Translations under genes and position numbers: made by a program
Origin: Deltaproteobacteria bacterium
GTDB lineage: Bacteria > SAR324 > NAC60-12
Length of the DNA stretch: 61,218 nucleotides
Assembly: GCA_038150265.1 (NCBI GenBank)
Contig: JAYOTF010000020.1
Span: forward strand, 1 to 61,218
Direction: 5' to 3'
The notes under the pieces: model-generated
What the model was told of the DNA's origin: nothing
Databases searched by the model: none
Seen by the model: the letters and a program-made list of their open reading frames with translations, nothing else
Shown here: one piece after another, positions 1 through 61,218 of the stretch
Numbering within the stretch: position 1 is the first letter of the stretch
How the letters are laid out: each line of letters opens with the position of its first letter

Positions 1-2
1 TT

Positions 3-263
3 TCGTTAGCAGGTTACACGGATTGGCAACTTCCGGATAAGGAGACCTTGCAGCAGATGTTCGCCTACAGTGAAGGTGGGCATTATTCCCAAGCGGAGTT
101 GCAGCGCATGTTTCCGGATGTCCGTTCCTCGCGCTATTGGTCGTCCACTACCTTCTTGTTCAGCACCTCCCTTGCTTGGTTCGTGAACTTCAACAATGGC
201 TACGTGAGCAACAGCCTTAGGAGTCCTAGCAACTATGTGCGCTGTGTTCGGGGCGGCAAGTGA
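3..263 (+). CDS. DUF1566 (Lcl C-terminal, C-type lectin fold) protein, 3' part only; truncated by window edge
   Basis: Frame is open from nt 3 and reads SLAGYTDWQLPDKETL...YWSST...AWFVNFNNG...YVRCVRGGK*. GYxDWxLP, YWSST, AWxVxFxxG and VRCVR are DUF1566 hallmarks. Confidence 0.85.
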   Translation, partial: SLAGYTDWQLPDKETLQQMFAYSEGGHYSQAELQRMFPDVRSSRYWSSTTFLFSTSLAWFVNFNNGYVSNSLRSPSNYVRCVRGGK

Positions 264-435
264 GTGGGGGATTGGGGCATCCCGGAGTTTTTGCGATTCC
301 CCGCGTGGGTTCAGGGTTGGGGGCGTTGGCGATTCCGCTCTCGGGTTCCAGCTGGTCCGGGGGGCGCAGGGCGAGTTGGCCGGGAGGCGTGCTGGGCAAG
401 AGAGGAGGGAGGCTGGCGGAAACCAGCGGCAGGAC

Positions 436-511
436 TGGTGCTCCCACAGGGGCTCGAACCCCGAGCTACGGTTTAGGAAACCATCGTTTTATCCAGTTAA
501 ACTATGGGAGC
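436..511 (-). tRNA. tRNA-Arg (anticodon CCT)
   Basis: Reverse complement GCTCCCATAGTTTAACTGGATAAAACGATGGTTTCCTAAACCGTAGCTCGGGGTTCGAGCCCCTGTGGGAGCACCA: acceptor stem, D loop, anticodon loop TT-CCT-AA, GTTCGA T loop, encoded CCA. Confidence 0.95.
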
Positions 512-752
512 GCTGGGAGGGAAGCGGTGAGGCTTGCAGGGGTAGCATGGGGAAAAGGCCGTCAAATTTCAAGGCGCTTCCCGCCGCAGAGCCAGCGCCT
601 GAAGCAAAAACGTGCCGGAAGAACCGGAGCGTTCGAGGAGCGTGAAGCCGGGGCGTGGGTGCAAAAAAGCTTTCAGGTCAAAATCGAGACCGGCACACTG
701 GTGCGACGGCCGAGGCGGCGCCCGGCTTCTCCTGCGCATGAGTGATTGAGCT

Positions 753-2750
753 GTGTCAGCACGCATTTCCCTTTCTCCTTCCTGGGCCACGGGGCTCCTG
801 TCGATTCTGGGGCCCCTTGGGCTCTACGTGGTCACGCTTCCCCGGACGGTGGTGCTGGAAGACGATGGCCTCTTCCTGATGGCCGCCCAGCACCTGGGCG
901 TGGCGCACCCTCCGGGCTACCCCCTCTTCACCTGGATCAGCTGGGCCTTCCTGCACCTTCCGGTCGGCACCGAGGCCTTTCGGGGGCACCTGGCGAGCGC
1001 CGTGCTGGGGGCGTTGGCGTGTGGGGTGCTGTACCTGCTGGCGCGTCAGCGTGGGGTCTCGCCCGGGAGCGCTCTGGCGGGAGCCTGGGCGCTGGGCGCA
1101 TCCGAGCACTTCTGGTCCCAGGCGATCATTGCCGAAGTCTACACCCTCAACGCCCTCCTGCTCTTCATGACCTATGGGCTGGTGGGGCAGGCGGTGGAGG
1201 CGCCCAAACGCTGGCGGGGGTGGGTGGCTGCAGCAGCGACCTATGGGCTGGGGCTGGCGAATCACTACCCGCTGATGGTGCTGGCGTTTCCGGGGCTGGT
1301 GCTGCTGGCGTGGCCTCGGTGGCGCGAGGTGCTGCCGAAGGTGCCGGGGCTGCTGGGCGTCACCCTGCTCACCGGTGGTCTGCCGTATGCGTGGATGGTG
1401 TGGCGGTCGCAGCAGAATCCTGCCATCAGCTTCTATGGGCCCATCGAGGGCTGGCAGTCCTTTTGGTTCTACTTCAGCCGTCAGGGGTACGCCGGGGTGG
1501 ACGTCAGCCCCAGCGCCGGGTGGTGGGACCGCTGGGAGTTCCTCCAGTGGTTCGGGAACGAGCTGTTTTGGCAGCTGACGCCGCTGGGGTTCCTGCTGGC
1601 GCTGTGGGGGGCCTTGCTGTGGCTGCGGGAACGCCCGGTGACAGGGGTGCTGTCGGGGCTGCTGATTGGGGTGAGCAACAGCGTGGTCCTGCTGGCGCTG
1701 CTGGCATTTGATTACGACTACCTGAACATTGCGGTCTTCCGGCCCTACTCGCTGGTGTGTTACGGCTTCCTGGCGCTGTGGCTGACGCGGGGGCTGGACG
1801 CGTTGCTGGAGGCGAACCTGAGCCGCACCGCGCTCCGTCCCTGGGCCGCCGCGGTGGTGGGCGTCACGCTTGCTGCCGGCCTGGTGGGAACCGCCTGGTC
1901 CCGGAACCAGCGGGCGGATGACCACTTTGCCGAGGCTCATGCCGAGTTGCTCTCGTCCCTGCTTCCGGAGCAGGCGGTCCTGATCGTCTTTGGAGACGCC
2001 GAAACCGGACCCCTGGGCTACTACCGGTTTGTGGAGCAGCGACGTCCGGACGTGACGCTGGTGAGCGCACAGGGGCTGGTGTATGCCAACCGCCTCTTCC
2101 CGGCCCGCAGCTCCAAGCGGCGCAAGCAGGAGGTCCTCCGGCGCTTCATTGAAACCACCGACCGCCCCGTCTTCTACACCGTCGATGCCGAGCAGTTTCC
2201 CCATGGGCAGGGCGTCCGGCACCTGGGGTTCCTCAAGGAGGTGGTCCGTTCCGGAACCGCGGATGCGATTGAGCTGAGCTTCCGACCAGAGGCGGAGGCG
2301 TACTTTCAGGAGCTCCTCCGCCTGCATCCGGAAGACCGGTGGGAACGCTTTCGGCGCAACAAGCTGCTCTACCTCTATGGAGACTTTCTCGGGTACGCCC
2401 TGCTCGGCGGCGGGAAGGCGCAGGCGACTGCCGCGCCGCTGGTGCAGCAGGCGCAGGAGAACTTCTACAGCCTCACCGGCATGGTGGAGGTGCTGCTGCA
2501 GCATGGGCGCCAGCGGTTTCTTCCGGAAGTCCGGGCGTTTCTCACTCAGGCCGACGGCCTTCGCGATGAGACGCTGGACAAGGAGCGCTCGGCCCGCTTT
2601 CACTACCTGCTGGGGTTCACGTCCTTTCTGGAAGGCAAGACCGAGGCGGCCATTGCCGAGTTTGAGACCGCTTACCGCATCTACCCGCATCCGGAAAACT
2701 CTGCCATCACGGCTCTGAAACAGCTGAACCGCCCCCTTCCGGAACCGTGA
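753..2750 (+). CDS. DUF2723 family multi-pass membrane protein (TMEM260-like putative glycosyltransferase) with C-terminal TPR-like helices
   Basis: Motifs EDDGLF, LGVAHPPGYPLF, FWSQAIIAEVYTLN, GLANHY; many hydrophobic segments. Confidence 0.85.
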   Translation: MSARISLSPSWATGLLSILGPLGLYVVTLPRTVVLEDDGLFLMAAQHLGVAHPPGYPLFTWISWAFLHLPVGTEAFRGHLASAVLGALACGVLYLLARQRGVSPGSALAGAWALGASEHFWSQAIIAEVYTLNALLLFMTYGLVGQAVEAPKRWRGWVAAAATYGLGLANHYPLMVLAFPGLVLLAWPRWREVLPKVPGLLGVTLLTGGLPYAWMVWRSQQNPAISFYGPIEGWQSFWFYFSRQGYAGVDVSPSAGWWDRWEFLQWFGNELFWQLTPLGFLLALWGALLWLRERPVTGVLSGLLIGVSNSVVLLALLAFDYDYLNIAVFRPYSLVCYGFLALWLTRGLDALLEANLSRTALRPWAAAVVGVTLAAGLVGTAWSRNQRADDHFAEAHAELLSSLLPEQAVLIVFGDAETGPLGYYRFVEQRRPDVTLVSAQGLVYANRLFPARSSKRRKQEVLRRFIETTDRPVFYTVDAEQFPHGQGVRHLGFLKEVVRSGTADAIELSFRPEAEAYFQELLRLHPEDRWERFRRNKLLYLYGDFLGYALLGGGKAQATAAPLVQQAQENFYSLTGMVEVLLQHGRQRFLPEVRAFLTQADGLRDETLDKERSARFHYLLGFTSFLEGKTEAAIAEFETAYRIYPHPENSAITALKQLNRPLPEP

Positions 2751-2924
2751 GGCCCAGGGCCCGTCGGTTGCACGGGATGCCACGAAACGAGACCTTGAAA
2801 AGACTTGTGCTTTCCGAGTCAAACTCTAACGTAAACGTTTTGTTCGAATTCCGGACGCTTCCCCATGAAACCGTCTGAATTCCTGTCCTGAAGACATTTC
2901 AGCATCTCTGTCCACTCCCCGTTC

Positions 2925-4196
2925 ATGCAAGTCACCGTCAACGATCTCGGCGCCTTCAAGCGTTCCCTGCAACTGGAAATCCCCCTCGAAGAAATGAAGC
3001 CGACCTACGACTCGGTCTATCGCCAGCTGCGGAAAACCAAGCTCAATGGGTTTCGTCCTGGCAAGTTTCCGAAGGGCTGGCTCGACAAGCGCTTCACGGA
3101 ATACATGCAGGTTCAGGCAACCGAAGAGGTGATTCCGAAGTACTTTGACCAGGCCATGCGCGAGCAGGCGATCATGCCGGCGTCCAATGTCTCGATCAAG
3201 GAGGTCGAATTTGAACGCAAGGCGCCGCTCAAGGCCGTGCTGGAGTTTGAGATCCGCCCCGAGCTGGCGCTTCCGGATTACACGAAGCTGCAGGTGGAGA
3301 CTCAGGAGGTGGAGCCGGTGACTGAAGCCGAGGTGGAGGCCGAGATCCAGAACCTGCTCAAGTCGCAGGCGACCCGGACGCCGAAGGAAGACGACGCCGT
3401 GGCGGAGCAGGGCGACATTGCGACCCTCACCTTTGAGGGCAAGTTGACAACAGGCGAGCTGCTCCCGAATGCTCAGGGCGAGGACGTGCTGGCAGAAATT
3501 GGCGGCGAGACCTTCCCGGAGTTTGCCGAGCACCTGCCGGGCATGAAGGCCGGAGAAACCAAGGAGGTCACCCTCACCCTGCCCGAGTCCTATGGCGACC
3601 ACGCTGGCGCCGAGGCTCAGTTTTCCCTGACGGTGAACCGGCTGGAAAGCGCCACGCTTCCGGAGCTCACTGACGAGTTCTGCCTGCAGTTTGGCGCCAC
3701 CACGGTGGAGGAGCTGAAGAAGCTCGCCGAGGACCGCCTGATCAACTCCCGGACCGCTTCCGTTCGGGCAACTTACCGCAACCAGGTAGACGAACAGCTC
3801 CAGACCCTGTATGGTGATTTTGAGCTTCCGGAAAGTCCCATGGAACAGGCCCGTCAGCAAGCGACCCAACGGGCGGAGCAAGACGGCGTCCCCGACCAGG
3901 TCGAGACCCGCCTGGCTGAAGAGCTGAAGGAGGTCCGGCGCCGTTACATCCTGGATGCCATTGCGCTGCAGGAACAGGTGCAGGTCAATACCTATGCGGC
4001 CATGGAGGAGTTCTGGAGCTTTTCCCAAATGTTTGGGACCGATCCGGAGCAGTTCATCAAGACGGACTACGGACGGCGTTTCTACGAAATGATCCAGAGC
4101 CGCAAGTTTCAGGAGGCGGTGCTGGACCGGGTCGTCGCCCGTGTTCTGGGAGAGCCGCTTGAGGAGAGCCCGGCTCCGGAGCACACGCACGACTGA
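2925..4196 (+). CDS. tig: trigger factor
   Basis: GFRPGKFP ribosome-binding motif, FKBP-like centre, position upstream of clpP-clpX. Confidence 0.95.
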   Translation: MQVTVNDLGAFKRSLQLEIPLEEMKPTYDSVYRQLRKTKLNGFRPGKFPKGWLDKRFTEYMQVQATEEVIPKYFDQAMREQAIMPASNVSIKEVEFERKAPLKAVLEFEIRPELALPDYTKLQVETQEVEPVTEAEVEAEIQNLLKSQATRTPKEDDAVAEQGDIATLTFEGKLTTGELLPNAQGEDVLAEIGGETFPEFAEHLPGMKAGETKEVTLTLPESYGDHAGAEAQFSLTVNRLESATLPELTDEFCLQFGATTVEELKKLAEDRLINSRTASVRATYRNQVDEQLQTLYGDFELPESPMEQARQQATQRAEQDGVPDQVETRLAEELKEVRRRYILDAIALQEQVQVNTYAAMEEFWSFSQMFGTDPEQFIKTDYGRRFYEMIQSRKFQEAVLDRVVARVLGEPLEESPAPEHTHD

Positions 4197-4235
4197 ACCT
4201 CCACTGCGGACCACACGCTAACGTAAGGAAAGACC

Positions 4236-4832
4236 ATGGCCTTGATTCCAATGGTTGTTGAGCAAAACAACCGGGGAGAACGTGCTTACGACATTTATTC
4301 ACGGCTGCTGAAGGACCGCATTATCTTTCTGGGGACTCCGATTGATGACAACGTTGCCAATGTCATCATTGCCCAGATGCTGTTTCTGGAGGCCGAGGAT
4401 GCCGAGAGTGACATTGCGCTGTACCTGAACTGCCCAGGCGGGTACGTGAGTGCCGGGATGGCGATCTATGACACCATGCAGTACCTCAAGCCGCAGATTC
4501 AAACCATCTGCATTGGGCAGGCGGCCAGCATGGGGGCCATCCTGCTGTCGGCCGGGGCGGCCGGGAAGCGTTTTGCGCTCCCGCATGCCCGGGTGATGAT
4601 TCACCAACTCAGCGGCGGCTTTTCCGGACAGGCCGAGGACATTGACATCCAGGCCCGGGAGATTCTGCGGCAGACCGAGACACTCAACACCGTTCTGGCC
4701 CAGCACACCGGGCAGACCGTGGAACGCATTGCCGAGGACACGCAACGCGACTTCTATTTCTCCAGTGACGAGGCCAAAGAGTACGGACTGATCGACTCCG
4801 TGATGCACGACCGCAAGTTGCACGCCGTCTAA
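4236..4832 (+). CDS. clpP: Clp protease proteolytic subunit
   Basis: [31 protein letters not shown]. Confidence 0.98.
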
Positions 4833-4864
4833 CCGTCCGATTCATCGAACCAGGGAGAGGGGGC

Positions 4865-6118
4865 ATGAGCCATTCCAAGGAAACACCATTGCGTTGCTCA
4901 TTCTGTGGAAAAACGCAGGAGGAGGTCAAGAAAATCATTGCGGGGCCAACCGTCTACATCTGTGACGAGTGCATTGACCTCTGCAATGACATCATGGCCG
5001 AAGAGTGGCAGAACGAGCAGGCGGAGGACATCCAGCAGGAGCTGCTCAAGCCAGCCGAGATCAAGCAGGTTCTCGACAACTACGTCATTGGGCAGGACTC
5101 TGCCAAGCGGGTGCTGTCGGTAGCAGTCCACAACCACTACAAGCGCATCCGGGCCAACCGGCGCGAAGGCGAGGTGGAGCTGCAAAAGAGCAACATCCTC
5201 CTCATTGGCCCCACGGGGACGGGAAAGACGCTGCTGGCTCAGACACTGGCCCGGATCCTCAACGTTCCGTTTGCCATGGCCGATGCCACCACGCTGACAG
5301 AAGCCGGGTACGTGGGGGAGGATGTGGAGAACATCGTCCTCAAGCTGCTGCAGGCGGCTGACTACGACACGGAGCGGGCTGAGCAGGGCATCATCTACAT
5401 CGATGAGATCGACAAGATCACCCGCAAGTCCGAAAACCCGTCCATCACCCGGGACGTCTCCGGAGAGGGCGTGCAGCAGGCGCTCCTGAAGATCATCGAA
5501 GGCACGGTGGCCAACATTCCGCCGCAGGGAGGACGCAAGCATCCGCAGCAGGAGTGCGTGCAACTCGATACCAGCAACATCCTCTTCATCTGCGGAGGGG
5601 CCTTCGTGGGCCTCGACACCATCCTCCGGCGTCGGGTCGGACAGCAGGGCATTGGCTTCAACAGCGACATCCGGGGCAAGAAGCTCGAGGACAAGGAGCT
5701 GTTTGCGCAGCTTGAGCCCGAGGACCTGCTCAAGTATGGGCTGATTCCCGAGTTCATCGGACGCCTCCCCGTGGTGGCCACGCTGCATGACCTGGATGTG
5801 GAGCACCTCGTGGAAATCCTCGTGGAGCCCAAAAATGCCCTCGTCCGCCAGTACCAGCGCCTGCTGGATCTGGAAAACGTCACCCTCTCCTTCACCAAGG
5901 GAGCCATCAAGGCCATTGCCCAGGAAGCGATCAAGCGCAAGACCGGCGCCCGTGGCCTCCGTTCCATCATGGAGCGCATCATGCTGGATGTGATGTATGA
6001 GGTCCCGTCAGATCCGGAGATCTCCGAGTGCATCATCAGCGAAGAGGTCATCAACGGTCAGGCGGAAGCCAAGCTCGTCCGTTCCCAGGCATCGACCCCG
6101 CACATCAAAGCCAGCTAG
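4865..6118 (+). CDS. clpX: Clp protease ATP-binding subunit
   Basis: CSFCGK/CDEC zinc finger, [18 protein letters not shown] loop, GARGLR. Confidence 0.98.
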
Positions 6119-6121
6119 TTC

Positions 6122-7117
6122 ATGGAAGCCCTAGACGTTTACGGCATCTGCAATCCTCTGATTGATTTGCTGTCTCATGTCCCGGACTCGTTTCTTGAGG
6201 AACGAGACCTGGTGAAGAACCGCATGTACCTCGTGCCGCTGGAGACGCAGCAGACCCTGCTCATGTCCCTGGCCGCTGACCGACACACTGTCGAGTTTGC
6301 GGCAGGCGGTTCGGGTGCCAACACCATGATTGGCATTGCCCAACTCGGTGGCCGCGCAGCCTTCACCGGGAAAATCGGACAAGATGAGCATGGAAAGATC
6401 TACACCGAGAAGCTCGAGGAGCAAGGGGTGGAAGCCTGCCTGGGCACCGGAGACGGCATCACCGGCAGCAGCCTGATCCTGGTTTCGGGTGACGCCTCTC
6501 GGACCATGAACACCTACCTCGGCATGTGCCAGGAGCTGGGTCCGGACGACATTGACCTGGAGGCCCTCAAGCGTGCGAAGATCCTCTATGTCACCGGTTA
6601 CCTCTGGGACACGGAGGTTCAGAAGGAGGCGGTTCGGTTGGCGTTGCAAAAGGCTCAGGAGTTTGGCGTGAAGGTCGCGCTGAGCCTGTCGGATCCGTTC
6701 TGTGTGAGCCGGCACCGCGAGGACTTCCTGGAGTTGCTCAAGCAGGTGGACCTGGTCTTTGCGAACCAGGAAGAAGCCTCACTGCTCAGTGGCACCACCG
6801 TGTCGCAGCAGGCCCTCGAGCGCCTGGCCGAGCACACCGAAACCGTGGTCCTGACGCTTGGAAGCCACGGCGCGCTCATTCACTCCGCCGGCACCACTCA
6901 TTACATTGACCCGATTGCAGTGGACGTCAAGGACACCACCGGAGCCGGAGACGCCTTTGCCGCAGGGTACCTCTATGGCGTCACCAACGGACACGCTCCG
7001 CTGGAAAGCGGCCGCCTGGCTTCCTCCCTTGCCGCTGCCGTCATTGAGCAAACCGGTCCCCGCTTCCTGGGGAACGCTCGAGCCCGCGTGCACCATGACC
7101 TCGGAGACCTCCCCTGA
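6122..7117 (+). CDS. PfkB/adenosine kinase family kinase
   Basis: GGSGANT and DTTGAGDAFAAG signatures. Confidence 0.9.
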   Translation: MEALDVYGICNPLIDLLSHVPDSFLEERDLVKNRMYLVPLETQQTLLMSLAADRHTVEFAAGGSGANTMIGIAQLGGRAAFTGKIGQDEHGKIYTEKLEEQGVEACLGTGDGITGSSLILVSGDASRTMNTYLGMCQELGPDDIDLEALKRAKILYVTGYLWDTEVQKEAVRLALQKAQEFGVKVALSLSDPFCVSRHREDFLELLKQVDLVFANQEEASLLSGTTVSQQALERLAEHTETVVLTLGSHGALIHSAGTTHYIDPIAVDVKDTTGAGDAFAAGYLYGVTNGHAPLESGRLASSLAAAVIEQTGPRFLGNARARVHHDLGDLP

Positions 7118-8360
7118 CCGGGTGCTTCCCGAGCTGCTGGCCCCGGCTGGCACGCTGGAGAAGCTCCGCATTGCCGTCCTCTATGGCGCAGATGCCGTGT
7201 ATGCGGCAGGTCCGCGCTTCAGCCTCCGGGGCGGCTCCGACAACCTGACCGACACCGAGCTGGAGCAAGCGATCGCCTTTGCTCATGCCCGGGGCACCCA
7301 GGTGTACATCACCCTCAACGCCTTCCTGCACGATCCGGAGCTGGACGCTCTCCCGGAATACGTCCGCCTGCTCGAGTCCCTTGGGGTCGATGCGGTGATC
7401 GTCTCAGACCTCGGTGTGGTCTCAGTCGTTCAGGAACACTCCTCCCTTCCGGTTCATCTCTCCACTCAAGCCTCCTGCCTGAACGCTTCGGCCGCGCGTC
7501 TGTGGAGACGCCTGGGCGTGGAGCGCATTGTGCTGGGCCGGGAGGTGTCGGTCGCAGACGCACAGCAGATCCGGAGGGAAGCCGAGGTGGAGGTGGAGCT
7601 GTTTGTCCACGGAGCCATGTGCATGGCGTTCTCCGGACACTGCACCATCTCGAACCACACCGCCGGACGCGACAGCAACCGTGGAGGGTGCATCCAGAGC
7701 TGCCGCTTCGAGTACCAGGTCAGCGCCGGTCCGACCTTTGCCTCCGGAAGCCTCGGGACGGCGACCCTGCTCAGCTCCAAGGACCTGCGCGGGCTGGAGC
7801 GCCTTCCGCTGTTTCTCCGGACTCCTGAGCAGCCCGGAATTGATAGCCTCAAGGTGGAGGGCCGGATGAAGAGCCCGCTCTATGCGGCGAGCACCACCCG
7901 AGCGTACCGTCAGGCGCTGGACGGCCTCAAGCGGCTCCCGCCTTCAGAGTGGGCCGCGCACCTGGCGTTCTGGAGCGCTGAGCTGGAGAAGCTTCCGCAC
8001 CGGGGCTACACCGAGGCGTCGCTGTTTGAGCCGGCTCACTTTGACAGCATTTACTCTGGAGACCGCGAGGCGCAGGGCTGGAAGGAGTGGGAGCTGGCAG
8101 GCACGATCCTCGAGGCCTCTCCGGAACGTGGGCTGGTGCTCCAGACACAGAACCCACTGGAGGCCCACGACGTGCTGGAGCTGCTGCCCTTCTCCGGACC
8201 GGCTCAGGCGCTGGAAACCGGAGGGCTGGAGCTGCTGAATGGCCGCCGCGTGTCACGGGTGAATCCGGACCGCCTGGTGCGTCTGCCATTTCCGGGAACC
8301 GGGGAAGCCTTCAACCTGGTCCGCAAGCGGCAGCGTGCCCCTCAGGAAGCCGCTGCCTGA
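7095..8360 (+). CDS. U32 peptidase family protein (TrhP/YegQ-like tRNA hydroxylation)
   Basis: PELLAPAG, GADAVY, HLSTQ, HGAMCMAFSGHC, NRGGCIQSCR, LKVEGRMK. ATG at 7095 preferred over the track start 6858. Confidence 0.9.
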   Translation: MTSETSPDRVLPELLAPAGTLEKLRIAVLYGADAVYAAGPRFSLRGGSDNLTDTELEQAIAFAHARGTQVYITLNAFLHDPELDALPEYVRLLESLGVDAVIVSDLGVVSVVQEHSSLPVHLSTQASCLNASAARLWRRLGVERIVLGREVSVADAQQIRREAEVEVELFVHGAMCMAFSGHCTISNHTAGRDSNRGGCIQSCRFEYQVSAGPTFASGSLGTATLLSSKDLRGLERLPLFLRTPEQPGIDSLKVEGRMKSPLYAASTTRAYRQALDGLKRLPPSEWAAHLAFWSAELEKLPHRGYTEASLFEPAHFDSIYSGDREAQGWKEWELAGTILEASPERGLVLQTQNPLEAHDVLELLPFSGPAQALETGGLELLNGRRVSRVNPDRLVRLPFPGTGEAFNLVRKRQRAPQEAAA

Positions 8361-9550
8361 GGCTCATCGAGCATCAGCTCAGCGGTCAAGGCATCCGCGC
8401 GCAGGAGCCCTTCCGGAGTCAGGGCCAGGTGCGGCGGTTCCCAATGCGCCCACCCCGATGCCTCCCAAAAGCGCAGGGTGTCCCGGAAGCGCTCCAGGTG
8501 TGTGGGAGCCTGCACCGACGTGGCCCAGTCCACCAGGTTGAGCCCCTGAGGACGTCGCAGCGCGAGCATGAGCTGCTCATTGGCCTGCTGGATGGGGCTC
8601 AGCACCTCCTGAAACGCCTCCGGAAAGCGCCCGGCCTGAAGCCGTTGCTGGTAGGGGTGCAGGGCCGTGACGTTGCCCCAGCGGACCCCCCGGAAGAAGG
8701 AGTGCGCCCCGAGTCCGAGCCCCAGGTACCCCTCACCGTCCCAGACGCGCTGGTTCTGACGCCCCTGATGCCCCGGCTGGGCAAAGTTGGAGACCTCATA
8801 CTGCACCAGCCCCAGCTGAGTCAGGCGCTCCACCGCACGGAGGTACAGGGTCGCCGTCAGGTCTTCTTGCTCGTGGTGCCAGGAGCTGACTTCCGGATTG
8901 GCGCCGTAGGGGGTGCCTTCATGCACCTCAAGGCCATAGAGCGAGAGGTGCGGGGGAGCATGACGTGCCACGGCCTCAAGGTCGGCGGCAAAATCCGCCT
9001 CAGTCTGATGCGGGACGCCAAACATCAGGTCGAGGTTCCAGCTCCGGAATCCGGCGGCGCGGACGTCGCGCAACGCCTGGTGCAACTGATCCGGAAGGTG
9101 GGTGCGTCCCAGGGTCCGGAGGGTGTGCGGCTGAAAGCTCTGACCTCCGAGGCTGACCCGGGTGACGCCTGCCGTCCGGAGGGCCTGGAGGTAAGCGGGA
9201 GAGACGTCTTCCGGATTCAGCTCAAAGGCAACCTCGGCTTCGGGAGCAAAGGGAAGGAGCGTCTGCAGGAACCCCAGGAGGTGCTGGACCTCATCGGGGC
9301 TCAGACTGGACGGGGTGCCGCCTCCGAAGTAGATGGAGTCAAGGGGCGCGAGGGCCTCACCGAGGAAGGGCTGGCGGAGCTGGGCCTCCTGCTGGACGAG
9401 GCGGAGGTAGTCCGCGTGGCGGCGGCGGTTGTCGCGTCGGACCGCAAAGGCACAGAACGGACAGAGGCTCCGGCAAAAGGGAATGTGGACGTACAGGGTC
9501 CGGACCTGCGGCGGCGGAGAATCGGTAACTTTTTCCACTAATGAAATCAA
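8342..9550 (-). CDS. hemW: radical SAM heme chaperone HemW (HemN-like)
   Basis: LYVHIPFCxxxCxFC, YFGGGTPS, YEVSNFA, YLGLGLGAHS. Confidence 0.88.
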   Translation of the reverse strand: MISLVEKVTDSPPPQVRTLYVHIPFCRSLCPFCAFAVRRDNRRRHADYLRLVQQEAQLRQPFLGEALAPLDSIYFGGGTPSSLSPDEVQHLLGFLQTLLPFAPEAEVAFELNPEDVSPAYLQALRTAGVTRVSLGGQSFQPHTLRTLGRTHLPDQLHQALRDVRAAGFRSWNLDLMFGVPHQTEADFAADLEAVARHAPPHLSLYGLEVHEGTPYGANPEVSSWHHEQEDLTATLYLRAVERLTQLGLVQYEVSNFAQPGHQGRQNQRVWDGEGYLGLGLGAHSFFRGVRWGNVTALHPYQQRLQAGRFPEAFQEVLSPIQQANEQLMLALRRPQGLNLVDWATSVQAPTHLERFRDTLRFWEASGWAHWEPPHLALTPEGLLRADALTAELMLDEPQAAAS

Positions 9551-9827
9551 GGGTTCGAGCCTAAGTGGTTGAGTTGAATAAGCGATCTTTGGTTTGATTT
9601 ACCCTTGGCCTTGAATTAACGTAGACAGCCCATCTTAAAGAGTGCAAGTGGGAATCGTTATGACCCAACCGGGGTCCTGCCTCGGGGTTGAAACTCCCTC
9701 CTCATTGCCCTCCCAAACAGAGTAACACAGAAGAACGCTCGTGCGCTGGAAGTGTCGCGAGTCAACAGTCCGTGTTGACAAGGGCGGACTGGAAATCCCC
9801 GAAACCCAACAAAGGTAGAGAAGCTCA

Positions 9828-12800
9828 ATGAAAATTACGCGTGTCTTCACCATGGAGGGTCAAGATCCGTACCAGGGAATCGAGTTTGAACAACGTGAAT
9901 CCGTAATACGCAACCCGGACGGATCGGTGGTATCGAAGTGGGACAAGGTGGTTGTCCCCAAAGCCTGGTCTCAGGTGGCAACGGATATCATGGCCCAAAA
10001 GTACTTCCGCAAGGCGGGAATTCCCAAGCACCGCAAGGCCTCGAAGGAAAAAGGCATTCCGGAGTGGCTGCAATCCTCGATTCCGGATCAGGCCAAGCAG
10101 GCCAAGTTGAGCGATGACGATCGGATGATGTCGGAAACCGACGCCCGTGAAGTCTTCCACCGCCTTGCGGGATGCTGGACCTACTGGGGGTTCAAGTACA
10201 ACTACTTTGATGGCGAAGCCGACGCCCGCGCCTTCTACGATGAGCTGTGCTACATGTTTGCGCATCAGATGGCAGCTCCGAATTCGCCTCAGTGGTTCAA
10301 CACCGGACTCAACTGGGCCTACGGCCTGTCTGGCCCGGCACAGGGACACTACTACGTGGATCCGGAGACGGGCAAGGTTGCACGCTCTGAAGACGCCTAC
10401 ACCCACCCGCAGCCCCATGCCTGCTTCATCCAGTCCGTTCAGGATGACCTGGTCCGCGAAGGCGGCATCATGGACCTGTGGACCCGGGAGGCCCGGCTCT
10501 TCAAGTATGGCTCCGGGACAGGGTCCAACTTCTCGAACCTGCGGGGAGACGGGGAACCGCTTTCTGGAGGAGGGTACTCCAGTGGCCTGATGTCCTTCCT
10601 CAAGATTGGGGACACGGCGGCCGGCTCAATCAAATCCGGAGGCACCACGCGCCGTGCAGCCAAGATGGTCTGCCTGGATGTGGATCATCCGGACATTGAG
10701 AAGTTTGTCAACTGGAAGGTCCGGGAGGAGCAGAAGGTGGCCGCGCTTGTGGCAGGCTCGAAGAAGATCAAGGAGGTCATCAACGAACTCTTTGCCGCGG
10801 TCCATGGCTGGGGGGAAGACGCCACCCGCTACGACCTCAAGAAGAACCTCGACCTGCGCAAGGTGGTCCGGAAGGCCCGGACCGCTCAGGTGCCGTTCAG
10901 TTACGTTGAGCGCATCCTGCACCTCTCCAGACAGGGGTACACCGGCGTCGACTTTGATGAGTACGACACCGACTGGAACTCGGAGGCCTACAGTTCCGTG
11001 GCTGGTCAGAATGCCAACAACTCGATTCGGTTGAGCAACGAGTTCATGCAGGCGGTTGAGCAAGATGCCGACTGGCACCTCTACTGGCGGACCGAACAGG
11101 TCCGGGCAGAAGAAGCCGGGCGTGCGCCTCAGGCCTGCAAGACCCTCAAGGCCCAGGAGCTGTGGGAGCAGATCGCTTATGCCGCATGGGCATCCGCTGA
11201 TCCGGGGCTGCAGTTTGACACGACCATCAACGAGTGGCACACCTGCCCTGCTGATGGACCGATCCGGGCGTCGAATCCCTGCAGCGAGTACATGTTCCTC
11301 GATGACACGGCCTGCAACCTGGCGTCTCTGAACCTCCTGCAGTTCATTGCGGAAGAGACCGGTGAGCTCGACATTGAGCGCTTCCGGCACGCCACCCGCC
11401 TGTGGACGGTGGTGCTGGAAATCAGTGTCCTCATGGCGCAGTTCCCCAGCAAGCGCATTGCGGAGCTTTCCTATGAGTTCCGGACCCTCGGGCTGGGGTA
11501 TGCGAACATGGGCACGTACCTCATGGTCAATGGCATTCCGTACGACTCCGACAAGGCCCTGGCGATCTGTGGTGCCATCACCTCGATCATGCACATGACG
11601 TCGTATGCGACCTCAGCCGAAATGGCCCGGGAGCATGGCCCCTTTGCCGGCTTTGAACGCAACCGGGAGTCCATGCTCCGGGTGCTGCGGAACCACCGGC
11701 GAGCGGCGTATCGGGTGGCAGATAGCGACTACGAGGGCCTGACCATGAAGCCGATGGGCATCGATAGCCAGCACTGCCCGACCGCCTTCCTGAAGGCCGC
11801 GCAGGAAGATGCCGACCGGGCCCTGGAGCTCGGGGAGCAGTATGGCTTCCGGAATGCCCAGGTGACCGTGATTGCTCCCACCGGAACCATCGGGTTGCTG
11901 ATGGACTGCGACACCACGGGCATTGAACCGGACTTTGCCCTGGTGAAGTTCAAGAAGCTCGCCGGCGGCGGCTACTTCAAGATCATCAACCAGTCGATTC
12001 CTCCGGCGCTCCAGAAGCTCGGGTACAACGCCTCCGAGATTCAAGACATCGTCCACTACGTCAAGGGCCGAGGCAGCCTCAAGGGCGCTCCGTGCATCAA
12101 CACTGAGAGCCTGCGCAGCAAGGGCTTCACCGACGACGTCCTGGCCGCCATTGAGGCTCAGCTGCCGACGGCTTTTGACATCTCCTTCGTCTTCAACCGC
12201 TGGACCCTCGGAGACACCTTCTGCAAGCAGGTGCTGGGGCTCAATGAGGACCAGCTGAGCGACTACCAGTTCAGCATCCTCCGGCACCTGGGCTTTACCG
12301 ACAAGGAAATTGAAGCCGCCAATGATGCGATCTGTGGGACGATGACGATTGAAGGCGCGCCGCACCTGAAGCCCGACCACTATGCCGTCTTTGACTGTGC
12401 CAACAAGTGTGGCAAGAAGGGGCAGCGTTACATTGCTCCAGATGCCCACATCCGCATGATGGCTGCTGCTCAGCCGTTCATTTCGGGGTCGATCTCGAAG
12501 ACGATCAACCTGCCCAGCCACGCGGACGTGATCGACATCAAGGACGCCTACATGATGTCGTGGAAGCTCGCCCTCAAGTGCAACGCCCTGTACCGGGACG
12601 GCTCCAAGCTGAGCCAGCCCCTCAACACGAGTGCTGCGGAAGAGGTCTGGGCCGAGGAGGACGAAGAGCACACCGAAACGGTGGCCCGTGAAGTGCGGGT
12701 GGCCGAGAAGATCATCCACCGCTACCTGGCCAAGCGCCGTCGCCTGCCTGATCGGCGCAAGGGCTACACCCAGAAAGCCATCATCGGCGGGCACAAGCTC

Positions 12801-13484
12801 TACCTCCGGACCGGAGACTACGAAGATGGAACCATTGGGGAAATCTTTGTGGACATGCACAAGGAAGGCGCGGCCTTCCGGAGCCTGATGAACTGCTTCG
12901 CCATTGCGGTTTCACTTGGGTTGCAGCATGGGGTGCCGCTGGAGGAATTTGTGGACGCCTTCATCTTCACGCGCTTCGAGCCCAACGGCATGGTCCAGGG
13001 CAACGACTCGATCAAGATGAGCACGTCCATCATCGACTACATCTTCCGGGAGCTCGCGGTCACCTACCTGGGACGCAGCGACCTCGCTCATGTGTCGTCC
13101 GATGACCTTGCCAGCAGCGAGGTCCACACCCGGCGTGAGCCAGACTTCGAGAGCGAAACCGTGGTCTCGGAGCGGACGTTGAGCGGCAAGGAGGCAGAAG
13201 CCTTCCTCCGTCACGAAGATGACGATCACGTCTATGCCTTTGCCGAAGACTACGGCGTGGATGTGACGCTGCTGGAAAAAGCCTCGACCGCCACGGAACT
13301 GGAGTACGTCTCTGGCTCCGAAGGGGGGTGGAAGGCCGAGCGGTCTCAGGCCGATCTGGTCCAGGAAGCTCGCCTCAAGGGGTACGAAGGCGAACCCTGC
13401 ACCACCTGTGGTCAGTTTACGATGGTCCGGAATGGCTCCTGCCTCAAATGCGCTTCCTGTGGCGCGACCAGTGGTTGCTCCTGA
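9828..13484 (+). CDS. nrdJ: vitamin B12-dependent (class II) ribonucleotide reductase
   Basis: [33 protein letters not shown]-like C-terminal region, terminal CxxC..CxxCG.TSGCS. Confidence 0.95.
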
Positions 13485-13532
13485 GCGCCACTCACTTCTG
13501 AGCATCGGCACGGAACGTCCTGAGCTTGCCTC

Positions 13533-14843
13533 ATGAGGTTCCGTCGCTCCCCCGCTCCGCGGCGAGGGATCGCCTTGTTTCTCACCTTGGTGGTCCTCTC
13601 GCTCATTGCGGTCTTTCTGACCGAATTTTCCTTTGAAACCACCCTGGAGGTCCGCTCCCTTCAGAACTCCCAGTCGTCCTTCCAGGCCCGGAATGCCGTC
13701 AAGTCGCTCTTCAAGGCCGTTCTGGTCGGACTGCAGGGCGGGCAGGATGGCAAGATGGCGGAGGTGGACTTCTTTGAGCAGATTGCGCCCCTGCTGCAGT
13801 TTGCCCAGGGCATTCAGCAAGGCTCCGGGCTGGGAGGGCTCCCGCTGGAGGAAGGCGCGGCTCCTGCTGGCGAGGTGCCGCCGGTGTCGTTCCTCAACCC
13901 TCCGGACCTGACGGTCATTCCGGAGGAGCTGGTTCAGTACGCGCTTCCGGAGTTCTATGCGAGCTTCGCCGATGTCACCTTCTACACGCCGTCCATCCGT
14001 CCGATCGATCACCTCTACAACCTGAATCGGGTGCAGTCGAGCGGTCGAACGCTGGAGCCGGAGCGGACCAAACCCGATATTCAATTGACCAACCAGTTTC
14101 TCAACCTGCTGAACACGGACGCGTATCAAAGTGAAGAGGAGGGAGGGTACGTCTTCAATGACTCCCTTGCGTTGGGGACTTACGGCAGGCTGTTTGACTG
14201 GATTGACAAGGACGACTCGGTGTTTCAGTCCAATTACGGAGGGGTGACAGGGAATGAGATTGGCTACCGGGGGCAGGCGATTGAGTACCCGATCAAAAAC
14301 GGATTCCTCGAGCGCGTGGAGGAGGTGTTTCTCCTGCTGCCGCAAGCGGAGCCACGCCTGCCGGATGCGTTTTGGCTGCAGCACTTCACGGTCTATCCCG
14401 TGGGAGACGCGTGGGATCCGCAGCAGGATGCCCGTGAAGTGAACGCCCGCATCAACGTCAACCTGGCCACGTCTGAGGAGGTTGAGGCCTTTCTCAATCG
14501 TTTTGATCAAGATACCAACTACCTGAGTACGCTTGGGGGGTACGACGAGACGGCTGCTGGGTTCTTTCAAAAACGGACCGAGTTGGCGGAAGCCCTGAGC
14601 ACGCTGAGAGAATCGACAGGGGGAGCGACCCAAAAGGACATTGATGCCAAGGTGGGGGGCATTGTCTCGAAGGGGCTTGCCAGCGATTACTTCACCCCGT
14701 TCAGCTACTGGTACGAAATCCGGTTGCGGGCCGCGGTGGGGGGCGTGACGTCTGAGGTCCGGGCCGTGGTTTCGGTCGAACGAGATAACGAGGGGCTGGT
14801 GGAACCCAACAGCCTGACCATCCATGAATTTCAGCTGAGGTAG
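13533..14843 (+). CDS. GspK-like type II secretion minor pseudopilin
   Basis: Prepilin-like N-terminus RRG|IALFLTLVVL, conserved DWIDKD and RINVNLAT motifs. Confidence 0.75.
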   Translation: MRFRRSPAPRRGIALFLTLVVLSLIAVFLTEFSFETTLEVRSLQNSQSSFQARNAVKSLFKAVLVGLQGGQDGKMAEVDFFEQIAPLLQFAQGIQQGSGLGGLPLEEGAAPAGEVPPVSFLNPPDLTVIPEELVQYALPEFYASFADVTFYTPSIRPIDHLYNLNRVQSSGRTLEPERTKPDIQLTNQFLNLLNTDAYQSEEEGGYVFNDSLALGTYGRLFDWIDKDDSVFQSNYGGVTGNEIGYRGQAIEYPIKNGFLERVEEVFLLLPQAEPRLPDAFWLQHFTVYPVGDAWDPQQDAREVNARINVNLATSEEVEAFLNRFDQDTNYLSTLGGYDETAAGFFQKRTELAEALSTLRESTGGATQKDIDAKVGGIVSKGLASDYFTPFSYWYEIRLRAAVGGVTSEVRAVVSVERDNEGLVEPNSLTIHEFQLR

Positions 14844-14845
14844 TC

Positions 14846-15586
14846 ATGAGCGAGCGGGTGATCATTCGCCTGGAAGAGGTGGGGTCCACGAACAGCTACC
14901 TGAAGGACCGTCCGGAGCTGCTGCAGGCGTCTGGGACCGTGGTCCGGACGGAGCGGCAGGTGCAGGGGCGGGGCCGGATGGGGCGGACGTATGTTTCGCT
15001 GCATGGCAAGAACCTGACCTTCTCCGTGTGCCTGCACCCGCAGCGTCCACTGGCGGAACTGCCCGCGTTTTCACTCTGGGTCGGGGTGGCGTTGGCGCGT
15101 GTCGTGGAACGCTGGGTGACGGCTTCGGTTCAGCTCAAGTGGCCCAACGACCTGCTCCTCTCCGGACGCAAGGTTGCCGGCATCCTCATTGAATCCGCCC
15201 GGCTGGCGGGGGCTCCGCATCCGGTGCTCATTGCCGGAATTGGCCTCAATTGTTTGGGAGAGGTGAGCGAATTTCCTCCGGAACTGCAGGAAAAGGTCGC
15301 GACCCTGGAGGCACATGCCTCCAGAGAAGTCTTGAAAGAAGAGGTGTTTCAGGAGATTCTAGCCGAGTTGGACGTTGTGCTGGGGGAGGTCCGGACTCAG
15401 GGAACCGGGGCCCTAGCGCAGGAGTGGCTGCGTCGCTCTGCCATGCAGCACCGTCCAGTTTCCTTTGAAAGGACGACGGGAACAGGCTCCGGAATGGTGG
15501 AGGGCCTGACCCCAGAGGGCTTTTTGAGGATCCGCCTACCGACAGGGGAAGAACACATACACGCCTCAGGAGACGTTTGGGTATGA
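14846..15586 (+). CDS. birA: biotin-protein ligase (no N-terminal HTH)
   Basis: STN, GRGR, KWPND, KVAGILIE. Confidence 0.95.
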   Translation: MSERVIIRLEEVGSTNSYLKDRPELLQASGTVVRTERQVQGRGRMGRTYVSLHGKNLTFSVCLHPQRPLAELPAFSLWVGVALARVVERWVTASVQLKWPNDLLLSGRKVAGILIESARLAGAPHPVLIAGIGLNCLGEVSEFPPELQEKVATLEAHASREVLKEEVFQEILAELDVVLGEVRTQGTGALAQEWLRRSAMQHRPVSFERTTGTGSGMVEGLTPEGFLRIRLPTGEEHIHASGDVWV

Positions 15587-16437
15587 AGTCGGAGACGCGA
15601 GTGCTGGCCTTGGACATTGGGAACACCAATGTGGTCATGGGAATCTTTGAAGACGGGCAGCTGTTGCACAGCTGGCGCCTGCACTCGAACCCTGAGTTGA
15701 GCCTTGATGAGTACCATGTCCTGGTGCAGGGTATGCTTTTCGCATCTCGGTTCAAGCCGGAAACGATCCAGGCGGCGGTCCTGAGTTCGGTGGTCCCCAA
15801 ACTGTCTCGGGTGTTTGCCACCCTGGTGCGTCAACTGATTGGGGCGGAACCGACCATCGTCAGCCATGCGCTGGAGTTGGGCATCCAGATCCGGACGGAC
15901 AATCCGGAGACGGTGGGGCACGACCGTTTGGTCAATGCGGTGGCCGCGTATCATCAGCACCAGGCAGCGCTGATTGTCATTGACTTCGGCACCGCGACCA
16001 CCCTGGATGTGGTCTCCAGCGATGGGCGCTTTCAGGGCGGAGTGATCTGCCCCGGGTTGAACATTTCAGCAGAGGCCCTGTTCTCACGTGCCGCCCAGCT
16101 CTTTCAGGTGGAGATTGAGGAACCGACTCGGCTGATTGGCAAGAACACCGCAGAGGCGGTGCAGTCCGGACTCTTCTACGGATACTGTGGCATGATTGAA
16201 GCCCTGATCCGGCGTCTGGAACAGGAATTGAAGACTCAAGGAGAGGATCAGGTCGTGGTGGTGGCCACCGGAGGGCTGGCGACCAAACTGACCCCGACGT
16301 TGCCCGGAGTCATCCGGCAGGATGATTTGACATTACAGGGGCTTTACCGTATCCATTTACTGAACTCCGATCACCCTTCTGAGCCTGTCCCCGCTTCTGA
16401 TCCTGAAGCGGTCACGGCGTCCTCTCGGAAATTTTAG
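15583..16437 (+). CDS. coaX: type III pantothenate kinase
   Basis: LDIGNTN, GHDR, IDFGTATT, ATGG; ATGA overlap with the birA stop. Confidence 0.95.
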   Translation: MKSETRVLALDIGNTNVVMGIFEDGQLLHSWRLHSNPELSLDEYHVLVQGMLFASRFKPETIQAAVLSSVVPKLSRVFATLVRQLIGAEPTIVSHALELGIQIRTDNPETVGHDRLVNAVAAYHQHQAALIVIDFGTATTLDVVSSDGRFQGGVICPGLNISAEALFSRAAQLFQVEIEEPTRLIGKNTAEAVQSGLFYGYCGMIEALIRRLEQELKTQGEDQVVVVATGGLATKLTPTLPGVIRQDDLTLQGLYRIHLLNSDHPSEPVPASDPEAVTASSRKF

Positions 16438-16462
16438 AGTGTGTAACCCACAAGGCTAGGAA

Positions 16463-17536
16463 ATGGCAGACGACGATCAACTGGACGGACTGGACGGGCT
16501 GGACGATTTCGGAGACGATTTCGGAGACCAGCTCGACAGCTTCATGGAAGGAGAGGGGGACGAAGACGGCGACAGTGAGCTGGACTCGTTCTTTGAAGAC
16601 CTCTCAACCATTGATGACCTGGAAGTCCAGGACGACGCTGAGGACGAGCCTGAGCCGGCACCTGCTGCGGCTCCTGCGAGTGCGAGCGAGGCTGCCAGCG
16701 ATGATGAGGACGATGATCCTCCATTAGCCGCCGCCGCAACTGCCGGGGCGAGTGCAGCAGCGGCCGCCGCCGTCAAACCGATGCCCAAGGCGTCGAAGTC
16801 GAAGGGAGGCGGAAAGTCGCTCCTGCCGGCAGCCATCATTGCCAGCGTCACCGGATTGCTGCTGGGCGTGATCACCGTGGTGATCCTCTACCTGCTGCAG
16901 GGCGGGGGAGAGGTGGTTCCGGAAGAGCCCCCCATTGTGATGGAAAATGACCCGGTGCTGATGCCGGAGCCCATGCCTCCGCCCGAGCCCGAACCCGAGC
17001 CCGAGCCGGTGAAGCCCCGGCCGCAGCGTCCGGCGCCCCCACCGCCTCCGCAGCGCTTCTACTACGTTCAGGTGGCCAACTGCGTCCACCAGGAGTGTGT
17101 GGACGACTACCGCTTCTTGCTGCAGCGCTTCGGGTACCCGATCCGCGTGGACCGGACCCAGGAGCTGACCCCCATGACCGAGATCATCTCTCGTGAGCCG
17201 ATGGGCGAAGAAGCGACGGGCCGCATGATTGACCGCATCAACCGGGAAAACCGCATGGCTGGGCGAGCCTTCCGGAAGGAAGCCGACGGAGGCTACCTGA
17301 TCTCACTCGGGCTGTTTCCCGACCTGGACACCGCCAACCGGGTGAAGAACAACCTCAATCAGGCCTATGCCAAGGAGGTGTTCTTTGAGGCCACACGGGC
17401 CGACCAGAAGATTGTCTACCTCAAGGTCCGGGCCGGCGGGTTCCGGTCCAAGAACGAGGCGGAGCGCCTGAAGGACCTGCTGGCCCAGAAGGACGAGCGC
17501 TTTGAAGGGGCCTTCGTGATTGCAATGCGGCGCTGA
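16463..17536 (+). CDS. single-pass membrane protein: acidic cytoplasmic N-terminus, Pro-rich linker, SPOR-like C-terminal domain
   Basis: D/E-rich N-terminus, one TM helix, PE repeats, YYVQVA...YLKVRAGGFRSKNEAERLK resembling SPOR. Confidence 0.65.
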   Translation: MADDDQLDGLDGLDDFGDDFGDQLDSFMEGEGDEDGDSELDSFFEDLSTIDDLEVQDDAEDEPEPAPAAAPASASEAASDDEDDDPPLAAAATAGASAAAAAAVKPMPKASKSKGGGKSLLPAAIIASVTGLLLGVITVVILYLLQGGGEVVPEEPPIVMENDPVLMPEPMPPPEPEPEPEPVKPRPQRPAPPPPPQRFYYVQVANCVHQECVDDYRFLLQRFGYPIRVDRTQELTPMTEIISREPMGEEATGRMIDRINRENRMAGRAFRKEADGGYLISLGLFPDLDTANRVKNNLNQAYAKEVFFEATRADQKIVYLKVRAGGFRSKNEAERLKDLLAQKDERFEGAFVIAMRR

Positions 17537-17626
17537 TCCGCATTGCAGGCGACACCCGTCTATGCTAAAGTAGGCGCGTTTTGTGATTCCCCTCGTGGGT
17601 CGATCTCCCCTTTTCAAGGAAACTCA

Positions 17627-17737
17627 ATGGCTTTAAGCTGGACGATTGTTTTTGGAATCATGGTCTTTGGTCTGATGGTCTGCCCGGCCGTGGTCTTCCT
17701 GACGCACCTGAAAGACAAAGGCAAGAAAAGTCATTGA
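17627..17737 (+). CDS. 36-aa small membrane protein (hypothetical)
   Basis: AAGGA Shine-Dalgarno 6 nt before ATG; MALSWTIVFGIMVFGLMVCPAVVFLTHLKDKGKKSH is a TM helix plus basic tail. Confidence 0.6.
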   Translation: MALSWTIVFGIMVFGLMVCPAVVFLTHLKDKGKKSH

Positions 17738-17913
17738 CTTGCCGAAGGGCACCGTCTGGTGCCCTCGTCTCCCTTCCTCCGGGCTCCTCGCTTCGCATCT
17801 CCTGCATCCTGTGATATCCTGAGAAACCGCTTCTGTGCGGAACACCTGTTGCTTTTCCACAAGAGCAACATTTGCGGAAACCCCCTCAAGGAACCAGAAC
17901 CCCCCAAGCCGCC

Positions 17914-19434
17914 ATGCGTGTTCACTCCGGAACCTGGAAAATCATTCTTCTGCTGAGCCTCCTGCTGGTCAGCCTGAGTGCGGTCTCGAGTCTGCAAGCG
18001 CAGCCACCGATCACCATCTGGCGACATGGCGCCCAGGTGAATGCGACCTCACTGAACATCCGGAACCTGCCGGGGCTCTCTGGCTTGATCCTGGAAACCG
18101 TCCGGGACAAGACACCGCTGTTTTACTCCAACCAGGAGGATGGCGAATGGATTCGAGTCCGGACGGAAAGCGGTGAGGAGGGCTGGACCATCAAGCACTT
18201 CCTGAGCATTCCGGAACCGCAGGCGGAGGTCCTTCCCCCCGAAAGCGACCCCCGGGAGCAGATGGTTCAGGAGATGGAAACGAAGCAGCGCTACGCGGTG
18301 GTCGCTGTTCCTCAACTGGGCGTGCATTATGGTCCGGGTCCGGATCACCCCGTCCGTTACCAGTTGCAGCAGGGGGCCCACGTGGTGCTCCTGCAGCACT
18401 CGGGTGACTGGCTCATGGTCCGGGAGCCCAACCGGCGCGAATCCGGGTGGGTCCGGAAGGAGCAGCTGACGCCTTATGAGCCTCATCAGCTTCCAGAAGC
18501 CCTCAAGACCCTTTCGACGGAAAGCGGCTCACCGCTGGCCAGCAGCATCCACGAGTACATGGAAAACGCCTACCAGCGGGGGGTGATCTCGCGAGAAGAC
18601 CAGCTCTTCATGGTGGTGCAGGACCTCCATGCCGGACAGCTCCTCGTCTCGATTCGTCCCCGTCGGCACGTCAAGGCGGCCAGCATGATCAAAGTGCCGA
18701 TCCTCCAAGCGTACATGCTGCAGCTCTACAAGGGGCAGATTGAGCACACCGAGAGCAACGACAAGAACCTGGAGAACATGATTCGGCTGAGCAGCAACTA
18801 CAGCACGAACCTCATTCTCAAGCGGCTGGGAGGCCCTCAGGTGGTGCAGAACCTCCTGGACCAGACCCGAATGTACCGGGCTCTGCGGCTGGTGGAGTAC
18901 ATCCCACCGGGGGGCCGTACGTACCGGAATCAGGTCTCGGCTGCTGACCTGAATCAGCTCTTTGTCCGCATCTGGGCGGGGCAGGCGCTGGGCCCAGGCT
19001 TCAGTGAACTGGAAAATCGTGCCGCCTCCCGGAGGATGCTCGACTACCTGGGCATGGACAGCTCAAACCGGGTGCACGACCGCATCAAGGACGGAACCTG
19101 CTACTCGGACAATGAGCAGGTGAAGCTTTGGGACAAAACGGGCTTTGTCAAGGGCGTGAACGGCAACGCCGGAATTGTGGAGATTGACACCCCGCATGGC
19201 CGCCGGGCCTACTCCGTGGTGCTGATCATTGAGCGGGCCAACTACCAGAGCATCGCGGGCAACGCAAACGCCTGGTCTTCCGCCATCAGCGAGCAGATGC
19301 GCCGGATCTCGGAAATGGTGTACGCCTACTTCAATGTCCGCTACGAGGCCGCGGATTCGTGTGGCTTTGACCGATTGCTTCATCATGCGAAGTTGGCCTA
19401 TGAGCACCAGGGACAATTCCGTGCCGCGCTCTGA
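17914..19434 (+). CDS. secreted protein with two SH3b-like domains and a class A beta-lactamase-like serine hydrolase domain
   Basis: Signal peptide; W.RV....GEEGW and DWLMV....SGWV SH3b patterns; SxxK (SMIK), SxN (SSN) and KTG motifs. Confidence 0.8.
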   Translation: MRVHSGTWKIILLLSLLLVSLSAVSSLQAQPPITIWRHGAQVNATSLNIRNLPGLSGLILETVRDKTPLFYSNQEDGEWIRVRTESGEEGWTIKHFLSIPEPQAEVLPPESDPREQMVQEMETKQRYAVVAVPQLGVHYGPGPDHPVRYQLQQGAHVVLLQHSGDWLMVREPNRRESGWVRKEQLTPYEPHQLPEALKTLSTESGSPLASSIHEYMENAYQRGVISREDQLFMVVQDLHAGQLLVSIRPRRHVKAASMIKVPILQAYMLQLYKGQIEHTESNDKNLENMIRLSSNYSTNLILKRLGGPQVVQNLLDQTRMYRALRLVEYIPPGGRTYRNQVSAADLNQLFVRIWAGQALGPGFSELENRAASRRMLDYLGMDSSNRVHDRIKDGTCYSDNEQVKLWDKTGFVKGVNGNAGIVEIDTPHGRRAYSVVLIIERANYQSIAGNANAWSSAISEQMRRISEMVYAYFNVRYEAADSCGFDRLLHHAKLAYEHQGQFRAAL

Positions 19435-20164
19435 CGCCTGGCACTCCCTCACGCACACCCTCCACGAGCGGGAGCAGCACCTGCTCTTTCTTCATGAGCA
19501 ACGCTACCTCGACCCCCTGGCGCCTTCTCAACGAGAGCGCCTGCAGGCGGCCGGGGTGCTGACGGAGTCGCTCCTGACGTTTGTGGAGCAGGCGCTGGAG
19601 CCACTTCTTCGCGACCTGCCTCCGGGGATGTACTTTCCGGTTCCCCTGATGCGAGCGAGTTCGGGCCCGGAGCTTTCTCGGGAACAGGTCCAGACGTTTT
19701 CCTACTCGTTTCTGGAGGTGGATGAACGGCAGCGCTGGTTCTGGCGCGGGAAGCCGATTGTGGGCAAAGTCCTGACGCTGTTTGAGCAAAACCTCCAGTA
19801 CGATCCGGAGGTGGGGCGCTACCTCGTGGAGTACCACACGGAAGGGCGCTGGGACAAGTGCTACCTCCGGGTGGCGCACACGCCCGTCCGGGGCGTCCGC
19901 TTCGATGGAGCCACAGCCGAGCTGGAACTGAACACCGGGCCCTCCCTGCCCCTGAGCTGGGAGCACCTGTGGCTGGACGCGTCGGAGCGCCTGTTTCTGA
20001 CCGAGGCCACCTGGCGGTTGATTCTGCTGGCCGACCAACCCCGTTACGAGATCCTGAGCCACTGGGATGCCACCCAGGAGGCGCTTTGCTGGCAAGGGCA
20101 GCGTTACCCCTTGAACCAGGTGTCCCACCCTCAGGACCTCCTGGTGGCCGATTCCTTTTTCTGA
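19400..20164 (+). CDS. hypothetical protein, DUF1285-like central region
   Basis: WFWRGKPI...LF...GRYLV...LRVAHTP resembles DUF1285; start uncertain (19400 ATG or 19421 GTG). Confidence 0.55.
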   Translation: MSTRDNSVPRSDAWHSLTHTLHEREQHLLFLHEQRYLDPLAPSQRERLQAAGVLTESLLTFVEQALEPLLRDLPPGMYFPVPLMRASSGPELSREQVQTFSYSFLEVDERQRWFWRGKPIVGKVLTLFEQNLQYDPEVGRYLVEYHTEGRWDKCYLRVAHTPVRGVRFDGATAELELNTGPSLPLSWEHLWLDASERLFLTEATWRLILLADQPRYEILSHWDATQEALCWQGQRYPLNQVSHPQDLLVADSFF

Positions 20165-20178
20165 CTCAAACTCCCCCT

Positions 20179-22074
20179 ATGCTTGAAAAGGTTCACTTTC
20201 CCCCCATCAGTGGGTGGTTGGCGGATGAACAACGGCTGCGACAGACCCTGAGTGCTGCTGAGATTGGAACCTGGTACGCATGCGACGGCATGATGTTCTG
20301 GGACCACGTGACCCTCAAGATGTATGGCGTTGCGACGCCTCCAGCGACTCGAGATGAGTACCTGGAGCTGATTCCCGCAAGCCAGCGGGAGGCGATTGCA
20401 GGGTCCATTCAGCGCTCCGAGGAGCTGCAGATTCCCGATGAATTTGAACACAGCCTGGGAGAGCCCAATGGCTCGGAACGCTGGCTGCTCGTCAAGGGGG
20501 TGCCTCACCTCGATCACAACGGCAAGGTCCGGGGACGGCATGGGGTGGTGCTGGAGATCACACAGCGCAAACGGGCCGAGCAGGGTGTTCAGGAAAGTGA
20601 GAAGCGCATGGAGCTGGTGCTTCAGGGCGCTGAGTTGGGACTGTGGGACGCGGATTTGCTGACTGGAGAAACCTACGTCAGCCCCTACTACCTGAAGATG
20701 CTGGGGTATCAGCCCAGTGAGGTCAGCGATTCCAACCGGCTTTGGCTACAGAGCATTCACCCAGACGACCGTCCGCGCATCGTTTCTCTGACGGAGCATG
20801 CCACCACTGATGAATCGATTGTCTTTGATGAGGAGTACCGCATTCAGGTCAAGTCCGGTGGCTACCGCTGGTTCCGGGGACGGGGCTCGGTGGTGCAGCG
20901 TGCCAGCGACGGACGCGCCGCCCGGTTTGTGGGAACCATGCTCGACATCACGCACCGCAAGCAGTCGGAGCAGCAACTGGCTTCCAGTCAAAACCTCTTC
21001 TCTGCCGCATTTGACCACGCGTTTTATGGCATGGTCCTCAGCAACGCCCGGGGCATGATCCTCCGGGTGAATGAATCGGCAAAGGAGATGCTCGGCTACG
21101 GGGACGAACTCATCGGGATGCTGGTGGATGAGCTGATCCACCCCAGTGACCTTAATGAATCGCAGACCGACCGCGACGAGTTGCAGCGCACGCCCCATGC
21201 CGGATACATTCGTCAACGCCGGTTGCTGACGCAGCAGGGCAGCACGCTGGTGGCGCGTGTGGCGGTCAATGCCATCTGTGATGCCTCCGGAGCCTTTGAG
21301 TACAACATTGCCCAGATTGAGGACCTGACGAAGACGCGGGAGCTGGAAAACCAGGTGATTCAGTCGGAAAAGATGAGCACCATCGGAGTCCTGACCAGTA
21401 GCCTGAGCCACGAACTCAAGACGCCCCTGAGTGGTGTTCTCATGAGCCTGCCCCTCATCAAGCCGCTGCTGGATCAAGGGAAGGAGGAGGAGCTGATCGA
21501 CCTGCTCGGCACCATGCAGCAGATGGTGGCCCACAGCCTCGATACCATTCAGAGCCTCCTCAGCTTTTCCCGGAAGTCCGACTCTCAGGACGTGGTCAGC
21601 TGTGACCTGGAGAAGCTCTTTTCCGAGCTGCTGCTGCTGCTGGAGCCCATGTCCAAGAAGCTTGGGGTTCGGTTGGAAACGGAGGCCACGCCGTCGCTTC
21701 CGGAAGTGCGGTGCAACCGGACGCAGATCCAGCAGGTGCTTCTGAACCTGGGAGCCAATGCGATGCAGGCCATGCGGGGAGCCGATGAGCGAGTCCTGCA
21801 CCTGGCTGCTCATCAAGAGGGGGACTGGCTGGTGCTGAAGGTATCAGATACGGGCCCCGGAATTGAGCCGGCGCTGCTGGAAAAGATCTTTGATCTTTTC
21901 TACACGACCAAGGAAGAAGGCGAAGGGACCGGGCTTGGGCTTTCCATCAGCCGAGACATCATCCGGCGGCATGGCGGCGACCTGACGGTAGAAAATCACG
22001 CGGGGGCAGCGGGGTGCACCTTCCGGATCACGTTACCGCTGGCTGATCAGAGCACGAGCATGCAGTCGCCGTAA
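20179..22074 (+). CDS. cytoplasmic multi-PAS sensor histidine kinase
   Basis: PAS/PAC motifs (IHPDD, IHPSD), H-box SHELKTPL, N, DTGPG, F and GTGLGLS boxes; no TM segment; no partner regulator adjacent. Confidence 0.92.
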   Translation: MLEKVHFPPISGWLADEQRLRQTLSAAEIGTWYACDGMMFWDHVTLKMYGVATPPATRDEYLELIPASQREAIAGSIQRSEELQIPDEFEHSLGEPNGSERWLLVKGVPHLDHNGKVRGRHGVVLEITQRKRAEQGVQESEKRMELVLQGAELGLWDADLLTGETYVSPYYLKMLGYQPSEVSDSNRLWLQSIHPDDRPRIVSLTEHATTDESIVFDEEYRIQVKSGGYRWFRGRGSVVQRASDGRAARFVGTMLDITHRKQSEQQLASSQNLFSAAFDHAFYGMVLSNARGMILRVNESAKEMLGYGDELIGMLVDELIHPSDLNESQTDRDELQRTPHAGYIRQRRLLTQQGSTLVARVAVNAICDASGAFEYNIAQIEDLTKTRELENQVIQSEKMSTIGVLTSSLSHELKTPLSGVLMSLPLIKPLLDQGKEEELIDLLGTMQQMVAHSLDTIQSLLSFSRKSDSQDVVSCDLEKLFSELLLLLEPMSKKLGVRLETEATPSLPEVRCNRTQIQQVLLNLGANAMQAMRGADERVLHLAAHQEGDWLVLKVSDTGPGIEPALLEKIFDLFYTTKEEGEGTGLGLSISRDIIRRHGGDLTVENHAGAAGCTFRITLPLADQSTSMQSP

Positions 22075-23099
22075 CTGAAGAAGCGGTACCGCTCCCGGAC
22101 CGCCTCAGCATAGGCGTCCATGAGGCGCTCCCGGCTCGTGAGGGCGGAAACGAGCATCAGCAGAGTCGATTCCGGAAGGTGGAAGTTGGTCAACAGGTGA
22201 TCAACGATCCGGAAGGAGTAGGGCGGATAAAGGAAAATATCGGTCCAGCCCTGCCACTGGGGCTCCGGCTGGGCAGCAATCGTCTCCAGCACCCGGACCG
22301 ACGTGGTGCCAACGGCCAGAATGGGCACCCCTGCCTGCTTGAGGTGCTGCAGGCGCTGCCAGACCTGAGGCTCGATTTCGTAGTGCTCCGAGTGCATGGG
22401 GTGCTCCCGGACGTCCTCGGCCACAACAGGCGCAAAGGTTCCGCGTCCCACGTGCAGGGTGACTTCGAGCAACTCGTGTCCGGCCGTCCGGAGCTGATTC
22501 AGGAGGTCTTCAGTGAAGTGCAGGCCAGCCGTGGGAGCCGCAACGGCGCCGCTCCGGGAGGCATACACGGTCTGGTAGCGCTTCCGGTCGAGCTGATGCT
22601 GATCCTCCGGAGCCTGCCGACGTTCAATGTAGGGGGGCAGGGGAGGAAGCCCTGCCTGTTCCAGCCGCTCCGAAAAGGTCTCGGGGTCATCAAACTGCAA
22701 AATCCACGAGCCGTCTTCCCAGCGCTCCCGCGCCACAGCCAGCAGCTCTCCATTTCCAAAACTCAGCTCTTCGCCTGGTTTGATGCGGGCCGCCTTGCGG
22801 ACCAGCGCCTGCCAGATGCCGGGCGCCTGTTCTTCCAGCAGCAGGGCTTCCAAGGCGGCTCCGGTGGCCCGGTTTCCGAGTAGTCGAGCCGGGACCACCT
22901 TGGTGTTGTTGAACACCAGGGCACAGCGGGGAGGCAAGAGGGAGAGGAGTTCGTGGAAGTGATGGTGCCGAGGGGCTCCTCCAGAGCGGGGAAGGAGCAT
23001 CATCCGGGACTGATCGCGCGGTTCTGCAGGGTGCTGAGCGATCAGTTCCGGAGGAAGGTCAAAGTGGTAGGACGTACGTTTCCAATCCGCGTGGTCCAT
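22047..23099 (-). CDS. queA: SAM:tRNA ribosyltransferase-isomerase
   Basis: LPPELIAQ, LPPYI, AAPTAGLHF, LHVG.GTF, TNFHLP, FFSYGD. Confidence 0.97.
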   Translation of the reverse strand: MDHADWKRTSYHFDLPPELIAQHPAEPRDQSRMMLLPRSGGAPRHHHFHELLSLLPPRCALVFNNTKVVPARLLGNRATGAALEALLLEEQAPGIWQALVRKAARIKPGEELSFGNGELLAVARERWEDGSWILQFDDPETFSERLEQAGLPPLPPYIERRQAPEDQHQLDRKRYQTVYASRSGAVAAPTAGLHFTEDLLNQLRTAGHELLEVTLHVGRGTFAPVVAEDVREHPMHSEHYEIEPQVWQRLQHLKQAGVPILAVGTTSVRVLETIAAQPEPQWQGWTDIFLYPPYSFRIVDHLLTNFHLPESTLLMLVSALTSRERLMDAYAEAVRERYRFFSYGDCMLVL

Positions 23100-23632
23100 C
23101 AGATGTGGTCCATGACTCCCATGCGCTTGATGCGCTCTTCCGGAGGAACCACACTGGTGAGGCGGGCGCCAAACTTTTCATTGATCACCACAACCTCGCC
23201 CCGCGCGACCAGCTTGCCGTTGACAAACATGTCCAGGTCCTCGCCCACCAGACGGTGCAGCTCCAGGACGGAACCCTGACCGAGGGAGAGGAGGTCGCTG
23301 ATGTTCATCTTGGCTCGGCCCACCTCGAAGGTGACGGTGAGGGGCATGTCGAGCAAGAAGCTCAGGTCCACGTTGCCGCTGGAGGCCTGAGGCACTCCCG
23401 GGTCATCCGCAGGAATCACCGAGTCGTCTCCGGCCAGCATGGAGTCGAGGTCCGCTTCTTCGTCCTCGGTGTCTCCGGTGACCAGGGAACTCAGGTCTCC
23501 GGTGGCTTCTGCAGCAACCCCTTCAGCAGATTCAGAGACCAGGGATTCCAGATCGGCTTCCGCGTCATCGGCTCCGTCGTCTGCAGCCGCTTCATCCACC
23601 AGTGATTCTAAATCGTTTTCTTCATCTGCCAT
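23099..23632 (-). CDS. fliN: flagellar motor switch protein FliN with acidic repeated N-terminal extension
   Basis: C-terminal SpoA domain (LLDMPL...VNGKLVARGEVVVINEKFGARL). Confidence 0.92.
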   Translation of the reverse strand: MADEENDLESLVDEAAADDGADDAEADLESLVSESAEGVAAEATGDLSSLVTGDTEDEEADLDSMLAGDDSVIPADDPGVPQASSGNVDLSFLLDMPLTVTFEVGRAKMNISDLLSLGQGSVLELHRLVGEDLDMFVNGKLVARGEVVVINEKFGARLTSVVPPEERIKRMGVMDHI

Positions 23633-23665
23633 TGAATTGCTCGCACCTGAGAAAAGCGGGCACCA

Positions 23666-24589
23666 TTACCCAGTTTGTAAGGAGTGGCCCTGCAAGACCC
23701 AACGCATCCGGGCTTCCGGAGCATCCAGGCCATCACACCCTTTGGGGCCTAAGAACTTTTGGCGATGCAACACCAGTTCCAGAATGGAAGGTTGCGATGA
23801 AGAAGCCTCAGAAAGCGGATGCAGCTGCAGCGTCACCCGAGCGTCTTCCGGGGTCTCCTGAACCTCTGTCAGCTCAGGCTGAGCCGACCAGCCATTTTGC
23901 TGGCAGACCTCTTGACCAAAGGCCTCAGCGACCTGAGCCAGGCCTCCGAGCCAGATCAGGCCCCGGTACGTGGGGGCATGAACCTGGTTGGCAAAGAAGG
24001 CTTCCAGCCACTCGTCAGCGAGCTCGGGGGTGAGGTAGCCATAGACCCGGGCCTGCGGAAAGGTCGCCAGTGTGGCCGCAAAGCGGTGGCCGCCGAGGTG
24101 GCTGCTTTCCCAGACCTTGACGGACGCCTGACGGGCGTCCACCCCTTCGCGCAACCGCTGCACCACTGCGCCTCCGAACTTGGCGCAGCACTTGTCGTGC
24201 TTGCCGTGGGTGCAGACCATGATCTGTGGCGTGGTGATCGGGGTCGCCGGGAGCGCAGGCGTTCCTGCAAAATGAGCGGCAAGGACGTCACTCAGGTTTT
24301 CGGGAGCGACCGTGTAGCGCACCGCTTCCGGATAGATCAGGACCTCACAGGAGTCGGTTCCGACGGTTCCGTCAGTAATCAGGCGGATGGTCACCTTGCC
24401 GGCCAGGGCACTCCAGACGTGTTGATCCTCCCCAAGGGTTTCCGGAAAGCCCCCTTCGGAGAGAAGCACATCCCGGTCCCAGAAGCGCTTGGGCCAGGTG
24501 ATGAAGACCAGGTGTTTGGCATGCAGAGCCGTGCCTGCCAGGGGTTCATTCAGGTCGCGGGTGACCAGGGAGCAGTACTCGTGATTCAT
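23666..24589 (-). CDS. sucrase/ferredoxin-like (Apd1/Aim32-type) 2Fe-2S protein
   Basis: VCTHGKHDKCCA and SHLGGHRFA motifs. Confidence 0.9.
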   Translation of the reverse strand: MNHEYCSLVTRDLNEPLAGTALHAKHLVFITWPKRFWDRDVLLSEGGFPETLGEDQHVWSALAGKVTIRLITDGTVGTDSCEVLIYPEAVRYTVAPENLSDVLAAHFAGTPALPATPITTPQIMVCTHGKHDKCCAKFGGAVVQRLREGVDARQASVKVWESSHLGGHRFAATLATFPQARVYGYLTPELADEWLEAFFANQVHAPTYRGLIWLGGLAQVAEAFGQEVCQQNGWSAQPELTEVQETPEDARVTLQLHPLSEASSSQPSILELVLHRQKFLGPKGCDGLDAPEARMRWVLQGHSLQTG

Positions 24590-26640
24590 GTGTTGCTGAC
24601 TGATTCAAGGACAAGTTCGGCGAGATCTTTGGTCTGCATGTCGTCTCCACGGTTGTTGGCAACAATGCCATCGCTGATCATGGTCATGCAGAATGGGCAT
24701 CCGGTGGCCACGGTGGAGGCGCCGGTTTCTTCGGCCTGACGGACCCGTTCCTGGTTGACACGGGTTCCGATGGTTTCCTCCATCCACATCCGGGCGCCTC
24801 CGGCTCCGCAACAGAAGCTTTCGTTGCGACTGCGCTTCATTTCCACAGGAGCCTCTTCCGTGATCCGGGAAAGGAGCTTCCGGGGAGCATCGTACTCATT
24901 GTTGTAGCGTCCGAGGTAGCAGGGGTCGTGGAAGGTGACCTTGCCCTTGACCACGGGTTGCGGGTCGAGCCGGCCTTCATCGACCAGCTGTGAGATGAAC
25001 TGGGTGTGGTGGTACACCTCAAACTTGCCGTCGAGCTGCGGGTACTCGTTTTTCAGGGAGTTGAGGCAGTGGGGGCAAGACGTGACCACCTTCTTGATGT
25101 TGTAGCTCTTGAGCGTCTCCACGTTTTCACCAGCGAGCATCTGGTAGAGCATCTCGTTTCCGGAACGGCGAGCGAGGTCCCCTGTGCACTTCTCTTCGCT
25201 GCCGAGGATGGCAAACTTGACCCCTGCCTTCTTGAGGAGCTTCGAGGTGGCTCGGGCGACCTTCTGGTTGCGGCTGTCGAACGAGCCGGCACAACCGACC
25301 CACATGAGGACGTCGATCTCTTCCGGAGGGGTCTCGGCCATGGTGGGAATGGCCTCATCCTTTGCCCAGTCGGCGCGCTGGTCGTAGCCGACGCCCCAGG
25401 GGTTGAAGTTGCGCTCAAGCCCCTTGTAGGTGGTGGTCAGTTCAGGCGGGTAGGCTTCCTTCATCAGGGTCTCGCCCTGGCGCATGGCGATCATGCGGGG
25501 AACGTGCTCAATGGCGACGGGGCAGGCGTCTTCGCAGGCGCGGCAGGTGGTGCAGGCCCAAAGTGTGTCTGGATGAATGATGTCGCCGACCAGCTCCTTG
25601 TCTTCCCGGGTTTTGCCGGTTTGGTAGAGCGTCCCTGCTTCTTCCCGGAGGTGCCCGAGGAGGGACTGGTTGACCCACTTCATGGTGAGGGGCTTGCCGG
25701 TGACATAGGTGGGGCAGATGTCGTAGCAGCGTCCGCACTCGGTGCAGGAAAAGAGGTCGAAGCCTTCCTTCCAGGTGAGCTGCTCAAACTTGGTGACACC
25801 GATGCGTTCCTCTTCCCAGGCCTTCTCGTCTTCAAGGTCGATGAGGTCGATGGGCCGGTGGGGGCGGTCCAGGGAGGCAAAGTACACGTTGGGCAGCGCC
25901 GTGATCTCATGGAACTGCTTGGTGTTGACGAGGACATTCACAAACACCATCATGGTGATGACGTGTCCCCAGAAGCCGAAGTGGTAGAAGAAGGCGTTGG
26001 CCGTTTCCCCCAACGGAGCAACCCAGGCGGCGAGGATTGCGGCAAAGGGGGCCCACTCCATCTCGGTTCCGTAAATGGGGCTGTGGTAGTAGGGGATGTC
26101 GTGGTTCCAGAGCTGAATCAGGTTGAACCGTCCGGCGTCAAAGAAGAGGTCCGTGAGCATGATCAGCCCAATGTACAGCAGCACGTAGACCCCTTCCCAG
26201 TTGAGGGAAAGCCGCGCCGGCTTGGGGCTCACCACGCGGCGCCAGAGCATGAACAGGACCCCTGCGAGCACCACGACTTCGGCCACATTGTAGAGGAACA
26301 CGTACACGTACCCCCCCAGGTGATCAATCCCGAGGAAGGGCAAGTGCTCCTGAAAGCCCTTCACAAAGCCCTCACCCATCAGGGCCATCTCCCGGAGGCC
26401 GATGATGAGCGCCCCCCAGAAGATGAGGGCATGGACGATGCCTGAGCCGCGTTCCCGGGAGCGGTCCAGGAACTTGCGCTGCCCAAACCCCATGCCCAGG
26501 AGCTGCTTGAGGCGGTCCCCTGGACGGTCGGTCCGCTCTTCCGGAGCCATGCGGCGCAAAGCGCCAAATTTGACAGTCATCTGGAGCGCGAACACTCCCC
26601 AACCAATCAAAAAGACTGGGAGCATCAGCCAAGGGTTCAT
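24586..26640 (-). CDS. membrane-bound Fe-S oxidoreductase (FadF/HdrF-like: TM domain, two 4Fe-4S clusters, two CCG domains)
   Basis: CTECGRCYDICP, CTTCRACEDACP, HDPCYLGR, FCCGAGG, CPFC; ATG at 26640. Confidence 0.88.
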   Translation of the reverse strand: MNPWLMLPVFLIGWGVFALQMTVKFGALRRMAPEERTDRPGDRLKQLLGMGFGQRKFLDRSRERGSGIVHALIFWGALIIGLREMALMGEGFVKGFQEHLPFLGIDHLGGYVYVFLYNVAEVVVLAGVLFMLWRRVVSPKPARLSLNWEGVYVLLYIGLIMLTDLFFDAGRFNLIQLWNHDIPYYHSPIYGTEMEWAPFAAILAAWVAPLGETANAFFYHFGFWGHVITMMVFVNVLVNTKQFHEITALPNVYFASLDRPHRPIDLIDLEDEKAWEEERIGVTKFEQLTWKEGFDLFSCTECGRCYDICPTYVTGKPLTMKWVNQSLLGHLREEAGTLYQTGKTREDKELVGDIIHPDTLWACTTCRACEDACPVAIEHVPRMIAMRQGETLMKEAYPPELTTTYKGLERNFNPWGVGYDQRADWAKDEAIPTMAETPPEEIDVLMWVGCAGSFDSRNQKVARATSKLLKKAGVKFAILGSEEKCTGDLARRSGNEMLYQMLAGENVETLKSYNIKKVVTSCPHCLNSLKNEYPQLDGKFEVYHHTQFISQLVDEGRLDPQPVVKGKVTFHDPCYLGRYNNEYDAPRKLLSRITEEAPVEMKRSRNESFCCGAGGARMWMEETIGTRVNQERVRQAEETGASTVATGCPFCMTMISDGIVANNRGDDMQTKDLAELVLESVSNT

Positions 26641-26793
26641 GGGTTCCTCTCTGGTCAGGAGTTCCGGAGGTGAGGCCGGGAGTGCCGGAAGCGGGTGCAA
26701 CGGGGTGCCTCCTTTGATTCTCGAAGCACCTTAGAAGAACCCTGGGGGAGACGCAAGAAAAAGCCCGGGAAAAGTGCTCCGGAAGCCGGTTGG

Positions 26794-28035
26794 TCAGCGG
26801 AAGCGATACGGCTGGGGATCCAGCTCGGGAGCCTGGTCGCTGAGCAGGTCGGCAGCCAGCCGTGCCGACCCACAGGCCATGGTCCACCCGAGGTGCCCGT
26901 GTCCGGTGTTGTAGAGCAGGTTGGCATGAGGCCCAAACCCAATGATCGGAGTGCCTTCCGGAGTCATGGGACGCAGGCCACTCCACAGCTGCGGACGCGA
27001 AAAATCGGCAGCATTGGGGAAGAGGGTCTGCATGGCGGCCAAGGCGCGCCGGAGGTGCTGCGGAGGGATGGCGAGTCCGTATCCCTGAAAAGCGGCGAGG
27101 GTGGTGATCCGCATCTTGTCTCCCAGCACCGAAAAGGCCACCCGCTCGTCTTCGTCAATGCCTCCCAGCTGCGGGGGCGTGTGGTCTGGTGTCACAGGGA
27201 CGGTGGCAGAGACGCCCTGAACCGGGTAAATCGGAAGGTCAAGGCCCAGTGGCCGCAGCAGCAGCGGACTCCATGCCCCAAGCGCCAGGACATAGCGGTC
27301 GGCCCGGAGCGTGCCCAGCGGCGTCAGCACGCCCTGAATCTCGCCACCGGAGGCGTCCAGTCGCTCAATGGGGCAATTGAAGTGGAAGGTCACGCCCCGC
27401 TCCTGACACTTCTGGACGAGGGCCTGAGTGAAGGCGTGGGAGTCTCCAGATTCGTCAGTGGGACTGTACACCGCGCCCGCCAGGTGGGGGCGACTGGCGG
27501 CATATCCGGGGTCAAGCTCCTGAATGGCTTCTGGCGTCAGCACCTGCAGGGTCTGGCCTCCTTCCAGCAACGGCTGTCGCTCCTCGAGCGCCTGCTCGAG
27601 GTTCCGTTGGTTGCGATAGAGGTAGAGGACTCCGCGATGGCCCCGGTGGTACTCGAGCGGGGTGTCCTTCAGCAGACTCCGGAGGCGCTGCTGACTGTAC
27701 ACACAGAGCTGGTGTTTGTGCCGGGAGTTGGTTTCCCAGGCTGAGTGGGTGCACTGCGGAAGAAATTTCAGGCCCCAGCGCATCAGGTCCGGAGTGAGTG
27801 GCCCGATCTTCATGGCGGGATCTTGTCCCAGCCAGACTCGTGGAAGCTGCTTGAGGCGGTCGGGAGACGCCCAGGCCAGGGCATCTCCGGTGGCAATCAG
27901 GCCCGCGTTGCCAAAACTGGCACCCTGGGCAGGTTGGGCGGCCCGGTCGAGGACCACGACCTCGTGGCCATCCTGGACCAGTTCCCAGGCGGTGGTGGTG
28001 CCGACGACGCCAGCACCTAAAATGAGGATACGCAC
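26794..28035 (-). CDS. dadA: D-amino acid dehydrogenase family FAD oxidoreductase
   Basis: GAGVVG, ASFGNAG, WSGLRPMTP, GHGHLGWTMACGS. Confidence 0.85.
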   Translation of the reverse strand: MRILILGAGVVGTTTAWELVQDGHEVVVLDRAAQPAQGASFGNAGLIATGDALAWASPDRLKQLPRVWLGQDPAMKIGPLTPDLMRWGLKFLPQCTHSAWETNSRHKHQLCVYSQQRLRSLLKDTPLEYHRGHRGVLYLYRNQRNLEQALEERQPLLEGGQTLQVLTPEAIQELDPGYAASRPHLAGAVYSPTDESGDSHAFTQALVQKCQERGVTFHFNCPIERLDASGGEIQGVLTPLGTLRADRYVLALGAWSPLLLRPLGLDLPIYPVQGVSATVPVTPDHTPPQLGGIDEDERVAFSVLGDKMRITTLAAFQGYGLAIPPQHLRRALAAMQTLFPNAADFSRPQLWSGLRPMTPEGTPIIGFGPHANLLYNTGHGHLGWTMACGSARLAADLLSDQAPELDPQPYRFR

Positions 28036-28083
28036 GACAGGTGAAATCTGCTGGATGGGAAGCCCGGGGGCTCCCCAGGTTGA

Positions 28084-29850
28084 TTAGCTCGCTTTCTTGC
28101 GCTTGGGCAGATAGAGGTCGGTGATGGTGCCTTCAAAGACCTCTGCTGCCATTGCCACCGTCTCCGAGAGGGTTGGGTGCGGGTGAATGGTGGCGCCAAT
28201 GTCGGCCGCATCACAGCCCATCTCAATGGCAAGGGCGCCTTCAGCAATGAGGTCTCCCGCGTTGGTGCCGACGATGCCGACACCAATGACCCGGTCGGTC
28301 TCCTCATCGAAGATGACCTTGGTCATGCCTTCGTCTCGTCCGTTGGCGAGGCTCCGGCCGCTGGCTGCCCAGGGGAACTTGCCCACGCCGATCTTCCGGC
28401 CTTCCGCCTTGGCTTCGGCTTCCGTCACGCCCACCCAGGCCACTTCCGGATCGGTGTAGGCCACCGAGGGAATGACACGGGCGTCAAAGTACCGCTTGTG
28501 TCCGGCAATGACCTCAGCAGCCACCTTGCCTTCATGAGTGGCCTTGTGCGCCAGCATGGGTTGCCCCACGATGTCACCAATGGCAAAGATGTGCGGCACA
28601 TTGGTCCGCATCTGGGAGTCAACCGGAATGAAGCCCCGCTCATCGACGGTGACCCCGGCGTTTTCGGCGCCGATCTTCTTGCCGTTCGGAGAGCGCCCAA
28701 CCGAGCTGAGGATGCGGTCGAAGACCACCGGCTTCTCGGGGGCATTCTTGCCCTCAAAGGTCACCTTGAGGCCCTTCTTCTGAGCCTCCACCGCCGTCAC
28801 ACGGGTTTCCAGCCAGATGTTTTCATAGAGTCCGGCAATGCGCTTCTGGTAAGGACGAACGAGGTCCTTGTCTGCTCCGGCCATCAGCGAGTCAAGCATT
28901 TCGACAATGGTGATCCTGGCGCCGAGGGCGTGGTACACCGTGGCCATTTCGAGTCCGATGATGCCTCCTCCCATGACCAGCAGGTGCTCCGGAACGCCCT
29001 GAAGCTCCAGGGCGCCGGTGGAGTCGACAATGCGGTCGTCTTCTGGCAGGAAGGGCAGGCGAACGGCCTGAGAGCCAGCGGCAATGATGGCATGCTCAAA
29101 GTGAATGGTCTCGGTGGAGCCGTCTGCTGCGGTGACCTGAAGGTGGTGCGGGTCAACAAAGGCGCCCACGCCAGTGACAACGTCCACCTTGCGCTGCTTG
29201 GCCATGCCGGCCAGCCCACCGGTGAGGCGACTGACCACGCCATCCTTCCAGCTCCGGAGCTTGTCGATGTCGACCTTCGGTGGCTGGAAGACGAGGCCGT
29301 GCTCGCTCATGTGCTGGGCATCGTCAATGACCTTGGCGGCATGCAAGAGGGCCTTGGAGGGAATGCAGCCCACGTTCAGGCACACCCCGCCGATGGTGGC
29401 GTAGCGTTCCACGAGGATGACCTTCTTGTCCAGGTCGGCAGCACGGAAGGCCGCGGTGTACCCTCCGGGTCCGGAACCGAGAACCAGCACCTCGCAGGAG
29501 CGATCGGCGCTTCCGGAATAGGAGGCGGCCGTTGGAGCGGCAGCGGCAGGAGGAGGCTCCGGAGCCTTCTCGGGAGCACGGGGCGTTGGAGCCGCCGCGG
29601 CGCCTTCTGCCGGATCCAGCATCAGCACCAGGCTTCCTTCCGACACACGGTCCCCGACCTTGATCTTGAGCTCCTGGACCACTCCAGCTGCTGGAGAAGG
29701 AACCTCCATGGTGGCCTTGTCGCTCTCGAGGGTGATCAGCGAAGTCTCCTGCTCAATCCGATCTCCCGGGCTGACCAGAACCTCAATGATCTCGACATCC
29801 TTGAAGTCCCCAATATCCGGGACCTTGATTTCAATCAGGCTCATATTCAC
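28084..29850 (-). CDS. lpdA: dihydrolipoamide dehydrogenase with N-terminal lipoyl domain
   Basis: ESDKA lipoyl motif, [21 protein letters not shown]; alternative ATG at 29844. Confidence 0.96.
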
Positions 29851-29952
29851 TCAAAAGTAGCAGGCGCGCCTCAGTGGTGGTGAGGCGCGAAGGGTAATTG
29901 GGAGTAGTCATGGTGAGGGCAGGCTCCCAGCACCGCCAGGAGCCTGGGGGCC

Positions 29953-31608
29953 TCAAAGGAGCAGTCGCCGCAGGTCGCCCAGCGTTTGACACAGGTCCAC
30001 CATGAAGCGAGCGGCCTGAGCCCCATCGATGACCCGGTGGTCATAGGTCAGGTCCAGGGGCAGCATCAGGCGGGGCACAAACTCCTTCCCGTTCCAGACC
30101 GGAGCCATGCGCGACTTGGTGATGCCCAAAATGGCGACCTCTGGTGCATTGACCAGCGGGGTGAAGGCCGTGCCGCCAATGCCCCCCAGGCTGGAGATGC
30201 TGAAGCAGCCCCCTTGCATTTCCTGAGGCTTGAGCTTGCCATCGCGGGCGCGGGCACTTACTTCTCCCAACTCGGCGGCCAGCTCATAGACGCCTTTCTG
30301 GTCCACATCCCGGAAGACCGGAACCACGAGGCCGTCTGGGGTGTCCACGGCCACTCCAATGTGGACATACTGCTTGTACACCAGGCTTTCGGCATCCGGA
30401 GTCAACGAGGCGTTGAAGTTCGGATGGGCCTGCAGTACCGAGGCACAGGCCTTGAGCATGAACGCCAGCGGAGTCACCTTGACGCCCTTCTTGGCCGCTT
30501 CGTCCTTGAGGGACTTCCGGAAGGCTTCCATCTCGGTGATGTCGGCTTCGTCATGATGGGTCACCATCGGGACATTCAGCCAGGCCCGGTGCAGGTGCTT
30601 GCCCGAGATCTTCTTGATGCGAGGCAGCGGTTTGACCTCAACCGGTCCAAACTTGCTGAAGTCCACCTCAGGCATGGCGGGAATGCCCATGCCTCCGGAG
30701 GCGCCTGCCGCAGCCGGCTGAGCGGCTTGCTGGAGCGCCTGCTTGACGTAATTCTGAACGTCTTCCCTGGTGATGCGCTCCTTGCGTCCGGTGCCCGTGA
30801 CCTTGCTGAGGTCCACGCCCAGCTCGCGAGCAAAGAGCCGAACCGAGGGGCTCGCGTGGGCCTTCCGGAAGTTCTGGTCGTTGATGGGCTCCGAGATGGG
30901 CGGTGGGCGCAGCGGTGACTCCATCGCCATGTCCTCGGAAAGGCTGGACCGAGGAGAAGCCGGTGGCGCCGGTGCCGCGGCGGGCGCGGGTGCTGCTGGC
31001 GCCGCTTGAGGCTGTGGTGCTGCTGCGACGGGCGCCGCTCCGGCTGCCTCGACCAGGGCAATCAGGTCTCCTTCCGAGACCTTGTCTCCCACCTTCACCT
31101 TCATTTCCTTGACGGTGCCGGCCAGCGGGGACGGAACTTCCATGGTCGCCTTGTCGCTCTCAAGCGTGATGAGTCCGGCGTCCGTGGCAAGGGTGTCGCC
31201 AGCGTTGGCGAGCACTTCAATGATTTCCACATCCTTGAAGTCGCCAATGTCCGGAACCCGGACCTCCTGAACCCCACCTGTTGCCGCTGGGGCCGCGGGG
31301 GCTGCAGGTTCCGGAGTCGCCGAGGGCGCCGGTTCTGTGGCCGGCTCTGCGGCGGGGGTGGCTTCGTTCGCCGGAATCAGCTTCAGGACGAGGCTGCCTT
31401 CCGAGACCTTGTCTCCGACCTTCACCAGCAACTCCTGAACAATGCCCGCTTCCGGAGAAGGGACGTCCATGGTCGCCTTGTCGCTCTCAAGCGTGATGAG
31501 CGGGTCTTCAGGCTGGATGGAGTCTCCGGGCTTGATGAGGATGTCGATGATCTCTACGTCCTTGAAGTCGCCGATGTCTGGGACCAGAACGTCTTTCAAT
31601 GTGCTCAT
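29953..31608 (-). CDS. aceF: pyruvate dehydrogenase E2 with two lipoyl domains
   Basis: Two ESDKA motifs, HASPSVR E3-binding domain, YDHRVIDG. Confidence 0.96.
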   Translation of the reverse strand: MSTLKDVLVPDIGDFKDVEIIDILIKPGDSIQPEDPLITLESDKATMDVPSPEAGIVQELLVKVGDKVSEGSLVLKLIPANEATPAAEPATEPAPSATPEPAAPAAPAATGGVQEVRVPDIGDFKDVEIIEVLANAGDTLATDAGLITLESDKATMEVPSPLAGTVKEMKVKVGDKVSEGDLIALVEAAGAAPVAAAPQPQAAPAAPAPAAAPAPPASPRSSLSEDMAMESPLRPPPISEPINDQNFRKAHASPSVRLFARELGVDLSKVTGTGRKERITREDVQNYVKQALQQAAQPAAAGASGGMGIPAMPEVDFSKFGPVEVKPLPRIKKISGKHLHRAWLNVPMVTHHDEADITEMEAFRKSLKDEAAKKGVKVTPLAFMLKACASVLQAHPNFNASLTPDAESLVYKQYVHIGVAVDTPDGLVVPVFRDVDQKGVYELAAELGEVSARARDGKLKPQEMQGGCFSISSLGGIGGTAFTPLVNAPEVAILGITKSRMAPVWNGKEFVPRLMLPLDLTYDHRVIDGAQAARFMVDLCQTLGDLRRLLL

Positions 31609-31622
31609 GATCGCGCTCCTTC

Positions 31623-34283
31623 TCAGACAAACAAGGGGTTGGGTTTCTCAGGATCAAGGCCGTACTTCTTGATGGCCTCCTTCACGGTCTTGACCGGCAC
31701 GGCCCCTTCGTCGGCAAGGGCCTTCAGGGCAGCGACGGTCACGTAGTAGCGGTTGACTTCAAAGTGCTGGCGGAGGGCCTTGCGCGTGTCACTGCGTCCG
31801 TAGCCGTCGGTGCCCAGCACCACGTAGTGCCGGGGCACGTACGCACGGATCTGATCGGCGTAGAGCTTGATGTAGTCCGTCGCAGCGACAACCGGTCCCG
31901 CGGTTTTTTCCAGGCACTCTTCCACGTGCGACTTCCGGGGCTTCTTGTCCGGATGCATGCGGTTCCAGCGGGTCACGTCATCGCCGTCTCGCTTGAGCTC
32001 GTTGAAGCTGGGAGCGCTCCACAGGTCCGCCTGCACCCCCCAGTCTTCTGCGAGCAGGTCGGCTGCAGCGATCACCTCGCGGAAGATGGTTCCGGAACCG
32101 AGCAGCTGCACCCGCAGCTTCCCTGCCTTGGCCTTGCGGAAGGCGTACAGGCCCTTGATGATGTTGGCCTCTTCCCCTTCCGGAAGCTCCGGATGCGGAT
32201 AGTTTTCGTTCATCGTCGTCAGGTAGTAGAACACATTCTCCTGTTCTTCAAACATGCGACGCAGGCCTTCTCGGAAGATCACCATCAGCTCGTAGGAGAA
32301 GGTGGGATCGTAGGAGATGCAGTTGGGGATGTTGCCCGCCAGGATGTGGCTGTGGCCGTCTTCGTGCTGGAGGCCTTCTCCGTTCAGGGTGGTCCGTCCA
32401 GACGTGCCCCCAATGAGGAAGCCTCGGGCCTGAATGTCCCCGGCGGCCCAGGCCAGGTCTCCGATCCGCTGGAAGCCGAACATCGAGTAGAAGATGTAGA
32501 TCGGAATCATCTGGATGTTGGAGTGGCTGTAGGCCGTGGCTGCAGCAATCCATGACGACATGGCGCCGTCTTCGTTGATGCCCTCCTGAAGGATCTGGCC
32601 GCTCTGGTCTTCCCGGTAGTACATGAGCTGGTCTCGGTCGACCGGCTCATACTTCTGCCCCTCGTGGGCGTAGATGCCGATCTGCCGGAACATGCCCTCC
32701 ATTCCGAAGGTGCGGGCCTCATCGGGAACAATCGGAACCAGCCGTGGGCCGATTTCCTTGTCTCGGGTCAGCAGGGTCATGGCCTGAACCAGCGCCTGCG
32801 TGGTGGACATTTCCCGCTCGCCGGTGTCCTTGAGCAGGCGGCCGAAGAAGGAAAGCTCCGGAATCTTCAGACCGGCAGCCTTGATGCGGCGCTGCGGCAA
32901 GGAGCCTCCGAGGGCTTCACGCCGCTCCATGAGGTAACGGATTTCCTCGGAGTCTGGTCCGGGATTGTAGAACTCCATGTTTTCGACCTGCTCGTCGCTG
33001 AGCGGCACCTTGAAGCGGTCCCGGAAGAGCTTGAGGTCGGACAGGCCGATCTTCTTTTGCTGGTGCGAGCCCATCTGGCCTTCGCCGGAGGCGCCCATGC
33101 CGTAGCCCTTGACGGTCTTGGCCAGGATGACGGTGGGCTGGCCTGTGTGGTTCACGGCAGCGTGGTAGGCCGCATAGATCTTGTGAGGATCGTGTCCGCC
33201 CCGGTTCAGGCGCCAGATGTCCTCATCGCTCATGGAAGAGACCATGTCGAGCAGCTCCGGATACTTGCCGAAGAAGTGAGCCCGGACGTAGGCCCCATCG
33301 TGTGCCTTGAAGGCCTGGTACTCGCCATCAACGGCTTCTTCCATGCGGCGGCGCAGCAGGCCCTCCTTGTCTTGCTGGAGAAGCGGGTCCCAGTAGGAGC
33401 CCCAGATGACCTTGATGACGTTCCAGCCGGCGCCCCGGAACTCGGCTTCAAGCTCCTGGATGATCTTGCCGTTCCCCCGGACTGGGCCGTCGAGTCGCTG
33501 GAGGTTGCAGTTGATGACAAACACGAGGTTGTCGAGCTTCTCCCGGGCGGCCAGGCCAATGGCGCCGAGGGATTCGGGCTCATCGGTCTCCCCATCTCCA
33601 AGGAAGGCCCAGACCTTCCGGTTGGAAACGTCGGCCAGTCCGCGGTTGCCGAGGTACTTGAGGAACCGGGCCTGGTAGATGGCCATGATGGGACCGAGTC
33701 CCATCGAGACGGTGGGGAACTGCCAGAAGTCGGGCATCAGCCAGGGGTGAGGGTAGGACGAGACGCCCTTGCCTTCGGTTTCCTGGCGGAAGTTGACGAG
33801 CTGGTCTTCGCTCAGACGCCCTTCCAGAAAGGCCCGGGCGTAGATGCCGGGCGCAGAGTGTCCCTGCATGTAAATGAGGTCGCCGCCGTGGTTTTCAGTG
33901 GGGGCATGCCAGAAGTGGTTGAAGCCCACATCGTAAAGGTTGGCGGCAGAGGCGAAGCTGGCGATGTGGCCACCGAGTTCGGAAGACTCCTTGTTGGCCT
34001 TGACGACCATGTTGGCGGCGTTCCACCGGATGATCGCCCGGAGCTTCGACTCGATTTCCTGGTTCCCGGGGGAGCGGACTTCCAACTCGGGTGGGATGGT
34101 GTTGATGTAGGGCGTCGTGGCCGAGTAGGGGGAAGCCACCCCGGAAGTCGTTGCTCGGTCGGCCAGCTGGCGCAGGAGGAAGTAGGCTCGCTCCAGACCA
34201 TCTCGCTCAATGACAGCTTCAATGGCTTCAATCCATTCGCGAGTTTCTAGAGGGTCAAGGTCGTGGGCAATCGTGTCGGTCAT
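31623..34283 (-). CDS. aceE: pyruvate dehydrogenase E1, homodimeric type
   Basis: GGHIASF, FPTVSMGLG, GDGETDEPES, GEGLQHEDG. Confidence 0.97.
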   Translation of the reverse strand: MTDTIAHDLDPLETREWIEAIEAVIERDGLERAYFLLRQLADRATTSGVASPYSATTPYINTIPPELEVRSPGNQEIESKLRAIIRWNAANMVVKANKESSELGGHIASFASAANLYDVGFNHFWHAPTENHGGDLIYMQGHSAPGIYARAFLEGRLSEDQLVNFRQETEGKGVSSYPHPWLMPDFWQFPTVSMGLGPIMAIYQARFLKYLGNRGLADVSNRKVWAFLGDGETDEPESLGAIGLAAREKLDNLVFVINCNLQRLDGPVRGNGKIIQELEAEFRGAGWNVIKVIWGSYWDPLLQQDKEGLLRRRMEEAVDGEYQAFKAHDGAYVRAHFFGKYPELLDMVSSMSDEDIWRLNRGGHDPHKIYAAYHAAVNHTGQPTVILAKTVKGYGMGASGEGQMGSHQQKKIGLSDLKLFRDRFKVPLSDEQVENMEFYNPGPDSEEIRYLMERREALGGSLPQRRIKAAGLKIPELSFFGRLLKDTGEREMSTTQALVQAMTLLTRDKEIGPRLVPIVPDEARTFGMEGMFRQIGIYAHEGQKYEPVDRDQLMYYREDQSGQILQEGINEDGAMSSWIAAATAYSHSNIQMIPIYIFYSMFGFQRIGDLAWAAGDIQARGFLIGGTSGRTTLNGEGLQHEDGHSHILAGNIPNCISYDPTFSYELMVIFREGLRRMFEEQENVFYYLTTMNENYPHPELPEGEEANIIKGLYAFRKAKAGKLRVQLLGSGTIFREVIAAADLLAEDWGVQADLWSAPSFNELKRDGDDVTRWNRMHPDKKPRKSHVEECLEKTAGPVVAATDYIKLYADQIRAYVPRHYVVLGTDGYGRSDTRKALRQHFEVNRYYVTVAALKALADEGAVPVKTVKEAIKKYGLDPEKPNPLFV

Positions 34284-34522
34284 GGTCCTTCCAAGAAGAG
34301 GATGCCGAAATGCAAGTTAACCGCTTAAACTGTGGTTTAATAAGAAAACCCTTTGCTTAAACTGCACTTTTGAAGCAAAACTGAGCAGGGGCGGGCGCCT
34401 TAGGGTGCTCAGTTTCGTTTCATGGGAGACGTTTTAATTAAAACAATTGCGCAATTCTTACAAAAGAAGGTTTTAATTCTCAATTTAGTGAAGGAAATGT
34501 CAATCATAAACGCCGAACGGGG

Positions 34523-36028
34523 TCATTCATCTGCACAAACCCGCATGCCGATGCTCTTGTAGTGAGTCCTGGTGGGGTTGGCGTACCAGCGTTTGGCAGA
34601 CCGGATGCTGGCTTTTTCCGAGGAGTACCCGCCTCCTCGCAGGACGTGGGAGCCGCCGGAGTCCGGACCGGTTGGGTCGGTGACCCCGTCGGCATCCTGC
34701 TCGTAGGTCTTGCTGCTGTAGAAGTCAGCCACCCATTCCCAGACGTTGCCATGGACGTCATAGAGGCCCCAGGCGTTGGCGGTCTTGGTCCGGATGGGTT
34801 GAGTGTGGGAGCGGCTGGTGGAATCGTACCAGGCGATGTCGGTGGTGCAGGTATCGTTGCCACACCACCACTTGGTGGCCGTGCCAGCGCGAGCCGCATA
34901 CTCCCACTCCGCCTCGGTACAGAAGCGATAGGTGCGCTCCCCTTGCGACGTCAGCCACGTCAGGTACGCCTGCCCCTGCTCCCAGGAAAGGCAGTTCATT
35001 GGAGAATCCTCGTGCCCGTCCAGCAAGGCGTTGCAGGTGTCACCCAGGTCGGCGAGGGAACACGCCCCTGCAGCGACGCAGGCCTGGTATTCGGCAACAC
35101 TCAGCTCATGGTCCGAGATCAGGAACGGGTGGCTCAGGGTGACGGTGTGGGTGGGCAACTCGTTGCTGCTGTTGCTGCCGTCCGCGACACTGGCGTTGTC
35201 GGCACCCATCTCGAAGGTTCCTCCACTGAGCTTGATCAGGCCTTGCGCATCGGCTGGCGCAAGGACCCCACTCTGGATGTGAAACTGCTGCTGCTGCGGA
35301 TCCGGATGATTCCCTGCGAGGTCTTCCAGCGCGGCAGAGAGGGCCACGGTGTAGGTCCCGTTGGCCTGCCAGGGCTGCTCTGGAACGAACCTCAGGGTGC
35401 TCCCTTCCAGGGTGACCTGACCGGCCCGGGGTTCCTCTTGCTGAGAAACGGTCACGGCGGTCTCTACCGAAACCGGATTGAGGGGCTCACTGAACTGCCA
35501 CTCCAGAGAGAGGTCGGTCGGCAGGTCGTCCGGAGCCTCCTGCAGCGTGCTCCACTGAACCTCCGGAGGCTGCTCATCCAGTCTGCTGCCCGTGTCAAAG
35601 ACCCAATCCGGAGCCGCGTCGAGGGCCCAGTTTTCCGAGGCCGAGTAGGTCACCGAAACGGCAAGGGTGTTGGTGTGGTTCGGGGGAAAGGGGGAGGTGG
35701 GGTGAAAGGCCGCATAGGTTCCGGACTGCGTCCAGCTGCCTTCAAGTGGGCCCGAATCGGCCTGCAGGAAGTCCGGATCTGGTGGCACAGAGGCCGGAGG
35801 CGGCTCGGCAAAGGCCAGGAGCAAGACGGTGTTGCGCGGCACATCGGTGTCGTCGGCGCTGGGAAACCAGTCCGTGATGGTCGCGTAGTGAGGAGTGGGC
35901 TCCTCTGAAGAGGGGGGTTCAGGGTCGGTTCCGGGGGGAAGGGCTTCGTCCGAGTTTCCGCAAGCGGAGAGGCTGAGGAAGAGCCAGAAGCATGCGGAGC
36001 AGAGACGGTTGGGAGAGGAAAGTCTCAT
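34523..36028 (-). CDS. lipoprotein with two Ig-like (Big_5) domains and a C-terminal FGE-sulfatase/SUMF1-fold domain
   Basis: Lipobox LSAC; FSEPL and DLAGN Ig-like motifs; FEMG, TEAEWEYAARAG, GLYDVHGNVWEW, LRGG, GMR. Confidence 0.88.
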   Translation of the reverse strand: MRLSSPNRLCSACFWLFLSLSACGNSDEALPPGTDPEPPSSEEPTPHYATITDWFPSADDTDVPRNTVLLLAFAEPPPASVPPDPDFLQADSGPLEGSWTQSGTYAAFHPTSPFPPNHTNTLAVSVTYSASENWALDAAPDWVFDTGSRLDEQPPEVQWSTLQEAPDDLPTDLSLEWQFSEPLNPVSVETAVTVSQQEEPRAGQVTLEGSTLRFVPEQPWQANGTYTVALSAALEDLAGNHPDPQQQQFHIQSGVLAPADAQGLIKLSGGTFEMGADNASVADGSNSSNELPTHTVTLSHPFLISDHELSVAEYQACVAAGACSLADLGDTCNALLDGHEDSPMNCLSWEQGQAYLTWLTSQGERTYRFCTEAEWEYAARAGTATKWWCGNDTCTTDIAWYDSTSRSHTQPIRTKTANAWGLYDVHGNVWEWVADFYSSKTYEQDADGVTDPTGPDSGGSHVLRGGGYSSEKASIRSAKRWYANPTRTHYKSIGMRVCADE

Positions 36029-36125
36029 AGGTCCTCCGATTGAAAAACCACCTCATGACAAGGTGGGGTTAGGGCGGGCTAATGCGCACCCTAACATGCT
36101 CTCTCCCATGAGACAACCCCGAAAA

Positions 36126-37565
36126 CTATCCCTGCCAGGGCAGTGAGAAGGTCTTCACGTTCGTGAAGCTCTTCATGGCTTCAATGACTCCTTCCTTGTA
36201 GCCCAGGCCGGAATCCTTGATGCCTCCGAAGGGAGACATCTCGATGCGGTACCCCGGAACTTCCCAGATGTTGACCGTGCCGTGGTTGAGTTCGGCAATG
36301 AAGCGGGTGATGTAGTCGAGCCGGTTGGTGCAGACTCCGGAAGACAGCCCAAACGCGGTGCCGTTGGCAATGCGGATGGCCTCGTCAATCCCGGAAACCC
36401 GAATGATGGGAATGGCCGGTCCGAAGGTTTCTTCCATGACCAACTCGCAGTCCCAGGGGACGTGATCGACCACGGTGGGCGGAAAGACCGCGCCTTCGCG
36501 GTTGTTGCCGTGGACCAGAGTCGCGCCTGCCTCAACGGCAGCCTCAACGCGCTTCTGGAACAGGGTGGCGGCTTCTTCGTGAATGACGGTTCCCACATCT
36601 GTGGTCGGGTCCATCGGGTTGCCGTACTTGAGCTTCTTGGCCTTTTCAGTGACCAGCGCAACAAACGCGTCAGCAACAGAGTCCACAACCAGGATGCGCT
36701 TGACAGCCGTGCAGCGCTGTCCGGAGTTCTTGGTGGCGCCGGCAACGGCAAGGGTCGAGGCTCGGTCGAGGTCGGCGTCTTCCATCACGATGAGAGGCGC
36801 ATTGCCGCCAAGCTCCAAAACGGTGCGTCGGTAGCCTGCTCGTTCAGCGATGAGCTTGCCGACCCGGACGCTTCCGGTGAAGGTGACGAGGTCGATGTGC
36901 GGGTGGGTGATCATCTCGTCGCCAATGTCTTCCGGAAGTCCGGTGACCACCTGAAACATCTCCGGAGGCAGTCCTGCTTCATAGAGCACATCGGCCAGCA
37001 GCAGCGCCGTCAGGGGGGTCAGCTCTGTGGGCTTGCAGACCATGCGGTTGTTGGTGGCAATGCTGGGAGCGATCTTGTGCGCCACCATGTTCAGGGGGTG
37101 GTTGAAGGGGGTGATGGCGCTGATGACTCCGAGCAACGGGTCACGCTGCGTGAAGATCTTGCGCTTCTGCCCGTGTGGCGTGAGGTCGCACGAGAAGATC
37201 TCGCCATCATCGAGGATGCAGAGCTGTCCTGCGAGGGTAAAGACGTCGAAGGCGCGTCCGACCTCATAAAGCGAATCCTTCTTGGAAAGTCCGGACTCAG
37301 CTGTGATCAGGTCGGAAATTTCGTCTCGCCGAGCGACCAGCAGCTGCGCGGTTTTGGTGAGGATCTGCTGCCGCTCGTAACGGGTCAGGGTGGGCTTGAA
37401 CTGCTGGGCGCGTTCCAGGGCTTCTTGCACCTGTTGCCGAGAGGCCCGGGGCACGGTGCCGACGAGTTCGTTGGTGTAGGGGTTGAACACGTCAAGCGTG
37501 CCAACGTCACCCGCGACCTTCTGGCCGCCGATGCGCATGGATTCGTGAAGAGGGAAGTCAGGCAT
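36126..37565 (-). CDS. phnY: phosphonoacetaldehyde dehydrogenase
   Basis: ALDH motifs (LELGGN, GQRC) with PFNHPLN and [11 protein letters not shown]; adjacent to phnA and phnW. Confidence 0.93.
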
Positions 37566-37576
37566 GGTGTTTCGTT

Positions 37577-38815
37577 TTAGGCAGCATGATTGAGGGCAAG
37601 GTCAAACAGGTCGTAGTTGTGCAACTGACCGTCCGGAGGCGTCACAATCGCCTGGCTGAAGACCAGGGGGATGTTGCGGTCACAAACGCCGCCATGTGAG
37701 CGCAACGGCTCCTTGAGTTCGCTGAGGTCATGACGTTCCGGAGTGGTGCCCAGGACCTTTTCAGTGGTGGAAACCACAATCAGGTCACCGAGCCGGTCAT
37801 GCGGAAGGTCAAAGGCCTCACAGCCCTGAGCGTTGGTGTAGGCGGCTTCAACGCCTTCCACTGCCGAGAGGCGGTGCGCCATGGCCTGAGCGTCGCTTCC
37901 GGCGGGCAGGTAGATGGTGGCAAAGGAGCCCAGCGCACCGTGGTGGACCACATAGGGGTCGGTGATGGGCAAGATGACCCGAGCCTGGTTGGAGCCCAGC
38001 CACTCGTCGAGCAGCGTCTGCAGGTAGAGCACATTGGGGGCTCCGGAGGCGTCGGTCTTGGCGTTCATGCCGTGGTCGGCCGTGAGGGCCAATGCGGCTC
38101 CTTGCGCATGCAGCTGCGCCCAGTAGCCGTCCATCATGGCATAGAACTGATTGGCAACGGGGGTGCCGGGTGCATGCTTGTGCTGAATGTAGTCGGTGGT
38201 GGAGAGGTACATCAGGTCGGGACGCATGGACTGCATCAGCTTGACGCCAGCGGCAAAGATGAACTCGGAGAGCTCGGCCGAGTACACGCTGGGGATCTCG
38301 CGTCCCACCATTTCCTGAGCGTTGGCAATGCCGTTTTCCTCAAGGGTCGTCTGGTCTGCTTTTTCCGAAGAGAAGCACACCGCTCGTCCGGAGGAAAAAT
38401 CGAGGCCATGCCCAAGCAAGCGGCGCAGTTTGTCCTTGGCCGTCACCACCGCGATCCGTGCTCCCGCTTCATGAAAGGCCTGGAAGAGGGTTCCGGCTCG
38501 GAGAAACTTGGGATCGTTCATCATCACTTCCTGTCCGGAGTCCGGGTCCAGGAAAAAATTCCCGGAGATGCCATGAATTTTCGGAGGCACACCGGTGACG
38601 ATGGAGAGGTTGTTGGGGTTCGTGAAGCTGGGAACCACGCTGTGTCCACGCAGATCGGAGCCCGTCTTGAGCAGGTTCTGGGTGAAGGGCATGTGTCCGC
38701 CTGCGAGGGCGGCTTCCATGTATTCCGGTTGTGAGCCGTCGATGCAGACGGCGACCAGAGGCTGACGGGGCCAGGCGTAGGAGCGCCCGTTGACAGAGAG
38801 GGTCGAGGTCGTCAT
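37577..38815 (-). CDS. phnA: phosphonoacetate hydrolase
   Basis: [32 protein letters not shown]. Confidence 0.95.
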
Positions 38816-38829
38816 GAGTTGGTCAGGGG

Positions 38830-39954
38830 TTAGGCTGGTTTTCCACTGGTGACGCCCATCTGCTGGAGGACGTCCTTCATTACGTTCAGGGCGGCACGCA
38901 TGTCGTCGGCACCGAGGTGTCCGATGCAGCCCACCCGGAAGCTCGGAGCCACCGTGAGCTTGCCCGGATAGAGGATGTAGCCTCGCTCCTTGACCTGGTC
39001 ATAAAAGGCCTGGAAGTCGAAGGCTGGGTCGGCGGGCATCTTGAAGGTGACAATGATCGGTGCCTGCAGGTCCGGGGGCAGGAGGGGTTCAAAGCCGAGG
39101 GCGGCCATGCCGTCGATGAGGATGCGGCAGTTTTCCGAGTAGCGCGCGTTCCGGCCGGCCACTCCGCCTTCTGTTTCAAATTGCTCCATCGCCTTGTCGA
39201 ACGCAATGAGCACATGGGTGGGAGGCGTGAAGCGCCACTGGGAAGTGGCTTCCATGGCCTTCCACTGGTCATACAGGTCGAGGCTCAGGGAGTGGGCGTT
39301 GCCTTGACAGGCTTCGAGGACCTCGCGCCGGATCAAGGCATACCCCATCCCCGGTACCCCTTCGAGGCACTTGTTGGACGAGGCCATCACGGCGTCAAAC
39401 CGAACCTCGCGGGCGTCCAGGGGAATGGCTCCGAAGGCGCTCATGGAGTCAATGATGAGGGACCGCTGGTGACGGGCCACGATGTCAGCGACGGCGGCAA
39501 TGGGATTCAGGATGCCGGAGGTGGTTTCGCAGTGAACAACCAGCACGTGCGTCACCGAGGCATCCTGTTCCAGGGTCTGCTCCAGAAGCGGCAGGTCCGG
39601 CACCGTATCTTCCGGAGTCTCCTGGATCACAAAGTCCCGCTTCATGTAGGTCAGCATCTTGGCCATCCGGTGTCCGTAGGCGCCGTTGACGAGGATCAGC
39701 GCCTTGCTGGTTGGAGCGATGAGGGTGCCAAGGGCGGCTTCCACGGCAAAGGTGCCACTTCCCTGAAGCGGCACACAGACGTGGGTGGCTTCCGCGTGAG
39801 CGATTTCCAGCAACTTGCTGCGGACCCGGGCGTTTGCCTCAATGAAGGTCGCATCACGTGACCCCCAGTCGTGGAGCATGGCCGCCTTGGTTTCATGCGA
39901 GGTCGTCAGGGGGCCTGGGGTGAGGAGGCGTGGGTCGTTCGGTGTCAGAGACAT
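38830..39954 (-). CDS. phnW: 2-aminoethylphosphonate-pyruvate transaminase
   Basis: LLTPGPLTTS, HCETTSG, SSNKCLEG, WRFTPPTH, IYPGKLT-like motif. Confidence 0.95.
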   Translation of the reverse strand: MSLTPNDPRLLTPGPLTTSHETKAAMLHDWGSRDATFIEANARVRSKLLEIAHAEATHVCVPLQGSGTFAVEAALGTLIAPTSKALILVNGAYGHRMAKMLTYMKRDFVIQETPEDTVPDLPLLEQTLEQDASVTHVLVVHCETTSGILNPIAAVADIVARHQRSLIIDSMSAFGAIPLDAREVRFDAVMASSNKCLEGVPGMGYALIRREVLEACQGNAHSLSLDLYDQWKAMEATSQWRFTPPTHVLIAFDKAMEQFETEGGVAGRNARYSENCRILIDGMAALGFEPLLPPDLQAPIIVTFKMPADPAFDFQAFYDQVKERGYILYPGKLTVAPSFRVGCIGHLGADDMRAALNVMKDVLQQMGVTSGKPA

Positions 39955-40047
39955 GGTGTACTTTGATGGGAAGAGTCACTGCGAGGCACCGGCGGAACCA
40001 GGCCACCGGAGCCTCGCCTGGGAATCCAAGCGGAATCAATCGGGCCA

Positions 40048-40071
40048 AATTGTGACCAAAAGGTCACAATT
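40048..40071. promoter_or_regulatory. perfect inverted repeat, candidate operator upstream of phnW
   Basis: AATTGTGACC-AAAA-GGTCACAATT in the 126-bp gap before phnW; AT-rich relative to its surroundings. Confidence 0.6.
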
Positions 40072-40080
40072 CAGGCATCT

Positions 40081-41067
40081 TCATAGCTCGTCAGCAAAGT
40101 GGCAAGCGAGATGATGTCCGCCCAGTGGGCGCCACTGCGGAACCTCCTGACGGCAGCGCTCCTGGGCGTTGGGGCAACGGGTGTGAAAGCGGCACCCTGA
40201 AGGAATGTTGCTGGCACTGGGAATTTCCCCTGTCAGCTTGATGTGGTTGGACGGAGCATCCGGATCCAGCGAGGGAATCGCGGAAAGCAGCGCCTTGGTG
40301 TAAGGGTGCCGGGGCTGCGCAAACAGCTCCTTTGAGGTCGCGGTCTCAACGATGGAGCCCAGGTACATGACCGCCACCTGGTCGCAGATGTGTGCGACCA
40401 CGCTGAGGTCGTGGCTGATGAACAGGAAGGTGATGTCCAGGTCCTGTTGCAGCGACTTGAGCAGGTTGAGGATGTCGGCCTGGATCGAAACATCCAGAGC
40501 CGCGACGCTTTCGTCTGCGACCACAAACCGTGGCTGGCAGACCAGCGCCCGGGCGATGGAGATGCGCTGCCGCTGCCCTCCGGAGAAGGCGTGTGGGAAG
40601 CGCCTGAGGTGTTCGAGGTTGAGCCGGCACTTGGCGGCAATTTCCCGGACGCGTGCGTCGGTTTCTTCGCGTGAAGACGTCAGGCCCATGACTTCCAGCG
40701 GCTCGGCAATGATATCCCGGACGGTCATCCGTGGGCTGAGTGCGGCATAGGGGTCCTGAAAGATCAGCTGCGCCCGCTTGCGGTAGTCCTTGAGTTGCGT
40801 TTTGTTGAGCTGAGCGAGGTCGTAGTGGACGTCATCATCCTGGTAGTTGACGGATCCGGAGGTAATGGGAGCCGCTTTCAGGATGGCGCGTCCGAGGGTG
40901 GTCTTTCCGGAGCCGCTTTCGCCGACGAGGCCAAAGAAGGACCCGCGCGGGATGTCGAGGGAGATGTTATCGACTGCCCGAACCGGGGGGATGTTCTGGA
41001 AGAAGCTCTGTTTGAAGTTGAAGTGAACCGAGAGGTTGCGAACGGAAATGTGATGGGGCTGACTCAT
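40081..41067 (-). CDS. oligopeptide/dipeptide-family ABC ATPase (OppF/DppF-like)
   Basis: GESGSGKT, FSGGQRQR, C-terminal GCRFHTRC. Confidence 0.93.
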   Translation of the reverse strand: MSQPHHISVRNLSVHFNFKQSFFQNIPPVRAVDNISLDIPRGSFFGLVGESGSGKTTLGRAILKAAPITSGSVNYQDDDVHYDLAQLNKTQLKDYRKRAQLIFQDPYAALSPRMTVRDIIAEPLEVMGLTSSREETDARVREIAAKCRLNLEHLRRFPHAFSGGQRQRISIARALVCQPRFVVADESVAALDVSIQADILNLLKSLQQDLDITFLFISHDLSVVAHICDQVAVMYLGSIVETATSKELFAQPRHPYTKALLSAIPSLDPDAPSNHIKLTGEIPSASNIPSGCRFHTRCPNAQERCRQEVPQWRPLGGHHLACHFADEL

Positions 41068-42086
41068 GCAGGGGTCTCCGAAGCAGCAGGGGACGCGCTG
41101 GAATTCAGCAAGAAGCAGGCGCCTTGGTGGCCTTCACCCAGATCGGTGACCTGAGGGGCAGACGCCTCGCAGGTGCCAGAGAGGGCCTTGGGACAACGGG
41201 TGTGGAAGACGCATCCGGAGGGGCGTTCCAGGGGGCTGGGGATGTCGCCCGGGATGGGCGTGAGGGGCTGCCCGAGGTCTTCCAGCTTGGGGAGCGCGTT
41301 CAGGAGGCCCTGGGTGTATGGGTGCTGGGGCGTCCGGATCACCTGCCGGACGGTGCCGGTTTCGACGATGCGCCCCAGGTACATGACGGCCACCCGGTCG
41401 GCAGTCTGGGCAATGACGCTCAGGTCGTGGGTGATGAAGAGGATCGCCATGTGAAACTCGGAGACGAGGTCCTTCATCAGGTCCAGCACCTGCGCCTGAA
41501 TGGTCACATCCAGGGCGGTCGTGGGCTCATCGGCAATGAGCAGCTTGGGCTTGGTGGAGAGCGCCATGGCGATCATCGCCCGCTGTCGCATGCCTCCGGA
41601 GAACTCGAAGGCGTACTGATTGAACCGCCGAGCCGCATCGGAGATGCCCACGCGTTCCAGCATCTCAACAGAGAGCTCCTTTGCCTGCTTCTTGTTCAGC
41701 TTGGTGTGCAGCAGCAGTTGCTCAACCATCTGATCGCCAATGGTGATCGCGGGAGCAAAGCTGGCCATGGGCTCCTGAAAGATCATGGAAATGGCCCCGC
41801 CGCGGACGATGTTCAGTTCTCGGTTCTTGCGAAAGGCAAGGACGTCCACCTTTCCCTCACCGGTGTTGAGCCAGATCCGGCTTCCGGGTTCATAGAGGGT
41901 GTTTCCGGCATTGAGTTGCATCAGCGCCTTGGCGGTCACGGATTTCCCGGAGCCGCTTTCGCCCACCAGCCCCAGCACCTCTCCGGGAGCAATCTCGAAA
42001 TTGACATCCTCAACCGCCAGGATCTTGCCCTCATCCGTGTTGAAACGGATGTTGAGGTTTTCAACAGTGATCAACGGCTCGTTCAT
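41064..42086 (-). CDS. oligopeptide/dipeptide-family ABC ATPase (OppD/DppD-like)
   Basis: GESGSGKS, FSGGMRQR, DEPTTALDV. Confidence 0.93.
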   Translation of the reverse strand: MNEPLITVENLNIRFNTDEGKILAVEDVNFEIAPGEVLGLVGESGSGKSVTAKALMQLNAGNTLYEPGSRIWLNTGEGKVDVLAFRKNRELNIVRGGAISMIFQEPMASFAPAITIGDQMVEQLLLHTKLNKKQAKELSVEMLERVGISDAARRFNQYAFEFSGGMRQRAMIAMALSTKPKLLIADEPTTALDVTIQAQVLDLMKDLVSEFHMAILFITHDLSVIAQTADRVAVMYLGRIVETGTVRQVIRTPQHPYTQGLLNALPKLEDLGQPLTPIPGDIPSPLERPSGCVFHTRCPKALSGTCEASAPQVTDLGEGHQGACFLLNSSASPAASETPA

Positions 42087-43279
42087 GACTTGCGCTCCGT
42101 GTAAGGATCCGCCGCATCACGAAGACCGTCTCCAACAAACACAAAGGTCAACACAAGCAGGATGAAGAAGATGGTGGGAATGAAGTACCACTGGTAGTTG
42201 AGCAGCACGTCTGCGTTGGTCACATTTTGCAGCAAGGCGCCCAGCGAGTTGACCGGATCCTTCAGGCCCAGGCCAATGAAGCTGAGGGCGGTCTCGGAGA
42301 GGACCATGTACGGGAACGAGATGACCAGGTCGATGATGATGTAGCTGGTGAAGCTGGGGAGCAGGTGCCGGGCAATGATGTGCGCAGAAGAGGCGCCACA
42401 GAGCTGTGCGGCAAGGACGTATTCCTGGTTCCGCTCGGTCAGAAGGTGGGTCCGGACCCGGCGGGCCAGTGTGGGCCAGTTGATGAAGCCGATGATGATG
42501 GAGATGAAGAAGAACCGGGTTTCCGAGCTCCACTCATCTGGAATGAAGGCGGCCAGCGCCATGAAGAGCGGAATGATGGGGACGGTCCGGACGGCGTCGG
42601 TGACCATCTGGAGGATGCTGTCAAGGAGGCCTCCGAAGTAGCCGGAGACGCCTCCGATGATGAGCGCCAGCACAAAGCTGATGACGACTCCAATGGTGCC
42701 CACGGCCAGCGAGGTCCAGATCGCGTGCATGGTCCGGGAGAAGATGTCCTTGCCGGCCGACTCGGTTCCAAAGAGGTGAATGCCCCCTTGATCGACGCCA
42801 AAGAGGTGCGTGTTGAAGGTCAGCCCCGGAAACCGCACGTCCAGGAGTTCTCCCGGGAAGTCCCACTCAAAGGCAAAGAACGAGTACTGCCAGCCCTCCA
42901 CAAAGAACTGCACGTACCGGCGCTTCTCGGTGTTGATGGTGGTCACCCACCGGAAGTTGGTCTTGGCGGAGCGGGTTCGCTCGGGCGTGTGCAGGAAGGG
43001 CCGGAGCGAGCACCCGTTGTGGTCGCAGAACATCGGGATCTGGGGGGCGCCATTGAGGTAATCCTTGTTCCGTCCGGCAATCGTGGGGTCATACGGCGAG
43101 AGGAAGGGCGCAAACCAGCCCATCAGGACCATCACGATGAGGATGAAGCCGGCGATCATGGCCGAGCGGTTGCGGCGGAAGCGCTCCCAGATCAGTTGGC
43201 CCTGACTGGCGGTAAAGTAGGCTTCCTTGCGTTGCTGGTCGCTGGCTGCAGCCGGGGCATTCAGGGTGGCAGATGTCAT
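42083..43279 (-). CDS. ABC permease (OppC/DppC-like)
   Basis: HLFGT..GKDIFSR, EYVLAA..CGA (EAA-like loop), GDGLRDAADP. Confidence 0.92.
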   Translation of the reverse strand: MTSATLNAPAAASDQQRKEAYFTASQGQLIWERFRRNRSAMIAGFILIVMVLMGWFAPFLSPYDPTIAGRNKDYLNGAPQIPMFCDHNGCSLRPFLHTPERTRSAKTNFRWVTTINTEKRRYVQFFVEGWQYSFFAFEWDFPGELLDVRFPGLTFNTHLFGVDQGGIHLFGTESAGKDIFSRTMHAIWTSLAVGTIGVVISFVLALIIGGVSGYFGGLLDSILQMVTDAVRTVPIIPLFMALAAFIPDEWSSETRFFFISIIIGFINWPTLARRVRTHLLTERNQEYVLAAQLCGASSAHIIARHLLPSFTSYIIIDLVISFPYMVLSETALSFIGLGLKDPVNSLGALLQNVTNADVLLNYQWYFIPTIFFILLVLTFVFVGDGLRDAADPYTERKS

Positions 43280-43281
43280 CG

Positions 43282-44292
43282 TTAACCTCCCATGAAGCTC
43301 TTGCGGACCCGAGGGTCGATCAGAGCGAGCAGGATGTCCGTGAGGAAGTTGAGGCCCACAATGGAGGCCGTCAGCATGAAGATGATGGCGCCAGCGAGCT
43401 GCTGGTCATTGGACCGGGCCAGGGCTTCCAGCAACAGCGCGCCCGCCTCGGTGAGGGTGAGGATGATGGCGACAATCGGGAGCTGGTTGAAGACTCGGTT
43501 GAGGTCAAAGCCGAGGGAGTTGATGATGGGGCCCAGGGCGTGCTTGGACGGATACCGCCAGAGCAGGCGCCAGCCATACAGCCCCCGGGCTTTGGCCGCC
43601 GTGACATAGAGTTTGCCGATTTCGTCAGAGATGAGCGCCCGGACGGTCTGGAGGGCAAAGGCGGTGGCGCCCCACCCCAGGATGAAGATGGGCAGCCAGG
43701 CGTGCGACAGGAAATCGAGGAAACGGGCCCAGGACCACTCGGCATCCCGGAATTCGGGAGAGAAGAGTCCGGTGAGCGTGTCTCCAAAGTAGACGGTGGA
43801 AAAGAGCATGATGATCAAGGCCAGCAGGAAGTTGGGCATGGCCAACCCGAGGTAAGAGATGAGCCTCAGGGTGTTGTTGACCACCGCACTGTTGGCAGTG
43901 GCAGAGATGATGCCGATGGGAACCGCAATCAGGTAGGCCAGGAAGAGGGCCACAAAGCAGAGCCCCAGAGAGAACCAGATCTTTTCCCCCAGCAACTGGT
44001 TGATGCTGACGCGCAGGATGCAGCTTTCGCCAAAGTCTCCGTAGACAAAGACGTTGTTGACCCACTTTCCCCACCGGATGATGAAGGGCTGATCAAGCCC
44101 GAGCCGAATTTCTTCTGCCCGGATGTCTTCGACCGTGATCTGGGAACCCTGTGTGTTCTTGAAGGCAAGGTACCGTTCCGCGCAGTTGGCAGGCACCATC
44201 TCCATCAGCGTAAAGACGATGAAGGAGACCATCAGGAGGGTGAGCAAGGCCATCACGGCCCGCGTCAGCGTGAAGCGGGCAAATTGCAGCAT
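43282..44292 (-). CDS. ABC permease (OppB/DppB-like)
   Basis: GLDQP, GDFGES, YVTAAKARGL, DPRVR. Confidence 0.92.
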   Translation of the reverse strand: MLQFARFTLTRAVMALLTLLMVSFIVFTLMEMVPANCAERYLAFKNTQGSQITVEDIRAEEIRLGLDQPFIIRWGKWVNNVFVYGDFGESCILRVSINQLLGEKIWFSLGLCFVALFLAYLIAVPIGIISATANSAVVNNTLRLISYLGLAMPNFLLALIIMLFSTVYFGDTLTGLFSPEFRDAEWSWARFLDFLSHAWLPIFILGWGATAFALQTVRALISDEIGKLYVTAAKARGLYGWRLLWRYPSKHALGPIINSLGFDLNRVFNQLPIVAIILTLTEAGALLLEALARSNDQQLAGAIIFMLTASIVGLNFLTDILLALIDPRVRKSFMGG

Positions 44293-44385
44293 ATCCGGTT
44301 TGGAGAGGAGGTTGAACGGAGGAGGCGGGGCTCCTCCGTAACTCGGGACAGGAGCGCCGGAAACGCTCCTGCGGGACTCAGGCGA

Positions 44386-46455
44386 TCAGTTCGCCAGGTA
44401 CCACTGCGCGCCCCGGTAGGGGAAGGTGCGGTAGTACTCGTAAGAGGTCGTCTTGAACTCCGGGAAGTTCTTCAGACCGTTGGAGCGGTAGATGGGCTCC
44501 GGTCCGAGAACCGTGCCGATGAAGAGCAGGTTCTTGGCCATGTTCTCCACCAGGCGGGCGCCCAGGCGGCTGGACTCCGCGGATCCGGGAGCGGCGGACT
44601 GGAAGGCGTTGATGTCGGCCACCATGTCCATGACGTACTGCGGCGGCTTCACGCCCTTGGCTCCGTTGGACTCCACATACTCGGCCCAGAGCATACCGGT
44701 GCGGTGGGCGAAGTAGTTCTCAAACGGCGGCAGGAACAGCTCGGCATTTCCGAGAATGATGGCCATGGGTTGGCCCTTTTCCCACATGCCCACGTCCAGC
44801 TTGTTGGACGACTGGGAGGAGCGGTACTCGTCAGGGGTCACCTCTTTCGTGGTCGACTGCACCCCAACGGCGTTCCAGTACTGAGCCACCATCTCGGCGA
44901 GCTGAGAAGACATGCCCTGAGTGGCAAACTGCATGTTCAGCACGAGCTTCTTGCCGTTCGGGAGCTCCCGGTAGCCGTCGCCATCGACGTCCTTCATGCC
45001 CACCTGATCCAACAGCTTCTTGGCCTGGTCCGGATCATACTGAGCGTAGTAGCTCTTCCACTTGGCGTCCACAAACTTCGGAGCCGGGGAGAAGCCGATG
45101 TACTGCTGCGGGGTGCCGAGTCCGAGGAAGGCCACGTCGTTCAGCTCATCGCGGTTGATGGCCAGGGACATGGCCTGACGGAAGCGGAGGTCCCCAAAGA
45201 CCTTGCGCTTCTCCAGGTCCTCTGAGGTGACGTTGAAGGAGAAGGTCGGCATGGCAATGGCCGGCTTCAGGTAGACCGTGTAGTCTCCCTTTTCCTGTCC
45301 GTCGAGGAGGAAGGGCGCGTCCGGCAGCTTGAAGGACTGCGCCTTGTACTCGATCTCGCCGTTCATCGCCTTGAGCTTGCGGACTTCGTGGTCGTTGATG
45401 TAGACCTCATCCTGCTCGCTGATGTACGGAAGCTGGTTGCCCTGGGTGTCCACCATGAAGAAGTACGGGTTGGCGACGAGGTGCCGTCCTTCCGTGGTGT
45501 CGGTGACGTAGATGTGGCTCTCAAGCGTCGGCACGACGTCGGCCGGGAGCTTGGCCACCTTGTCCGGGTTGTTCAGCAACGGAGAGGGCGTATCGGTCCA
45601 GTCGGAGCTGCCGTAGTACGCCTTGATGACGGCATAGCCGTTCTCGAAGCCGGCGGCCTTTGCCAGCTTGTCGGCGTCCTTGTTGAACTTCGGATGGAAT
45701 TGCCCCAGGAAGTGCTTGGGCTGGAAGCCCTGGGCGTAGCTGGTGGCAAAGTGGGCCAGCAGTCCGGGCTTGGGTGCCGGGAGGATGAACTTGACGGTGG
45801 TCTCATTGACCACTTCCACCTTCATGCGCTCGCCTCCAACGAGGAGGAAGTCCTTGGGCTTCTCCACCACGTTGGTGTCAAAGTTCAGGTCGTCGTACCA
45901 GAACTTGATGTCTTCTGCCGTGAAGGGGGCGCCATCGGACCACTTGTGGCCCTTGCGCAGGAAGAAGGTCAGCTCGGTGTAGTCGCTGTTCCATTCCCAG
46001 TCCCTGGCGACGTTCGGGACAATGGTCTCCAGGTCGTCGGAGTACCGGACGAGGTTGACGTGTCGGACCGAGAGGAAGTCGGAGGTTCCGGCTTCCGTTG
46101 CGTTGGAGAGTGCCCGGAAGGTGCCACCGTAGGTGCCAATGGCGTCATAAGGCGCCACGACCAGGGGCTCTTCCGGAAGCCGATCCTTCACCGACGGCAG
46201 GCTCTGCGAGTTTCCCCGGATGCGGGCGTTCAGCGCCTTGATGGCTGGATTTTCCGAAAAGGAAAGATCGCAGTTTGCGTTCTTCTCAAAGGTGCTCAGC
46301 TCGAATTGCTGGGGGTACTTGCCAGGGGCCACCCCCTTCATGTCGGCAACAGTCACCGCCGGGCACGCTGCCCAGGCAGAGGAAGTCAGACCCAGCAACA
46401 GCCCTGAAAGCGCCAGTCCCTTGCTGGTTCGATGGAAGAGATTACTGTGAGGCAT
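44386..46455 (-). CDS. family 5 ABC substrate-binding protein
   Basis: Signal peptide, LPSVKDRLPEEP, LRKGHKWSDGAPFTAED, GNQLPYI, FRQAMSLAINR. Confidence 0.92.
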   Translation of the reverse strand: MPHSNLFHRTSKGLALSGLLLGLTSSAWAACPAVTVADMKGVAPGKYPQQFELSTFEKNANCDLSFSENPAIKALNARIRGNSQSLPSVKDRLPEEPLVVAPYDAIGTYGGTFRALSNATEAGTSDFLSVRHVNLVRYSDDLETIVPNVARDWEWNSDYTELTFFLRKGHKWSDGAPFTAEDIKFWYDDLNFDTNVVEKPKDFLLVGGERMKVEVVNETTVKFILPAPKPGLLAHFATSYAQGFQPKHFLGQFHPKFNKDADKLAKAAGFENGYAVIKAYYGSSDWTDTPSPLLNNPDKVAKLPADVVPTLESHIYVTDTTEGRHLVANPYFFMVDTQGNQLPYISEQDEVYINDHEVRKLKAMNGEIEYKAQSFKLPDAPFLLDGQEKGDYTVYLKPAIAMPTFSFNVTSEDLEKRKVFGDLRFRQAMSLAINRDELNDVAFLGLGTPQQYIGFSPAPKFVDAKWKSYYAQYDPDQAKKLLDQVGMKDVDGDGYRELPNGKKLVLNMQFATQGMSSQLAEMVAQYWNAVGVQSTTKEVTPDEYRSSQSSNKLDVGMWEKGQPMAIILGNAELFLPPFENYFAHRTGMLWAEYVESNGAKGVKPPQYVMDMVADINAFQSAAPGSAESSRLGARLVENMAKNLLFIGTVLGPEPIYRSNGLKNFPEFKTTSYEYYRTFPYRGAQWYLAN

Positions 46456-46722
46456 CGTGCTTCTCCAGAATAGTTTTGTCGGAATCCGCTTGTCCGAATT
46501 GGAACCAAGATAGAGTCGGCTACCCCGACATGTAGCGACCGCGGGATGTTTTCAAAAGCTCGTGTAGGATGCAAGTCAATTGTTAGGATTTGATTGGAAT
46601 TTGAGAATTTGATGCTCATTTTTCAACCAATCGTGATTTTCCAGATTTCCGTTGTTTCGTCCGAAAATCCGCAGTAGAGTGGCGCCTGGCGATGATGTTC
46701 TCCTCCTCTCGGCAAACCAGCC

Positions 46723-47610
46723 ATGTCTCCTGCTCTGACCCTCAAGCGTCCGTCCTTTTTCAACCTCACCCCTGCCACCAGTTGGACCCTGCTGGGGTAC
46801 TTTCTGCTGGCCTCCAACATTGCTGCAGAGAAGTGGCTCCTCGGGGCCTATGACTTCAAGGAAATCAATTTTGCAACGGCGTCGCTGATCATGCTCCTGA
46901 CGGCGCTGCAGGAGGGGGCGCAGAAGCGTTCCCTGAGCCGCCTGATCCCGAGGCGCTGGCCCGTGCTGCTGGTGATTTCGCTGTGCACGCTGGTGGCGTG
47001 GACGGGGTTTGTGTACTCCCTCATTGGGATGTCCATGTTCGAGTATGGGGCCATGAGCCTGCTCTCTCCGTTGGTGATGGGGGCGCTGGCGATTGTGCTG
47101 CTGAAGGAGCAGCCGCCGAAAGCGCTTGGGGTGGGCCTGGCGCTGGGGCTGGCCGGAGGGTTGCTGCTGGTCAAGGGAGACTGGCGCGGCGTGGGCGAGT
47201 GGCAGTATCACCTGTTCATGCTGCTTTCGCTGCTGGCCGCCTCCTTTCGGTGGATTCTGGTGAAGCGCATTGGCGATTCGATTCCCACCTCAGCCCTGAT
47301 TTTTTGGGAGCCCCTGATGGTGCTGGTCGCCATGGGGACCCTGATCGACTTCTCGGCGCTGTGGGAGCGCTTTGAGTGGTCGTTCCTCTCTGCCGCGTTT
47401 TTGCTCTTTCTTTCCCGGCAGTGCCTGGTTCGGGCGTATCAGGCGCAGGACACGACGGCCACCTCGGTAGCCGCTCTGATTTACACCAAGCTGGGGTGGA
47501 CCCTGATGTTTGGCTTCCTCATCTGGGGAACGGTTCCCACCTGGCGCGAATGGCTCGGGGTGCTCTTCATTGTGGGCGGAAGCTGGATGGTGCTGCGCCG
47601 TCCGGCGTGA
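46723..47610 (+). CDS. DMT/EamA family transporter
   Basis: About 10 hydrophobic segments; LLKE motif and FLIWG..P C-terminal pattern. Confidence 0.8.
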   Translation: MSPALTLKRPSFFNLTPATSWTLLGYFLLASNIAAEKWLLGAYDFKEINFATASLIMLLTALQEGAQKRSLSRLIPRRWPVLLVISLCTLVAWTGFVYSLIGMSMFEYGAMSLLSPLVMGALAIVLLKEQPPKALGVGLALGLAGGLLLVKGDWRGVGEWQYHLFMLLSLLAASFRWILVKRIGDSIPTSALIFWEPLMVLVAMGTLIDFSALWERFEWSFLSAAFLLFLSRQCLVRAYQAQDTTATSVAALIYTKLGWTLMFGFLIWGTVPTWREWLGVLFIVGGSWMVLRRPA

Positions 47611-47614
47611 GCGC

Positions 47615-48826
47615 TCAGGCGGCGATGAAGCGTGCGAGGTACTCGGACCGCGCATCCGCAAACCACTGGGGCTCTCGTGGCCAGGGCCACACCTCATAGA
47701 GCGACTTCCCGGGGAAGACCTGGTCGAAGTGGCGTCCGTAGGTTTCAGAGGCAAATTGGTCGGCACCCAGAACCGCTGAGTTGTAGCCGTGCATGCCCCA
47801 CCCTTCCACGTCTCCTCCGTCAATGGAGCGCCCGGCGACTTCCGGATCACAGCAAAAGTCCAGGAAGGCATAGGCCTGCTCCTCATTTTCTGCATAGGCT
47901 GAGAGGCTGAGCCCCCGGACCCACGCCAGGGCGCCTTCCTGAGGCGCTCGATACGTGAGCGGCAAGCCCTCATGCACCTGCGTCAAGGCAGGGCCATCCC
48001 AGACCTGCCCGAGGATGATCTCGTCTTGTGCAAAGCCCGCCTTCAGAGAAGCCGGGTCTTCCCAAAAGCGCTTGAACTGCGATTTGTTGTCGATGCAGTA
48101 CTGGGTCAGCTTTTCCCAAATGGGGCGCATCAGCTTCTCATCGCGGTAGGCGTAGGTCATGTCTCCGGGAGAGAGGATGCCGAGGGTCTCGAGGTAGAGG
48201 CCGGTGCCCACCATTCCGGAAAACGGACGCATCATGACCTGCCCCCGCAGTTCCGGACGCCAGAGGTCGCCATAACTGGGTTGCGGGCGCTCGGCTCCGG
48301 ATGAGTCCTTGATCTCGCTGGCTTCCGGTTCCCAGAGGTCGTGCCGCCAGGCAATGCCTTCGGTGCCCCAGATGTGAGGGATCCAGCGGGAACCCTCTTC
48401 GCCGAAGTTCCAGTCGGAGTCGCCGACGGAGAGCATGTTGGGATTCAGGTTCTGGATGTTGGGAATCCGGGTGTAGTCGATGGGCTGCAGGAGCCCCAGC
48501 GATTCCCACTGGGTGGAGAGCATGTGAGAGGGGCTGCACACGTCGATTCCCCGCCCGCGGCCTTCCTGCATGCGCTCAAACACCTCCTTGTCGGAGTTCA
48601 CCGTGATCAGGTTGAGCGTGATGCCCGATGCTTCCTGAAAGGCCTGGATGAATCCCGGAGGGCAGTAGTCGGACCAGGTGAGAACGTTGACCTCTCCGGA
48701 CGTCTGGGCAAATGCGGAGTTGGGTCGAATCCACGGGCCCACTGCGGCAGCAAGGGCGGCGCTGCCCATCAGCTTGAGGGCTTGGCGTCGTTTCAGGGTC
48801 GGAGCAGAAGCGGAGGAGACGGTCAT
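47615..48826 (-). CDS. PotD/PotF-like solute-binding protein with Tat signal (orphan)
   Basis: KRRQALK twin-arginine signal, LTWSDY, WGTEGI, VWDG, PQEG. Confidence 0.82.
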   Translation of the reverse strand: MTVSSASAPTLKRRQALKLMGSAALAAAVGPWIRPNSAFAQTSGEVNVLTWSDYCPPGFIQAFQEASGITLNLITVNSDKEVFERMQEGRGRGIDVCSPSHMLSTQWESLGLLQPIDYTRIPNIQNLNPNMLSVGDSDWNFGEEGSRWIPHIWGTEGIAWRHDLWEPEASEIKDSSGAERPQPSYGDLWRPELRGQVMMRPFSGMVGTGLYLETLGILSPGDMTYAYRDEKLMRPIWEKLTQYCIDNKSQFKRFWEDPASLKAGFAQDEIILGQVWDGPALTQVHEGLPLTYRAPQEGALAWVRGLSLSAYAENEEQAYAFLDFCCDPEVAGRSIDGGDVEGWGMHGYNSAVLGADQFASETYGRHFDQVFPGKSLYEVWPWPREPQWFADARSEYLARFIAA

Positions 48827-48932
48827 GATCAATGAAATGGCAGCATGAAGGAGCATCAGGAACAACGGGGTGACCTGCCGGGTCGGCCCTGTAGGATGTC
48901 CTGAGTGTAAGGACTATTGCAAGGAATTCCCA

Positions 48933-49676
48933 ATGGAAACTGAGCGAGCCCCTGGAATGACGCATCGGGAGCTGCACTGGAAGGACGGCGTTCCCGTTTC
49001 CCGGCGGTTTGGAGACGTGTACTTCTCTCGAGGAGATGGGCTGGAAGAGGCCCGGCACGTGTTCCTGAACGGAAACCAGCTGACGGCACGCTGGCCATCG
49101 GGCGCGGCGCTGAGGATCGGAGAGTTGGGGTTTGGTTCCGGGCTGAACTTCCTGGCCACCTGGCAGGCGTGGCGGCAGCAGGAGCGCCCCGGGAAGCTGT
49201 GCTTTGCCTCGGTGGAGCGCTACCCACTGGCGCGTCCGGACCTGCAAGCCGTGGTTGCGCTGTGGCCCGAGCTGGCTCCGGAAGCCCAGCAGCTCGTGGC
49301 CGCCTATCCGGAAACGCCCCAGGGGCGTTGGCAGCACTGCTGGGGAAACGTGGAGCTGCAGGTTGACTTTCAAGAGGCTGCAGAGGCGCTTGCCTGTTGG
49401 CCTGCTGGAGCAATCGAGGCGTGGTTTCTGGACGGGTTCAGCCCGAAAGTGAATCCGGACCTCTGGGCCCCCGAGTTGCTGAAAGAGGTGTTTCGCATCA
49501 CTCAGCCTGGCGGGACGGGCGCGACCTACACGGTGGCAGGAGCGGTCCGGCGGGCGCTGCAGGCCGCGGGGTTCCGGCTGGAGAAGCGTCCGGGTTTTGG
49601 CAAGAAACGCGAGATGCTGACCTTCCAGAAGCCCGGGAGCGCAGCGAAGACGCATCCGGAAGACGCATCCGATTGA
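48933..49676 (+). CDS. mnmD: tRNA mnm5s2U34 methyltransferase (stand-alone MnmC N-terminal domain)
   Basis: FGDVYFS, ELGFGSGLNF, WFLDGFSP..NPDLW, GFGKKREML. Confidence 0.9.
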   Translation: METERAPGMTHRELHWKDGVPVSRRFGDVYFSRGDGLEEARHVFLNGNQLTARWPSGAALRIGELGFGSGLNFLATWQAWRQQERPGKLCFASVERYPLARPDLQAVVALWPELAPEAQQLVAAYPETPQGRWQHCWGNVELQVDFQEAAEALACWPAGAIEAWFLDGFSPKVNPDLWAPELLKEVFRITQPGGTGATYTVAGAVRRALQAAGFRLEKRPGFGKKREMLTFQKPGSAAKTHPEDASD

Positions 49677-49740
49677 GTGCTTCAGCGACATAGGGAGAAT
49701 GTCTCTCAACCGGATGCGTCCAGATCGTCTCCTGGAGGCC

Positions 49741-50457
49741 TCACTCGGCGGCAGGCAGCTCGCGCTTGTGCGGTGGCGGAAACGCGTATCCCCCCACCCG
49801 GGAAGTTCGGTAGCCAAGCCGCACCAGGCTTTCGCACAAGGCGACTGCTGAAGCGACCCCATCCAACACCGGCACACCAAAGCGTTCCGAAAGCGAAGCC
49901 GCCAGGTCGGTCATGCCGGCACAGCCGAGCACGATGGCTTCTGCCCGGTCCTCCTCGATTGCCCGCCGGATTTCGTCCTCAATGCGCCGAGAGGCATCAG
50001 AATGCTCGTCCTCCAACTCCAGCACGGCCACCTCTGAAGACCGGACCCGGACGCAGCGGCGGTCGAGTCCGTAGCGGTGAAGGTTGTGTTCCAGCGCTGG
50101 AACCGAGCGCCCGAGGGTGGTGACCACGGAAAACTTGTTGCTCAGCAGAGACGCCATGTGGTAGGCCGCTTCACCGATGCCGACGACGGGTCGATCCGTC
50201 AGGCAGCGCGCGGCATCGAGCCCGGTATCGTCAAAGCAGGCGATGACGACCGCATCAAACTCCGGAGCCGCCCGCAGGGTGGCCAGCAGTCCGGCTAGGC
50301 TCATGGCTTCGTCGTAGTAGCCCTCAATGGACTCGGGACCAAACAGAGACGTCTGGGCAAGGATTTCAGTGCCCGGAGAGGCGACCTGTTGGGCGGCATG
50401 ACCGATCTTTTGGGTCATGCTGTCGGTGGTGTTGGGATTGACAACCAGAATTCGCAT
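49741..50457 (-). CDS. hydantoin/allantoin racemase (Asp/Glu racemase family)
   Basis: VNPNTT, IACFDD, LGCAGM. Confidence 0.9.
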   Translation of the reverse strand: MRILVVNPNTTDSMTQKIGHAAQQVASPGTEILAQTSLFGPESIEGYYDEAMSLAGLLATLRAAPEFDAVVIACFDDTGLDAARCLTDRPVVGIGEAAYHMASLLSNKFSVVTTLGRSVPALEHNLHRYGLDRRCVRVRSSEVAVLELEDEHSDASRRIEDEIRRAIEEDRAEAIVLGCAGMTDLAASLSERFGVPVLDGVASAVALCESLVRLGYRTSRVGGYAFPPPHKRELPAAE

Positions 50458-50460
50458 GGC

Positions 50461-51183
50461 TTACAGCTCGGCTCCCAGGTAGGCGGCCTTGATGCGGTCG
50501 TCTCCCATCAAGTCCCTGGAGTTGCCCTCCAGCACCACGGTTCCGGTGGAGAGGGCATAGGTCCGGTTGGAGATGGAGAGGGCCATGCGGCTGTTTTGTT
50601 CCACCAGCAGCACGCTCACCTGCTCATCTCGCGAGATGGCAACGATGGCCCGGGCGATGTCTTGCACCAGCTTGGGCGCAATTCCCAGGCTGGGCTCATC
50701 GAGCAGCAGCAGCCGTGGCTTGGCCATCAGGGCCCGGCCAATGACCATCATTTGCTGCTCTCCTCCGGAGAGGGTCCCGGCCTGTTGCTGAAAGCGTTCC
50801 CGGAGGCGTGGAAAGCGGGTGAGGACACTTTCCAGCGTGGATTCGATCTCGGCTTTGTCGGTCCGGGTGAACGCGCCCATGAGGAGGTTGTCCTTGATGG
50901 ACATGTAGGGAAACACGCGGCGTCCTTCCGGAACCATGACAATGCCCTTTTTGACAATGCCATCACTCGGCTGCCCATCGAGGCGTTCTCCCAGGTAGTG
51001 GATGGCCCCGGACTGGATGGGAGCGAGCCCGGTGATGGCTCGGAGGATGGATGACTTTCCAGCTCCGTTGGCGCCAATGAGCGCAACCGTTTCCCCCTGG
51101 TTGACGGTGAGCGACACGCCCTTGAGGGCATAGACGTGGTCGTAGTACAGCTCAACGTTTTCAAAACTCAGCATCTCGGTCAT
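50461..51183 (-). CDS. branched-chain-amino-acid-type ABC ATPase (LivF-like)
   Basis: GANGAGKS, LSGGEQQM, DEPSLG, VEQN. Confidence 0.93.
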   Translation of the reverse strand: MTEMLSFENVELYYDHVYALKGVSLTVNQGETVALIGANGAGKSSILRAITGLAPIQSGAIHYLGERLDGQPSDGIVKKGIVMVPEGRRVFPYMSIKDNLLMGAFTRTDKAEIESTLESVLTRFPRLRERFQQQAGTLSGGEQQMMVIGRALMAKPRLLLLDEPSLGIAPKLVQDIARAIVAISRDEQVSVLLVEQNSRMALSISNRTYALSTGTVVLEGNSRDLMGDDRIKAAYLGAEL

Positions 51184-51186
51184 GGC

Positions 51187-51969
51187 TCACATCCCAATCG
51201 CGGCATCTTCGGAGCCCAGGTAGGCTTCAATGACCTTCGGGTTATTTTGAATTTCCGAGGGCGATCCTTCCGCGATCTTCTCCCCGAAGTTGATGACGAC
51301 AATGCGGTCGGAGATCTTCATCACCGCCGGCATGTCGTGTTCCACCAGCAGCACGGTCACGTTGCGCTCGTCACGCAATCGCCGGACGAGGGAAACCATG
51401 CGCATGGTCTCTTCGTGGTTCATGCCGGCAAAGGGCTCATCGAGCAGAATGACTGCCGGATTGGTGGCCAGGCCAATGGCCATGCCGAGCGCCCGGAGGT
51501 GCCCCTGCGGGAGGTTGGACGCCAGCTCGTTCCGGATGTCGGAGAGGCCGAGGAAGTCGATGATGCCATCGGCAGAGGCGCCCAGCTCCGCTTCATCGGC
51601 ACGCGCCTGTCCGGTTCCAAAGAAGTACCCCAGCAACGAAGCCCGGGCCCGGAGGTGGTGGGCGACGACGATGTTTTCCCGGACGGTCATGGACCGGAAG
51701 ATCGTCGTTTCCTGGAAGGTCCGGACGACACCCTTGCGGGCCACCACGTGCGGAGCCAGGTTGTTGATGCGCTCCCCCTGGAAGAGGACTGAGCCACTGG
51801 AGGTCCGGAGGAAGGAGGAGATGAGCTTGAAGAGCGTGGACTTGCCGGCGCCATTGGGGCCGATCACCGACAGGATCTCTCCGACCTGGACGTCAAAACT
51901 GACATTATTAACAGCAACCAGTCCGCCGAAGCGTTTGGTCACCCCCTGGACCTGAAGGATCGGGCTCAT
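51187..51969 (-). CDS. branched-chain-amino-acid-type ABC ATPase (LivG-like)
   Basis: FGGLVAV, GPNGAGKS, DEPFAG, VEHDM; ATG at 51969 overlaps the upstream stop. Confidence 0.93.
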   Translation of the reverse strand: MSPILQVQGVTKRFGGLVAVNNVSFDVQVGEILSVIGPNGAGKSTLFKLISSFLRTSSGSVLFQGERINNLAPHVVARKGVVRTFQETTIFRSMTVRENIVVAHHLRARASLLGYFFGTGQARADEAELGASADGIIDFLGLSDIRNELASNLPQGHLRALGMAIGLATNPAVILLDEPFAGMNHEETMRMVSLVRRLRDERNVTVLLVEHDMPAVMKISDRIVVINFGEKIAEGSPSEIQNNPKVIEAYLGSEDAAIGM

Positions 51970-52934
51970 GCGCCTCCTTTCTTGCGGTCGAAGATGCTGA
52001 GGACGCCGTTCGGGAGAACCAGCATGAGCAGGATCATCAGGCTCGAGTAGATGAGCAGCTGGAACTTTCCGGTGCTGAAGAGCAGGTCCCAACCGAAGTA
52101 AAGCATCAGGGTCCCGAGCATGGGGCCAAACACGTAGCCCAGCCCGCCAAGGAAGCAGTTGAGCATGAAGTTGACGCTGTCAGTGACCTGAAAGGACGAC
52201 GGGTAGATCGACTGCGAGATGGCCACAAAGCTGGCGCCAGCCAGGCCTCCGAGGAACGACGAGATCGAGTAGGCCAGCACCCGGAGGTAGGCGATGTTGA
52301 CCCCAATGGACGAGGCCAGCTCTTCGTTTTGCTGCAAGGAGCGGCAGAGGTGGCCCAACCGGGAGTTGACGATGCGCCACATCACCGCAAAGGTGAGGAC
52401 CATCATGGTGACGGCCATCCAGTAAAAGCCGAGCTTGGGGTTCTCCATCTGCGAGAAGTCCGGAATGAGCGTCAGGCCGGCGATGGTGACGGCTTCCGGT
52501 AGCGGGATGGAGGTGATGCCCTTTGCGCCGTTGGTGATGGGAAGGGCCAGGGCGGAAAGTCGCCCGACCTCGGTCAGCACCAGGGTGATCATGGCAAAGT
52601 ACACCCCCCGGAGCCGAAGGATCGGCAGGCCAATCAGCACCGACAGCACCGCACAGAAGAGCCCGGCCAGCGGCAGCGTCAGCCAGAAGCTGACTTCAGC
52701 CTGCGTTACCAGAATGGCCGAAACGTAGCCGCCTGCGAGGGCGTAGGCGCCCTGACCGATGTTGATGCGGCCAATGTAGAAGGTCAGCCAGACGCCGGCT
52801 GAGGCAATGGAAAGCAGGGCCACCGACGTGAGGGTGTAGTAGAAATCGGAGCGCTCTGCTGCTGCAATGGCCCAGGGAACGATTCCGTAGACGCTGATCA
52901 GAAAGGCGAGGACGCCCACAAGGTGTTTGTTCAT
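51966..52934 (-). CDS. ABC permease (LivM-like)
   Basis: LRLRGVYFAMITL, GGLG..FGP. Confidence 0.9.
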   Translation of the reverse strand: MNKHLVGVLAFLISVYGIVPWAIAAAERSDFYYTLTSVALLSIASAGVWLTFYIGRINIGQGAYALAGGYVSAILVTQAEVSFWLTLPLAGLFCAVLSVLIGLPILRLRGVYFAMITLVLTEVGRLSALALPITNGAKGITSIPLPEAVTIAGLTLIPDFSQMENPKLGFYWMAVTMMVLTFAVMWRIVNSRLGHLCRSLQQNEELASSIGVNIAYLRVLAYSISSFLGGLAGASFVAISQSIYPSSFQVTDSVNFMLNCFLGGLGYVFGPMLGTLMLYFGWDLLFSTGKFQLLIYSSLMILLMLVLPNGVLSIFDRKKGGA

Positions 52935-52937
52935 GGC

Positions 52938-53807
52938 TTATCCCCAGGGCTTTCCCATCAGCCCTTGAGGACGGATGGACAGGAAGATCATGAGCGAGGC
53001 GAAGATGACGAGGTAGGTGATGTCGCCGTACGCCGCGAGGACGGTGAGCCCCACGCTTTCCATCATGCCGAGGATGAAGCCACCGGCGATGGCTCCGGAG
53101 ATGACACCAGCGCCACCGATCATGATCATCATGAAGGCCTTGATGGAGGTGGGACCTCCCATGCCGAGGTTGATGCCGGTAATGGTGACCAGCAGTCCGC
53201 CCACGAGTCCGGCCAGCATGGCCCCCAGGGCAAAGCCCAGCATGGAGTAGCGCTCCACGTCCACGCCCATCAGGCGGGCTGCCGTTTTGTCCTGCGCCAG
53301 CGCCCGCATGGCTCGTCCGGCCCGGGAGTGCTGCATGAAGAGGATGAACAGGACAATCATGACAATGGCAAGGACGCCAATGAGGATCCGGTCGTAGGGC
53401 ATGATGATCCGGAAGTCCCAGTTGAGAACGCCATTGACGATCTTGGGAACCCCCCGTTGCTTTTCGCCGAAGACGAGCAGGATGATGGCGTCCAGGAAGA
53501 AAGCGATGCCAGCGGCCAGGAGCATGGTGCTCTCCTCGCGCCGAGACTTTTGGATGACTGGGCGGAAGAGGTACTTTTCAATCACGGCTCCCACCACCAT
53601 CAGCACCACGGCTGAGGCAAAGAGCCCCACAAGGAACGGCAGCTCAAACTGCGCCACCACCGTGTAGGTGACAAAGCCACCCAGCACGTACATCTGGCCA
53701 TGCGCAAAGTTGAGGACGCTCATGAGAGAGAAGATCAGGGTCAACCCCAGAGCGATCAGCGCATACTGGGCGCCCAGGTATAACCCGTTCGCGACAATTT
53801 GTTCCAT
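52938..53807 (-). CDS. ABC permease (LivH-like)
   Basis: YALIALGLTLIF, NFAHG, GRAMRA, IGGAG. Confidence 0.92.
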   Translation of the reverse strand: MEQIVANGLYLGAQYALIALGLTLIFSLMSVLNFAHGQMYVLGGFVTYTVVAQFELPFLVGLFASAVVLMVVGAVIEKYLFRPVIQKSRREESTMLLAAGIAFFLDAIILLVFGEKQRGVPKIVNGVLNWDFRIIMPYDRILIGVLAIVMIVLFILFMQHSRAGRAMRALAQDKTAARLMGVDVERYSMLGFALGAMLAGLVGGLLVTITGINLGMGGPTSIKAFMMIMIGGAGVISGAIAGGFILGMMESVGLTVLAAYGDITYLVIFASLMIFLSIRPQGLMGKPWG

Positions 53808-53867
53808 GAGGGGCTCTCTGAAAGGACCCGGAAGTGACCAGGCACCTCCGGATCAGGGGAAAGGGGC

Positions 53868-55055
53868 TCAGTCCACTTGAGCCACAAACAGGGTCTCGAA
53901 CTTACCGTTTTGGTAAACGTTCACGACCAGCGGCACGGACAGCTGACGCTTCTGACCAAAGGAGCTCATGCCCACGTACTTGAGCTTGGCATTGCCCACC
54001 ATGTAAGGGTTGGCTGCTTCGAAGTTGACCATGGTCTGCTGGAAGGCCTGGACGTCATTGATCGCCTTCGGATTGGCCTTCAGGGTCTCCAGGATGTACT
54101 CGAGGGCGTAAACCTTGGTGTTGGACTCGTCGTTGTACTCGCCGAACATCTTGGTGTAGCGGTCCACGAACTCGCGCATCATGTCGGAAGCCAACTGCGG
54201 CGTGGAGGCGCCTCCAACGGAGATGAAGCCGTTGGCCAGTTCTCCGGCCCCTTCCTTGAGCACATTGGCATCCTGAGCCGTCTCGGTCGAGATCAGGCCT
54301 TCGTAGCCCAGTTCACGAGCCGAACGGATCAGCTGCGGAGCGTTGGCCGGAGACACACCAGACAGCACGAGCAGGTCCGGACGGGTCTTGATGACCGGCA
54401 GCACCACGGGGGTGAAGTCGGTGGTGTCCACCTGATAGGTGACGTTGCTGGAGACCACGTTCAGGCCCAGTGCTTTTGCGGCAGCCACTCCGCCGTCACG
54501 CTGGCTGAGCGGATCGGACTCGTTGGCGGCCACAAAGGCGACATTCTTGATGCCTTCTTTTTCCATCAGGTACTTGTAGATGGCCGGACCCGACTGATAG
54601 TTGGCGACCATGCCCAGGACGGCGTTGGAAGCCGGAGCGGTGTACAGCTCCTTCGGGAAGGCGTACGGGAAGTACATGATGCCCTTCTGCTCGGCAACCG
54701 GACGCACGGCAGCAGCACCGTCGTCCACGTTCGGACCCACCACGTAGTGGATGCCCTCTTGAGCCATTTTCTCCATGCCGGCAATGGCCCGCTTCGGATC
54801 CTTCTGATCATCAAATGCGACAATCTCGACATCATAGGTGGTGCCTCCAATGGTGACACCGCCCGTCTCGTTGATCCACGCCGCACGGGTCTCCATGGAG
54901 CGTTGGTTGGAAATGCCCCAGGCCGCTGCCGGACCCGAGGTGACGCCCACGAATCCGATCTTCAGAACCGGGTTGGCGGCGAAGGCTGACGTCCCAAAGA
55001 CGGCGCTGAACAGGGCCGTGGTGGCCATTGCTTTCAGGAAGCTGCGTTTTTTCAT
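53868..55055 (-). CDS. LivJ/K-like substrate-binding protein
   Basis: Signal peptide, SGPAAAWG, INETGG, DDQKDP, TDF. Confidence 0.88.
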   Translation of the reverse strand: MKKRSFLKAMATTALFSAVFGTSAFAANPVLKIGFVGVTSGPAAAWGISNQRSMETRAAWINETGGVTIGGTTYDVEIVAFDDQKDPKRAIAGMEKMAQEGIHYVVGPNVDDGAAAVRPVAEQKGIMYFPYAFPKELYTAPASNAVLGMVANYQSGPAIYKYLMEKEGIKNVAFVAANESDPLSQRDGGVAAAKALGLNVVSSNVTYQVDTTDFTPVVLPVIKTRPDLLVLSGVSPANAPQLIRSARELGYEGLISTETAQDANVLKEGAGELANGFISVGGASTPQLASDMMREFVDRYTKMFGEYNDESNTKVYALEYILETLKANPKAINDVQAFQQTMVNFEAANPYMVGNAKLKYVGMSSFGQKRQLSVPLVVNVYQNGKFETLFVAQVD

Positions 55056-55142
55056 TTGGATGACTCCTCTAGGCTTATTGAATTGAGCCGCTCGGCCCAG
55101 ACGCGGCTCCGCGTCCTTAGGCTGGCTCGGGCATAATCCTAA

Positions 55143-55186
55143 TCGTTAACAATCTTGTCAACATAAAACTTGGAATTGGTGCACAA
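55143..55186. promoter_or_regulatory. three candidate GntR/FadR-type operator boxes
   Basis: TCGTTAACAA (55143), TTGTCAACAT (55155), TGGTGCACAA (55177) fit TnGT-nn-ACnA and lie between the divergent SBP and GntR genes. Confidence 0.6.
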
Positions 55187-55286
55187 TGCCTGCATTTTTT
55201 CGGAGGTGACAAAAATGACATCGTCTGAAAGTTTGTTATCGTAGTAATGGATCCGCCTGACTGAACTGATTTTGAAGGAAACTCGT

Positions 55287-55991
55287 ATGCAACCGATGCC
55301 GGAGTCTCGAGAGGACGCGGAAGAAGAGTGGATTGTTGAAAAGATCTATGAGGCTGTGCTGGACCAGCGCCTGAGGCCGGGGGTGAAGCTTTCGGAAGCG
55401 GAGTTGTGTGAGGCCTTTGGGGTGGGGCGGATGCGCATTCGGCGCAGTCTGTTGCTGCTGGCGAGTCGGGAGGTGGTGGAGTTGCTTCCAAACCGGGGGG
55501 CCTTTGTGGCCAAGCCCACGGCGCAGCAGGCCACGGACATCTTTGAGGCGCGTCTGATCATGGAGCCCCCTTTGCTGAAGATGGTGTTGGAGCGGGCTCA
55601 GGCTCCGGACCTGGCCGAGTTGGAGCAGCACCTGCGTGCCGAGTCGCAAGCTCGGGAGGCCGGACGCCGTCGGGAAGCGATCCGGCTTTCCGGGTTGTTT
55701 CACACGCACGTGGCACAGCTTGCTGGAAACGCGGTGATGATGCGTGCGGTCAAGGACCTGGTGGCTCGCTCCTCGCTGATTATTGGTCTCTATGGAGACC
55801 CCGGGTTGACGAGCTGCCGTGATGACGAACACGCCAGCATCATTGAGGCCCTGCGGGCTCATGAGGCCGAGCAGGCGCAGGAGCTGATGGTGTCGCACCT
55901 GCAGCACCTGAAGGAGCACCTCGACCTGGGGCTGCAGAAGCATGCCCCGCAAAACCTCGTCCAGCTCTTTGCGGCCGAAAGCCTCTCCTGA
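55287..55991 (+). CDS. GntR (FadR/FCD subfamily) transcriptional regulator
   Basis: LRPG.KLSEAEL...FGVGR HTH, PNRGAFV, FH...AGN, EH..I FCD motifs. Confidence 0.93.
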   Translation: MQPMPESREDAEEEWIVEKIYEAVLDQRLRPGVKLSEAELCEAFGVGRMRIRRSLLLLASREVVELLPNRGAFVAKPTAQQATDIFEARLIMEPPLLKMVLERAQAPDLAELEQHLRAESQAREAGRRREAIRLSGLFHTHVAQLAGNAVMMRAVKDLVARSSLIIGLYGDPGLTSCRDDEHASIIEALRAHEAEQAQELMVSHLQHLKEHLDLGLQKHAPQNLVQLFAAESLS

Positions 55992-56170
55992 ACGACGCCC
56001 TGCTCCCTCGGCGAGCCGCGCTCCTGGTACCTGCCCAGGCGGCTCTCCGGGGCCGCTCTTCCCCTTTCCTCCTCCCTTTCCTCCCTTGATTCCTGGCGGT
56101 GTTTCCCGCGGTGCGCCCAGCGGTTTCTCGCGGTCTGACGCCCCTTCTGAAAAAAATCGCCTCCTCCAAT

Positions 56171-56197
56171 TAAAGAAATTCTCCCGACTGCCGATAC
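56171..56197 (+). promoter_or_regulatory. sigma28 (FliA) promoter, distal
   Basis: TAAA-N15-GCCGATAC (one mismatch to TAAA-N15-GCCGATAA). Confidence 0.75.
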
Positions 56198-56247
56198 CTG
56201 AAGCAAGAAAACAAGCCCTCTCGGGTGAGGAACTGACGGAAAAGCGT

Positions 56248-56274
56248 TAAAGGTTTTCTCGGAAGTGCCGATAA
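56248..56274 (+). promoter_or_regulatory. sigma28 (FliA) promoter, proximal, perfect consensus
   Basis: TAAA-GGTTTTCTCGGAAGT-GCCGATAA. Confidence 0.88.
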
Positions 56275-56320
56275 GAGAGGGAAGTTCAGGGAAGAGTTCT
56301 GGATCTCCCAAAGGGATCAG

Positions 56321-57203
56321 GCTCGGAACCACAACAAGATCTTTGACCGAAACAATCCTGAAGGCGGTTTGACAAATTATAGCTGGTGCGGTGTTGCCGT
56401 ACCCCGCCTTTGAGACCCGCAGCAACCCATCGGAATGGGTTGTCAAGACGCTCGGAAGTGAGTGTAGGTGGCCAGGAGCTTCAGACGAAGCGACCGCTAC
56501 CGAGAAAAGAGGCAGGATGCCTTGATTCCTCCCCCCAGTCGGGGACACCACGAAAGAGATGTAGATTTGAGTGCCCTTGGAAGGGTATTGGATCTAAGCT
56601 CCAGGGACGGAGCCCTTCATGCAGGTCGCAAACGGGAGTGCAACCCGTTTAACGAGAGCCTTCAGGACGTACCAGCTAAGGCTATGCCCACACCGATTCA
56701 GTCGGCATTCCTCTGAAAAGAGGGCCTCCTCGTGTTGAGATGCCCATGCACCTGACACGAGCCCGTAGGCCCTGGAATCAGGCCATAAGGAACGCCGAAG
56801 TGAATGAGGCCTCCCTCTTCGGAACCTCGTCGTGTGTCGTCTGTCTGCCACAGGTGCGGATTCGGACGTCGTGGTGCGCGCAGAAACCGGCTCGGTTCCG
56901 TGAGAACCGCTTCAGTCGGCTTTCCCAAGCGCCCTTCTCCTGGAACCAGGAGCTGCGTCTTCGCCCCTGACCAAAAGGCAGGAACCGTGCGAACCGATCG
57001 GTCGTCTGTGCGAAAGAAACAGGGCCTGTTCGTCGCCTCACTCTGGTGAGGGACGTCGGACTGAACCCCAACCTTTCGCCGATGCTGCAGGATGGGAACA
57101 GCGTCGCTTGCCTCACCGCCTGGTGAGGGGCGTCGGACTGAATCCGGATTTCCTGCTCAGGCAAACAGGATCGGACAGCGTCGCGTGCCTCACTGCTTGG
57201 TGA
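56321..57203 (+). pseudogene. highly degenerate short-flagellin remnant (fossil 1)
   Basis: Collinear motifs by eye: NHN 56327, GLT 56366, QD 56513, ALHA 56612, F 56708, LGSV/NRF 56891-56913, AKE 57010, AQAN 57155; multiple stops and frameshifts. Confidence 0.5.
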
Positions 57204-57222
57204 GGGACGTCGAACTGAACCC
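57031..57222 (+). repeat. three imperfect tandem copies, 77-nt period, each with a CCTCAC-loop-GTGAGG hairpin
   Basis: CG(G/A)ACTGAA at 57057, 57134, 57211; GCCTCAC at 57035, 57110, 57187; shared TGGTGAGGG(A/G)CGTCG. Confidence 0.9.
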
Positions 57223-57241
57223 GAATCCCTGGCCTTCGACG

Positions 57242-57640
57242 CGAACGAATCCGACTGTGTCTCTGACGCAGGGTTCCGGACTGCGCCGAGTGTCCAGACG
57301 ACTGAGCGCCGAGGTGCAGGCTTGCAGGCTTTCGTAAAGGCCCTCTGCTTGAAGCAGGCGGCTTTGCAGGAACCTCGAGCTGCACGAAGTTCTGAAGGAA
57401 GGGAGCGTGCGAAACGGGACGCCTCGGTCGAGACAGCCAATCTGCCTCACCGCCGAAGTGAACCCGCGCTCTGGTCCTCAGGTCGAGTGAATGGAACACG
57501 GACTTCAACCTTCCCCAAGGTTGTCCAGGCTCCACTCCATGCGGCCAACGGTTATCAGCGGCTTTCGAATGAGCCCCTTCCTGGGAGCTCCTGAAGACAG
57601 CACGATTGGTACGGCTTGTTTCATCAATAAAATTTTATTT
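57242..57640 (+). pseudogene. degenerate flagellin N-terminal-domain remnant (fossil 2)
   Basis: Collinear RLS 57299, LKQA 57349, RNLE 57368, VETA 57427, LTAEVN 57446, LHAANG 57535, FINKILF 57620, spread over shifting frames. Confidence 0.55.
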
Positions 57641-57713
57641 TCATTCCACTTACCGGTTCAGGGATGGGTTCGGTTAAGTGCTTTCGGGGAACATCTCGCT
57701 TGAAGGAGGATTT

Positions 57714-59321
57714 ATGCGAGTGAACCACAATATTGCGTCAATGACTGCCTTGCGGCACCTGGGATTGACGAGTAACGCGACGGAGAAAAACCTCCAGCGC
57801 TTGTCTTCAGGCATGAAGATCAATGCAGGGGCAGACGGTCCTGCAGAGTTGATGATTTCGGAGCAGATGCGGGCTCAGGTCACCGGCCTGAACCAAGCGG
57901 TGAAGAACTCTGAGACCGGCATCTCCATGGTGCAAACGGCTGAGGGCGCCCTCAGCGAAGTGAGTTCGATTCTCATCAACATGCGCCAGCTGGCACTGCA
58001 CGCTGCCAACGAAGGGGCCAACGACGAGAAGATGCTCCAGGCGGACCAGAACGAGATCGAGAATCTGCTCTCGACTCTGGACCGAATTGCGAAAAACACC
58101 CAGTTCGGAACCCGGACCCTCTTTGACGGCAGCAACTCCGCGTCCGGAGTTGTGGTCGGCGATGGCCTGAGCTTTGTCACGGCTTCTGAAAAGACGCAGG
58201 CAGCTCCGACCAAGAGCGGTTTTGAAATCGACATCAAGCAGGTGGCAACCCGCACTGAGGTGGTGGCCGACCGTGGCTTGACGGTTGAGGACCTCGATGA
58301 AGGGGTCACCTTTGTGATCAACGAAGGCAACCGCCTGGCTCGCTTGAACACCAAGACCGACGATCCGGAAATGGCGCAGAGCATCGACCAGCTGCTCAAC
58401 AACTACCGCCTTTCCCCGGAAATCTTCGACAAGTCCGAGGTGGAGAACAACATCCGGCAGCTGGTGGCTCGGTCACTGGACAAGAAAGCAGCTGACAACG
58501 GACTGAATGTGGATGTCTTCATTGACGACGTCGGCATGCTCAACGTGCGGCACAAGATGTTCGGCAGCGAGCCTTCCTTCAGCGTGACCTCCAGCAAGGC
58601 GGGAGTGCTGGCCAAGGAAGCCAACATTGCGACCTACTCCGATGGTGGCCGGGATGTGGCCGGTTACATCGGTGGTGAGCCGGGTGTCGGAAGCGGTCAG
58701 TTCCTTGAGGGGGCAACGGGCACACCGGTGGAAGGCCTGGTGGTGCAATACGACAAGGTCCTGGAGAAGCGGATCATTGACATCAAGGATGCCCAGGGCA
58801 ACGTCATTGGCAAGGAACTGGTCCAGCAGTCCAACGATGAGCTGGTTGGCAACGATGTGGACGGCTTTGCCCACGTCGCCCAGAACTCCCTGACCTACCA
58901 GGTGGGCTCGAACTACCAGCAGACCATCAAGTTTTCGCTGAGTGACCTGCGCTCCGAGCAACTGGCTCAGGGCATGGAGAACGGCAGCGGTTACCGGAGC
59001 CTGGCAGACATTGATCTGACCACCGGAGAAGGCGCTCAAGATGCCCTCTTGATGATCGACCGAGGCATTGAGGAAGTGAACGTCCTTCGTGCCAACCTCG
59101 GTTCGTTCCAGAAGAACGCCCTGGAGACCAACCTCCGGAACCTGCGAGTGGCCAGTGAAAAGCTGACCAACGCGGAGTCAGTGATCCGTGACTCCGACAT
59201 GGCGCAGGAAATGAGCGAGTTCACCAAGAACCAGATCCTGCTGGCATCTGGAACGGCCATGGCCGCTCAGGCGAACCAAATTCCGAAGTCTGTACTGCAG
59301 CTCCTCAACGGCGCTCAGTAA
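57714..59321 (+). CDS. fliC: flagellin
   Basis: SD AAGGAGG; MRVNHNI, RLSSGMKIN, QTAEGAL, RANLGSFQ, IRDSDMAQEM, AQANQ...VLQLL; large central domain. Confidence 0.95.
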   Translation: MRVNHNIASMTALRHLGLTSNATEKNLQRLSSGMKINAGADGPAELMISEQMRAQVTGLNQAVKNSETGISMVQTAEGALSEVSSILINMRQLALHAANEGANDEKMLQADQNEIENLLSTLDRIAKNTQFGTRTLFDGSNSASGVVVGDGLSFVTASEKTQAAPTKSGFEIDIKQVATRTEVVADRGLTVEDLDEGVTFVINEGNRLARLNTKTDDPEMAQSIDQLLNNYRLSPEIFDKSEVENNIRQLVARSLDKKAADNGLNVDVFIDDVGMLNVRHKMFGSEPSFSVTSSKAGVLAKEANIATYSDGGRDVAGYIGGEPGVGSGQFLEGATGTPVEGLVVQYDKVLEKRIIDIKDAQGNVIGKELVQQSNDELVGNDVDGFAHVAQNSLTYQVGSNYQQTIKFSLSDLRSEQLAQGMENGSGYRSLADIDLTTGEGAQDALLMIDRGIEEVNVLRANLGSFQKNALETNLRNLRVASEKLTNAESVIRDSDMAQEMSEFTKNQILLASGTAMAAQANQIPKSVLQLLNGAQ

Positions 59322-59409
59322 CCCCCGTTCCATCCCGAGTCCCTTGCTCCTTCTCCTTCGGGAGCGGGGGGCGTGGGGCGGAGGATGGGCGGACTCAGGG
59401 ACGTCCTTC

Positions 59410-59690
59410 AGCAGCATTGAACGCCAGTGGTGCTGGAGAACATTCCTGAGGAAGCCACGCCTCGTGCGACGCTTCTTCAGTCAGTTGAGTACCTGGTGGA
59501 GGTTCCTGGTCAGGAACCAACGGACCGGTCGGACCCATGAGCCTTTGGAGGCCAGTGGTTCAAGACCCTGGAAGTCCGCCCGCCTGAAGCATCCAAGCCC
59601 GAAGGGCCTCCTCAGAGGAGGAGGTGCGCGGGAGTCGTTACAAAACAAAAGGTTTAATTCCCAAGGATGGGACGAGTTTTTTCAAGGAGG
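59410..59690 (+). pseudogene. degenerate flagellin N-terminal-domain remnant (fossil 3)
   Basis: SSIER 59410, SQL 59479, VRNQRTG 59509 (cf. VKNSETG), VQ 59558, NKRFNSQ 59644. Confidence 0.45.
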
Positions 59691-59760
59691 AAGTGTTGCT
59701 TATGACAATGATTGAATAGGCCCCGGCCTGGACCGGAGCCACCATCTGAGGAGGTGGTTT

Positions 59761-61179
59761 ATGTCTGTAAACATGCAAAGCAATTGGGTTGCGTTGGGAG
59801 CCACGGTTGGCAGTTCTCCGGAACGTCAGTCAGGGCGGTCTCAATCGCAGGTCCTCAAGAAGCTGAAGCCCCGGTCCTCTTCTGAATCACCTGCTGTGAT
59901 GCACATCTCCGAAGGAGTGCGCATCCATGCCTCCAGTCTGGTTCACCAGATCAATGAGGCAGAGAGTGATGTTTCCCTGCTGCAGACCGCAAGTGATGCC
60001 CTGGGGAAGGTGGAAGAGGAGCTGCGTGAGTGGAGTGCGGAACTGGAGAAGGCTGTCGAAGATGGCTCGATCTGGGAAGCAGCCCGCTTGCGGGTGGAAG
60101 CTCACCTTGAGGAGATCGACCGGATCGCCGCGATGACGCACTACGGTGCCCAGAATCTGCTGGATGGCAGCCGAGCCCTGAAGGGCTTCGCTTCCGGAGA
60201 GCACCTGGAGTTCATCCAGGCAGACGGAGGAATTCCTTCCTCTCCTGCCAAGGGCTACCCGGTGGAGGTCAAGCGCTCGGCAACCCGAGCGGAACTGCGG
60301 GGGAAAGTTCCCCTGACCCGTGAGTACATCGACCATGAGGAGCGCCTCGTCTTGAAAGAGGGCAGCTCCGAGGTTCAGTTCATCACCCGCAAGGGTGAGG
60401 ATTTGGACGAGACCCTGCGCCGCTTGGCGCTGGTGATCCGTCAGGCCGAACTCCCGCTGGAGTTGGTCCGGAATCCTTCAGGCGTGCTTCACTTCCGGCA
60501 CGTCCAGTATGGAAGCCGCTCCCGGTTCAGTGGAGCCAGTGCGACTCCAGGAGTGCTGTCTCCTGAAGCCAATCTGCTGGTCGACTCCGCCCCTGGGTTG
60601 GACATCGTCGGCACCATCAACGGTGAGCCTGTTCGTGGAATGGGACAGCTGCTGGTGGGTTCGTCGGAGTCCTCCAAGTTGGCGGGACTGTGCCTGCGAT
60701 TCAATGGCACCGGCAACAATTTGGGAGAAGTCGGCAGTGTCACGATCTTTCAAAACGGAATCCCCCTCCACATCGGAGGAGGCGTCCAGAATGCGCGACT
60801 CGGTCTGAAGAGCATCCGCTCCAGCGAGTTGGGGGGACAGGTGCCCAACGTGTCCGGGTTCACCTGCCTTGCCGACATCCAACTGGATCATCAGGAGGAG
60901 CTGAGCGATGCCCGACGGGTGGTTGAGAAAGCGTTGAAGGAGGTCCTTCAGGCCAAGGCCCGGATTGATCTTGTCAACCAGGAACACCTGCAGGCGGGGC
61001 TGCGTAAGCTCCGGCATGACCACCTGGCGCGTCAGGGGCCCTTTACTCCGATAAAGGATTCCGGAACCGCCAAGTATGTGGCGCGGAACACGCGGATGCA
61101 GATCATGAAAGACTCCGGAACCTCGACGATGGCACAAGCCCATCAGAAACCGGAAACCGTGATGCACCTGCTGAAGTAA
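59761..61179 (+). CDS. divergent flagellin-family protein, paralog of the upstream flagellin
   Basis: SLLQTASDAL, EIDRIA..T.YG..LLDG, MAQAHQ.PE.VM.LL; central domain aligns with the upstream flagellin. Confidence 0.85.
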   Translation: MSVNMQSNWVALGATVGSSPERQSGRSQSQVLKKLKPRSSSESPAVMHISEGVRIHASSLVHQINEAESDVSLLQTASDALGKVEEELREWSAELEKAVEDGSIWEAARLRVEAHLEEIDRIAAMTHYGAQNLLDGSRALKGFASGEHLEFIQADGGIPSSPAKGYPVEVKRSATRAELRGKVPLTREYIDHEERLVLKEGSSEVQFITRKGEDLDETLRRLALVIRQAELPLELVRNPSGVLHFRHVQYGSRSRFSGASATPGVLSPEANLLVDSAPGLDIVGTINGEPVRGMGQLLVGSSESSKLAGLCLRFNGTGNNLGEVGSVTIFQNGIPLHIGGGVQNARLGLKSIRSSELGGQVPNVSGFTCLADIQLDHQEELSDARRVVEKALKEVLQAKARIDLVNQEHLQAGLRKLRHDHLARQGPFTPIKDSGTAKYVARNTRMQIMKDSGTSTMAQAHQKPETVMHLLK

Positions 61180-61185
61180 TACAAA

Positions 61186-61202
61186 GAGCCCCTTGGGGGC
61201 TC
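61186..61202. terminator. hairpin after the second flagellin, possibly the terminator of a convergent gene
   Basis: GAGCCCC-TTG-GGGGCTC preceded by AAA on the plus strand. Confidence 0.45.
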
Positions 61203-61218
61203 GAGTTCAGGTCACCGC

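Follow-up and report, generated by a model that had tools for sequence, protein, structure and literature searches.

The hag leader of Bacillus subtilis is less than 100 nt long, follows a SigD promoter, carries two CsrA sites and is governed by the Hag-FliW-CsrA partner switch. The sponge sRNAs CsrB, RsmY and RsmZ are separate transcripts that end at terminators of their own, measure roughly 100-400 nt and contain numerous GGA loops. To our knowledge, bacterial 5' leaders of more than 1 kb that are conserved, folded and naturally expressed are rare. SAR324 is a globally abundant, uncultured phylum of marine and estuarine bacteria. The sigma28-dependent flaA leader of Campylobacter jejuni is already an mRNA-derived CsrA antagonist, both repressed by CsrA and titrating it (PMC4894983, Dugar et al. 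2016), CsrB and CsrC are reported to carry 13-22 GGA loops (PMC6546359), and flagellar sRNAs are represented by sigma28-dependent, UTR-derived species in E. coli (PMC10578931) and by a pair in C. jejuni (PMC11187230). Among the records returned by a listing-level survey of the literature on SAR324 flagellin, on flagellin/CsrA/FliW leaders and on long flagellin UTRs, there was no kilobase flagellin leader.

Here we describe the region upstream of a flagellin gene of a SAR324 bacterium, within a window of 61,218 nucleotides that comprises the whole stretch of DNA analysed. The leader RNA that the region yields is represented in RNA libraries from position 56283 onward; it is non-coding, and its fold has been conserved. 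We regard it as probable that the stretch is a giant cis-acting 5' leader of the flagellin mRNA ending in a CsrA/FliW-type operator, and not a separate gene. Its anatomy comprises a strongly constrained multi-hairpin 5' domain, a hairpin-rich middle of ~900 nt with repeats, a palindrome rich in A and T, and finally a hag/flaA-type proximal module (Table 1). A sequence-only reading of the same DNA had seen a hairpin-dense, sigma28-driven RNA and had inferred that it would titrate CsrA. Its promoters, the presence of the RNA, the non-coding structure, the csrA, fliW and fliA genes and two conserved GGA hairpins are borne out by the present analysis, whereas a separate titrator of the CsrB/RsmZ kind is not supported, in view of the GGA density, the loop counts, the lack of an Rfam match or a terminator, and bridging contigs.

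Table 1. Features of the flagellin locus, in positions of the window
Feature	Position	Strand	Basis and remarks
Distal sigma28 (FliA) promoter P1, TAAAG-N14-GCCGATAC	56171..56197	+	Pattern match; likewise the upstream member of a tandem pair in both sister species, G002 and G001
Sigma28 promoter P2, perfect consensus, TAAAG-N14-GCCGATAA	56248..56274	+	Lies in 23 nt that do not differ from G002
Flagellin mRNA leader, non-coding, ~1.43 kb counted from P2	56283..57713	+	RNA contigs, no conserved ORF, no Pfam match, MFE z -4.0
Structured 5' domain, ~380 nt	56318..56699	+	Identity runs, consensus structure
Long-range 10-bp helix, 5' strand UCCUGAAGGC	56356..56365	+	Pairs with 56658-56667; encloses a multi-hairpin domain of ~310 nt
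CGGA-tetraloop hairpin, candidate CsrA site	56422..56443	+	9 pairs, 100% paired in three species
UGGA-tetraloop hairpin, candidate CsrA site	56570..56589	+	3 pairs with double changes
Long-range 10-bp helix, 3' strand GCCUUCAGGA	56658..56667	+	Partner of 56356-56365
Three tandem 77-nt repeats, each a long imperfect hairpin	57021..57226	+	Repeat search, predicted fold
AT-rich perfect palindrome AATAAAATTTTATT	57626..57639	.	Sequence inspection
Proximal hairpin, loop CAGGGAUGG, candidate CsrA site 1 of a translational operator	57652..57674	+	Part of the 87 nt that G002 shares without change
Shine-Dalgarno AAGGAGGA, candidate CsrA site 2	57703..57710	+	AAGGAGG retained in most genera
Flagellin gene, 535 aa	57714..59321	+	Pfam Flagellin_N 4.1e-35, Flagellin_C 3.9e-19

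P1 and P2 are sigma28-type sites of the form TAAAG-N14-GCCGATA, spaced 77 bp apart and lying 1543 and 1466 nt, respectively, from the flagellin ATG. They exceed chance expectation. The strict consensus has a single match in the whole window, namely P2, and none in 100 shuffles, and a slightly relaxed pattern has four sites in the 3.39-Mb genome, two of which are P1 and P2 and another of which lies 72 nt 5' of a different flagellin gene. The tandem pair is common to all three species of the genus (this genome, G000, and the sister species G001 and G002), and the two sister species retain the spacer length along with it. The genome encodes fliA (262.8 bits). Judged by pattern and conservation, P1 and P2 are real sigma28 sites maintained as a tandem pair. 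The sequence-only reading had named both promoters, the second as a perfect consensus, and had seen no consensus sigma28 site near the flagellin ATG; both observations hold, and no sigma28-like site is closer to the ATG than that of P2.

RNA cover was assessed with contigs of four salt-marsh metatranscriptome runs (X6, X7, X10 and X12). Contigs with 0-4 mismatches from these runs cover 56283-57306 and 57464-57600, the individual spans being 56283-56521, 56364-56979, 56378-56700, 56453-56699, 56529-56890, 56817-57088, 56907-57117, 56924-57306 and 57464-57600. The first nucleotide covered is also the start of record 14 of run X6, which lies 9 nt past the P2 -10 element. At the level of contigs, the existence of the stretch as RNA, on which the earlier reading depended, is confirmed from this point onward. 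Neither strand nor 5' ends can be read from the contigs, and the direction of the RNA therefore rests on promoter orientation, G-U pairs and GGA/TCC asymmetry. All four runs lack contigs over 54948-56067, and cover of 57412-57635 is sparse; such gaps prove nothing and are not taken to indicate where the RNA starts or ends, or that its 5' part is enriched.

Continuity of leader and coding sequence is seen in the sister species only, as none of the own-strain contigs runs across 57601-57700. Two JGI contigs of unconfirmed RNA origin, Ga0182072_1319250 (3128 nt) and Ga0182073_1328426 (3124 nt), show 99% identity to G001, start 16-18 nt past the predicted start from its P1 and continue via the leader into flagellin. 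An RNA-library contig of run X6, from a G001-like strain, extends from the coding sequence at least 255 nt upstream of a point near the ATG. No terminator-like site was found on the plus strand of 56283-57713 by a scan that is blind to AU-only hairpins, and no G/C skew was seen there as a sign of Rho avoidance.

The leader has 36 stop-to-stop frames that reach 25 aa; compared with the spacers of the two sister species, none proved to be a conserved ORF, and a hidden protein gene was rejected. Matches to G002 appeared in all frames, as expected from DNA similarity, and G001 gave no match outside the promoter and Shine-Dalgarno regions. None of the 8 longest leader frames matched Pfam. The absence of an ORF between the promoters and flagellin, remarked on earlier, is upheld over the full 1.43 kb as far as conserved frames are concerned. 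The predicted folding of the leader is stronger than chance: the MFE z-score of the whole leader was calculated against 200 shuffles, and those of its parts were -3.57 for 56283-56720 (0 of 100 shuffles equally stable) and -3.05 for 56721-57625 (0 of 20), compared with -2.7, -2.4 and +0.7 for three coding stretches of the window. All nine hairpins listed in the sequence-only reading were found where it had placed them, and seven of them reappear in the later fold or pattern analyses.

Constraint is focused on the two ends of the leader, ~420 nt on the 5' side and 87 nt on the 3' side, with near-neutral sequence between. Identity between G000 and G002 is 64% over the whole leader (938 of 1460 columns), and four-fold degenerate sites of flagellin are 61.5% identical (n=260). 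Against this background, runs of 59, 72, 28, 46 and 87 nt are identical in the two species, those of the 5' domain occupying 56318-56376, 56378-56449, 56587-56614 and 56654-56699. The middle ~900 nt is hairpin-rich and changes at a roughly neutral rate. Its 77-nt repeats number one copy fewer in G002, and at the corresponding point G001 carries two repeats whose sequence differs.

The consensus structure of the 5' domain in the three species has 110 pairs, with 89% of the cells paired. Double changes occur in 25 of these pairs as against 9.7 ± 2.3 in shuffles (none of 500 reached 25; slid controls gave 0-6), the structure tested having been built from these very three sequences, of which two are close. 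The identical runs of 59-87 nt and the compensatory changes together signify selection. The consensus energy is -107.1 for the plus strand and -101.3 for the minus strand. The 10-bp closing helix is paired in all three species, with one A-U to U-G double change, and is found in the single-sequence MFE and centroid structures too. The loop GGA of both tetraloop hairpins is invariant in the three species, and two pairs of the CGGA hairpin have double changes. A stretch of 30 nt at about 56325-56355, containing AAGAUCUUUGACCGAAAC, is near-invariant and remains unpaired in the consensus fold. Neither nhmmer nor seven typed motifs detected homologues of the 5' domain in other genera, so its function would be genus-specific or exerted by structure alone.

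The last 87 nt, common to the sister species, form the proximal module with the AT-rich palindrome, a GGA-loop hairpin and the Shine-Dalgarno sequence. The GGA of the loop and that of the Shine-Dalgarno are identical in G002 and both motifs are retained in G001, including UUCAGGGAUGG of the hairpin; at the position of the proximal hairpin, GGGUCAAGGAUGA(C/U)C is found in flagellin leaders from outside the family. The csrA and fliW genes, which the sequence-only reading had left to a genome search, are both present, adjacent and on the same strand (csrA at G000:C4 13607-13765, 89.7 bits; fliW at 13079-13438, 129.1 bits). The locus resembles hag of B. subtilis in its sigma28 promoter, in the combination of an upstream GGA hairpin with a Shine-Dalgarno GGA, and in the adjacent fliW and csrA genes, but differs from it in having a long structured upstream part. 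Likewise, it shares with C. jejuni flaA (PMC4894983) a sigma28-dependent flagellin mRNA with GGA stem-loops in the leader and at the ribosome-binding site, and a genome with csrA and fliW in which no CsrB-type sRNA was found. Unlike the flaA leader, which is about 45 nt long with two adjacent GGA hexaloops (PMC4894983), the SAR324 leader has a separate conserved domain of 380 nt, 1 kb from the ribosome-binding site. Leader length, tens of nt in the hag/flaA type and 1.43 kb from P2 here, is the respect in which the SAR324 case is new. The feed-forward switch that the earlier reading had called unusual is less so, since the flaA system already includes a sigma28-dependent leader acting as CsrA antagonist (PMC4894983). 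A flagellin leader under FlbT/FlaF control of the Caulobacter type was rejected, as flbT (PF07378) was not found in G000 (97.8% complete) while a Caulobacter control genome scored.

If the stretch is a giant cis-acting leader, the release of FliA late in flagellar assembly would be followed by synthesis of the full leader and flagellin as one RNA. CsrA, the gene of which lies beside fliW, would occupy the proximal module and stop translation till FliW frees it. The conserved 5' domain may contribute extra docking or folding control. It could provide additional CsrA sites, in which case the abundant flagellin mRNA would soak up some CsrA, like flaA; it could engage in long-range pairing with the ribosome-binding region; or it could shield the long untranslated RNA against decay. 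Such an arrangement suggests that the FliW-CsrA-flagellin checkpoint has apparently been extended by a large RNA element in the SAR324 lineage, and it offers testable parts in the two promoters, the 380-nt domain with its long-range helix, the two NGGA hairpins, the AT-rich palindrome and the canonical operator.

Pairing with the Shine-Dalgarno was also considered. CCUCC-containing partners of -25 to -34 kcal/mol lie at non-homologous places in the three species, and the 5' end of the leader ranks 61 of 271, 11 of 257 and 105 of 275 as a partner. Between the conserved unpaired 5' segment and the proximal hairpin, pairing of -12.4 to -13.4 kcal/mol is predicted in each of the three species, but other partners score alike. 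We make no claim of anti-Shine-Dalgarno pairing in this genus.

It is also conceivable, though we think it unlikely, that the 5' domain (about 56283-56700) is a sigma28-dependent regulatory RNA of its own or a processed one, acting by base pairing or through a non-CsrA protein, and that flagellin is made mainly from transcripts started or cut near 57626. The concentration of constraint at the two ends of the leader is in keeping with such an RNA, as is the folding of the 5' domain into a closed unit; the near-invariant 30-nt stretch is unpaired, as a binding site would be. An element of the AAAATAATATTTT type is present 60-100 nt 5' of the ATG in nearly all genera, and in this leader the AT-rich palindrome overlaps the sole sigma70-like match (TTGGTA-16-TAAAAT, 57606-57633). 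The palindrome might act as a weak terminator, be a site of processing or provide a second promoter, and the upstream RNA would then be partly independent. On the other hand, the sigma70-like -35 is lost in both G002 and G001, contigs of the sister species traverse the AT-rich element, and a G+C-rich terminator ahead of the flagellin gene was not found. BLAST gave no second copy of the 5' domain and no target-like match elsewhere in the genome. E. coli provides a precedent in its UTR-derived sigma28-dependent sRNAs; with these and the C. jejuni pair (PMC10578931 and PMC11187230), the leader shares FliA control of an RNA from the UTR of a flagellar gene, but it is ten-fold larger than those short base-pairing sRNAs.

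The sequence-only reading had favoured a free-standing, sigma28-induced multi-GGA sponge of the CsrB/RsmZ kind, which would titrate CsrA in trans and release flagellin translation; we now hold this to be quite improbable. Its estimate of about 44 GGA triplets was exact (44 in 56281-57713), and their number is above chance only weakly: the z-score against dinucleotide shuffles is 2.3, but the density is 30.7/kb where the genome as a whole has 25.0/kb, and 44 or more occur in 14.4% of 13,164 equally long genome windows. Enrichment of GGA in loops, one of the checks that this reading had suggested, gave a mixed result. The MFE structure has 6 loop GGA versus 2.0 ± 1.3 expected, a value reached by 1.5% of 200 shuffles, but a fold-free count (loops of 3-8 nt, at least 4 closing pairs) gave 9 versus 7.1 (z 0.73), and its mean z across 24 related leaders was +0.49 for sense and +0.30 for antisense. 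In the same 24 leaders there is a sense-specific excess of GGA (mean z +1.00) and AGGA (+1.39) as against the antisense words (+0.10 and +0.18), which is in line with CsrA control of the leader. When hairpins with GGA are listed by eye from G+C-rich sequence, their number is close to that expected by chance, so that shuffles are needed. A local cluster at 57081-57180 (6 GGA per 100 nt) would suit a sponge, but by informal estimate is within the chance range for 44 GGA in 1.4 kb, and the predicted fold places most GGA of the 77-nt repeats in paired positions. A sponge is also consistent with the presence of csrA and fliW, with the conservation and covariation of the two NGGA-loop hairpins, and with leader-borne CsrA titration in C. 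jejuni (PMC4894983).

Rfam had been named as a further check on the sponge, and no sponge or other family matched the leader: cmscan of 55000-59000 at E up to 10 gave only two chance matches, both outside the leader, and neither of a CsrB/Rsm family. A scan of 11 related loci gave one chance miRNA match. Like CsrB, RsmY and RsmZ, the leader is non-coding and hairpin-rich with some GGA in loops; unlike them, it has 31 GGA/kb, no terminator of its own before the flagellin gene and no Rfam match, and contigs of the sister species join it to the gene. Of the properties of the sponge class, dense exposed GGA loops, an own terminator and a match to a curated family were all missing, the MFE loop count being the only positive.

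That the stretch is a relic of evolution, left by the decay of a flagellin gene or by an inserted element and serving as mere spacer between an old promoter and the live gene, is hardly credible: its near-neutral middle with varying repeat copy number, the lack of alignability between genera and a 16-nt repeat of the proximal hairpin just past P2 (56284-56299 vs 57656-57671, 14 of 16) would agree with decay, but that repeat is no longer than other chance pairs of the same search, tblastn of two flagellins against 24 leaders gave 1 match (E 0.084) versus 2 for reversed controls, there is no Pfam match or other genome copy, the identical runs and compensatory changes show selection, and a long leader is retained in 10 genera.

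Several other candidates were tried and rejected. No covariance model of Rfam 15 (riboswitches, ribozymes, large ncRNAs) scored above chance, and the stretch contains no tRNA or tmRNA. A repeat or mobile element was discounted because the leader matches only itself in its own genome, and an invertible switch because there are no inverted repeats of at least 14 nt. A match to another genome, the AT-rich G022 (44 nt, 86%), falls within a coding gene and was put down to chance.

The architecture of promoter, leader and flagellin is family-wide. In all 24 family genomes with enough upstream sequence, representing 10 genera, the nearest sigma28 site lies 492-1777 nt 5' of the orthologous flagellin, the orthologues being 54-96% identical. 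Two other genera have a second sigma28 site 70-85 nt farther upstream and a third genus has one at 162 nt, and several other leaders contain more degenerate second sites. The leaders of 8 other genomes fold with z-scores of -2.9 to -9.3. In G001, the unit of promoters, leader and flagellin lies in a different upstream context. Among the 17 flagellin-like matches in the genome, the long leader occurs at this one only, on SAR324's most conserved flagellin; three have sigma28-like sites 72-165 nt upstream. Five flagellin loci outside the family, of uncertain orthology, have short leaders: one has a sigma28 site at 128 nt, and two have upstream ORFs whose ends are 152-322 nt distant.

We tentatively raise the possibility that the SAR324 family has a new class of giant cis-regulatory RNA (0.5-1.8 kb) on its core flagellin message, with autonomous domains and translation gating over a kilobase. 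Gating might be achieved by long-range pairing of the 5' part with the ribosome-binding region. Alternatively, CsrA might be loaded at the distant NGGA hairpins, and export status integrated with a second input via the 5' domain. In the marine genus g11, where the GGA of the conserved blocks sit in stems, the first 14 leader nt show complementarity to the Shine-Dalgarno and the start codon that includes one compensatory change.

The stretch ahead of the window's flagellin gene is a real, expressed and selected RNA element. With moderate confidence, we read it as a kilobase-long structured leader on the mRNA of the family's core flagellin, with tandem sigma28 promoters (P1 and P2) and a putative CsrA/FliW-type operator at its end; no paper on such kilobase flagellin leaders was found in the literature searched. 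From the end of the GntR/FCD gene to the flagellin ATG, 1.72 kb are gene-free. The strict sigma28 consensus matched once in the window and in none of 100 shuffles, and a slightly relaxed pattern matched four sites genome-wide in G000, the window's genome (3.39 Mb, 61% G+C; the window is its contig C20). Since one relaxed site lies 72 nt 5' of another flagellin gene, the motif is validated for this organism. About 15 flagellin paralogues are carried by G000, on contigs C6 (482-9443), C13, C5, C23, C11, C41, C42 and C66; the six in tandem on C6 are devoid of sigma28-like sites, and only three other paralogues have them, 72-165 nt upstream. Among 17 flagellin-like matches, only the window's flagellin has a long leader. 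The two ORFs downstream of it may encode FlaG-like and hook-associated or cap-like proteins.

Features of the flagellin leader and its surroundings in the window
Feature	Position	Strand	Remarks
GntR/FCD regulator gene	end at 55991		upstream neighbour of promoter region
Pyrimidine tract	56050-56095		9- and 12-nt tandem units (CCCTTTCCTCCT), between GntR stop and P1
P1, sigma28 site TAAAG-N14-GCCGATA	56171	+	
P2, sigma28 site TAAAG-N14-GCCGATA	56248	+	
Motif AAGAUCUUUGACCGAAAC	56336-56355		includes 8-nt palindrome AAGATCTT
Long-range 10-bp helix	56356-56365 with 56658-56667	+	paired in 3/3 species, one double change
AT-rich perfect palindrome AATAAAATTTTATT	57626-57639		first element of last 90 nt
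Hairpin, loop CAGGGAUGG	57652-57674	+	candidate CsrA site
AAGGAGGA	57703-57710	+	Shine-Dalgarno, candidate CsrA site
Flagellin gene	ATG 57714		Flagellin_N 4.1e-35, Flagellin_C 3.9e-19
123-aa ORF	59344-59715		no Pfam match
472-aa ORF	59761-61179		Flagellin_N/C matches sub-threshold only

Both other species of the genus (G001 and G002) showed the same design, the tandem sigma28 sites being separated by 76-78 bp and the spacer measuring 1.39-1.49 kb across the three; G002 is colinear with the window and the G001 unit lies in a different upstream context. The whole leader is 64% identical between G000 and G002 (938/1460 columns). Because the runs 56318-56376, 56378-56449, 56587-56614, 56654-56699 and 57630-57716 are identical between these two species despite only 61.5% identity at flagellin four-fold degenerate sites (n=260), strong constraint acts on a 5' domain of ~380 nt and on the final 87 nt. 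The ~900 nt in the middle drift and vary in repeat number, the 77-nt repeats being three in G000 and two in G002.

The three-species alignment of 56275-56740 yielded a consensus structure with 14 helices and 110 pairs, in which 89% of cells are paired. Double-sided changes were present at 25 pairs, as compared to 9.7±2.3 in 500 shuffles (none reached 25) and 0-6 in slid controls, the structure being derived from the same three sequences, two of them close. The long-range helix encloses a ~310-nt multi-hairpin domain and was also found in the single-sequence MFE and centroid folds. Folding z was -4.0 for the whole leader, -3.57 for its 5' part and -3.05 for its middle part, as compared to -2.7, -2.4 and +0.7 for three coding stretches of the window. 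The motif at 56336-56355 is near-invariant in the three species and unpaired in the consensus fold; GATCTTTGA is present also in 8 of 9 leaders of g11, a marine SAR324 genus, ~162 nt past the start.

A sequence-only reading of the window had described both sigma28 sites, nine hairpins and the lack of an ORF, and all of these held: the sites and hairpins lie where it had placed them, no leader reading frame is preferentially kept between species, and none of eight leader frames matched Pfam. The Rfam search it proposed matched no family in the window or 11 related loci. Neither tRNA, tmRNA nor inverted repeats were found in the stretch, nor a second copy of the leader elsewhere in G000. A fossil flagellin gene was rejected, as tblastn with two flagellin queries found one match (E 0.084) in 24 leaders and two in reversed controls.

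The stretch was partly present in 9 RNA runs among the 22 public runs listed. Four salt-marsh metatranscriptome runs were mapped onto 54500-61218 as contigs, and those matching the leader, with 0-4 mismatches, covered much of 56283-57600 (X6: 56283-56521, 56529-56890, 56907-57117; X10: 56364-56979; X7: 56378-56700, 56817-57088; X12: 56453-56699, 56924-57306, 57464-57600), in line with the transcription that the sequence-only reading had expected. The 5'-most contig starts at 56283, nine bases 3' of the P2 -10 element. Such contigs do not show the strand or the real transcript ends; the direction of the promoters, G-U pairing within conserved helices, the asymmetry of GGA (44, as that reading had counted) over TCC (25) in the leader, and a consensus-fold energy slightly better on the plus strand (-107.1 vs -101.3) together point to the + strand, on which a scan of the leader found no terminator-like site. 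Two JGI contigs (3128 and 3124 nt, 99% identical to G001) both start 16-18 nt past the predicted G001 P1 start and end ~9 nt past the flagellin stop, judged from total size (the first 2.6 kb of sequence were compared); these matching ends suggest that they may be transcript-derived. An X6 contig from a G001-like strain extends back 255 nt or more from the Shine-Dalgarno region, continues into coding sequence and therefore crosses the AT-rich element. Bridging of the leader-coding join (57601-57700 in G000) was seen in this sister species only, with no bridging contig of G000's own strain.

Orthologues of the window's flagellin (54-96% identity) are present in most genera of the family. Among 24 loci for which up to 1.5 kb of upstream sequence was taken, 17 have a consensus sigma28 site 835-1487 nt before the ATG. 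Contig ends cut off three of the seven others, and in the last four the site appeared at 1565-1777 nt when 3 kb was taken. In three additional genera the distance is 492, 1010 and 1039 nt. In total, 24 leaders of 458-1744 nt from 10 genera were measured. No long ORF separates promoter and gene in the A+T-rich family genomes, where such a check is meaningful. Two other genera have an additional sigma28 site 70-85 nt upstream of the first, a third genus has one at 162 nt, and several other leaders contain more degenerate second sites. Eight tested leaders of related genomes gave folding z of -2.9 to -9.3; leader sequences are not alignable between genera. In many family genomes a contig begins 1-330 nt from the orthologous flagellin start and therefore lacks the leader (G022:C34, G017:C94, G004:C47, G024:C261, G014:C344 and G062:C26, for example); these are probably assembly breaks at the conserved flagellin N-terminus common to paralogues. 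The leader is therefore under-sampled in assemblies.

In nine g11 leaders (loci including L018-L023 and L032), the sigma28 transcript opens with 14 nt (CAAUGGAAAUCCUU) complementary to a sequence 1.1 kb downstream, GGAGGAUGCCAUG, which comprises the Shine-Dalgarno and the start codon. A single compensatory change is seen, with A-U in place of G-C in G054 and G-U in G058. This duplex ranked 1st to 77th among about 145-207 windows, and pairing just 5' of the Shine-Dalgarno is predicted for a conserved GAUCUUUGA block. The pairing is a possible kilobase-range translational lock; such a lock was not seen in the window's genus.

The sequence-only reading had proposed a sigma28-induced CsrA-titrating sponge RNA, which we consider improbable. 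The genome search it suggested did recover csrA, fliW and fliA (262.8 bits), GGA in the leader is raised over shuffles (z 2.3), and the NGGA tetraloop hairpins at 56422-56443 and 56570-56589, candidate CsrA sites, are conserved with covarying stems. Over the 24 leaders, which come from kin genomes and are not independent, there is a small sense-specific excess (mean z +1.00 for GGA, 20/24 above 0, and +1.39 for AGGA, 23/24; TCC +0.10, TCCT +0.18). However, GGA density is 30.7/kb where the genome as a whole has 25.0/kb, and at least 44 GGA occur in 14.4% of the 13,164 genome windows. Enrichment of GGA in loops stood by the MFE fold (6 in hairpin loops vs 2.0±1.3 expected) but not by a fold-free count of small loops (9 vs 7.1, z 0.73); its mean z over the 24 leaders was +0.49 sense vs +0.30 antisense, and GGA of the conserved g11 blocks sits in stems. 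One of the two measures thus gives the shuffle-level loop GGA that the sequence-only reading had named as grounds for refuting its proposal. The 45-nt C. jejuni flaA leader is both a target of CsrA repression and a CsrA titrator (PMC4894983); by analogy, some titration by abundant flagellin mRNA would be plausible without a dedicated sponge.

For the structured mRNA leader, the proximal elements match the layout of CsrA-controlled flagellin leaders, and on this likeness an operator role is putative. In G000, csrA and fliW are adjacent on contig C4; flbT was not found. In nearly all of the 10 genera compared, a AAAATAATATTTT-type AT-rich element precedes the flagellin ATG by 60-100 nt and is followed by hairpin and Shine-Dalgarno. 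This palindromic element, kept even in 61% G+C genomes and duplicated in G001, could be a promoter, processing site, weak terminator or protein site. SAR324 flagellin leaders outside the family have GGGUCAAGGAUGA(C/U)C and AAGGAGG at the same place as the window's proximal module; in the short leaders L077 (G068) and L080 (G039), hairpin and AAGGAGG fall in the last 60 nt before the start, and one outside-family flagellin has its sigma28 site just 128 nt upstream. This textbook CsrA hairpin with AAGGAGG outside the family suggests that the CsrA-FliW-flagellin circuit is phylum-wide.

Follow-up and report, generated by a model that had tools for sequence, protein, structure and literature searches.

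Why should the gene at the head of a flagellin cluster be separated from its promoters by more than a kilobase of non-coding DNA? The question arises on contig JAYOTF010000020.1 of an uncultured SAR324 bacterium. The window, that is, the whole stretch of DNA analysed, has a length of 61,218 nt, and the part examined here (56321-57640) lies upstream of a flagellin gene. A sequence-only reading had proposed that this part was built from two collinear flagellin fossils, domesticated into a structured regulatory RNA behind intact sigma-28 promoters. It is textbook knowledge that CsrA and FliW control flagellin synthesis post-transcriptionally through a short leader. At fifteen times that length, a leader would imply regulatory input beyond that of model organisms.

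Sigma-28 promoters far upstream of flagA

The gene flagA (57714..59321, + strand) encodes a 535-aa flagellin and heads the flagellin cluster. It was identified by PF00669/PF00700 searches, and its orthologues show 60-96% identity. A non-coding leader of ~1.44 kb without ORFs extends between tandem sigma-28 promoters and the flagA ATG (57714). Both promoters were confirmed by a pattern scan. P1 (56171..56197, + strand) reads TAAAG-N15-GCCGATAC, is kept in 3/3 species of the genus and can be aligned family-wide. P2 (56248..56274, + strand) reads TAAAG-N15-GCCGATAA, the full consensus, and is seen in the scan and in the alignments. The sigma-28 (FliA) consensus is TAAA, a ~15-nt spacer and GCCGATAA; both sites agree with it and are conserved across the family. 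The genome also encodes fliA (262.8 bits vs a cut-off of 189.6).

P2 and P1 sit 1440 and 1517 nt from the flagA ATG. In contrast, paralogous flagellins of the same genome have a sigma-28 promoter 45-95 nt from their own ATG, and the motif directly precedes six of them in the pattern scan of the genome. No such site was detected near the flagA ATG by the same type of scan. The long leader was found at only 1 of 16 flagellin genes (17 with flagB). Between the promoters and position 59659 no terminator-like site was predicted on the + strand.

The leader is present in RNA libraries. Metatranscriptome contigs from four salt-marsh runs cover the region from 56238 or 56283 to 57269 with 0 mismatches; such contigs cannot show RNA strand, ends or continuity, and RNA libraries can contain DNA. 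One contig starts at 56283, 9 nt past the P2 -10 element. Contigs cannot prove a transcription start, and the starts at 56238 and 56283 are only consistent with the sigma-28 promoters. A contig of a relative similar to the sister species G001 contains at least 255 nt of leader and runs through an AT-rich block, joined to the coding region. Contig cover was little or none at 57374-57614 (X1 only, mean 0.2), and none at 54964-56168; these gaps carry no weight as evidence.

Flagellin-like blocks occur at chance level

All flagellin-like blocks on which the fossil proposal was based could be located in the sequence. NHN is found at 56327, with GLT exactly 10 codons on and ALHA (56612) in the same frame, and TTC at 56708 lies 381 nt past NHN. 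CTC GGT TCC GTG AG AAC CGC TTC is present at 56891-56913, AQAN at 57155 and LHAANG at 57535. The models PF00669 and PF00700 were run on all six reading frames of the complete genome, reading through stop codons. Each yielded 18 places at E<=10, with 0 within 56321-57640. A blastn search of the intergenic region against its own genome returned only the region itself and its internal 77-nt repeat. Frameshift-aware local alignment to the downstream flagellin scored 37.0 compared with 36.7±3.9 for shuffled sequences (45/100 shuffles reach 37.0). The region shares 14 four-residue words with flagellin (shuffles 8.7±3.1; 20/300 reach 14) and one five-residue word (0.49 expected; 118/300 shuffles reach 1). 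The longest collinear chain of three-residue words was 18, compared with 18.1±1.6 in shuffles (130/200 reach 18).

Profiles of the N- and C-domains were made from the genome's own flagellins and used in 18 frameshift-aware tests, with three penalty sets for each of the two profiles in each of three species. Results in the source genome (G000) and the sister species G001 and G002 stayed within shuffles in 17/18 tests, including all N-domain scores in 3/3 species. As a positive control, the real flagellin gene scored 602. The lone exception was the C profile in G000 at the laxest penalties, with a score of 107 vs 90.6±5.9, reached by 1/300 shuffles. This alignment spans 56647-57211 and is obtained only with 9 frameshifts and 18 gaps over 101 codons. 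The G002 orthologue, which is 75% identical, scored below its own shuffle mean with the C profile. The high score was reproduced in neither G001 nor G002, leaving 1/9 C-profile tests high overall.

In the alignment of orthologous loci the flagellin-like blocks were not kept across the two sister species. G001 does not retain NHN, G002 retains neither LGSV..NRF nor LHAAN, and AQAN sits inside a copy of the 77-nt repeat that is absent from G002. Seven orthologous leaders of other genera gave flagellin scores within shuffles in 28/28 frameshift-aware tests. As a control for sensitivity, neutral decay was simulated, and flagellin was detected in 12/12 runs at 0.3 substitutions/site and in 42-83% at 0.5. 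Because decay of this extent is detected, a fossil here could only be one whose age puts it beyond recognition. The flagellin-like blocks are thus no more than chance, and a fossil origin of the leader is unsupported. Ordered short matches to protein motifs arise by chance in GC-rich non-coding DNA, and calling fossils from short motifs needs shuffle and orthologue controls first.

The leader is retained across SAR324

All flagA orthologues examined (14 SAR324 genomes, at least four genera) have a sigma-28 promoter 0.8-1.5 kb upstream and no large ORF in between. For the orthologues in seven genomes of three other genera this distance is 809-1453 nt, and no similarity to any ORF product was found. 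Among public SAR324 records, 8/8 loci with >=57% identity and upstream sequence have the promoter 1079-1537 nt upstream. Of the loci with <=52% identity (n=11), five have a promoter 40-138 nt upstream and six have no such site. SAR324 bacteria carry 10-36 flagellin genes each. The length of six g11-type leaders lies between 1108 and 1147 nt, despite 47-66% identity in most pairs. One genome, G035, is missing ~300 nt of the variable leader middle.

Comparison between genera by blastn and tblastx revealed nothing beyond the promoters. The primary sequence of the leader and its modelled 5' sub-domain are genus-specific. A covariance model of 56330-56447 (R1), run over 45 family genomes, matched strongly in the three g1 genomes only. 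The next-best match, G022:C216, sits inside an ORF. A metagenome scan with an invariant 19-mer gave 11 loci, of which two were true, and it adds no new diversity for covariation because both are 99.6-99.7% identical to G001. Over 55900-57800 no Rfam 15 covariance model matched at E<=1, and on nine orthologous loci none reached its gathering score. Literature searches on SAR324 flagellin and on long sigma-28 flagellin leaders found no description. The leader persists throughout a family of marine bacteria that are abundant but uncultured, with a conserved folded domain in the genus studied here; it would extend the short list of large, unclassified structured RNAs.

The 5' module is constrained and predicted to fold

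The first ~420 nt of the leader (56281..56700, + strand) constitute a conserved module. Identity between G000 and G002 is 0.81-0.89 in most 100-column bins vs 0.615 at flagellin fourfold sites. The MFE of -151.2 compares with -135.6±6.7 in shuffles, and 0/100 shuffles were as stable. Among the consensus pairs, 22/103 change on both sides vs 7.9±2.2 in shuffles; only three sequences enter this count, and the alignment they form also yielded the structure. In g1 the minus strand gives fold z-scores like those of the plus strand, and these are modest. Identity, MFE and consensus pairs together point to a multi-branched RNA domain with short GGA-loop hairpins, in which a long-range helix of 10 bp forms the closing stem. 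The 5' arm of this helix, UCCUGAAGGC (56356..56365, + strand), pairs with the 3' arm (56658..56667, + strand) in RNAalifold and, independently, in the single-sequence MFE structure. The 3' arm falls within the invariant 15-mer CAGGACGTACCAGCT (56663-56677). All 30/30 cells of the helix are paired, and one pair changes from AU to UG in G001. Upstream of the helix lies the motif GATCTTTGA (56338..56346, + strand), which the family alignment of 5' ends finds in the orthologous leaders of all genera, with a consensus of ~WTCTTTGAA.

Four hairpins on the + strand within the domain present GGA in the loop. The hairpin GCAACCCAU-CGGA-AUGGGUUGU (56422..56443) has nine pairs, all of them paired in the three species; two change on both sides in G001, and the GGA-loop call is made in 3/3 species. 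The hairpin AGGC-AGGAU-GCCU (helix 9, 56510..56522) is found in G002 but not in G001. In (G)CCCU-UGGA-AGGG(U) (helix 11, 56573..56586) three pairs have changed on both sides and the loop GGA is kept in 3/3 species. GCUCC-AGGGAC-GGAGC (helix 12, 56598..56613) is 100% paired, with the loop GGA lost in G001.

Two other candidate elements were rejected. Pairing of CCUCCUC at 56727 with the Shine-Dalgarno sequence is not conserved in G002. A leader peptide starting from ATGATCTTTGAA, as seen in some g11 and g12 leaders, is rejected here; G000, G001, G002 and G035 have AAG at that position, and its frame has no preceding start codon in this stretch.

The middle of the leader evolves fast

The variable middle (56735..57615, + strand) has a G000-G002 identity of 0.54-0.73, close to that of fourfold sites, and holds most of the fossil blocks. 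A Pfam search on 13 leader ORFs of both strands, those of this part included, gave nothing but Flo11 at E=0.12. A conserved ORF was rejected for both strands, as the three species differ by indels whose lengths do not divide by three and tblastx between genera was empty. Three tandem 77-nt repeat units (57021..57251, + strand) each contain a GCCUCAC...GGUGAGG hairpin, with a fold z-score of -2.28. G002 lacks one unit; the repeated units of G001 differ from these and are its own. An invertible element bounded by the inverted repeat I1 (56660-56675 / 57581-57596, 81% complementary) was also rejected; no joints were seen in the RNA contigs, and the 3' arm is not conserved in the orthologue alignment.

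Candidate CsrA sites precede the start codon

The last ~110 nt of the leader contain the AT-rich block AATAAAATTTTATTTTCATTCC (57626..57647, + strand), the position of which is conserved across the family. It is followed by a hairpin (57647..57680, + strand) that, by alignment and folding, would present the invariant CsrA-type site UUCAGGGAUGG (57657-57667). The stem is UUACCG/CGGUUAA in G000 vs UUGCU/AGCAA in G001, while the loop is invariant. The 11-nt site ends 21 nt upstream of an invariant 29-nt stretch (57688..57716, + strand) with the Shine-Dalgarno sequence AAGGAGGA and the ATG. This stretch is identical in 3/3 species of the genus, whereas G000 and G001 show an identity of just 0.49 at flagellin fourfold sites. 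Two GGA sites are invariant in the three species, UUGAAGGAGGAU overlapping the Shine-Dalgarno sequence and the upstream UUCAGGGAUGG in the hairpin loop. The CAGGGAUG within the proximal hairpin fits the SELEX core CARGGAUG, as given in an extract of PMC7652899. In the g11 and g12 leaders the upstream GGA was not seen, and the hairpin before the Shine-Dalgarno sequence has no loop GGA. The genes csrA (PF02599, 89.7 bits) and fliW (PF02623, 129.1 bits) are adjacent to each other and adjoin a flgL-like gene; the csrA product has a C-terminal extension.

The frequency of GGA motifs was analyzed over the whole leader. The looser motif CA.?GGA[TC]G, chosen after inspection of the sequence, occurs five times vs 0.5±0.7 in shuffles, and 15/9422 genome windows reach 5. 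No enrichment is seen for the strict SELEX core CARGGA (three in the leader, reached by 1211/9422 windows), and the GGA total of 44 is unremarkable (1351/9422 windows). GGA-loop hairpins number 4/11 in G000 and in G002 vs ~0.9 expected, with 1/60 shuffles reaching 4. G001 has 2/11, reached by 11/60 shuffles, and only two are kept in all three species. GGA motifs in the g11 and g12 leaders showed no enrichment.

Discussion

We interpret the stretch as a long sigma-28-driven leader of the flagA mRNA that acts post-transcriptionally, probably via CsrA-FliW, and give this reading a probability of about 0.55. That the region is a transcribed, functional leader is very likely. Transcription would start at the two tandem promoters and proceed through the leader into flagA; a single transcript agrees with the absence of a predicted intrinsic terminator in between. 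The 5' domain, the fast-evolving ~900 nt with their tandem hairpin repeats and the 3' segment with its AT-rich block, CAGGGAUG hairpin and invariant Shine-Dalgarno region would then all be part of the message. CsrA, antagonised by FliW, would bind the Shine-Dalgarno-overlapping site and the upstream hairpin, comparable to hag of Bacillus subtilis, and the outcome would be post-transcriptional control of flagellin synthesis. Action of CsrA at these proximal sites is probable. The extra GGA hairpins of the 5' module may bind or buffer more CsrA, although a sponge role of this module seems doubtful to us. Of the domesticated-flagellin proposal, the part concerning a structured regulatory RNA or leader is supported by retention of 0.8-1.5 kb in 14 genomes, presence in RNA libraries, 5' constraint and compensatory changes; the flagellin origin is not.

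Descent from two collinear flagellin genes that decayed heavily and were kept as RNA is very improbable, and as an observable claim it is refuted. The short blocks do exist, one lax C-profile alignment exceeds most shuffles, and the large tandem flagellin arrays of the family make gene birth and death plausible. However, Pfam gives no match in the region, 17/18 frameshift-aware tests within the genus and all of those beyond it stay within shuffles, word counts and collinear chains are at chance level, and neither the marginal score nor the blocks recur in the sister species. Moreover, the leader is older than the split of at least four genera, and a fossil signal would be expected in all of them by common descent. 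A functionless spacer, left when an old insertion displaced the sigma-28 promoters from flagA, would explain why ~900 nt evolve at about the fourfold-site rate, why repeat units are gained and lost there and why G035 can lack ~300 nt. We regard it as improbable, since bacterial genomes usually delete non-functional DNA and a 0.8-1.5 kb leader is kept at 14/14 flagA orthologue loci with upstream sequence. The nearly uniform length of the six diverged g11-type leaders, conservation of the 5' module and 3' end above fourfold sites and the compensatory pair changes also speak against it.

The region could also be divided between an independent sigma-28-dependent ncRNA gene (~56281 to ~57300) and a distinct promoter for flagA, located in the AT-rich block ~100 nt from the ATG. 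Conservation is highest in the 5' module, which forms its own closed domain, the AT-rich block keeps an equal distance from the ATG in all genera, and a single sigma-70-like site was detected by consensus scan at 57606-57633 (TTGGTA-16-TAAAAT, 9/12 matches). This site is a weak match, however, with 0.6±0.7 expected in shuffles. No + strand terminator-like site is predicted inside the leader, the G001-like contig connects upstream sequence, AT-rich block and coding region, and a sigma-28 site near the ATG is lacking, unlike in the paralogues. We therefore consider this division unlikely. To a similar degree unlikely is that a kb-scale sigma-28-driven regulatory RNA heads the SAR324 flagellin cluster and represents a novel class of large leader RNAs of flagellar genes, without an Rfam family. 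Its 5' domain and repeat hairpins might serve as a hub or cis-encoded buffer for CsrA, or be the target of a different RNA-binding protein, and so set the order or ratio in which the many flagellins are translated.

The long flagA leader can be compared with several known systems. The hag leader of B. subtilis is under ~100 nt, and flaA of Campylobacter jejuni has a short 5' UTR stem-loop. The flgB operon of Clostridioides difficile has a long 5' UTR of several hundred nt with a c-di-GMP riboswitch and an invertible switch, and resembles the SAR324 locus in placing a long leader with regulatory RNA or DNA elements before flagellar genes. In contrast, the SAR324 leader has no match to a riboswitch family, and neither convincing inverted repeats nor read joints for inversion. 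It shares with the Hag-FliW-CsrA partner switch a sigma-D/sigma-28-type promoter driving flagellin, and differs in its 1.44 kb, in the added conserved 420-nt structured domain and repeat modules, and in that its CsrA sites are predicted. Further likenesses, according to an extract of PMC7652899, are a pair of GGA sites, one overlapping the Shine-Dalgarno sequence and the other upstream of it, and the location of csrA and fliW next to late flagellar genes. The same extract places the sponge RNAs CsrB/RsmY/RsmZ in bacteria without FliW. These RNAs likewise have several short GGA-loop hairpins in modules that seem to evolve by duplication; the SAR324 leader, unlike them, has no Rfam match and no terminator of its own, and keeps two GGA-loop hairpins in three species. 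The flaA transcript of C. jejuni is described in part of PMC4894983 as a 'dual-function' mRNA that is repressed by CsrA and titrates it, with FliW present and no Csr sRNAs. Titration is also the role that the extra GGA hairpins might have in SAR324, though there on a kb-long, multi-hairpin leader. In Escherichia coli, sigma-28-dependent sRNAs derived from UTRs of flagellar genes affect flagella synthesis post-transcriptionally (extract of PMC10578931); those are small base-pairing sRNAs, whereas the SAR324 element is a kb-scale leader.

The flagA leader lies behind distant sigma-28 promoters

The source genome (G000; 3.39 Mb in 87 contigs, the window being contig C20) carries a non-coding region at 55992-57713, between a GntR-like gene (55272-55991) and flagA. 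On both strands, this region contained only short and unconserved ORFs, and none of them matched Pfam. The flagA gene encodes a flagellin of 535 aa, and AAGGAGGA precedes its ATG at 57714. It is followed by flagB (59761-61179, plus strand), a divergent flagellin-like gene with an N domain of 22.9 bits, below the Pfam cut-off, and a C domain of 23.4 bits, at the cut-off. In relatives flagB is always paired with flagA, with 34-41% identity between genera.

Two sigma-28-type promoters matching the consensus were identified, P1 (56171-56197, TAAAG-N15-GCCGATAC) and P2 (56248-56274, TAAAG-N15-GCCGATAA), at 1517 and 1440 nt from the flagA ATG. The genome encodes fliA. Scanning the whole genome for the consensus yielded 10 sites in all, some of which lie 45-60 nt ahead of paralogous flagellin ATGs on contigs C11, C41 and C13. 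Looser versions were found 50-95 nt before the flagellins on C5, C23 and C42.

The distant promoter recurs in both sister species of the genus, G001 and G002, and in three further genera (seven genomes, 809-1453 nt from the ATG). In public SAR324 records, the promoter is 1079-1537 nt upstream in all 8 loci that reach 57% identity and include upstream sequence. At 52% identity or less (n = 11) it lies 40-138 nt upstream in five and no such site was found in six; two further public loci begin at the gene, so that their upstream sequence is unreadable. Counting each genome once, the long leader is present in 14 genomes. Six of the seven leaders of the type found in genus g11 measure 1108-1147 nt, despite 47-66% identity in most pairs. 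Upstream of the leader, G000 and G002 have the GntR-like regulator and an ABC transporter, and G001 (loci L011 / L050) has a different gene. Promoters, leader and flagA stay together in G001 despite this; thus the leader is linked to flagA rather than to its upstream neighbour.

Searches for flagellin remnants

The sequence-only reading had explained 56321-57640 as two decayed, collinear flagellin genes. Every one of its short flagellin-like blocks was found where it had been placed. The blocks do not exceed chance. Pfam Flagellin_N and Flagellin_C were searched genome-wide in all six frames, reading through stops. At E<=10, each matched 18 places and none within 56321-57640. With blastn against the genome, the region returned itself, one internal repeat and nothing else.

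A custom local protein-to-DNA alignment allowing frameshifts was then scored against dinucleotide shuffles. The region aligned to flagA with a score of 37.0, compared with 36.7 ± 3.9 for shuffles, of which 45 of 100 scored as high or higher. N- and C-domain profiles were made from the 16 flagellins of G000 itself and used in 18 tests (three species, two profiles, three penalty sets), 17 of which fell inside the shuffle range. As a positive control, the real flagellin gene scored 602 against these profiles. The sole exception was the C profile in G000 under the laxest penalties (107 versus 90.6 ± 5.9, reached by 1 of 300 shuffles). This alignment spans 56647-57211 with nine frameshifts and 18 gaps over 101 codons, takes in the proposed NRF and AQAN blocks, and is marginal once 18 tests are allowed for. 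The G002 orthologue scored under the mean of its own shuffles, and among seven leaders from other genera none of 28 tests went beyond shuffles (lowest count 2/40). Exact word matches and their order were at chance level, and the blocks are unconserved in the alignment of G000, G001 and G002.

Simulated neutral decay of flagA set the detection limit: at 0.3 substitutions per site 12 of 12 runs recovered the gene, at 0.5 the share was 42-83%, and from 0.7 upwards it was 0-25%. A flagellin fossil older than this limit would be invisible to these searches. A misassembly is argued against by independent contigs and syntenic orthologues. Retention behind sigma-28 promoters and a structured 5' domain were borne out, and an origin of the leader from flagellin genes is not supported.

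In G000, 16 flagellin genes exceed the Pfam cut-off, to which flagB and a FlgL-like gene can be added. They are located in the window (57714-61179) and on C6 (482-10924), C13, C11, C5, C23, C41, C42 and C66. Flagellin matches occur in 43 of 45 genomes of the family, up to 36 per genome, mostly as tandem arrays immediately downstream of flagA-flagB.

Sequence constraint and predicted structure

At fourfold sites of flagA, identity is 0.615 between G000 and G002 and 0.49 between G000 and G001. Leader identity between G000 and G002 is 0.81-0.89 across most of the first ~600 aligned columns, falls to 0.54-0.73 in the middle part and is 0.78 over the final 100 columns. Isolated blocks are also invariant in G001, among them a 15-mer (56663-56677), UUCAGGGAUGG (57657-57667) and the 29 nt that end with the ATG. 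Leader pairs within genera g12 and g11 mostly exceed fourfold identity too.

The 5' module (56281-56700) folds at -151.2 kcal/mol, compared with -135.6 ± 6.7 for shuffles, none of 100 being as stable. Fold z-scores across windows average -1.3 to -3.2. Single-sequence folding and RNAalifold both recovered a 10-bp helix (56356-56365 / 56658-56667) that closes a multi-branched domain. In the three-species alignment 91.1% of cells pair (82.7 ± 1.2 in shuffles). Both sides have changed in 22 of 103 pairs, versus 7.9 ± 2.2 in shuffles and 1-5 with partners slid, for three sequences and a structure taken from the same alignment. The flagA leader is real, retained and very probably transcribed behind sigma-28 promoters, and its structured 5' domain is conserved.

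All 14 leaders have a predicted hairpin situated 20-45 nt 5' of the Shine-Dalgarno sequence, with stems that differ in sequence (g11-type GGUCA/UGACC, GGUCU/AGACC and GUCGA/UCGAC; within the genus of G000, UUACCG/CGGUUAA versus UUGCU/AGCAA). Three tandem 77-nt units (57021-57251) each contain one predicted hairpin; one unit is absent from G002, and the repeats of G001 are different. The g11-type leaders L053, L054, L055, L056, L058, L067 and L047 share a highly conserved central block, UGAAGGGAG..CUCUCUUGAUAAGACG..CGUC, roughly 450-520 nt before the ATG. Its loops vary and its stems are kept, inside AT-rich leaders otherwise ~50% identical.

No Rfam family matched the leader or nine orthologous loci, and a covariance model of 56330-56447 found only the three species of this genus among the 45 family genomes. 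Between genera, the only elements common to the leaders are the promoters, a WTCTTTGAA motif, an AT-rich block and the Shine-Dalgarno sequence.

Possible link to CsrA

Literature searches on long sigma-28 flagellin leaders and on SAR324 flagellin regulation yielded no description of a kb-long leader or such regulation. Among known systems, short flagellin leaders controlled by CsrA come closest; the SAR324 leader would be a variant of these, far longer and bearing a domain. In G000, csrA, whose 77-aa product is extended at the C terminus, and fliW, for the antagonist of CsrA, adjoin the flgL-like gene. The SELEX consensus of CsrA is given as RUACARGGAUGU with GGA within a hairpin loop (PMC7652899), and CsrA is described as repressing Campylobacter jejuni flaA mRNA, which is also able to titrate it (PMC4894983).

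Within the genus, the Shine-Dalgarno sequence AAGGAGGA is invariant, as is CAGGGAUG, which sits 50 nt from the flagA ATG in the loop of a predicted hairpin. Hairpins carrying GGA in loops of 3-6 nt number four in the 5' module of both G000 and G002 (~0.9 expected, reached by 1 of 60 shuffles) and two in G001 (11 of 60). CA.?GGA[TC]G occurs five times, matched by 15 of 9422 genome windows for a motif chosen once the sequence had been seen. Neither plain GGA nor the strict core CARGGA shows enrichment, and g11 and g12 leaders are not enriched in GGA either. From csrA and fliW, the literature parallels and these mixed counts, we infer a regulatory mechanism in which CsrA likely acts at the proximal putative sites and the 5' module is a possible sponge.

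RNA libraries and other flagellin upstream regions

Part of the stretch was contained in 15 RNA runs, and the leader is present in RNA libraries. Compared over 54000-61218, contigs of four salt-marsh metatranscriptomes, possibly from one campaign, run from 56238 or 56283 to 57269 without mismatch and also cover flagA; none covers 54964-56168. Being uninformative on strand, ends and levels, they are no more than compatible with starts at P1 and P2. In one contig from a G001-like organism, the coding region is continuous with 255 nt or more of that organism's leader. No terminator-like site was found on the plus strand from the promoters to 59659. The salt-marsh libraries in which G000 is found also contain contigs matching G001 and G002 (loose contig ends at 57688 and 56563); thus the three species co-occur.

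In the C13 flagellin (C13:2-712, minus strand, ending the contig), TCTTTGAA and an AT-rich run lie about 15-40 nt before the ATG, directly 5' of the Shine-Dalgarno sequence; in flagA leaders the two elements are ~1 kb apart. This pairing may represent a protein-binding element common to both or a remnant of the way the leader grew. The C6 array flagellins have no sigma-28 consensus and share CAGGAGGA-type Shine-Dalgarno sequences; in several, a GCATGGA-type motif occurs some 90-110 nt ahead of the ATG. These features suggest that the array uses another class of promoter.

Follow-up and report, generated by a model that had tools for sequence, protein, structure and literature searches.

A structured, GGA-rich spacer between two flagellin genes of a SAR324 bacterium is a candidate CsrA-controlled leader

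Introduction

What is encoded in the 439 nt that separate two flagellin genes, here called flagellin 1 and flagellin 2, in an uncultured bacterium of the SAR324 lineage? A preliminary description of the locus proposed two things at once: that the spacer holds the decayed remains of a flagellin N-terminus, and that it carries a series of GGA hairpins suited to CsrA. The FliW-CsrA flagellin checkpoint is known in Firmicutes, Campylobacter, and spirochaetes. To our knowledge, flagellin homeostasis of this kind is unstudied in the phylum of the present host. We analysed the spacer within the window, the whole 61,218-nucleotide stretch of DNA available for the locus, and in related genomes and metagenomes.

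Results

The spacer precedes a divergent flagellin paralog

Features of the locus are listed in Table 1. Both Pfam flagellin domains score under cut-off in flagellin 2. The best flagellin NCBIfam model reaches 3.7e-15, yet this is also under the cut-offs. Orthologs of flagellin 2 occupy the equivalent position in six relatives. Note that the end of the contig carrying the spacer (C20) overlaps the start of contig C6. Flagellin 2 is the head of a tandem array, of at least seven genes, that runs on into C6, and shares 36% identity with the array flagellins encoded there. There are about 16 flagellin genes in the genome. Second copies of the spacer parts described below (H1, H2, the middle, and the 3′ module) were not found in the genome, where the best stray matches had E values of 0.03 or above.

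Table 1. Coordinates of features in and around the spacer. Items marked Q are strings or hairpins quoted, and placed here, by the preliminary description.
Feature	Position	Strand	Remarks
Flagellin 1 (535 aa)	57714..59321	+	Pfam Flagellin_N 4.1e-35, Flagellin_C 3.9e-19; flagellin NCBIfam models
H1, long imperfect stem-loop	59322..59392	+	Directly 3′ of flagellin 1 stop; core CUCC-UUCG-GGAG 59353-59364
Stem core CTCCTTCGGGAG	59353-59364		Q
H2, 23-pair interrupted stem-loop	59394..59450	+	Conserved apical CAUUG-loop-CAGUG
String AGCAGCATTGAACGCCAGTGGT	59410-59431		Q
Variable GGA-rich, locally folded spacer	59451..59655	+	Main interval of the proposed fossil
String GTCAGGAACCAACGGACCGGT	59509-59529		Q
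Hairpin GCCTTTGGAGGC	59541-59552		Q
String GTTCAAGACC	59558-59567		Q
NKRFNSQ codons	from 59644		Q
Site A hairpin UCCCA-AGGA-UGGGA	59659..59672	+	Presents CAAGGAUG, fits CANGGANG; GGA at 59665; Q, as TCCCAAGGATGGGA
Site B hairpin UUUC-AAGGAG-GAAG	59680..59693	+	CAAGGAGG hexaloop type, strong SD-like; GGA at 59686
Mini-ORF AUG ACA AUG AUU GAA UAG	59702..59719	+	5 sense codons; where canonical leaders place the flagellin start
H4 hairpin GGC-CCGG-CCUGGA-CCGG-GCC	59719..59740	+	Begins at mini-ORF stop codon
H5, SD hairpin of flagellin 2	59738..59758	+	GGAGG 59750-59754, 6 nt before AUG; GGA 59750 (site C); Q, as GCCACCATCTGAGGAGGTGGT
Flagellin 2 (472 aa), divergent paralog	59761..61179	+	NCBIfam flagellin models, sub-cut-off

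The spacer has no detectable similarity to flagellin

In the preliminary description, the spacer is what is left of a copy of a flagellin gene's N-terminal part, now decayed to a pseudogene but kept in each leader as a functional module. All of the strings and hairpins it quoted are present in the sequence, and the peptide-like strings are roughly colinear with flagellin motifs. A single open frame (123 codons, 59344-59712) contains SSIER, VRNQRTG, and NKRFNSQ. However, BLAST, Smith-Waterman, Pfam, and a genome-specific Flagellin_N profile all stayed at chance level. Against the two flanking flagellins, the best blastn-short E values were 0.46-0.53 and the best blastx E value, with a two-protein database, was 0.39. 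Smith-Waterman scores for the spacer fell within the distributions for shuffled and random genomic DNA. For the Flagellin_N profile, 15 paralogs of the genome were used, and 95 six-frame pieces from both leaders were scored with it. The best spacer piece scored -1.5 bits and the best piece overall 1.3 bits, while the control, the flagellin 2 N-terminus, scored 59.5 bits. No spacer frame showed significant profile or pairwise similarity to the flagellin N-terminal domain (PF00669).

One of four paralogs tested (C13:18504) did beat all 200 shuffles under permissive scoring, but this outlier vanished when 400 random genomic segments served as the null. With that null, local alignment of 16 paralogs gave a lowest null fraction of 0.028, no better than the reverse-complement controls, which reached 0.033. 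In DNA, comparing the spacer with the opening 435 nt of flagellin 1 gave a best match of 13 identities in 21, one of 118 such 21-mer pairs; mononucleotide shuffles give 82 ± 19 pairs. Nor does the spacer resemble the other two intervals described as fossils. For alignments with 57242-57713 and 56321-56730, 296 and 53 of 300 shuffles, respectively, equalled the observed scores. Furthermore, the supposed fossil interval is poorly conserved and is deleted in the congener G001. We consider descent from a flagellin gene very improbable. A different protein-coding gene was also rejected, since Pfam returned no family at E <= 1 for the 123-codon frame and gaps of 1, 2, and 5 nt relative to G002 break it (alignment A1). 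A false lead can thus be set aside: these flagellin leaders do not contain a conserved flagellin fossil. All that recurs in both leaders is a CARGGAUGGG hairpin followed by a AAGGAGGA site. Read from its sequence, this pair is an ordinary CsrA operator type of flagellin mRNAs.

Two stable stem-loops follow flagellin 1

The most conserved and most stable parts of the spacer are H1 and H2. The predicted folding energy of H1 is -46.9 kcal/mol (z -3.09), equalled by 1 of 200 shuffles, and its sequence is near-invariant in G002 and G001. Since H1 contains several G-U pairs, the fold is specific to RNA of the + strand. H2 folds with -34.2 kcal/mol (z -6.02), a stability matched by none of 200 shuffles. 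Across three genomes, both sides have changed at 4 of its 23 pairs, compared with 0-2 in slid controls. A U tract was found after neither H1 nor H2, as already noted for the stem behind flagellin 1, and hence they do not qualify as intrinsic terminators. Gathering-threshold searches of the window with Rfam 15 gave no family in the spacer, the sole match being a tRNA at 439-511. An Rfam scan by E-value, of 55900-59900, gave three sub-threshold microRNA-like matches on H1 and nothing else. Similarly, the H1 core had no match in the metagenome scan. Strong stems lie 3′ of each flagellin gene of this genome that was examined (15 of 17). A stabiliser of the 3′ end, a U-less terminator, or a site of processing would be the most likely role of H1 and H2 in flagellin 1 mRNA. 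Read-through past the stem following flagellin 1 is possible.

Signals for transcription of the spacer

We searched the spacer for promoters and terminators. No sigma-70-like site was found, nor was the sigma-28 motif TAAAG-N15-GCCGAT, of which there are nine copies in the genome. In H2, TGGTGC...AAC was dismissed on inspection as a sigma-54 site, because the GC at -12 is absent. A terminator scan picked two small GGA hairpins and nothing else. RNA contigs from salt-marsh metatranscriptomes cover 59528-59687 (one contig) and 59706-59997. In four runs, 59323-59527 and 60373-61218 were bare, though cover is patchy, of low depth, and not evidence of absence. In genus g4 (G005 and G015), the equivalent spacer contains a hairpin and then a U run, which reads as terminator-like.

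The middle of the spacer is variable and GGA-rich

The least conserved, and fastest evolving, part of the spacer lies at about 59450-59640. Here, the alignment between G000 and G002 is poor. GGA is abundant. The spacer contains 23 GGA triplets, compared with 14.4 ± 2.5 in dinucleotide shuffles, and none of 300 shuffles reached 23. On the same strand there are 12 TCC. Between 59453 and 59640 there are 9 GGA, compared with 5.1 ± 1.6 in shuffles, 3 of 300 of which reached 9. The GGA hairpins noted earlier fold as claimed, and GGA exceeds chance. Enrichment is also evident in five of seven orthologous spacers, the exceptions being those of G001 and G015, and GGA is strand-biased in four of the five array spacers on C6. 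We considered a separate sponge RNA, of the CsrB/RsmZ type. The spacer is suitably GGA-rich, but neither a promoter motif nor a canonical terminator was found to bound such an RNA.

A conserved 3′ module presents two GGA hairpins

The 3′ module (59659-59758) comprises two CANGGANG hairpins (sites A and B), a mini-ORF, a hairpin (H4), and the flagellin 2 SD inside a further GGA hairpin (H5). Site A folds in both the MFE and centroid structures, and its GGA is unpaired with a probability of 0.93 in G000 and 0.95 in G001. The GGA of site B is 21 nt from that of site A. The site B hairpin appears in the MFE fold and is weak when isolated (-1.0 kcal/mol). Together, A and B supply the two or more looped GGA, at dimer spacing, sought in a candidate CsrA leader, with the B hairpin being weak. 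The SD that site B overlaps belongs to the mini-ORF and not to flagellin 2. The module core fits the SELEX consensus RUACARGGAUGU, as quoted in the available part of PMC7652899. As a whole, the module has ordinary stability (z -0.07; 91 of 200 shuffles equally stable).

Motif counts place this in a genomic context. CARGGATG occurs 257 times in the genome. The 200-nt stretches preceding the 17 flagellin starts hold two copies in total, where 0.13 are expected, and both are in the window. For NANGGATG, six were observed upstream of flagellin starts and 0.66 expected. The flagellin 1 leader has a matching pair, CAGGGAUGGG and GAAGGAGGA-N3-AUG. Conversely, the genome has 50 CANGGANG pairs with a separation of 5-30 nt, most of them within genes. 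A broad regular expression (GGA site, SD, and start) was too noisy for use across the genome.

Downstream of site B is the mini-ORF, with an SD-like site 9-11 nt upstream of its start. The AUG and UAG are conserved and there are also five sense codons in G001 and L059. The predicted peptide differs between the two lineages compared, being MTMIE here and MNDEK in G001 and L059. Mini-ORF codons can pair with a U-rich stretch upstream, and five of these pairs have changed on both sides, a sign that the constraint is on RNA pairing and not on coding. The conserved blocks UGCUUA and UAGGC can pair with each other. Covariation in the module as a whole, which derives from two independent lineages, is unexceptional; 197 of 500 shuffles reached the observed count of pairs changed on both sides. 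H4 (-12.6 kcal/mol) and H5 (-9.7 kcal/mol) are in both MFE and centroid folds. The outer stem of H4 is found in four sequences, with 95% of cells paired. The placement of the flagellin 2 SD within H5 agrees with the earlier proposal. In G001 the SD hairpin is different (CCUC-AUUAC-GAGG). The SD itself, GAGGAGG, does not fit CANGGANG, though its GGA, at 59750, could be a third CsrA site. The flagellin 2 start is 59 nt beyond the mini-ORF AUG, behind two further hairpins.

Sites A and B are invariant and recur before unrelated flagellins

When G000 is compared with G002, G001, and metagenome contig L059, the sequence is conserved between 59656 and the start codon, but not in the middle of the spacer. 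Within this region, sites A and B are invariant while their surroundings diverge. The site A stem is retained in all four sequences. At site B, TCAAGGAGGA is invariant in all four, and the flanking stem has a compensatory difference in G001 (ACUC/GAGU, alignment A3). A search of 64 genomes of the order recovered the exact module in three, all of one genus. Four other genera have only looser GGA sites before the flagellin 2 ortholog.

A pattern scan of metagenomes for the module gave five loci. One is a G001-like contig and two (L057 and L058) are unrelated and without flagellin. The remaining two (L055 and L056) are unrelated, low-GC flagellin leaders, with TTCCCAAGGATGGGACG...TTCAAGGAGGAA...ATG immediately before the flagellin genes. 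In both, the region corresponding to site A is an identical 17-nt sequence. Across the N-terminal domain, the L055 and L056 flagellins are 47-48% identical to flagellin 1.

The genome encodes CsrA and FliW

There is a single match to csrA (4.4e-25) and a single match to fliW (1.9e-37) in the genome. Both are on contig C4, next to flgL, in the order flgL-csrA-fliW. The CsrA protein has 77 aa, of which residues 2-73 align with PDB chain 5dmb_D, C-terminal extension included; FliW has 163 aa. FlbT and FlaF, which are alternative leader-binding regulators, were not found in this genome, which is 97.8% complete. The available part of PMC3720852 does not mention CsrA sites in leaders. Of the combined proposal made earlier, the GGA module is supported by its sequence, folding, conservation, and enrichment, and by csrA and fliW; the fossil is not.

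Discussion

Our data suggest that the spacer is probably a transcribed, structured RNA, forming both the 3′ end region of flagellin 1 mRNA and the flagellin 2 leader, with its conserved 3′ part a CsrA operator. It is best read as a variant of a known design: a CsrA/FliW-controlled leader, here of a divergent flagellin. A CsrA dimer would bind hairpins A and B, the GGA of the flagellin 2 SD hairpin, or both of these, and so block ribosome loading. FliW, once free of unsecreted flagellin, would remove CsrA. Flagellin 2 would then be made only during filament export, as for hag of Bacillus subtilis and flaA of Campylobacter jejuni. The twist is that the canonical A-B-AUG unit would open a mini-ORF of five codons, not the flagellin gene. 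Given that the spacer is GGA-rich, it may, like the flaA leader, have an extra role as a CsrA titrator.

That twist invites another explanation, which we regard as possible but not likely. The A-B-AUG unit might be a relay or decoy that mimics a flagellin start. CsrA would then gate the mini-ORF, or a standby site at B, with ribosomes relayed to the true start or CsrA soaked up in cis. Translation ending at 59719, the foot of H4, would pass ribosomes to the hairpin-locked start. Consistent with this, the start, SD-like site, in-frame UAG, and five-codon length are retained in both lineages despite differing codons, the unit matches genuine flagellin leaders in L055 and L056, and the mini-ORF stop abuts H4 while the true SD is inside H5. 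However, with four intervening codons, the chance that an open frame survives is about 80% by our estimate ((61/64)^4). The five covarying pairs with the U-rich strand, and the potential for UGCUUA to pair with UAGGC, also count against a coding role, and a ribosome halted at 59719 falls short of H5. A fuller version, in which the unit is a functional start mimic in cis, relayed to the flagellin 2 start, and the GGA-rich array spacers jointly buffer free CsrA, is somewhat less likely still.

Two further explanations were considered. In one, the spacer is a processing element: flagellins 1 and 2 would be co-transcribed from sigma-28 promoters at 56171 and 56248, and H1 and H2 would be an RNase III-type cleavage and stabiliser pair. 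Cleavage would leave a 3′ hairpin on flagellin 1 mRNA and a 5′ hairpin on flagellin 2 mRNA. The conservation, stability, and strand specificity of H1/H2 suit this model, as do the missing U tract and promoter motif, and the presence of RNA contigs either side. On the other hand, no RNA contig bridges 59323-59527, although contigs cannot show RNA ends, and the terminator-like hairpin and U run of g4 mean that co-transcription is not general. We judge the processing model unlikely. The other, which seems to us more doubtful again, is a plain spacer, with a terminator-like stem, an unrecognised promoter, and an ordinary SD. GGA would simply come with purine-rich, SD-like sequence and with G+C-rich hairpins, and CsrA would play no part. 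The ordinary stability of the 3′ module, the frequency of CANGGANG pairs in the genome, restriction of the exact module to one genus, and the stems 3′ of every flagellin gene examined all fit. They do not account for the invariance of A and B amid diverging surroundings, or for identical operator-like sequences before flagellins of unrelated bacteria. The CsrA operator is also favoured by the enrichment of the motif ahead of flagellin genes, by the same-strand excess of GGA over TCC, and by the finding of csrA and fliW in the genome.

If the CsrA operator reading is correct, the FliW-CsrA checkpoint extends to an uncultured lineage with about 16 flagellin genes, where one repressor addresses many paralogs via differently designed leaders. 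With its mini-ORF, the detached operator would offer a small, naturally occurring system in which relay or decoy control by CsrA could be tested. If the start mimic is real, the flagellin homeostasis checkpoint would exist here in a two-step, leader-mimic form.

How does the locus compare with known systems? H1 resembles a Rho-independent terminator, in being a strong, G+C-rich stem-loop just 3′ of a stop codon, but differs since there is no U tract after H1 or H2. For C. jejuni flaA, part of the CsrA-FliW network, the available part of PMC4894983 (Dugar et al. 2016) describes GGA hairpins SL1 and SL2, 21 nt apart, the second carrying the ribosome-binding site of flaA itself, in a 45-nt UTR; 18 nt, close to the spacing here, is given as the optimum GGA spacing for one CsrA dimer. 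Our locus is similar in that two CANGGANG-type hexaloop GGA hairpins, 21 nt apart, lie in a flagellin leader, and CsrA and FliW are encoded. In contrast to that portrayal of flaA, a mini-ORF comes after the A/B pair, and the start of flagellin 2 is further downstream with its own SD hairpin. Moreover, the candidate leader either spans at least 230 nt or is intercistronic. The B. subtilis hag leader has two CsrA sites, one over the SD (Yakhnin 2007 and Mukherjee 2011, as summarised in the available part of PMC7652899). Judged against that summary, the candidate leader is alike in having an upstream GGA site and a GGA at an SD, and the genome in encoding FliW and a CsrA with a C-terminal extension, beside flgL. 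It differs in the order flgL-csrA-fliW, in having about 16 flagellin genes rather than one, and in the detachment of the operator from the regulated start codon. The closest parallel in letters is with L055 and L056, where TTCCCAAGGATGGGACG and TTCAAGGAGGAA match 59657-59673 and 59681-59692 letter for letter, keep their order, and are separated by 8-9 nt. There, a complete flagellin gene begins at the AUG that follows site B; here, that AUG opens five codons.

Flagellin genes flanking the spacer

C20 is one whole contig of a metagenome-assembled genome (G000; 3.39 Mb, 87 contigs). Flagellin_N has 18 matches in this genome, comprising about 16 flagellin genes, flgL and the divergent paralog, flagellin 2. 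Across residues 26-471, the latter shares 36% identity with the flagellins of another contig, C6. Because the end of C20 (61127-61218) overlaps the start of C6 (1-92, about 90 nt) with few differences, and the ortholog in the congener G002 heads a tandem array where the same genes are contiguous, flagellin 2 is the first gene of a tandem flagellin array. The assembly broke within that array. Note that one array flagellin, C6:6278-7891, is interrupted; a stop follows 246 codons and the remainder, to the C-terminal LRLLG, is in another frame. This is either a true frameshifted pseudogene or an assembly error. The flagellin at C13:3776 is likewise short (302 codons).

Six relatives retain the order flagellin 1, spacer (59322-59760), flagellin 2, array. 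Their flagellin 2 proteins share 92% (G002), 59% (G001, a second congener) and about 40% (G005, G019, G015 and G013) identity with that of G000. The six spacers measure 451, 301, 853, 1276 (N run included), 646 and 1103 nt.

Features of the flagellin 1-flagellin 2 region and of two related leaders
Feature	Position	Strand	Remarks
Flagellin 1, typical	57714-59321	+	Pfam Flagellin_N 4.1e-35, Flagellin_C 3.9e-19
H1 stem-loop (block 1)	59322-59392	+	-46.9 kcal/mol, z -3.1; near-invariant
H2 stem-loop (block 2)	59394-59450	+	-34.2 kcal/mol, z -6.0; 0/200 shuffles as stable
Site A hairpin, UCCCA-AGGA-UGGGA	59659-59672	+	presents CAAGGAUG
U-rich stretch	between sites A and B	+	
Site B, UUUC-AAGGAG-GAAG	59680-59693	+	presents CAAGGAGG
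Mini-ORF, AUG ACA AUG AUU GAA UAG	AUG at 59702	+	
H4 hairpin	59719-59740	+	-12.6 kcal/mol; begins at mini-ORF stop codon
H5 hairpin	59738-59758	+	-9.7 kcal/mol; contains GGAGG 6 nt before flagellin 2 AUG
Flagellin 2, divergent paralog	59761-61179	+	both Pfam domains below cut-off; flagellin NCBIfam down to 3.7e-15, also below cut-offs
Low-GC flagellin leaders	L055:60-111; L056 143-194	L056: reverse	two CsrA-type sites letter-identical to sites A and B

The spacer is not a flagellin fossil

The preliminary description read the spacer as a decayed flagellin N-terminus with GGA hairpins. Its observations are real. Every quoted string is present where it was placed, and predicted folds contain the stem after flagellin 1, GCCU-UUGG-AGGC, UCCCA-AGGA-UGGGA and the SD-holding hairpin. 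The main interpretation, however, is wrong; seven tests, spanning similarity searches, a profile, shuffles, the reading frame and second copies, refute a fossil in the flagellin 2 leader.

Using blastn-short, the spacer matched flagellin 1, flagellin 2 and the upstream non-coding region with best E-values of 0.53, 0.46 and 0.14. The best blastx match to the two flagellin proteins had an E-value of 0.39. In local alignments with the first 435 nt of four paralogs, the observed score was reached by 116, 19, 54 and 95 of 200 dinucleotide shuffles with strict scoring, and by 30, 37, 30 and 0 with permissive scoring. The zero, for C13:18504, was rechecked using all 16 paralogs and a null of 400 random genomic 435-mers. 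The lowest fractions were 0.028 and 0.030, flagellin 1 gave 0.312, and reverse-complemented targets reach 0.033. Given 32 comparisons, the C13:18504 outlier is noise. The best DNA match originally proposed (13/21 identities) is one of 118 such pairs, with 82 +/- 19 in mononucleotide shuffles.

A Flagellin_N profile from 15 N-terminal domains of G000 was run, unfiltered, against both leaders, divided into 95 stop-to-stop pieces. It gave at most -1.5 bits in the spacer and 1.3 bits anywhere; the flagellin 2 N-terminus, as positive control, scored 59.5 bits. On this test a fossil was rejected for the long upstream region too. The supposed likeness of the spacer to 57242-57713 and 56321-56730 also disappeared, the alignment scores being reached by 296 and 53 of 300 shuffles. 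No second genomic copy was found for any of four spacer parts.

SSIER, VRNQRTG and NKRFNSQ share a single 123-codon open frame (59344-59712). This has no Pfam family at E <= 1, and is broken in G002 by gaps of 1, 2 and 5 nt (within-genus alignment A1). The SSIER..SG string seemed conserved and meaningful because it is the apical part of H2. The remaining 'fossil' matches, in 59451-59655, diverge strongly between G000 and G002, despite flanking proteins that are 92-96% identical, and are absent in G001.

A structured leader with putative CsrA sites

The whole spacer folds at -202.8 kcal/mol, compared to -178.9 +/- 6.1 for shuffles (z -3.9; 0/100 as good). In alignment A1, three blocks are conserved and the middle is variable. 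H1 and H2 contain G-U pairs and, hence, are RNA structures of the + strand rather than DNA palindromes. Among three genomes, 4 of the 23 H2 pairs have changes on both sides (slid controls, 0-2). All 15 flagellin genes examinable, of 17, have strong stems in the 90 nt after them, at -22 to -58 kcal/mol, so H1 is a local instance of a general feature. Judged by eye, with no formal scoring, most lack a U run. The variable middle also holds a hairpin, GGCCUCCUC-AGA-GGAGGAGGUGC (59603-59626), where an anti-SD-like CCUCCUC pairs with a GGAGGAGG run; it is not conserved in G002.

The CsrA SELEX consensus is described as RUACARGGAUGU, with GGA mostly within six-nucleotide loops on short stems (PMC7652899). 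In the conserved 3' module (59656-59760), sites A and B each match CANGGANG, with GGAs at 59665 and 59686 (21 nt spacing). The flaA leader of Campylobacter jejuni is described with equal spacing, and the optimum for one CsrA dimer is near this value, at 18 nt (PMC4894983). The site A GGA is predicted to be unpaired with a probability of 0.93 in G000 and 0.95 in G001. Both G001 and the metagenome contig L059 retain site A (as CCUAGGGAUGGGA), site B, the AUG and a UAG after five sense codons; an SD hairpin is present, with different sequence. Among 64 genomes of the order, only three, from a single genus, carry the exact module, and CANGGANG pairs spaced by 5-30 nt number 50 genome-wide. The module is no more stable than shuffles (z -0.07) and the isolated site B hairpin folds weakly. 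Covariation comes from two lineages; for the 3' module, 197/500 shuffles reach the count of both-side pair changes, although 0/500 reach the cell-based scores (slid controls, 0-2).

The spacer has 23 GGA (12 TCC), and shuffles 14.4 +/- 2.5, with 0/300 reaching the observed count. GGA is enriched in 5 of 7 orthologous spacers (at most 2/300 shuffles reach the count), those of G001 and G015 showing no such enrichment. GGA/TCC counts in the C6 array spacers are 17/9, 24/16, 10/2, 19/10 and 3/3. Across 17 windows of 200 nt upstream of flagellin starts, CARGGATG (257 in the genome) occurs twice, with 0.13 expected, and NANGGATG six times, with 0.66 expected. A single CsrA of 77 aa is encoded, with residues 2-73 aligning to PDB chain 5dmb_D; it therefore has the long C-terminus. 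There is one FliW, and both genes lie beside flgL. FlbT and FlaF were searched for in the genome and not found.

The mini-ORF start, stop and length are conserved, and the peptide differs (MTMIE or, in G001/L059, MNDEK). We estimate that, by chance alone, the four intervening codons would stay free of stops with ~80% probability. Five compensatory pairs accompany the pairing of the mini-ORF codons with the U-rich strand that precedes site B, and mutual pairing is also possible between the invariant blocks UGCUUA and UAGGC. For these reasons we consider RNA structure the more likely constraint. A relay or decoy role for the putative mini-ORF is unlikely.

Transcription of the region

Neither a sigma-70-like promoter nor a sigma-28 motif was found in the spacer. 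We mapped contigs of four salt-marsh metatranscriptome runs, from four studies, to the region; the stretches covered are 56238-57600, portions of flagellin 1, 59528-59687, 59706-59997 and 59975-60372, and no contig covers 59323-59527. Hence, RNA includes the last 230 nt of the spacer, if not more. The source of this RNA may be either read-through of H1/H2 or an unrecognised promoter.

Upstream, contigs start at 56238 and at 56283, covering the greater part of 56238-57600, and 55900-56237, with zero contigs in the four runs, is an internal silent control. TAAAG-N15-GCCGAT occurs nine times in the genome, including 56171-56196 and 56248-56273 (+). Both are near-perfect sigma-28-type promoters (TAAAG-N15-GCCGATA) and lie 1.44-1.54 kb before flagellin 1 begins. 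It seems that the flagellin 1 mRNA carries a non-coding leader of ~1.4 kb or, alternatively, that a long non-coding RNA is made upstream. This long region also holds three direct repeats (57021-57072, 57098-57149 and 57175-57226; repeating every 77 nt and 62-87% identical to the middle one), each with a CCUCAC...GGUGAGG hairpin. Some 85-100 nt ahead of the flagellin 1 start codon, at ~57613-57640, is an A/T-rich element, AAAATTTTATTTTCATTCC. The six other genomes have similar elements before their flagellin 1 orthologs, as do G005 and G015 before those of flagellin 2. Its role may be that of a promoter, an UP-like element or an enhancer of translation.

Comparison with known systems

Metagenome contigs were scanned for GGATGGGA-N7-12-TCAAGGAGGA-N2-8-TTATG. 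Of five loci, two lacked flagellin and were rejected as chance matches, one was G001-like, and two were low-GC flagellin leaders (L055 and L056). In these, TTCCCAAGGATGGGACG...TTCAAGGAGGAA...ATG leads directly into a flagellin gene whose N-terminal domain shares 47-48% identity with that of flagellin 1. With the same sites, letter for letter, in the same order, the unit of site A, site B and mini-ORF AUG thus shares its design with two real flagellin starts in distant bacteria. The sequence of this predicted operator is remarkably constant across very distant bacteria. The flagellin 1 leader has the same design, a CAGGGAUGGG hairpin lying 55 nt upstream of the start and GAAGGAGGA being at the SD. 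Among the paper titles listed for Verrucomicrobia, flagellin and CsrA, none concerns flagellin leaders in that phylum.

We conclude that a structured leader lies between the two cistrons, and that its conserved end is a predicted operator of CsrA type, a kind of device already known. Unlike at flagellin 1 and in L055/L056, the unit is separated from its gene by the mini-ORF and two hairpins. The variant is that a canonical operator and start codon head a five-codon frame, upstream of the hairpin-embedded start of a divergent flagellin.
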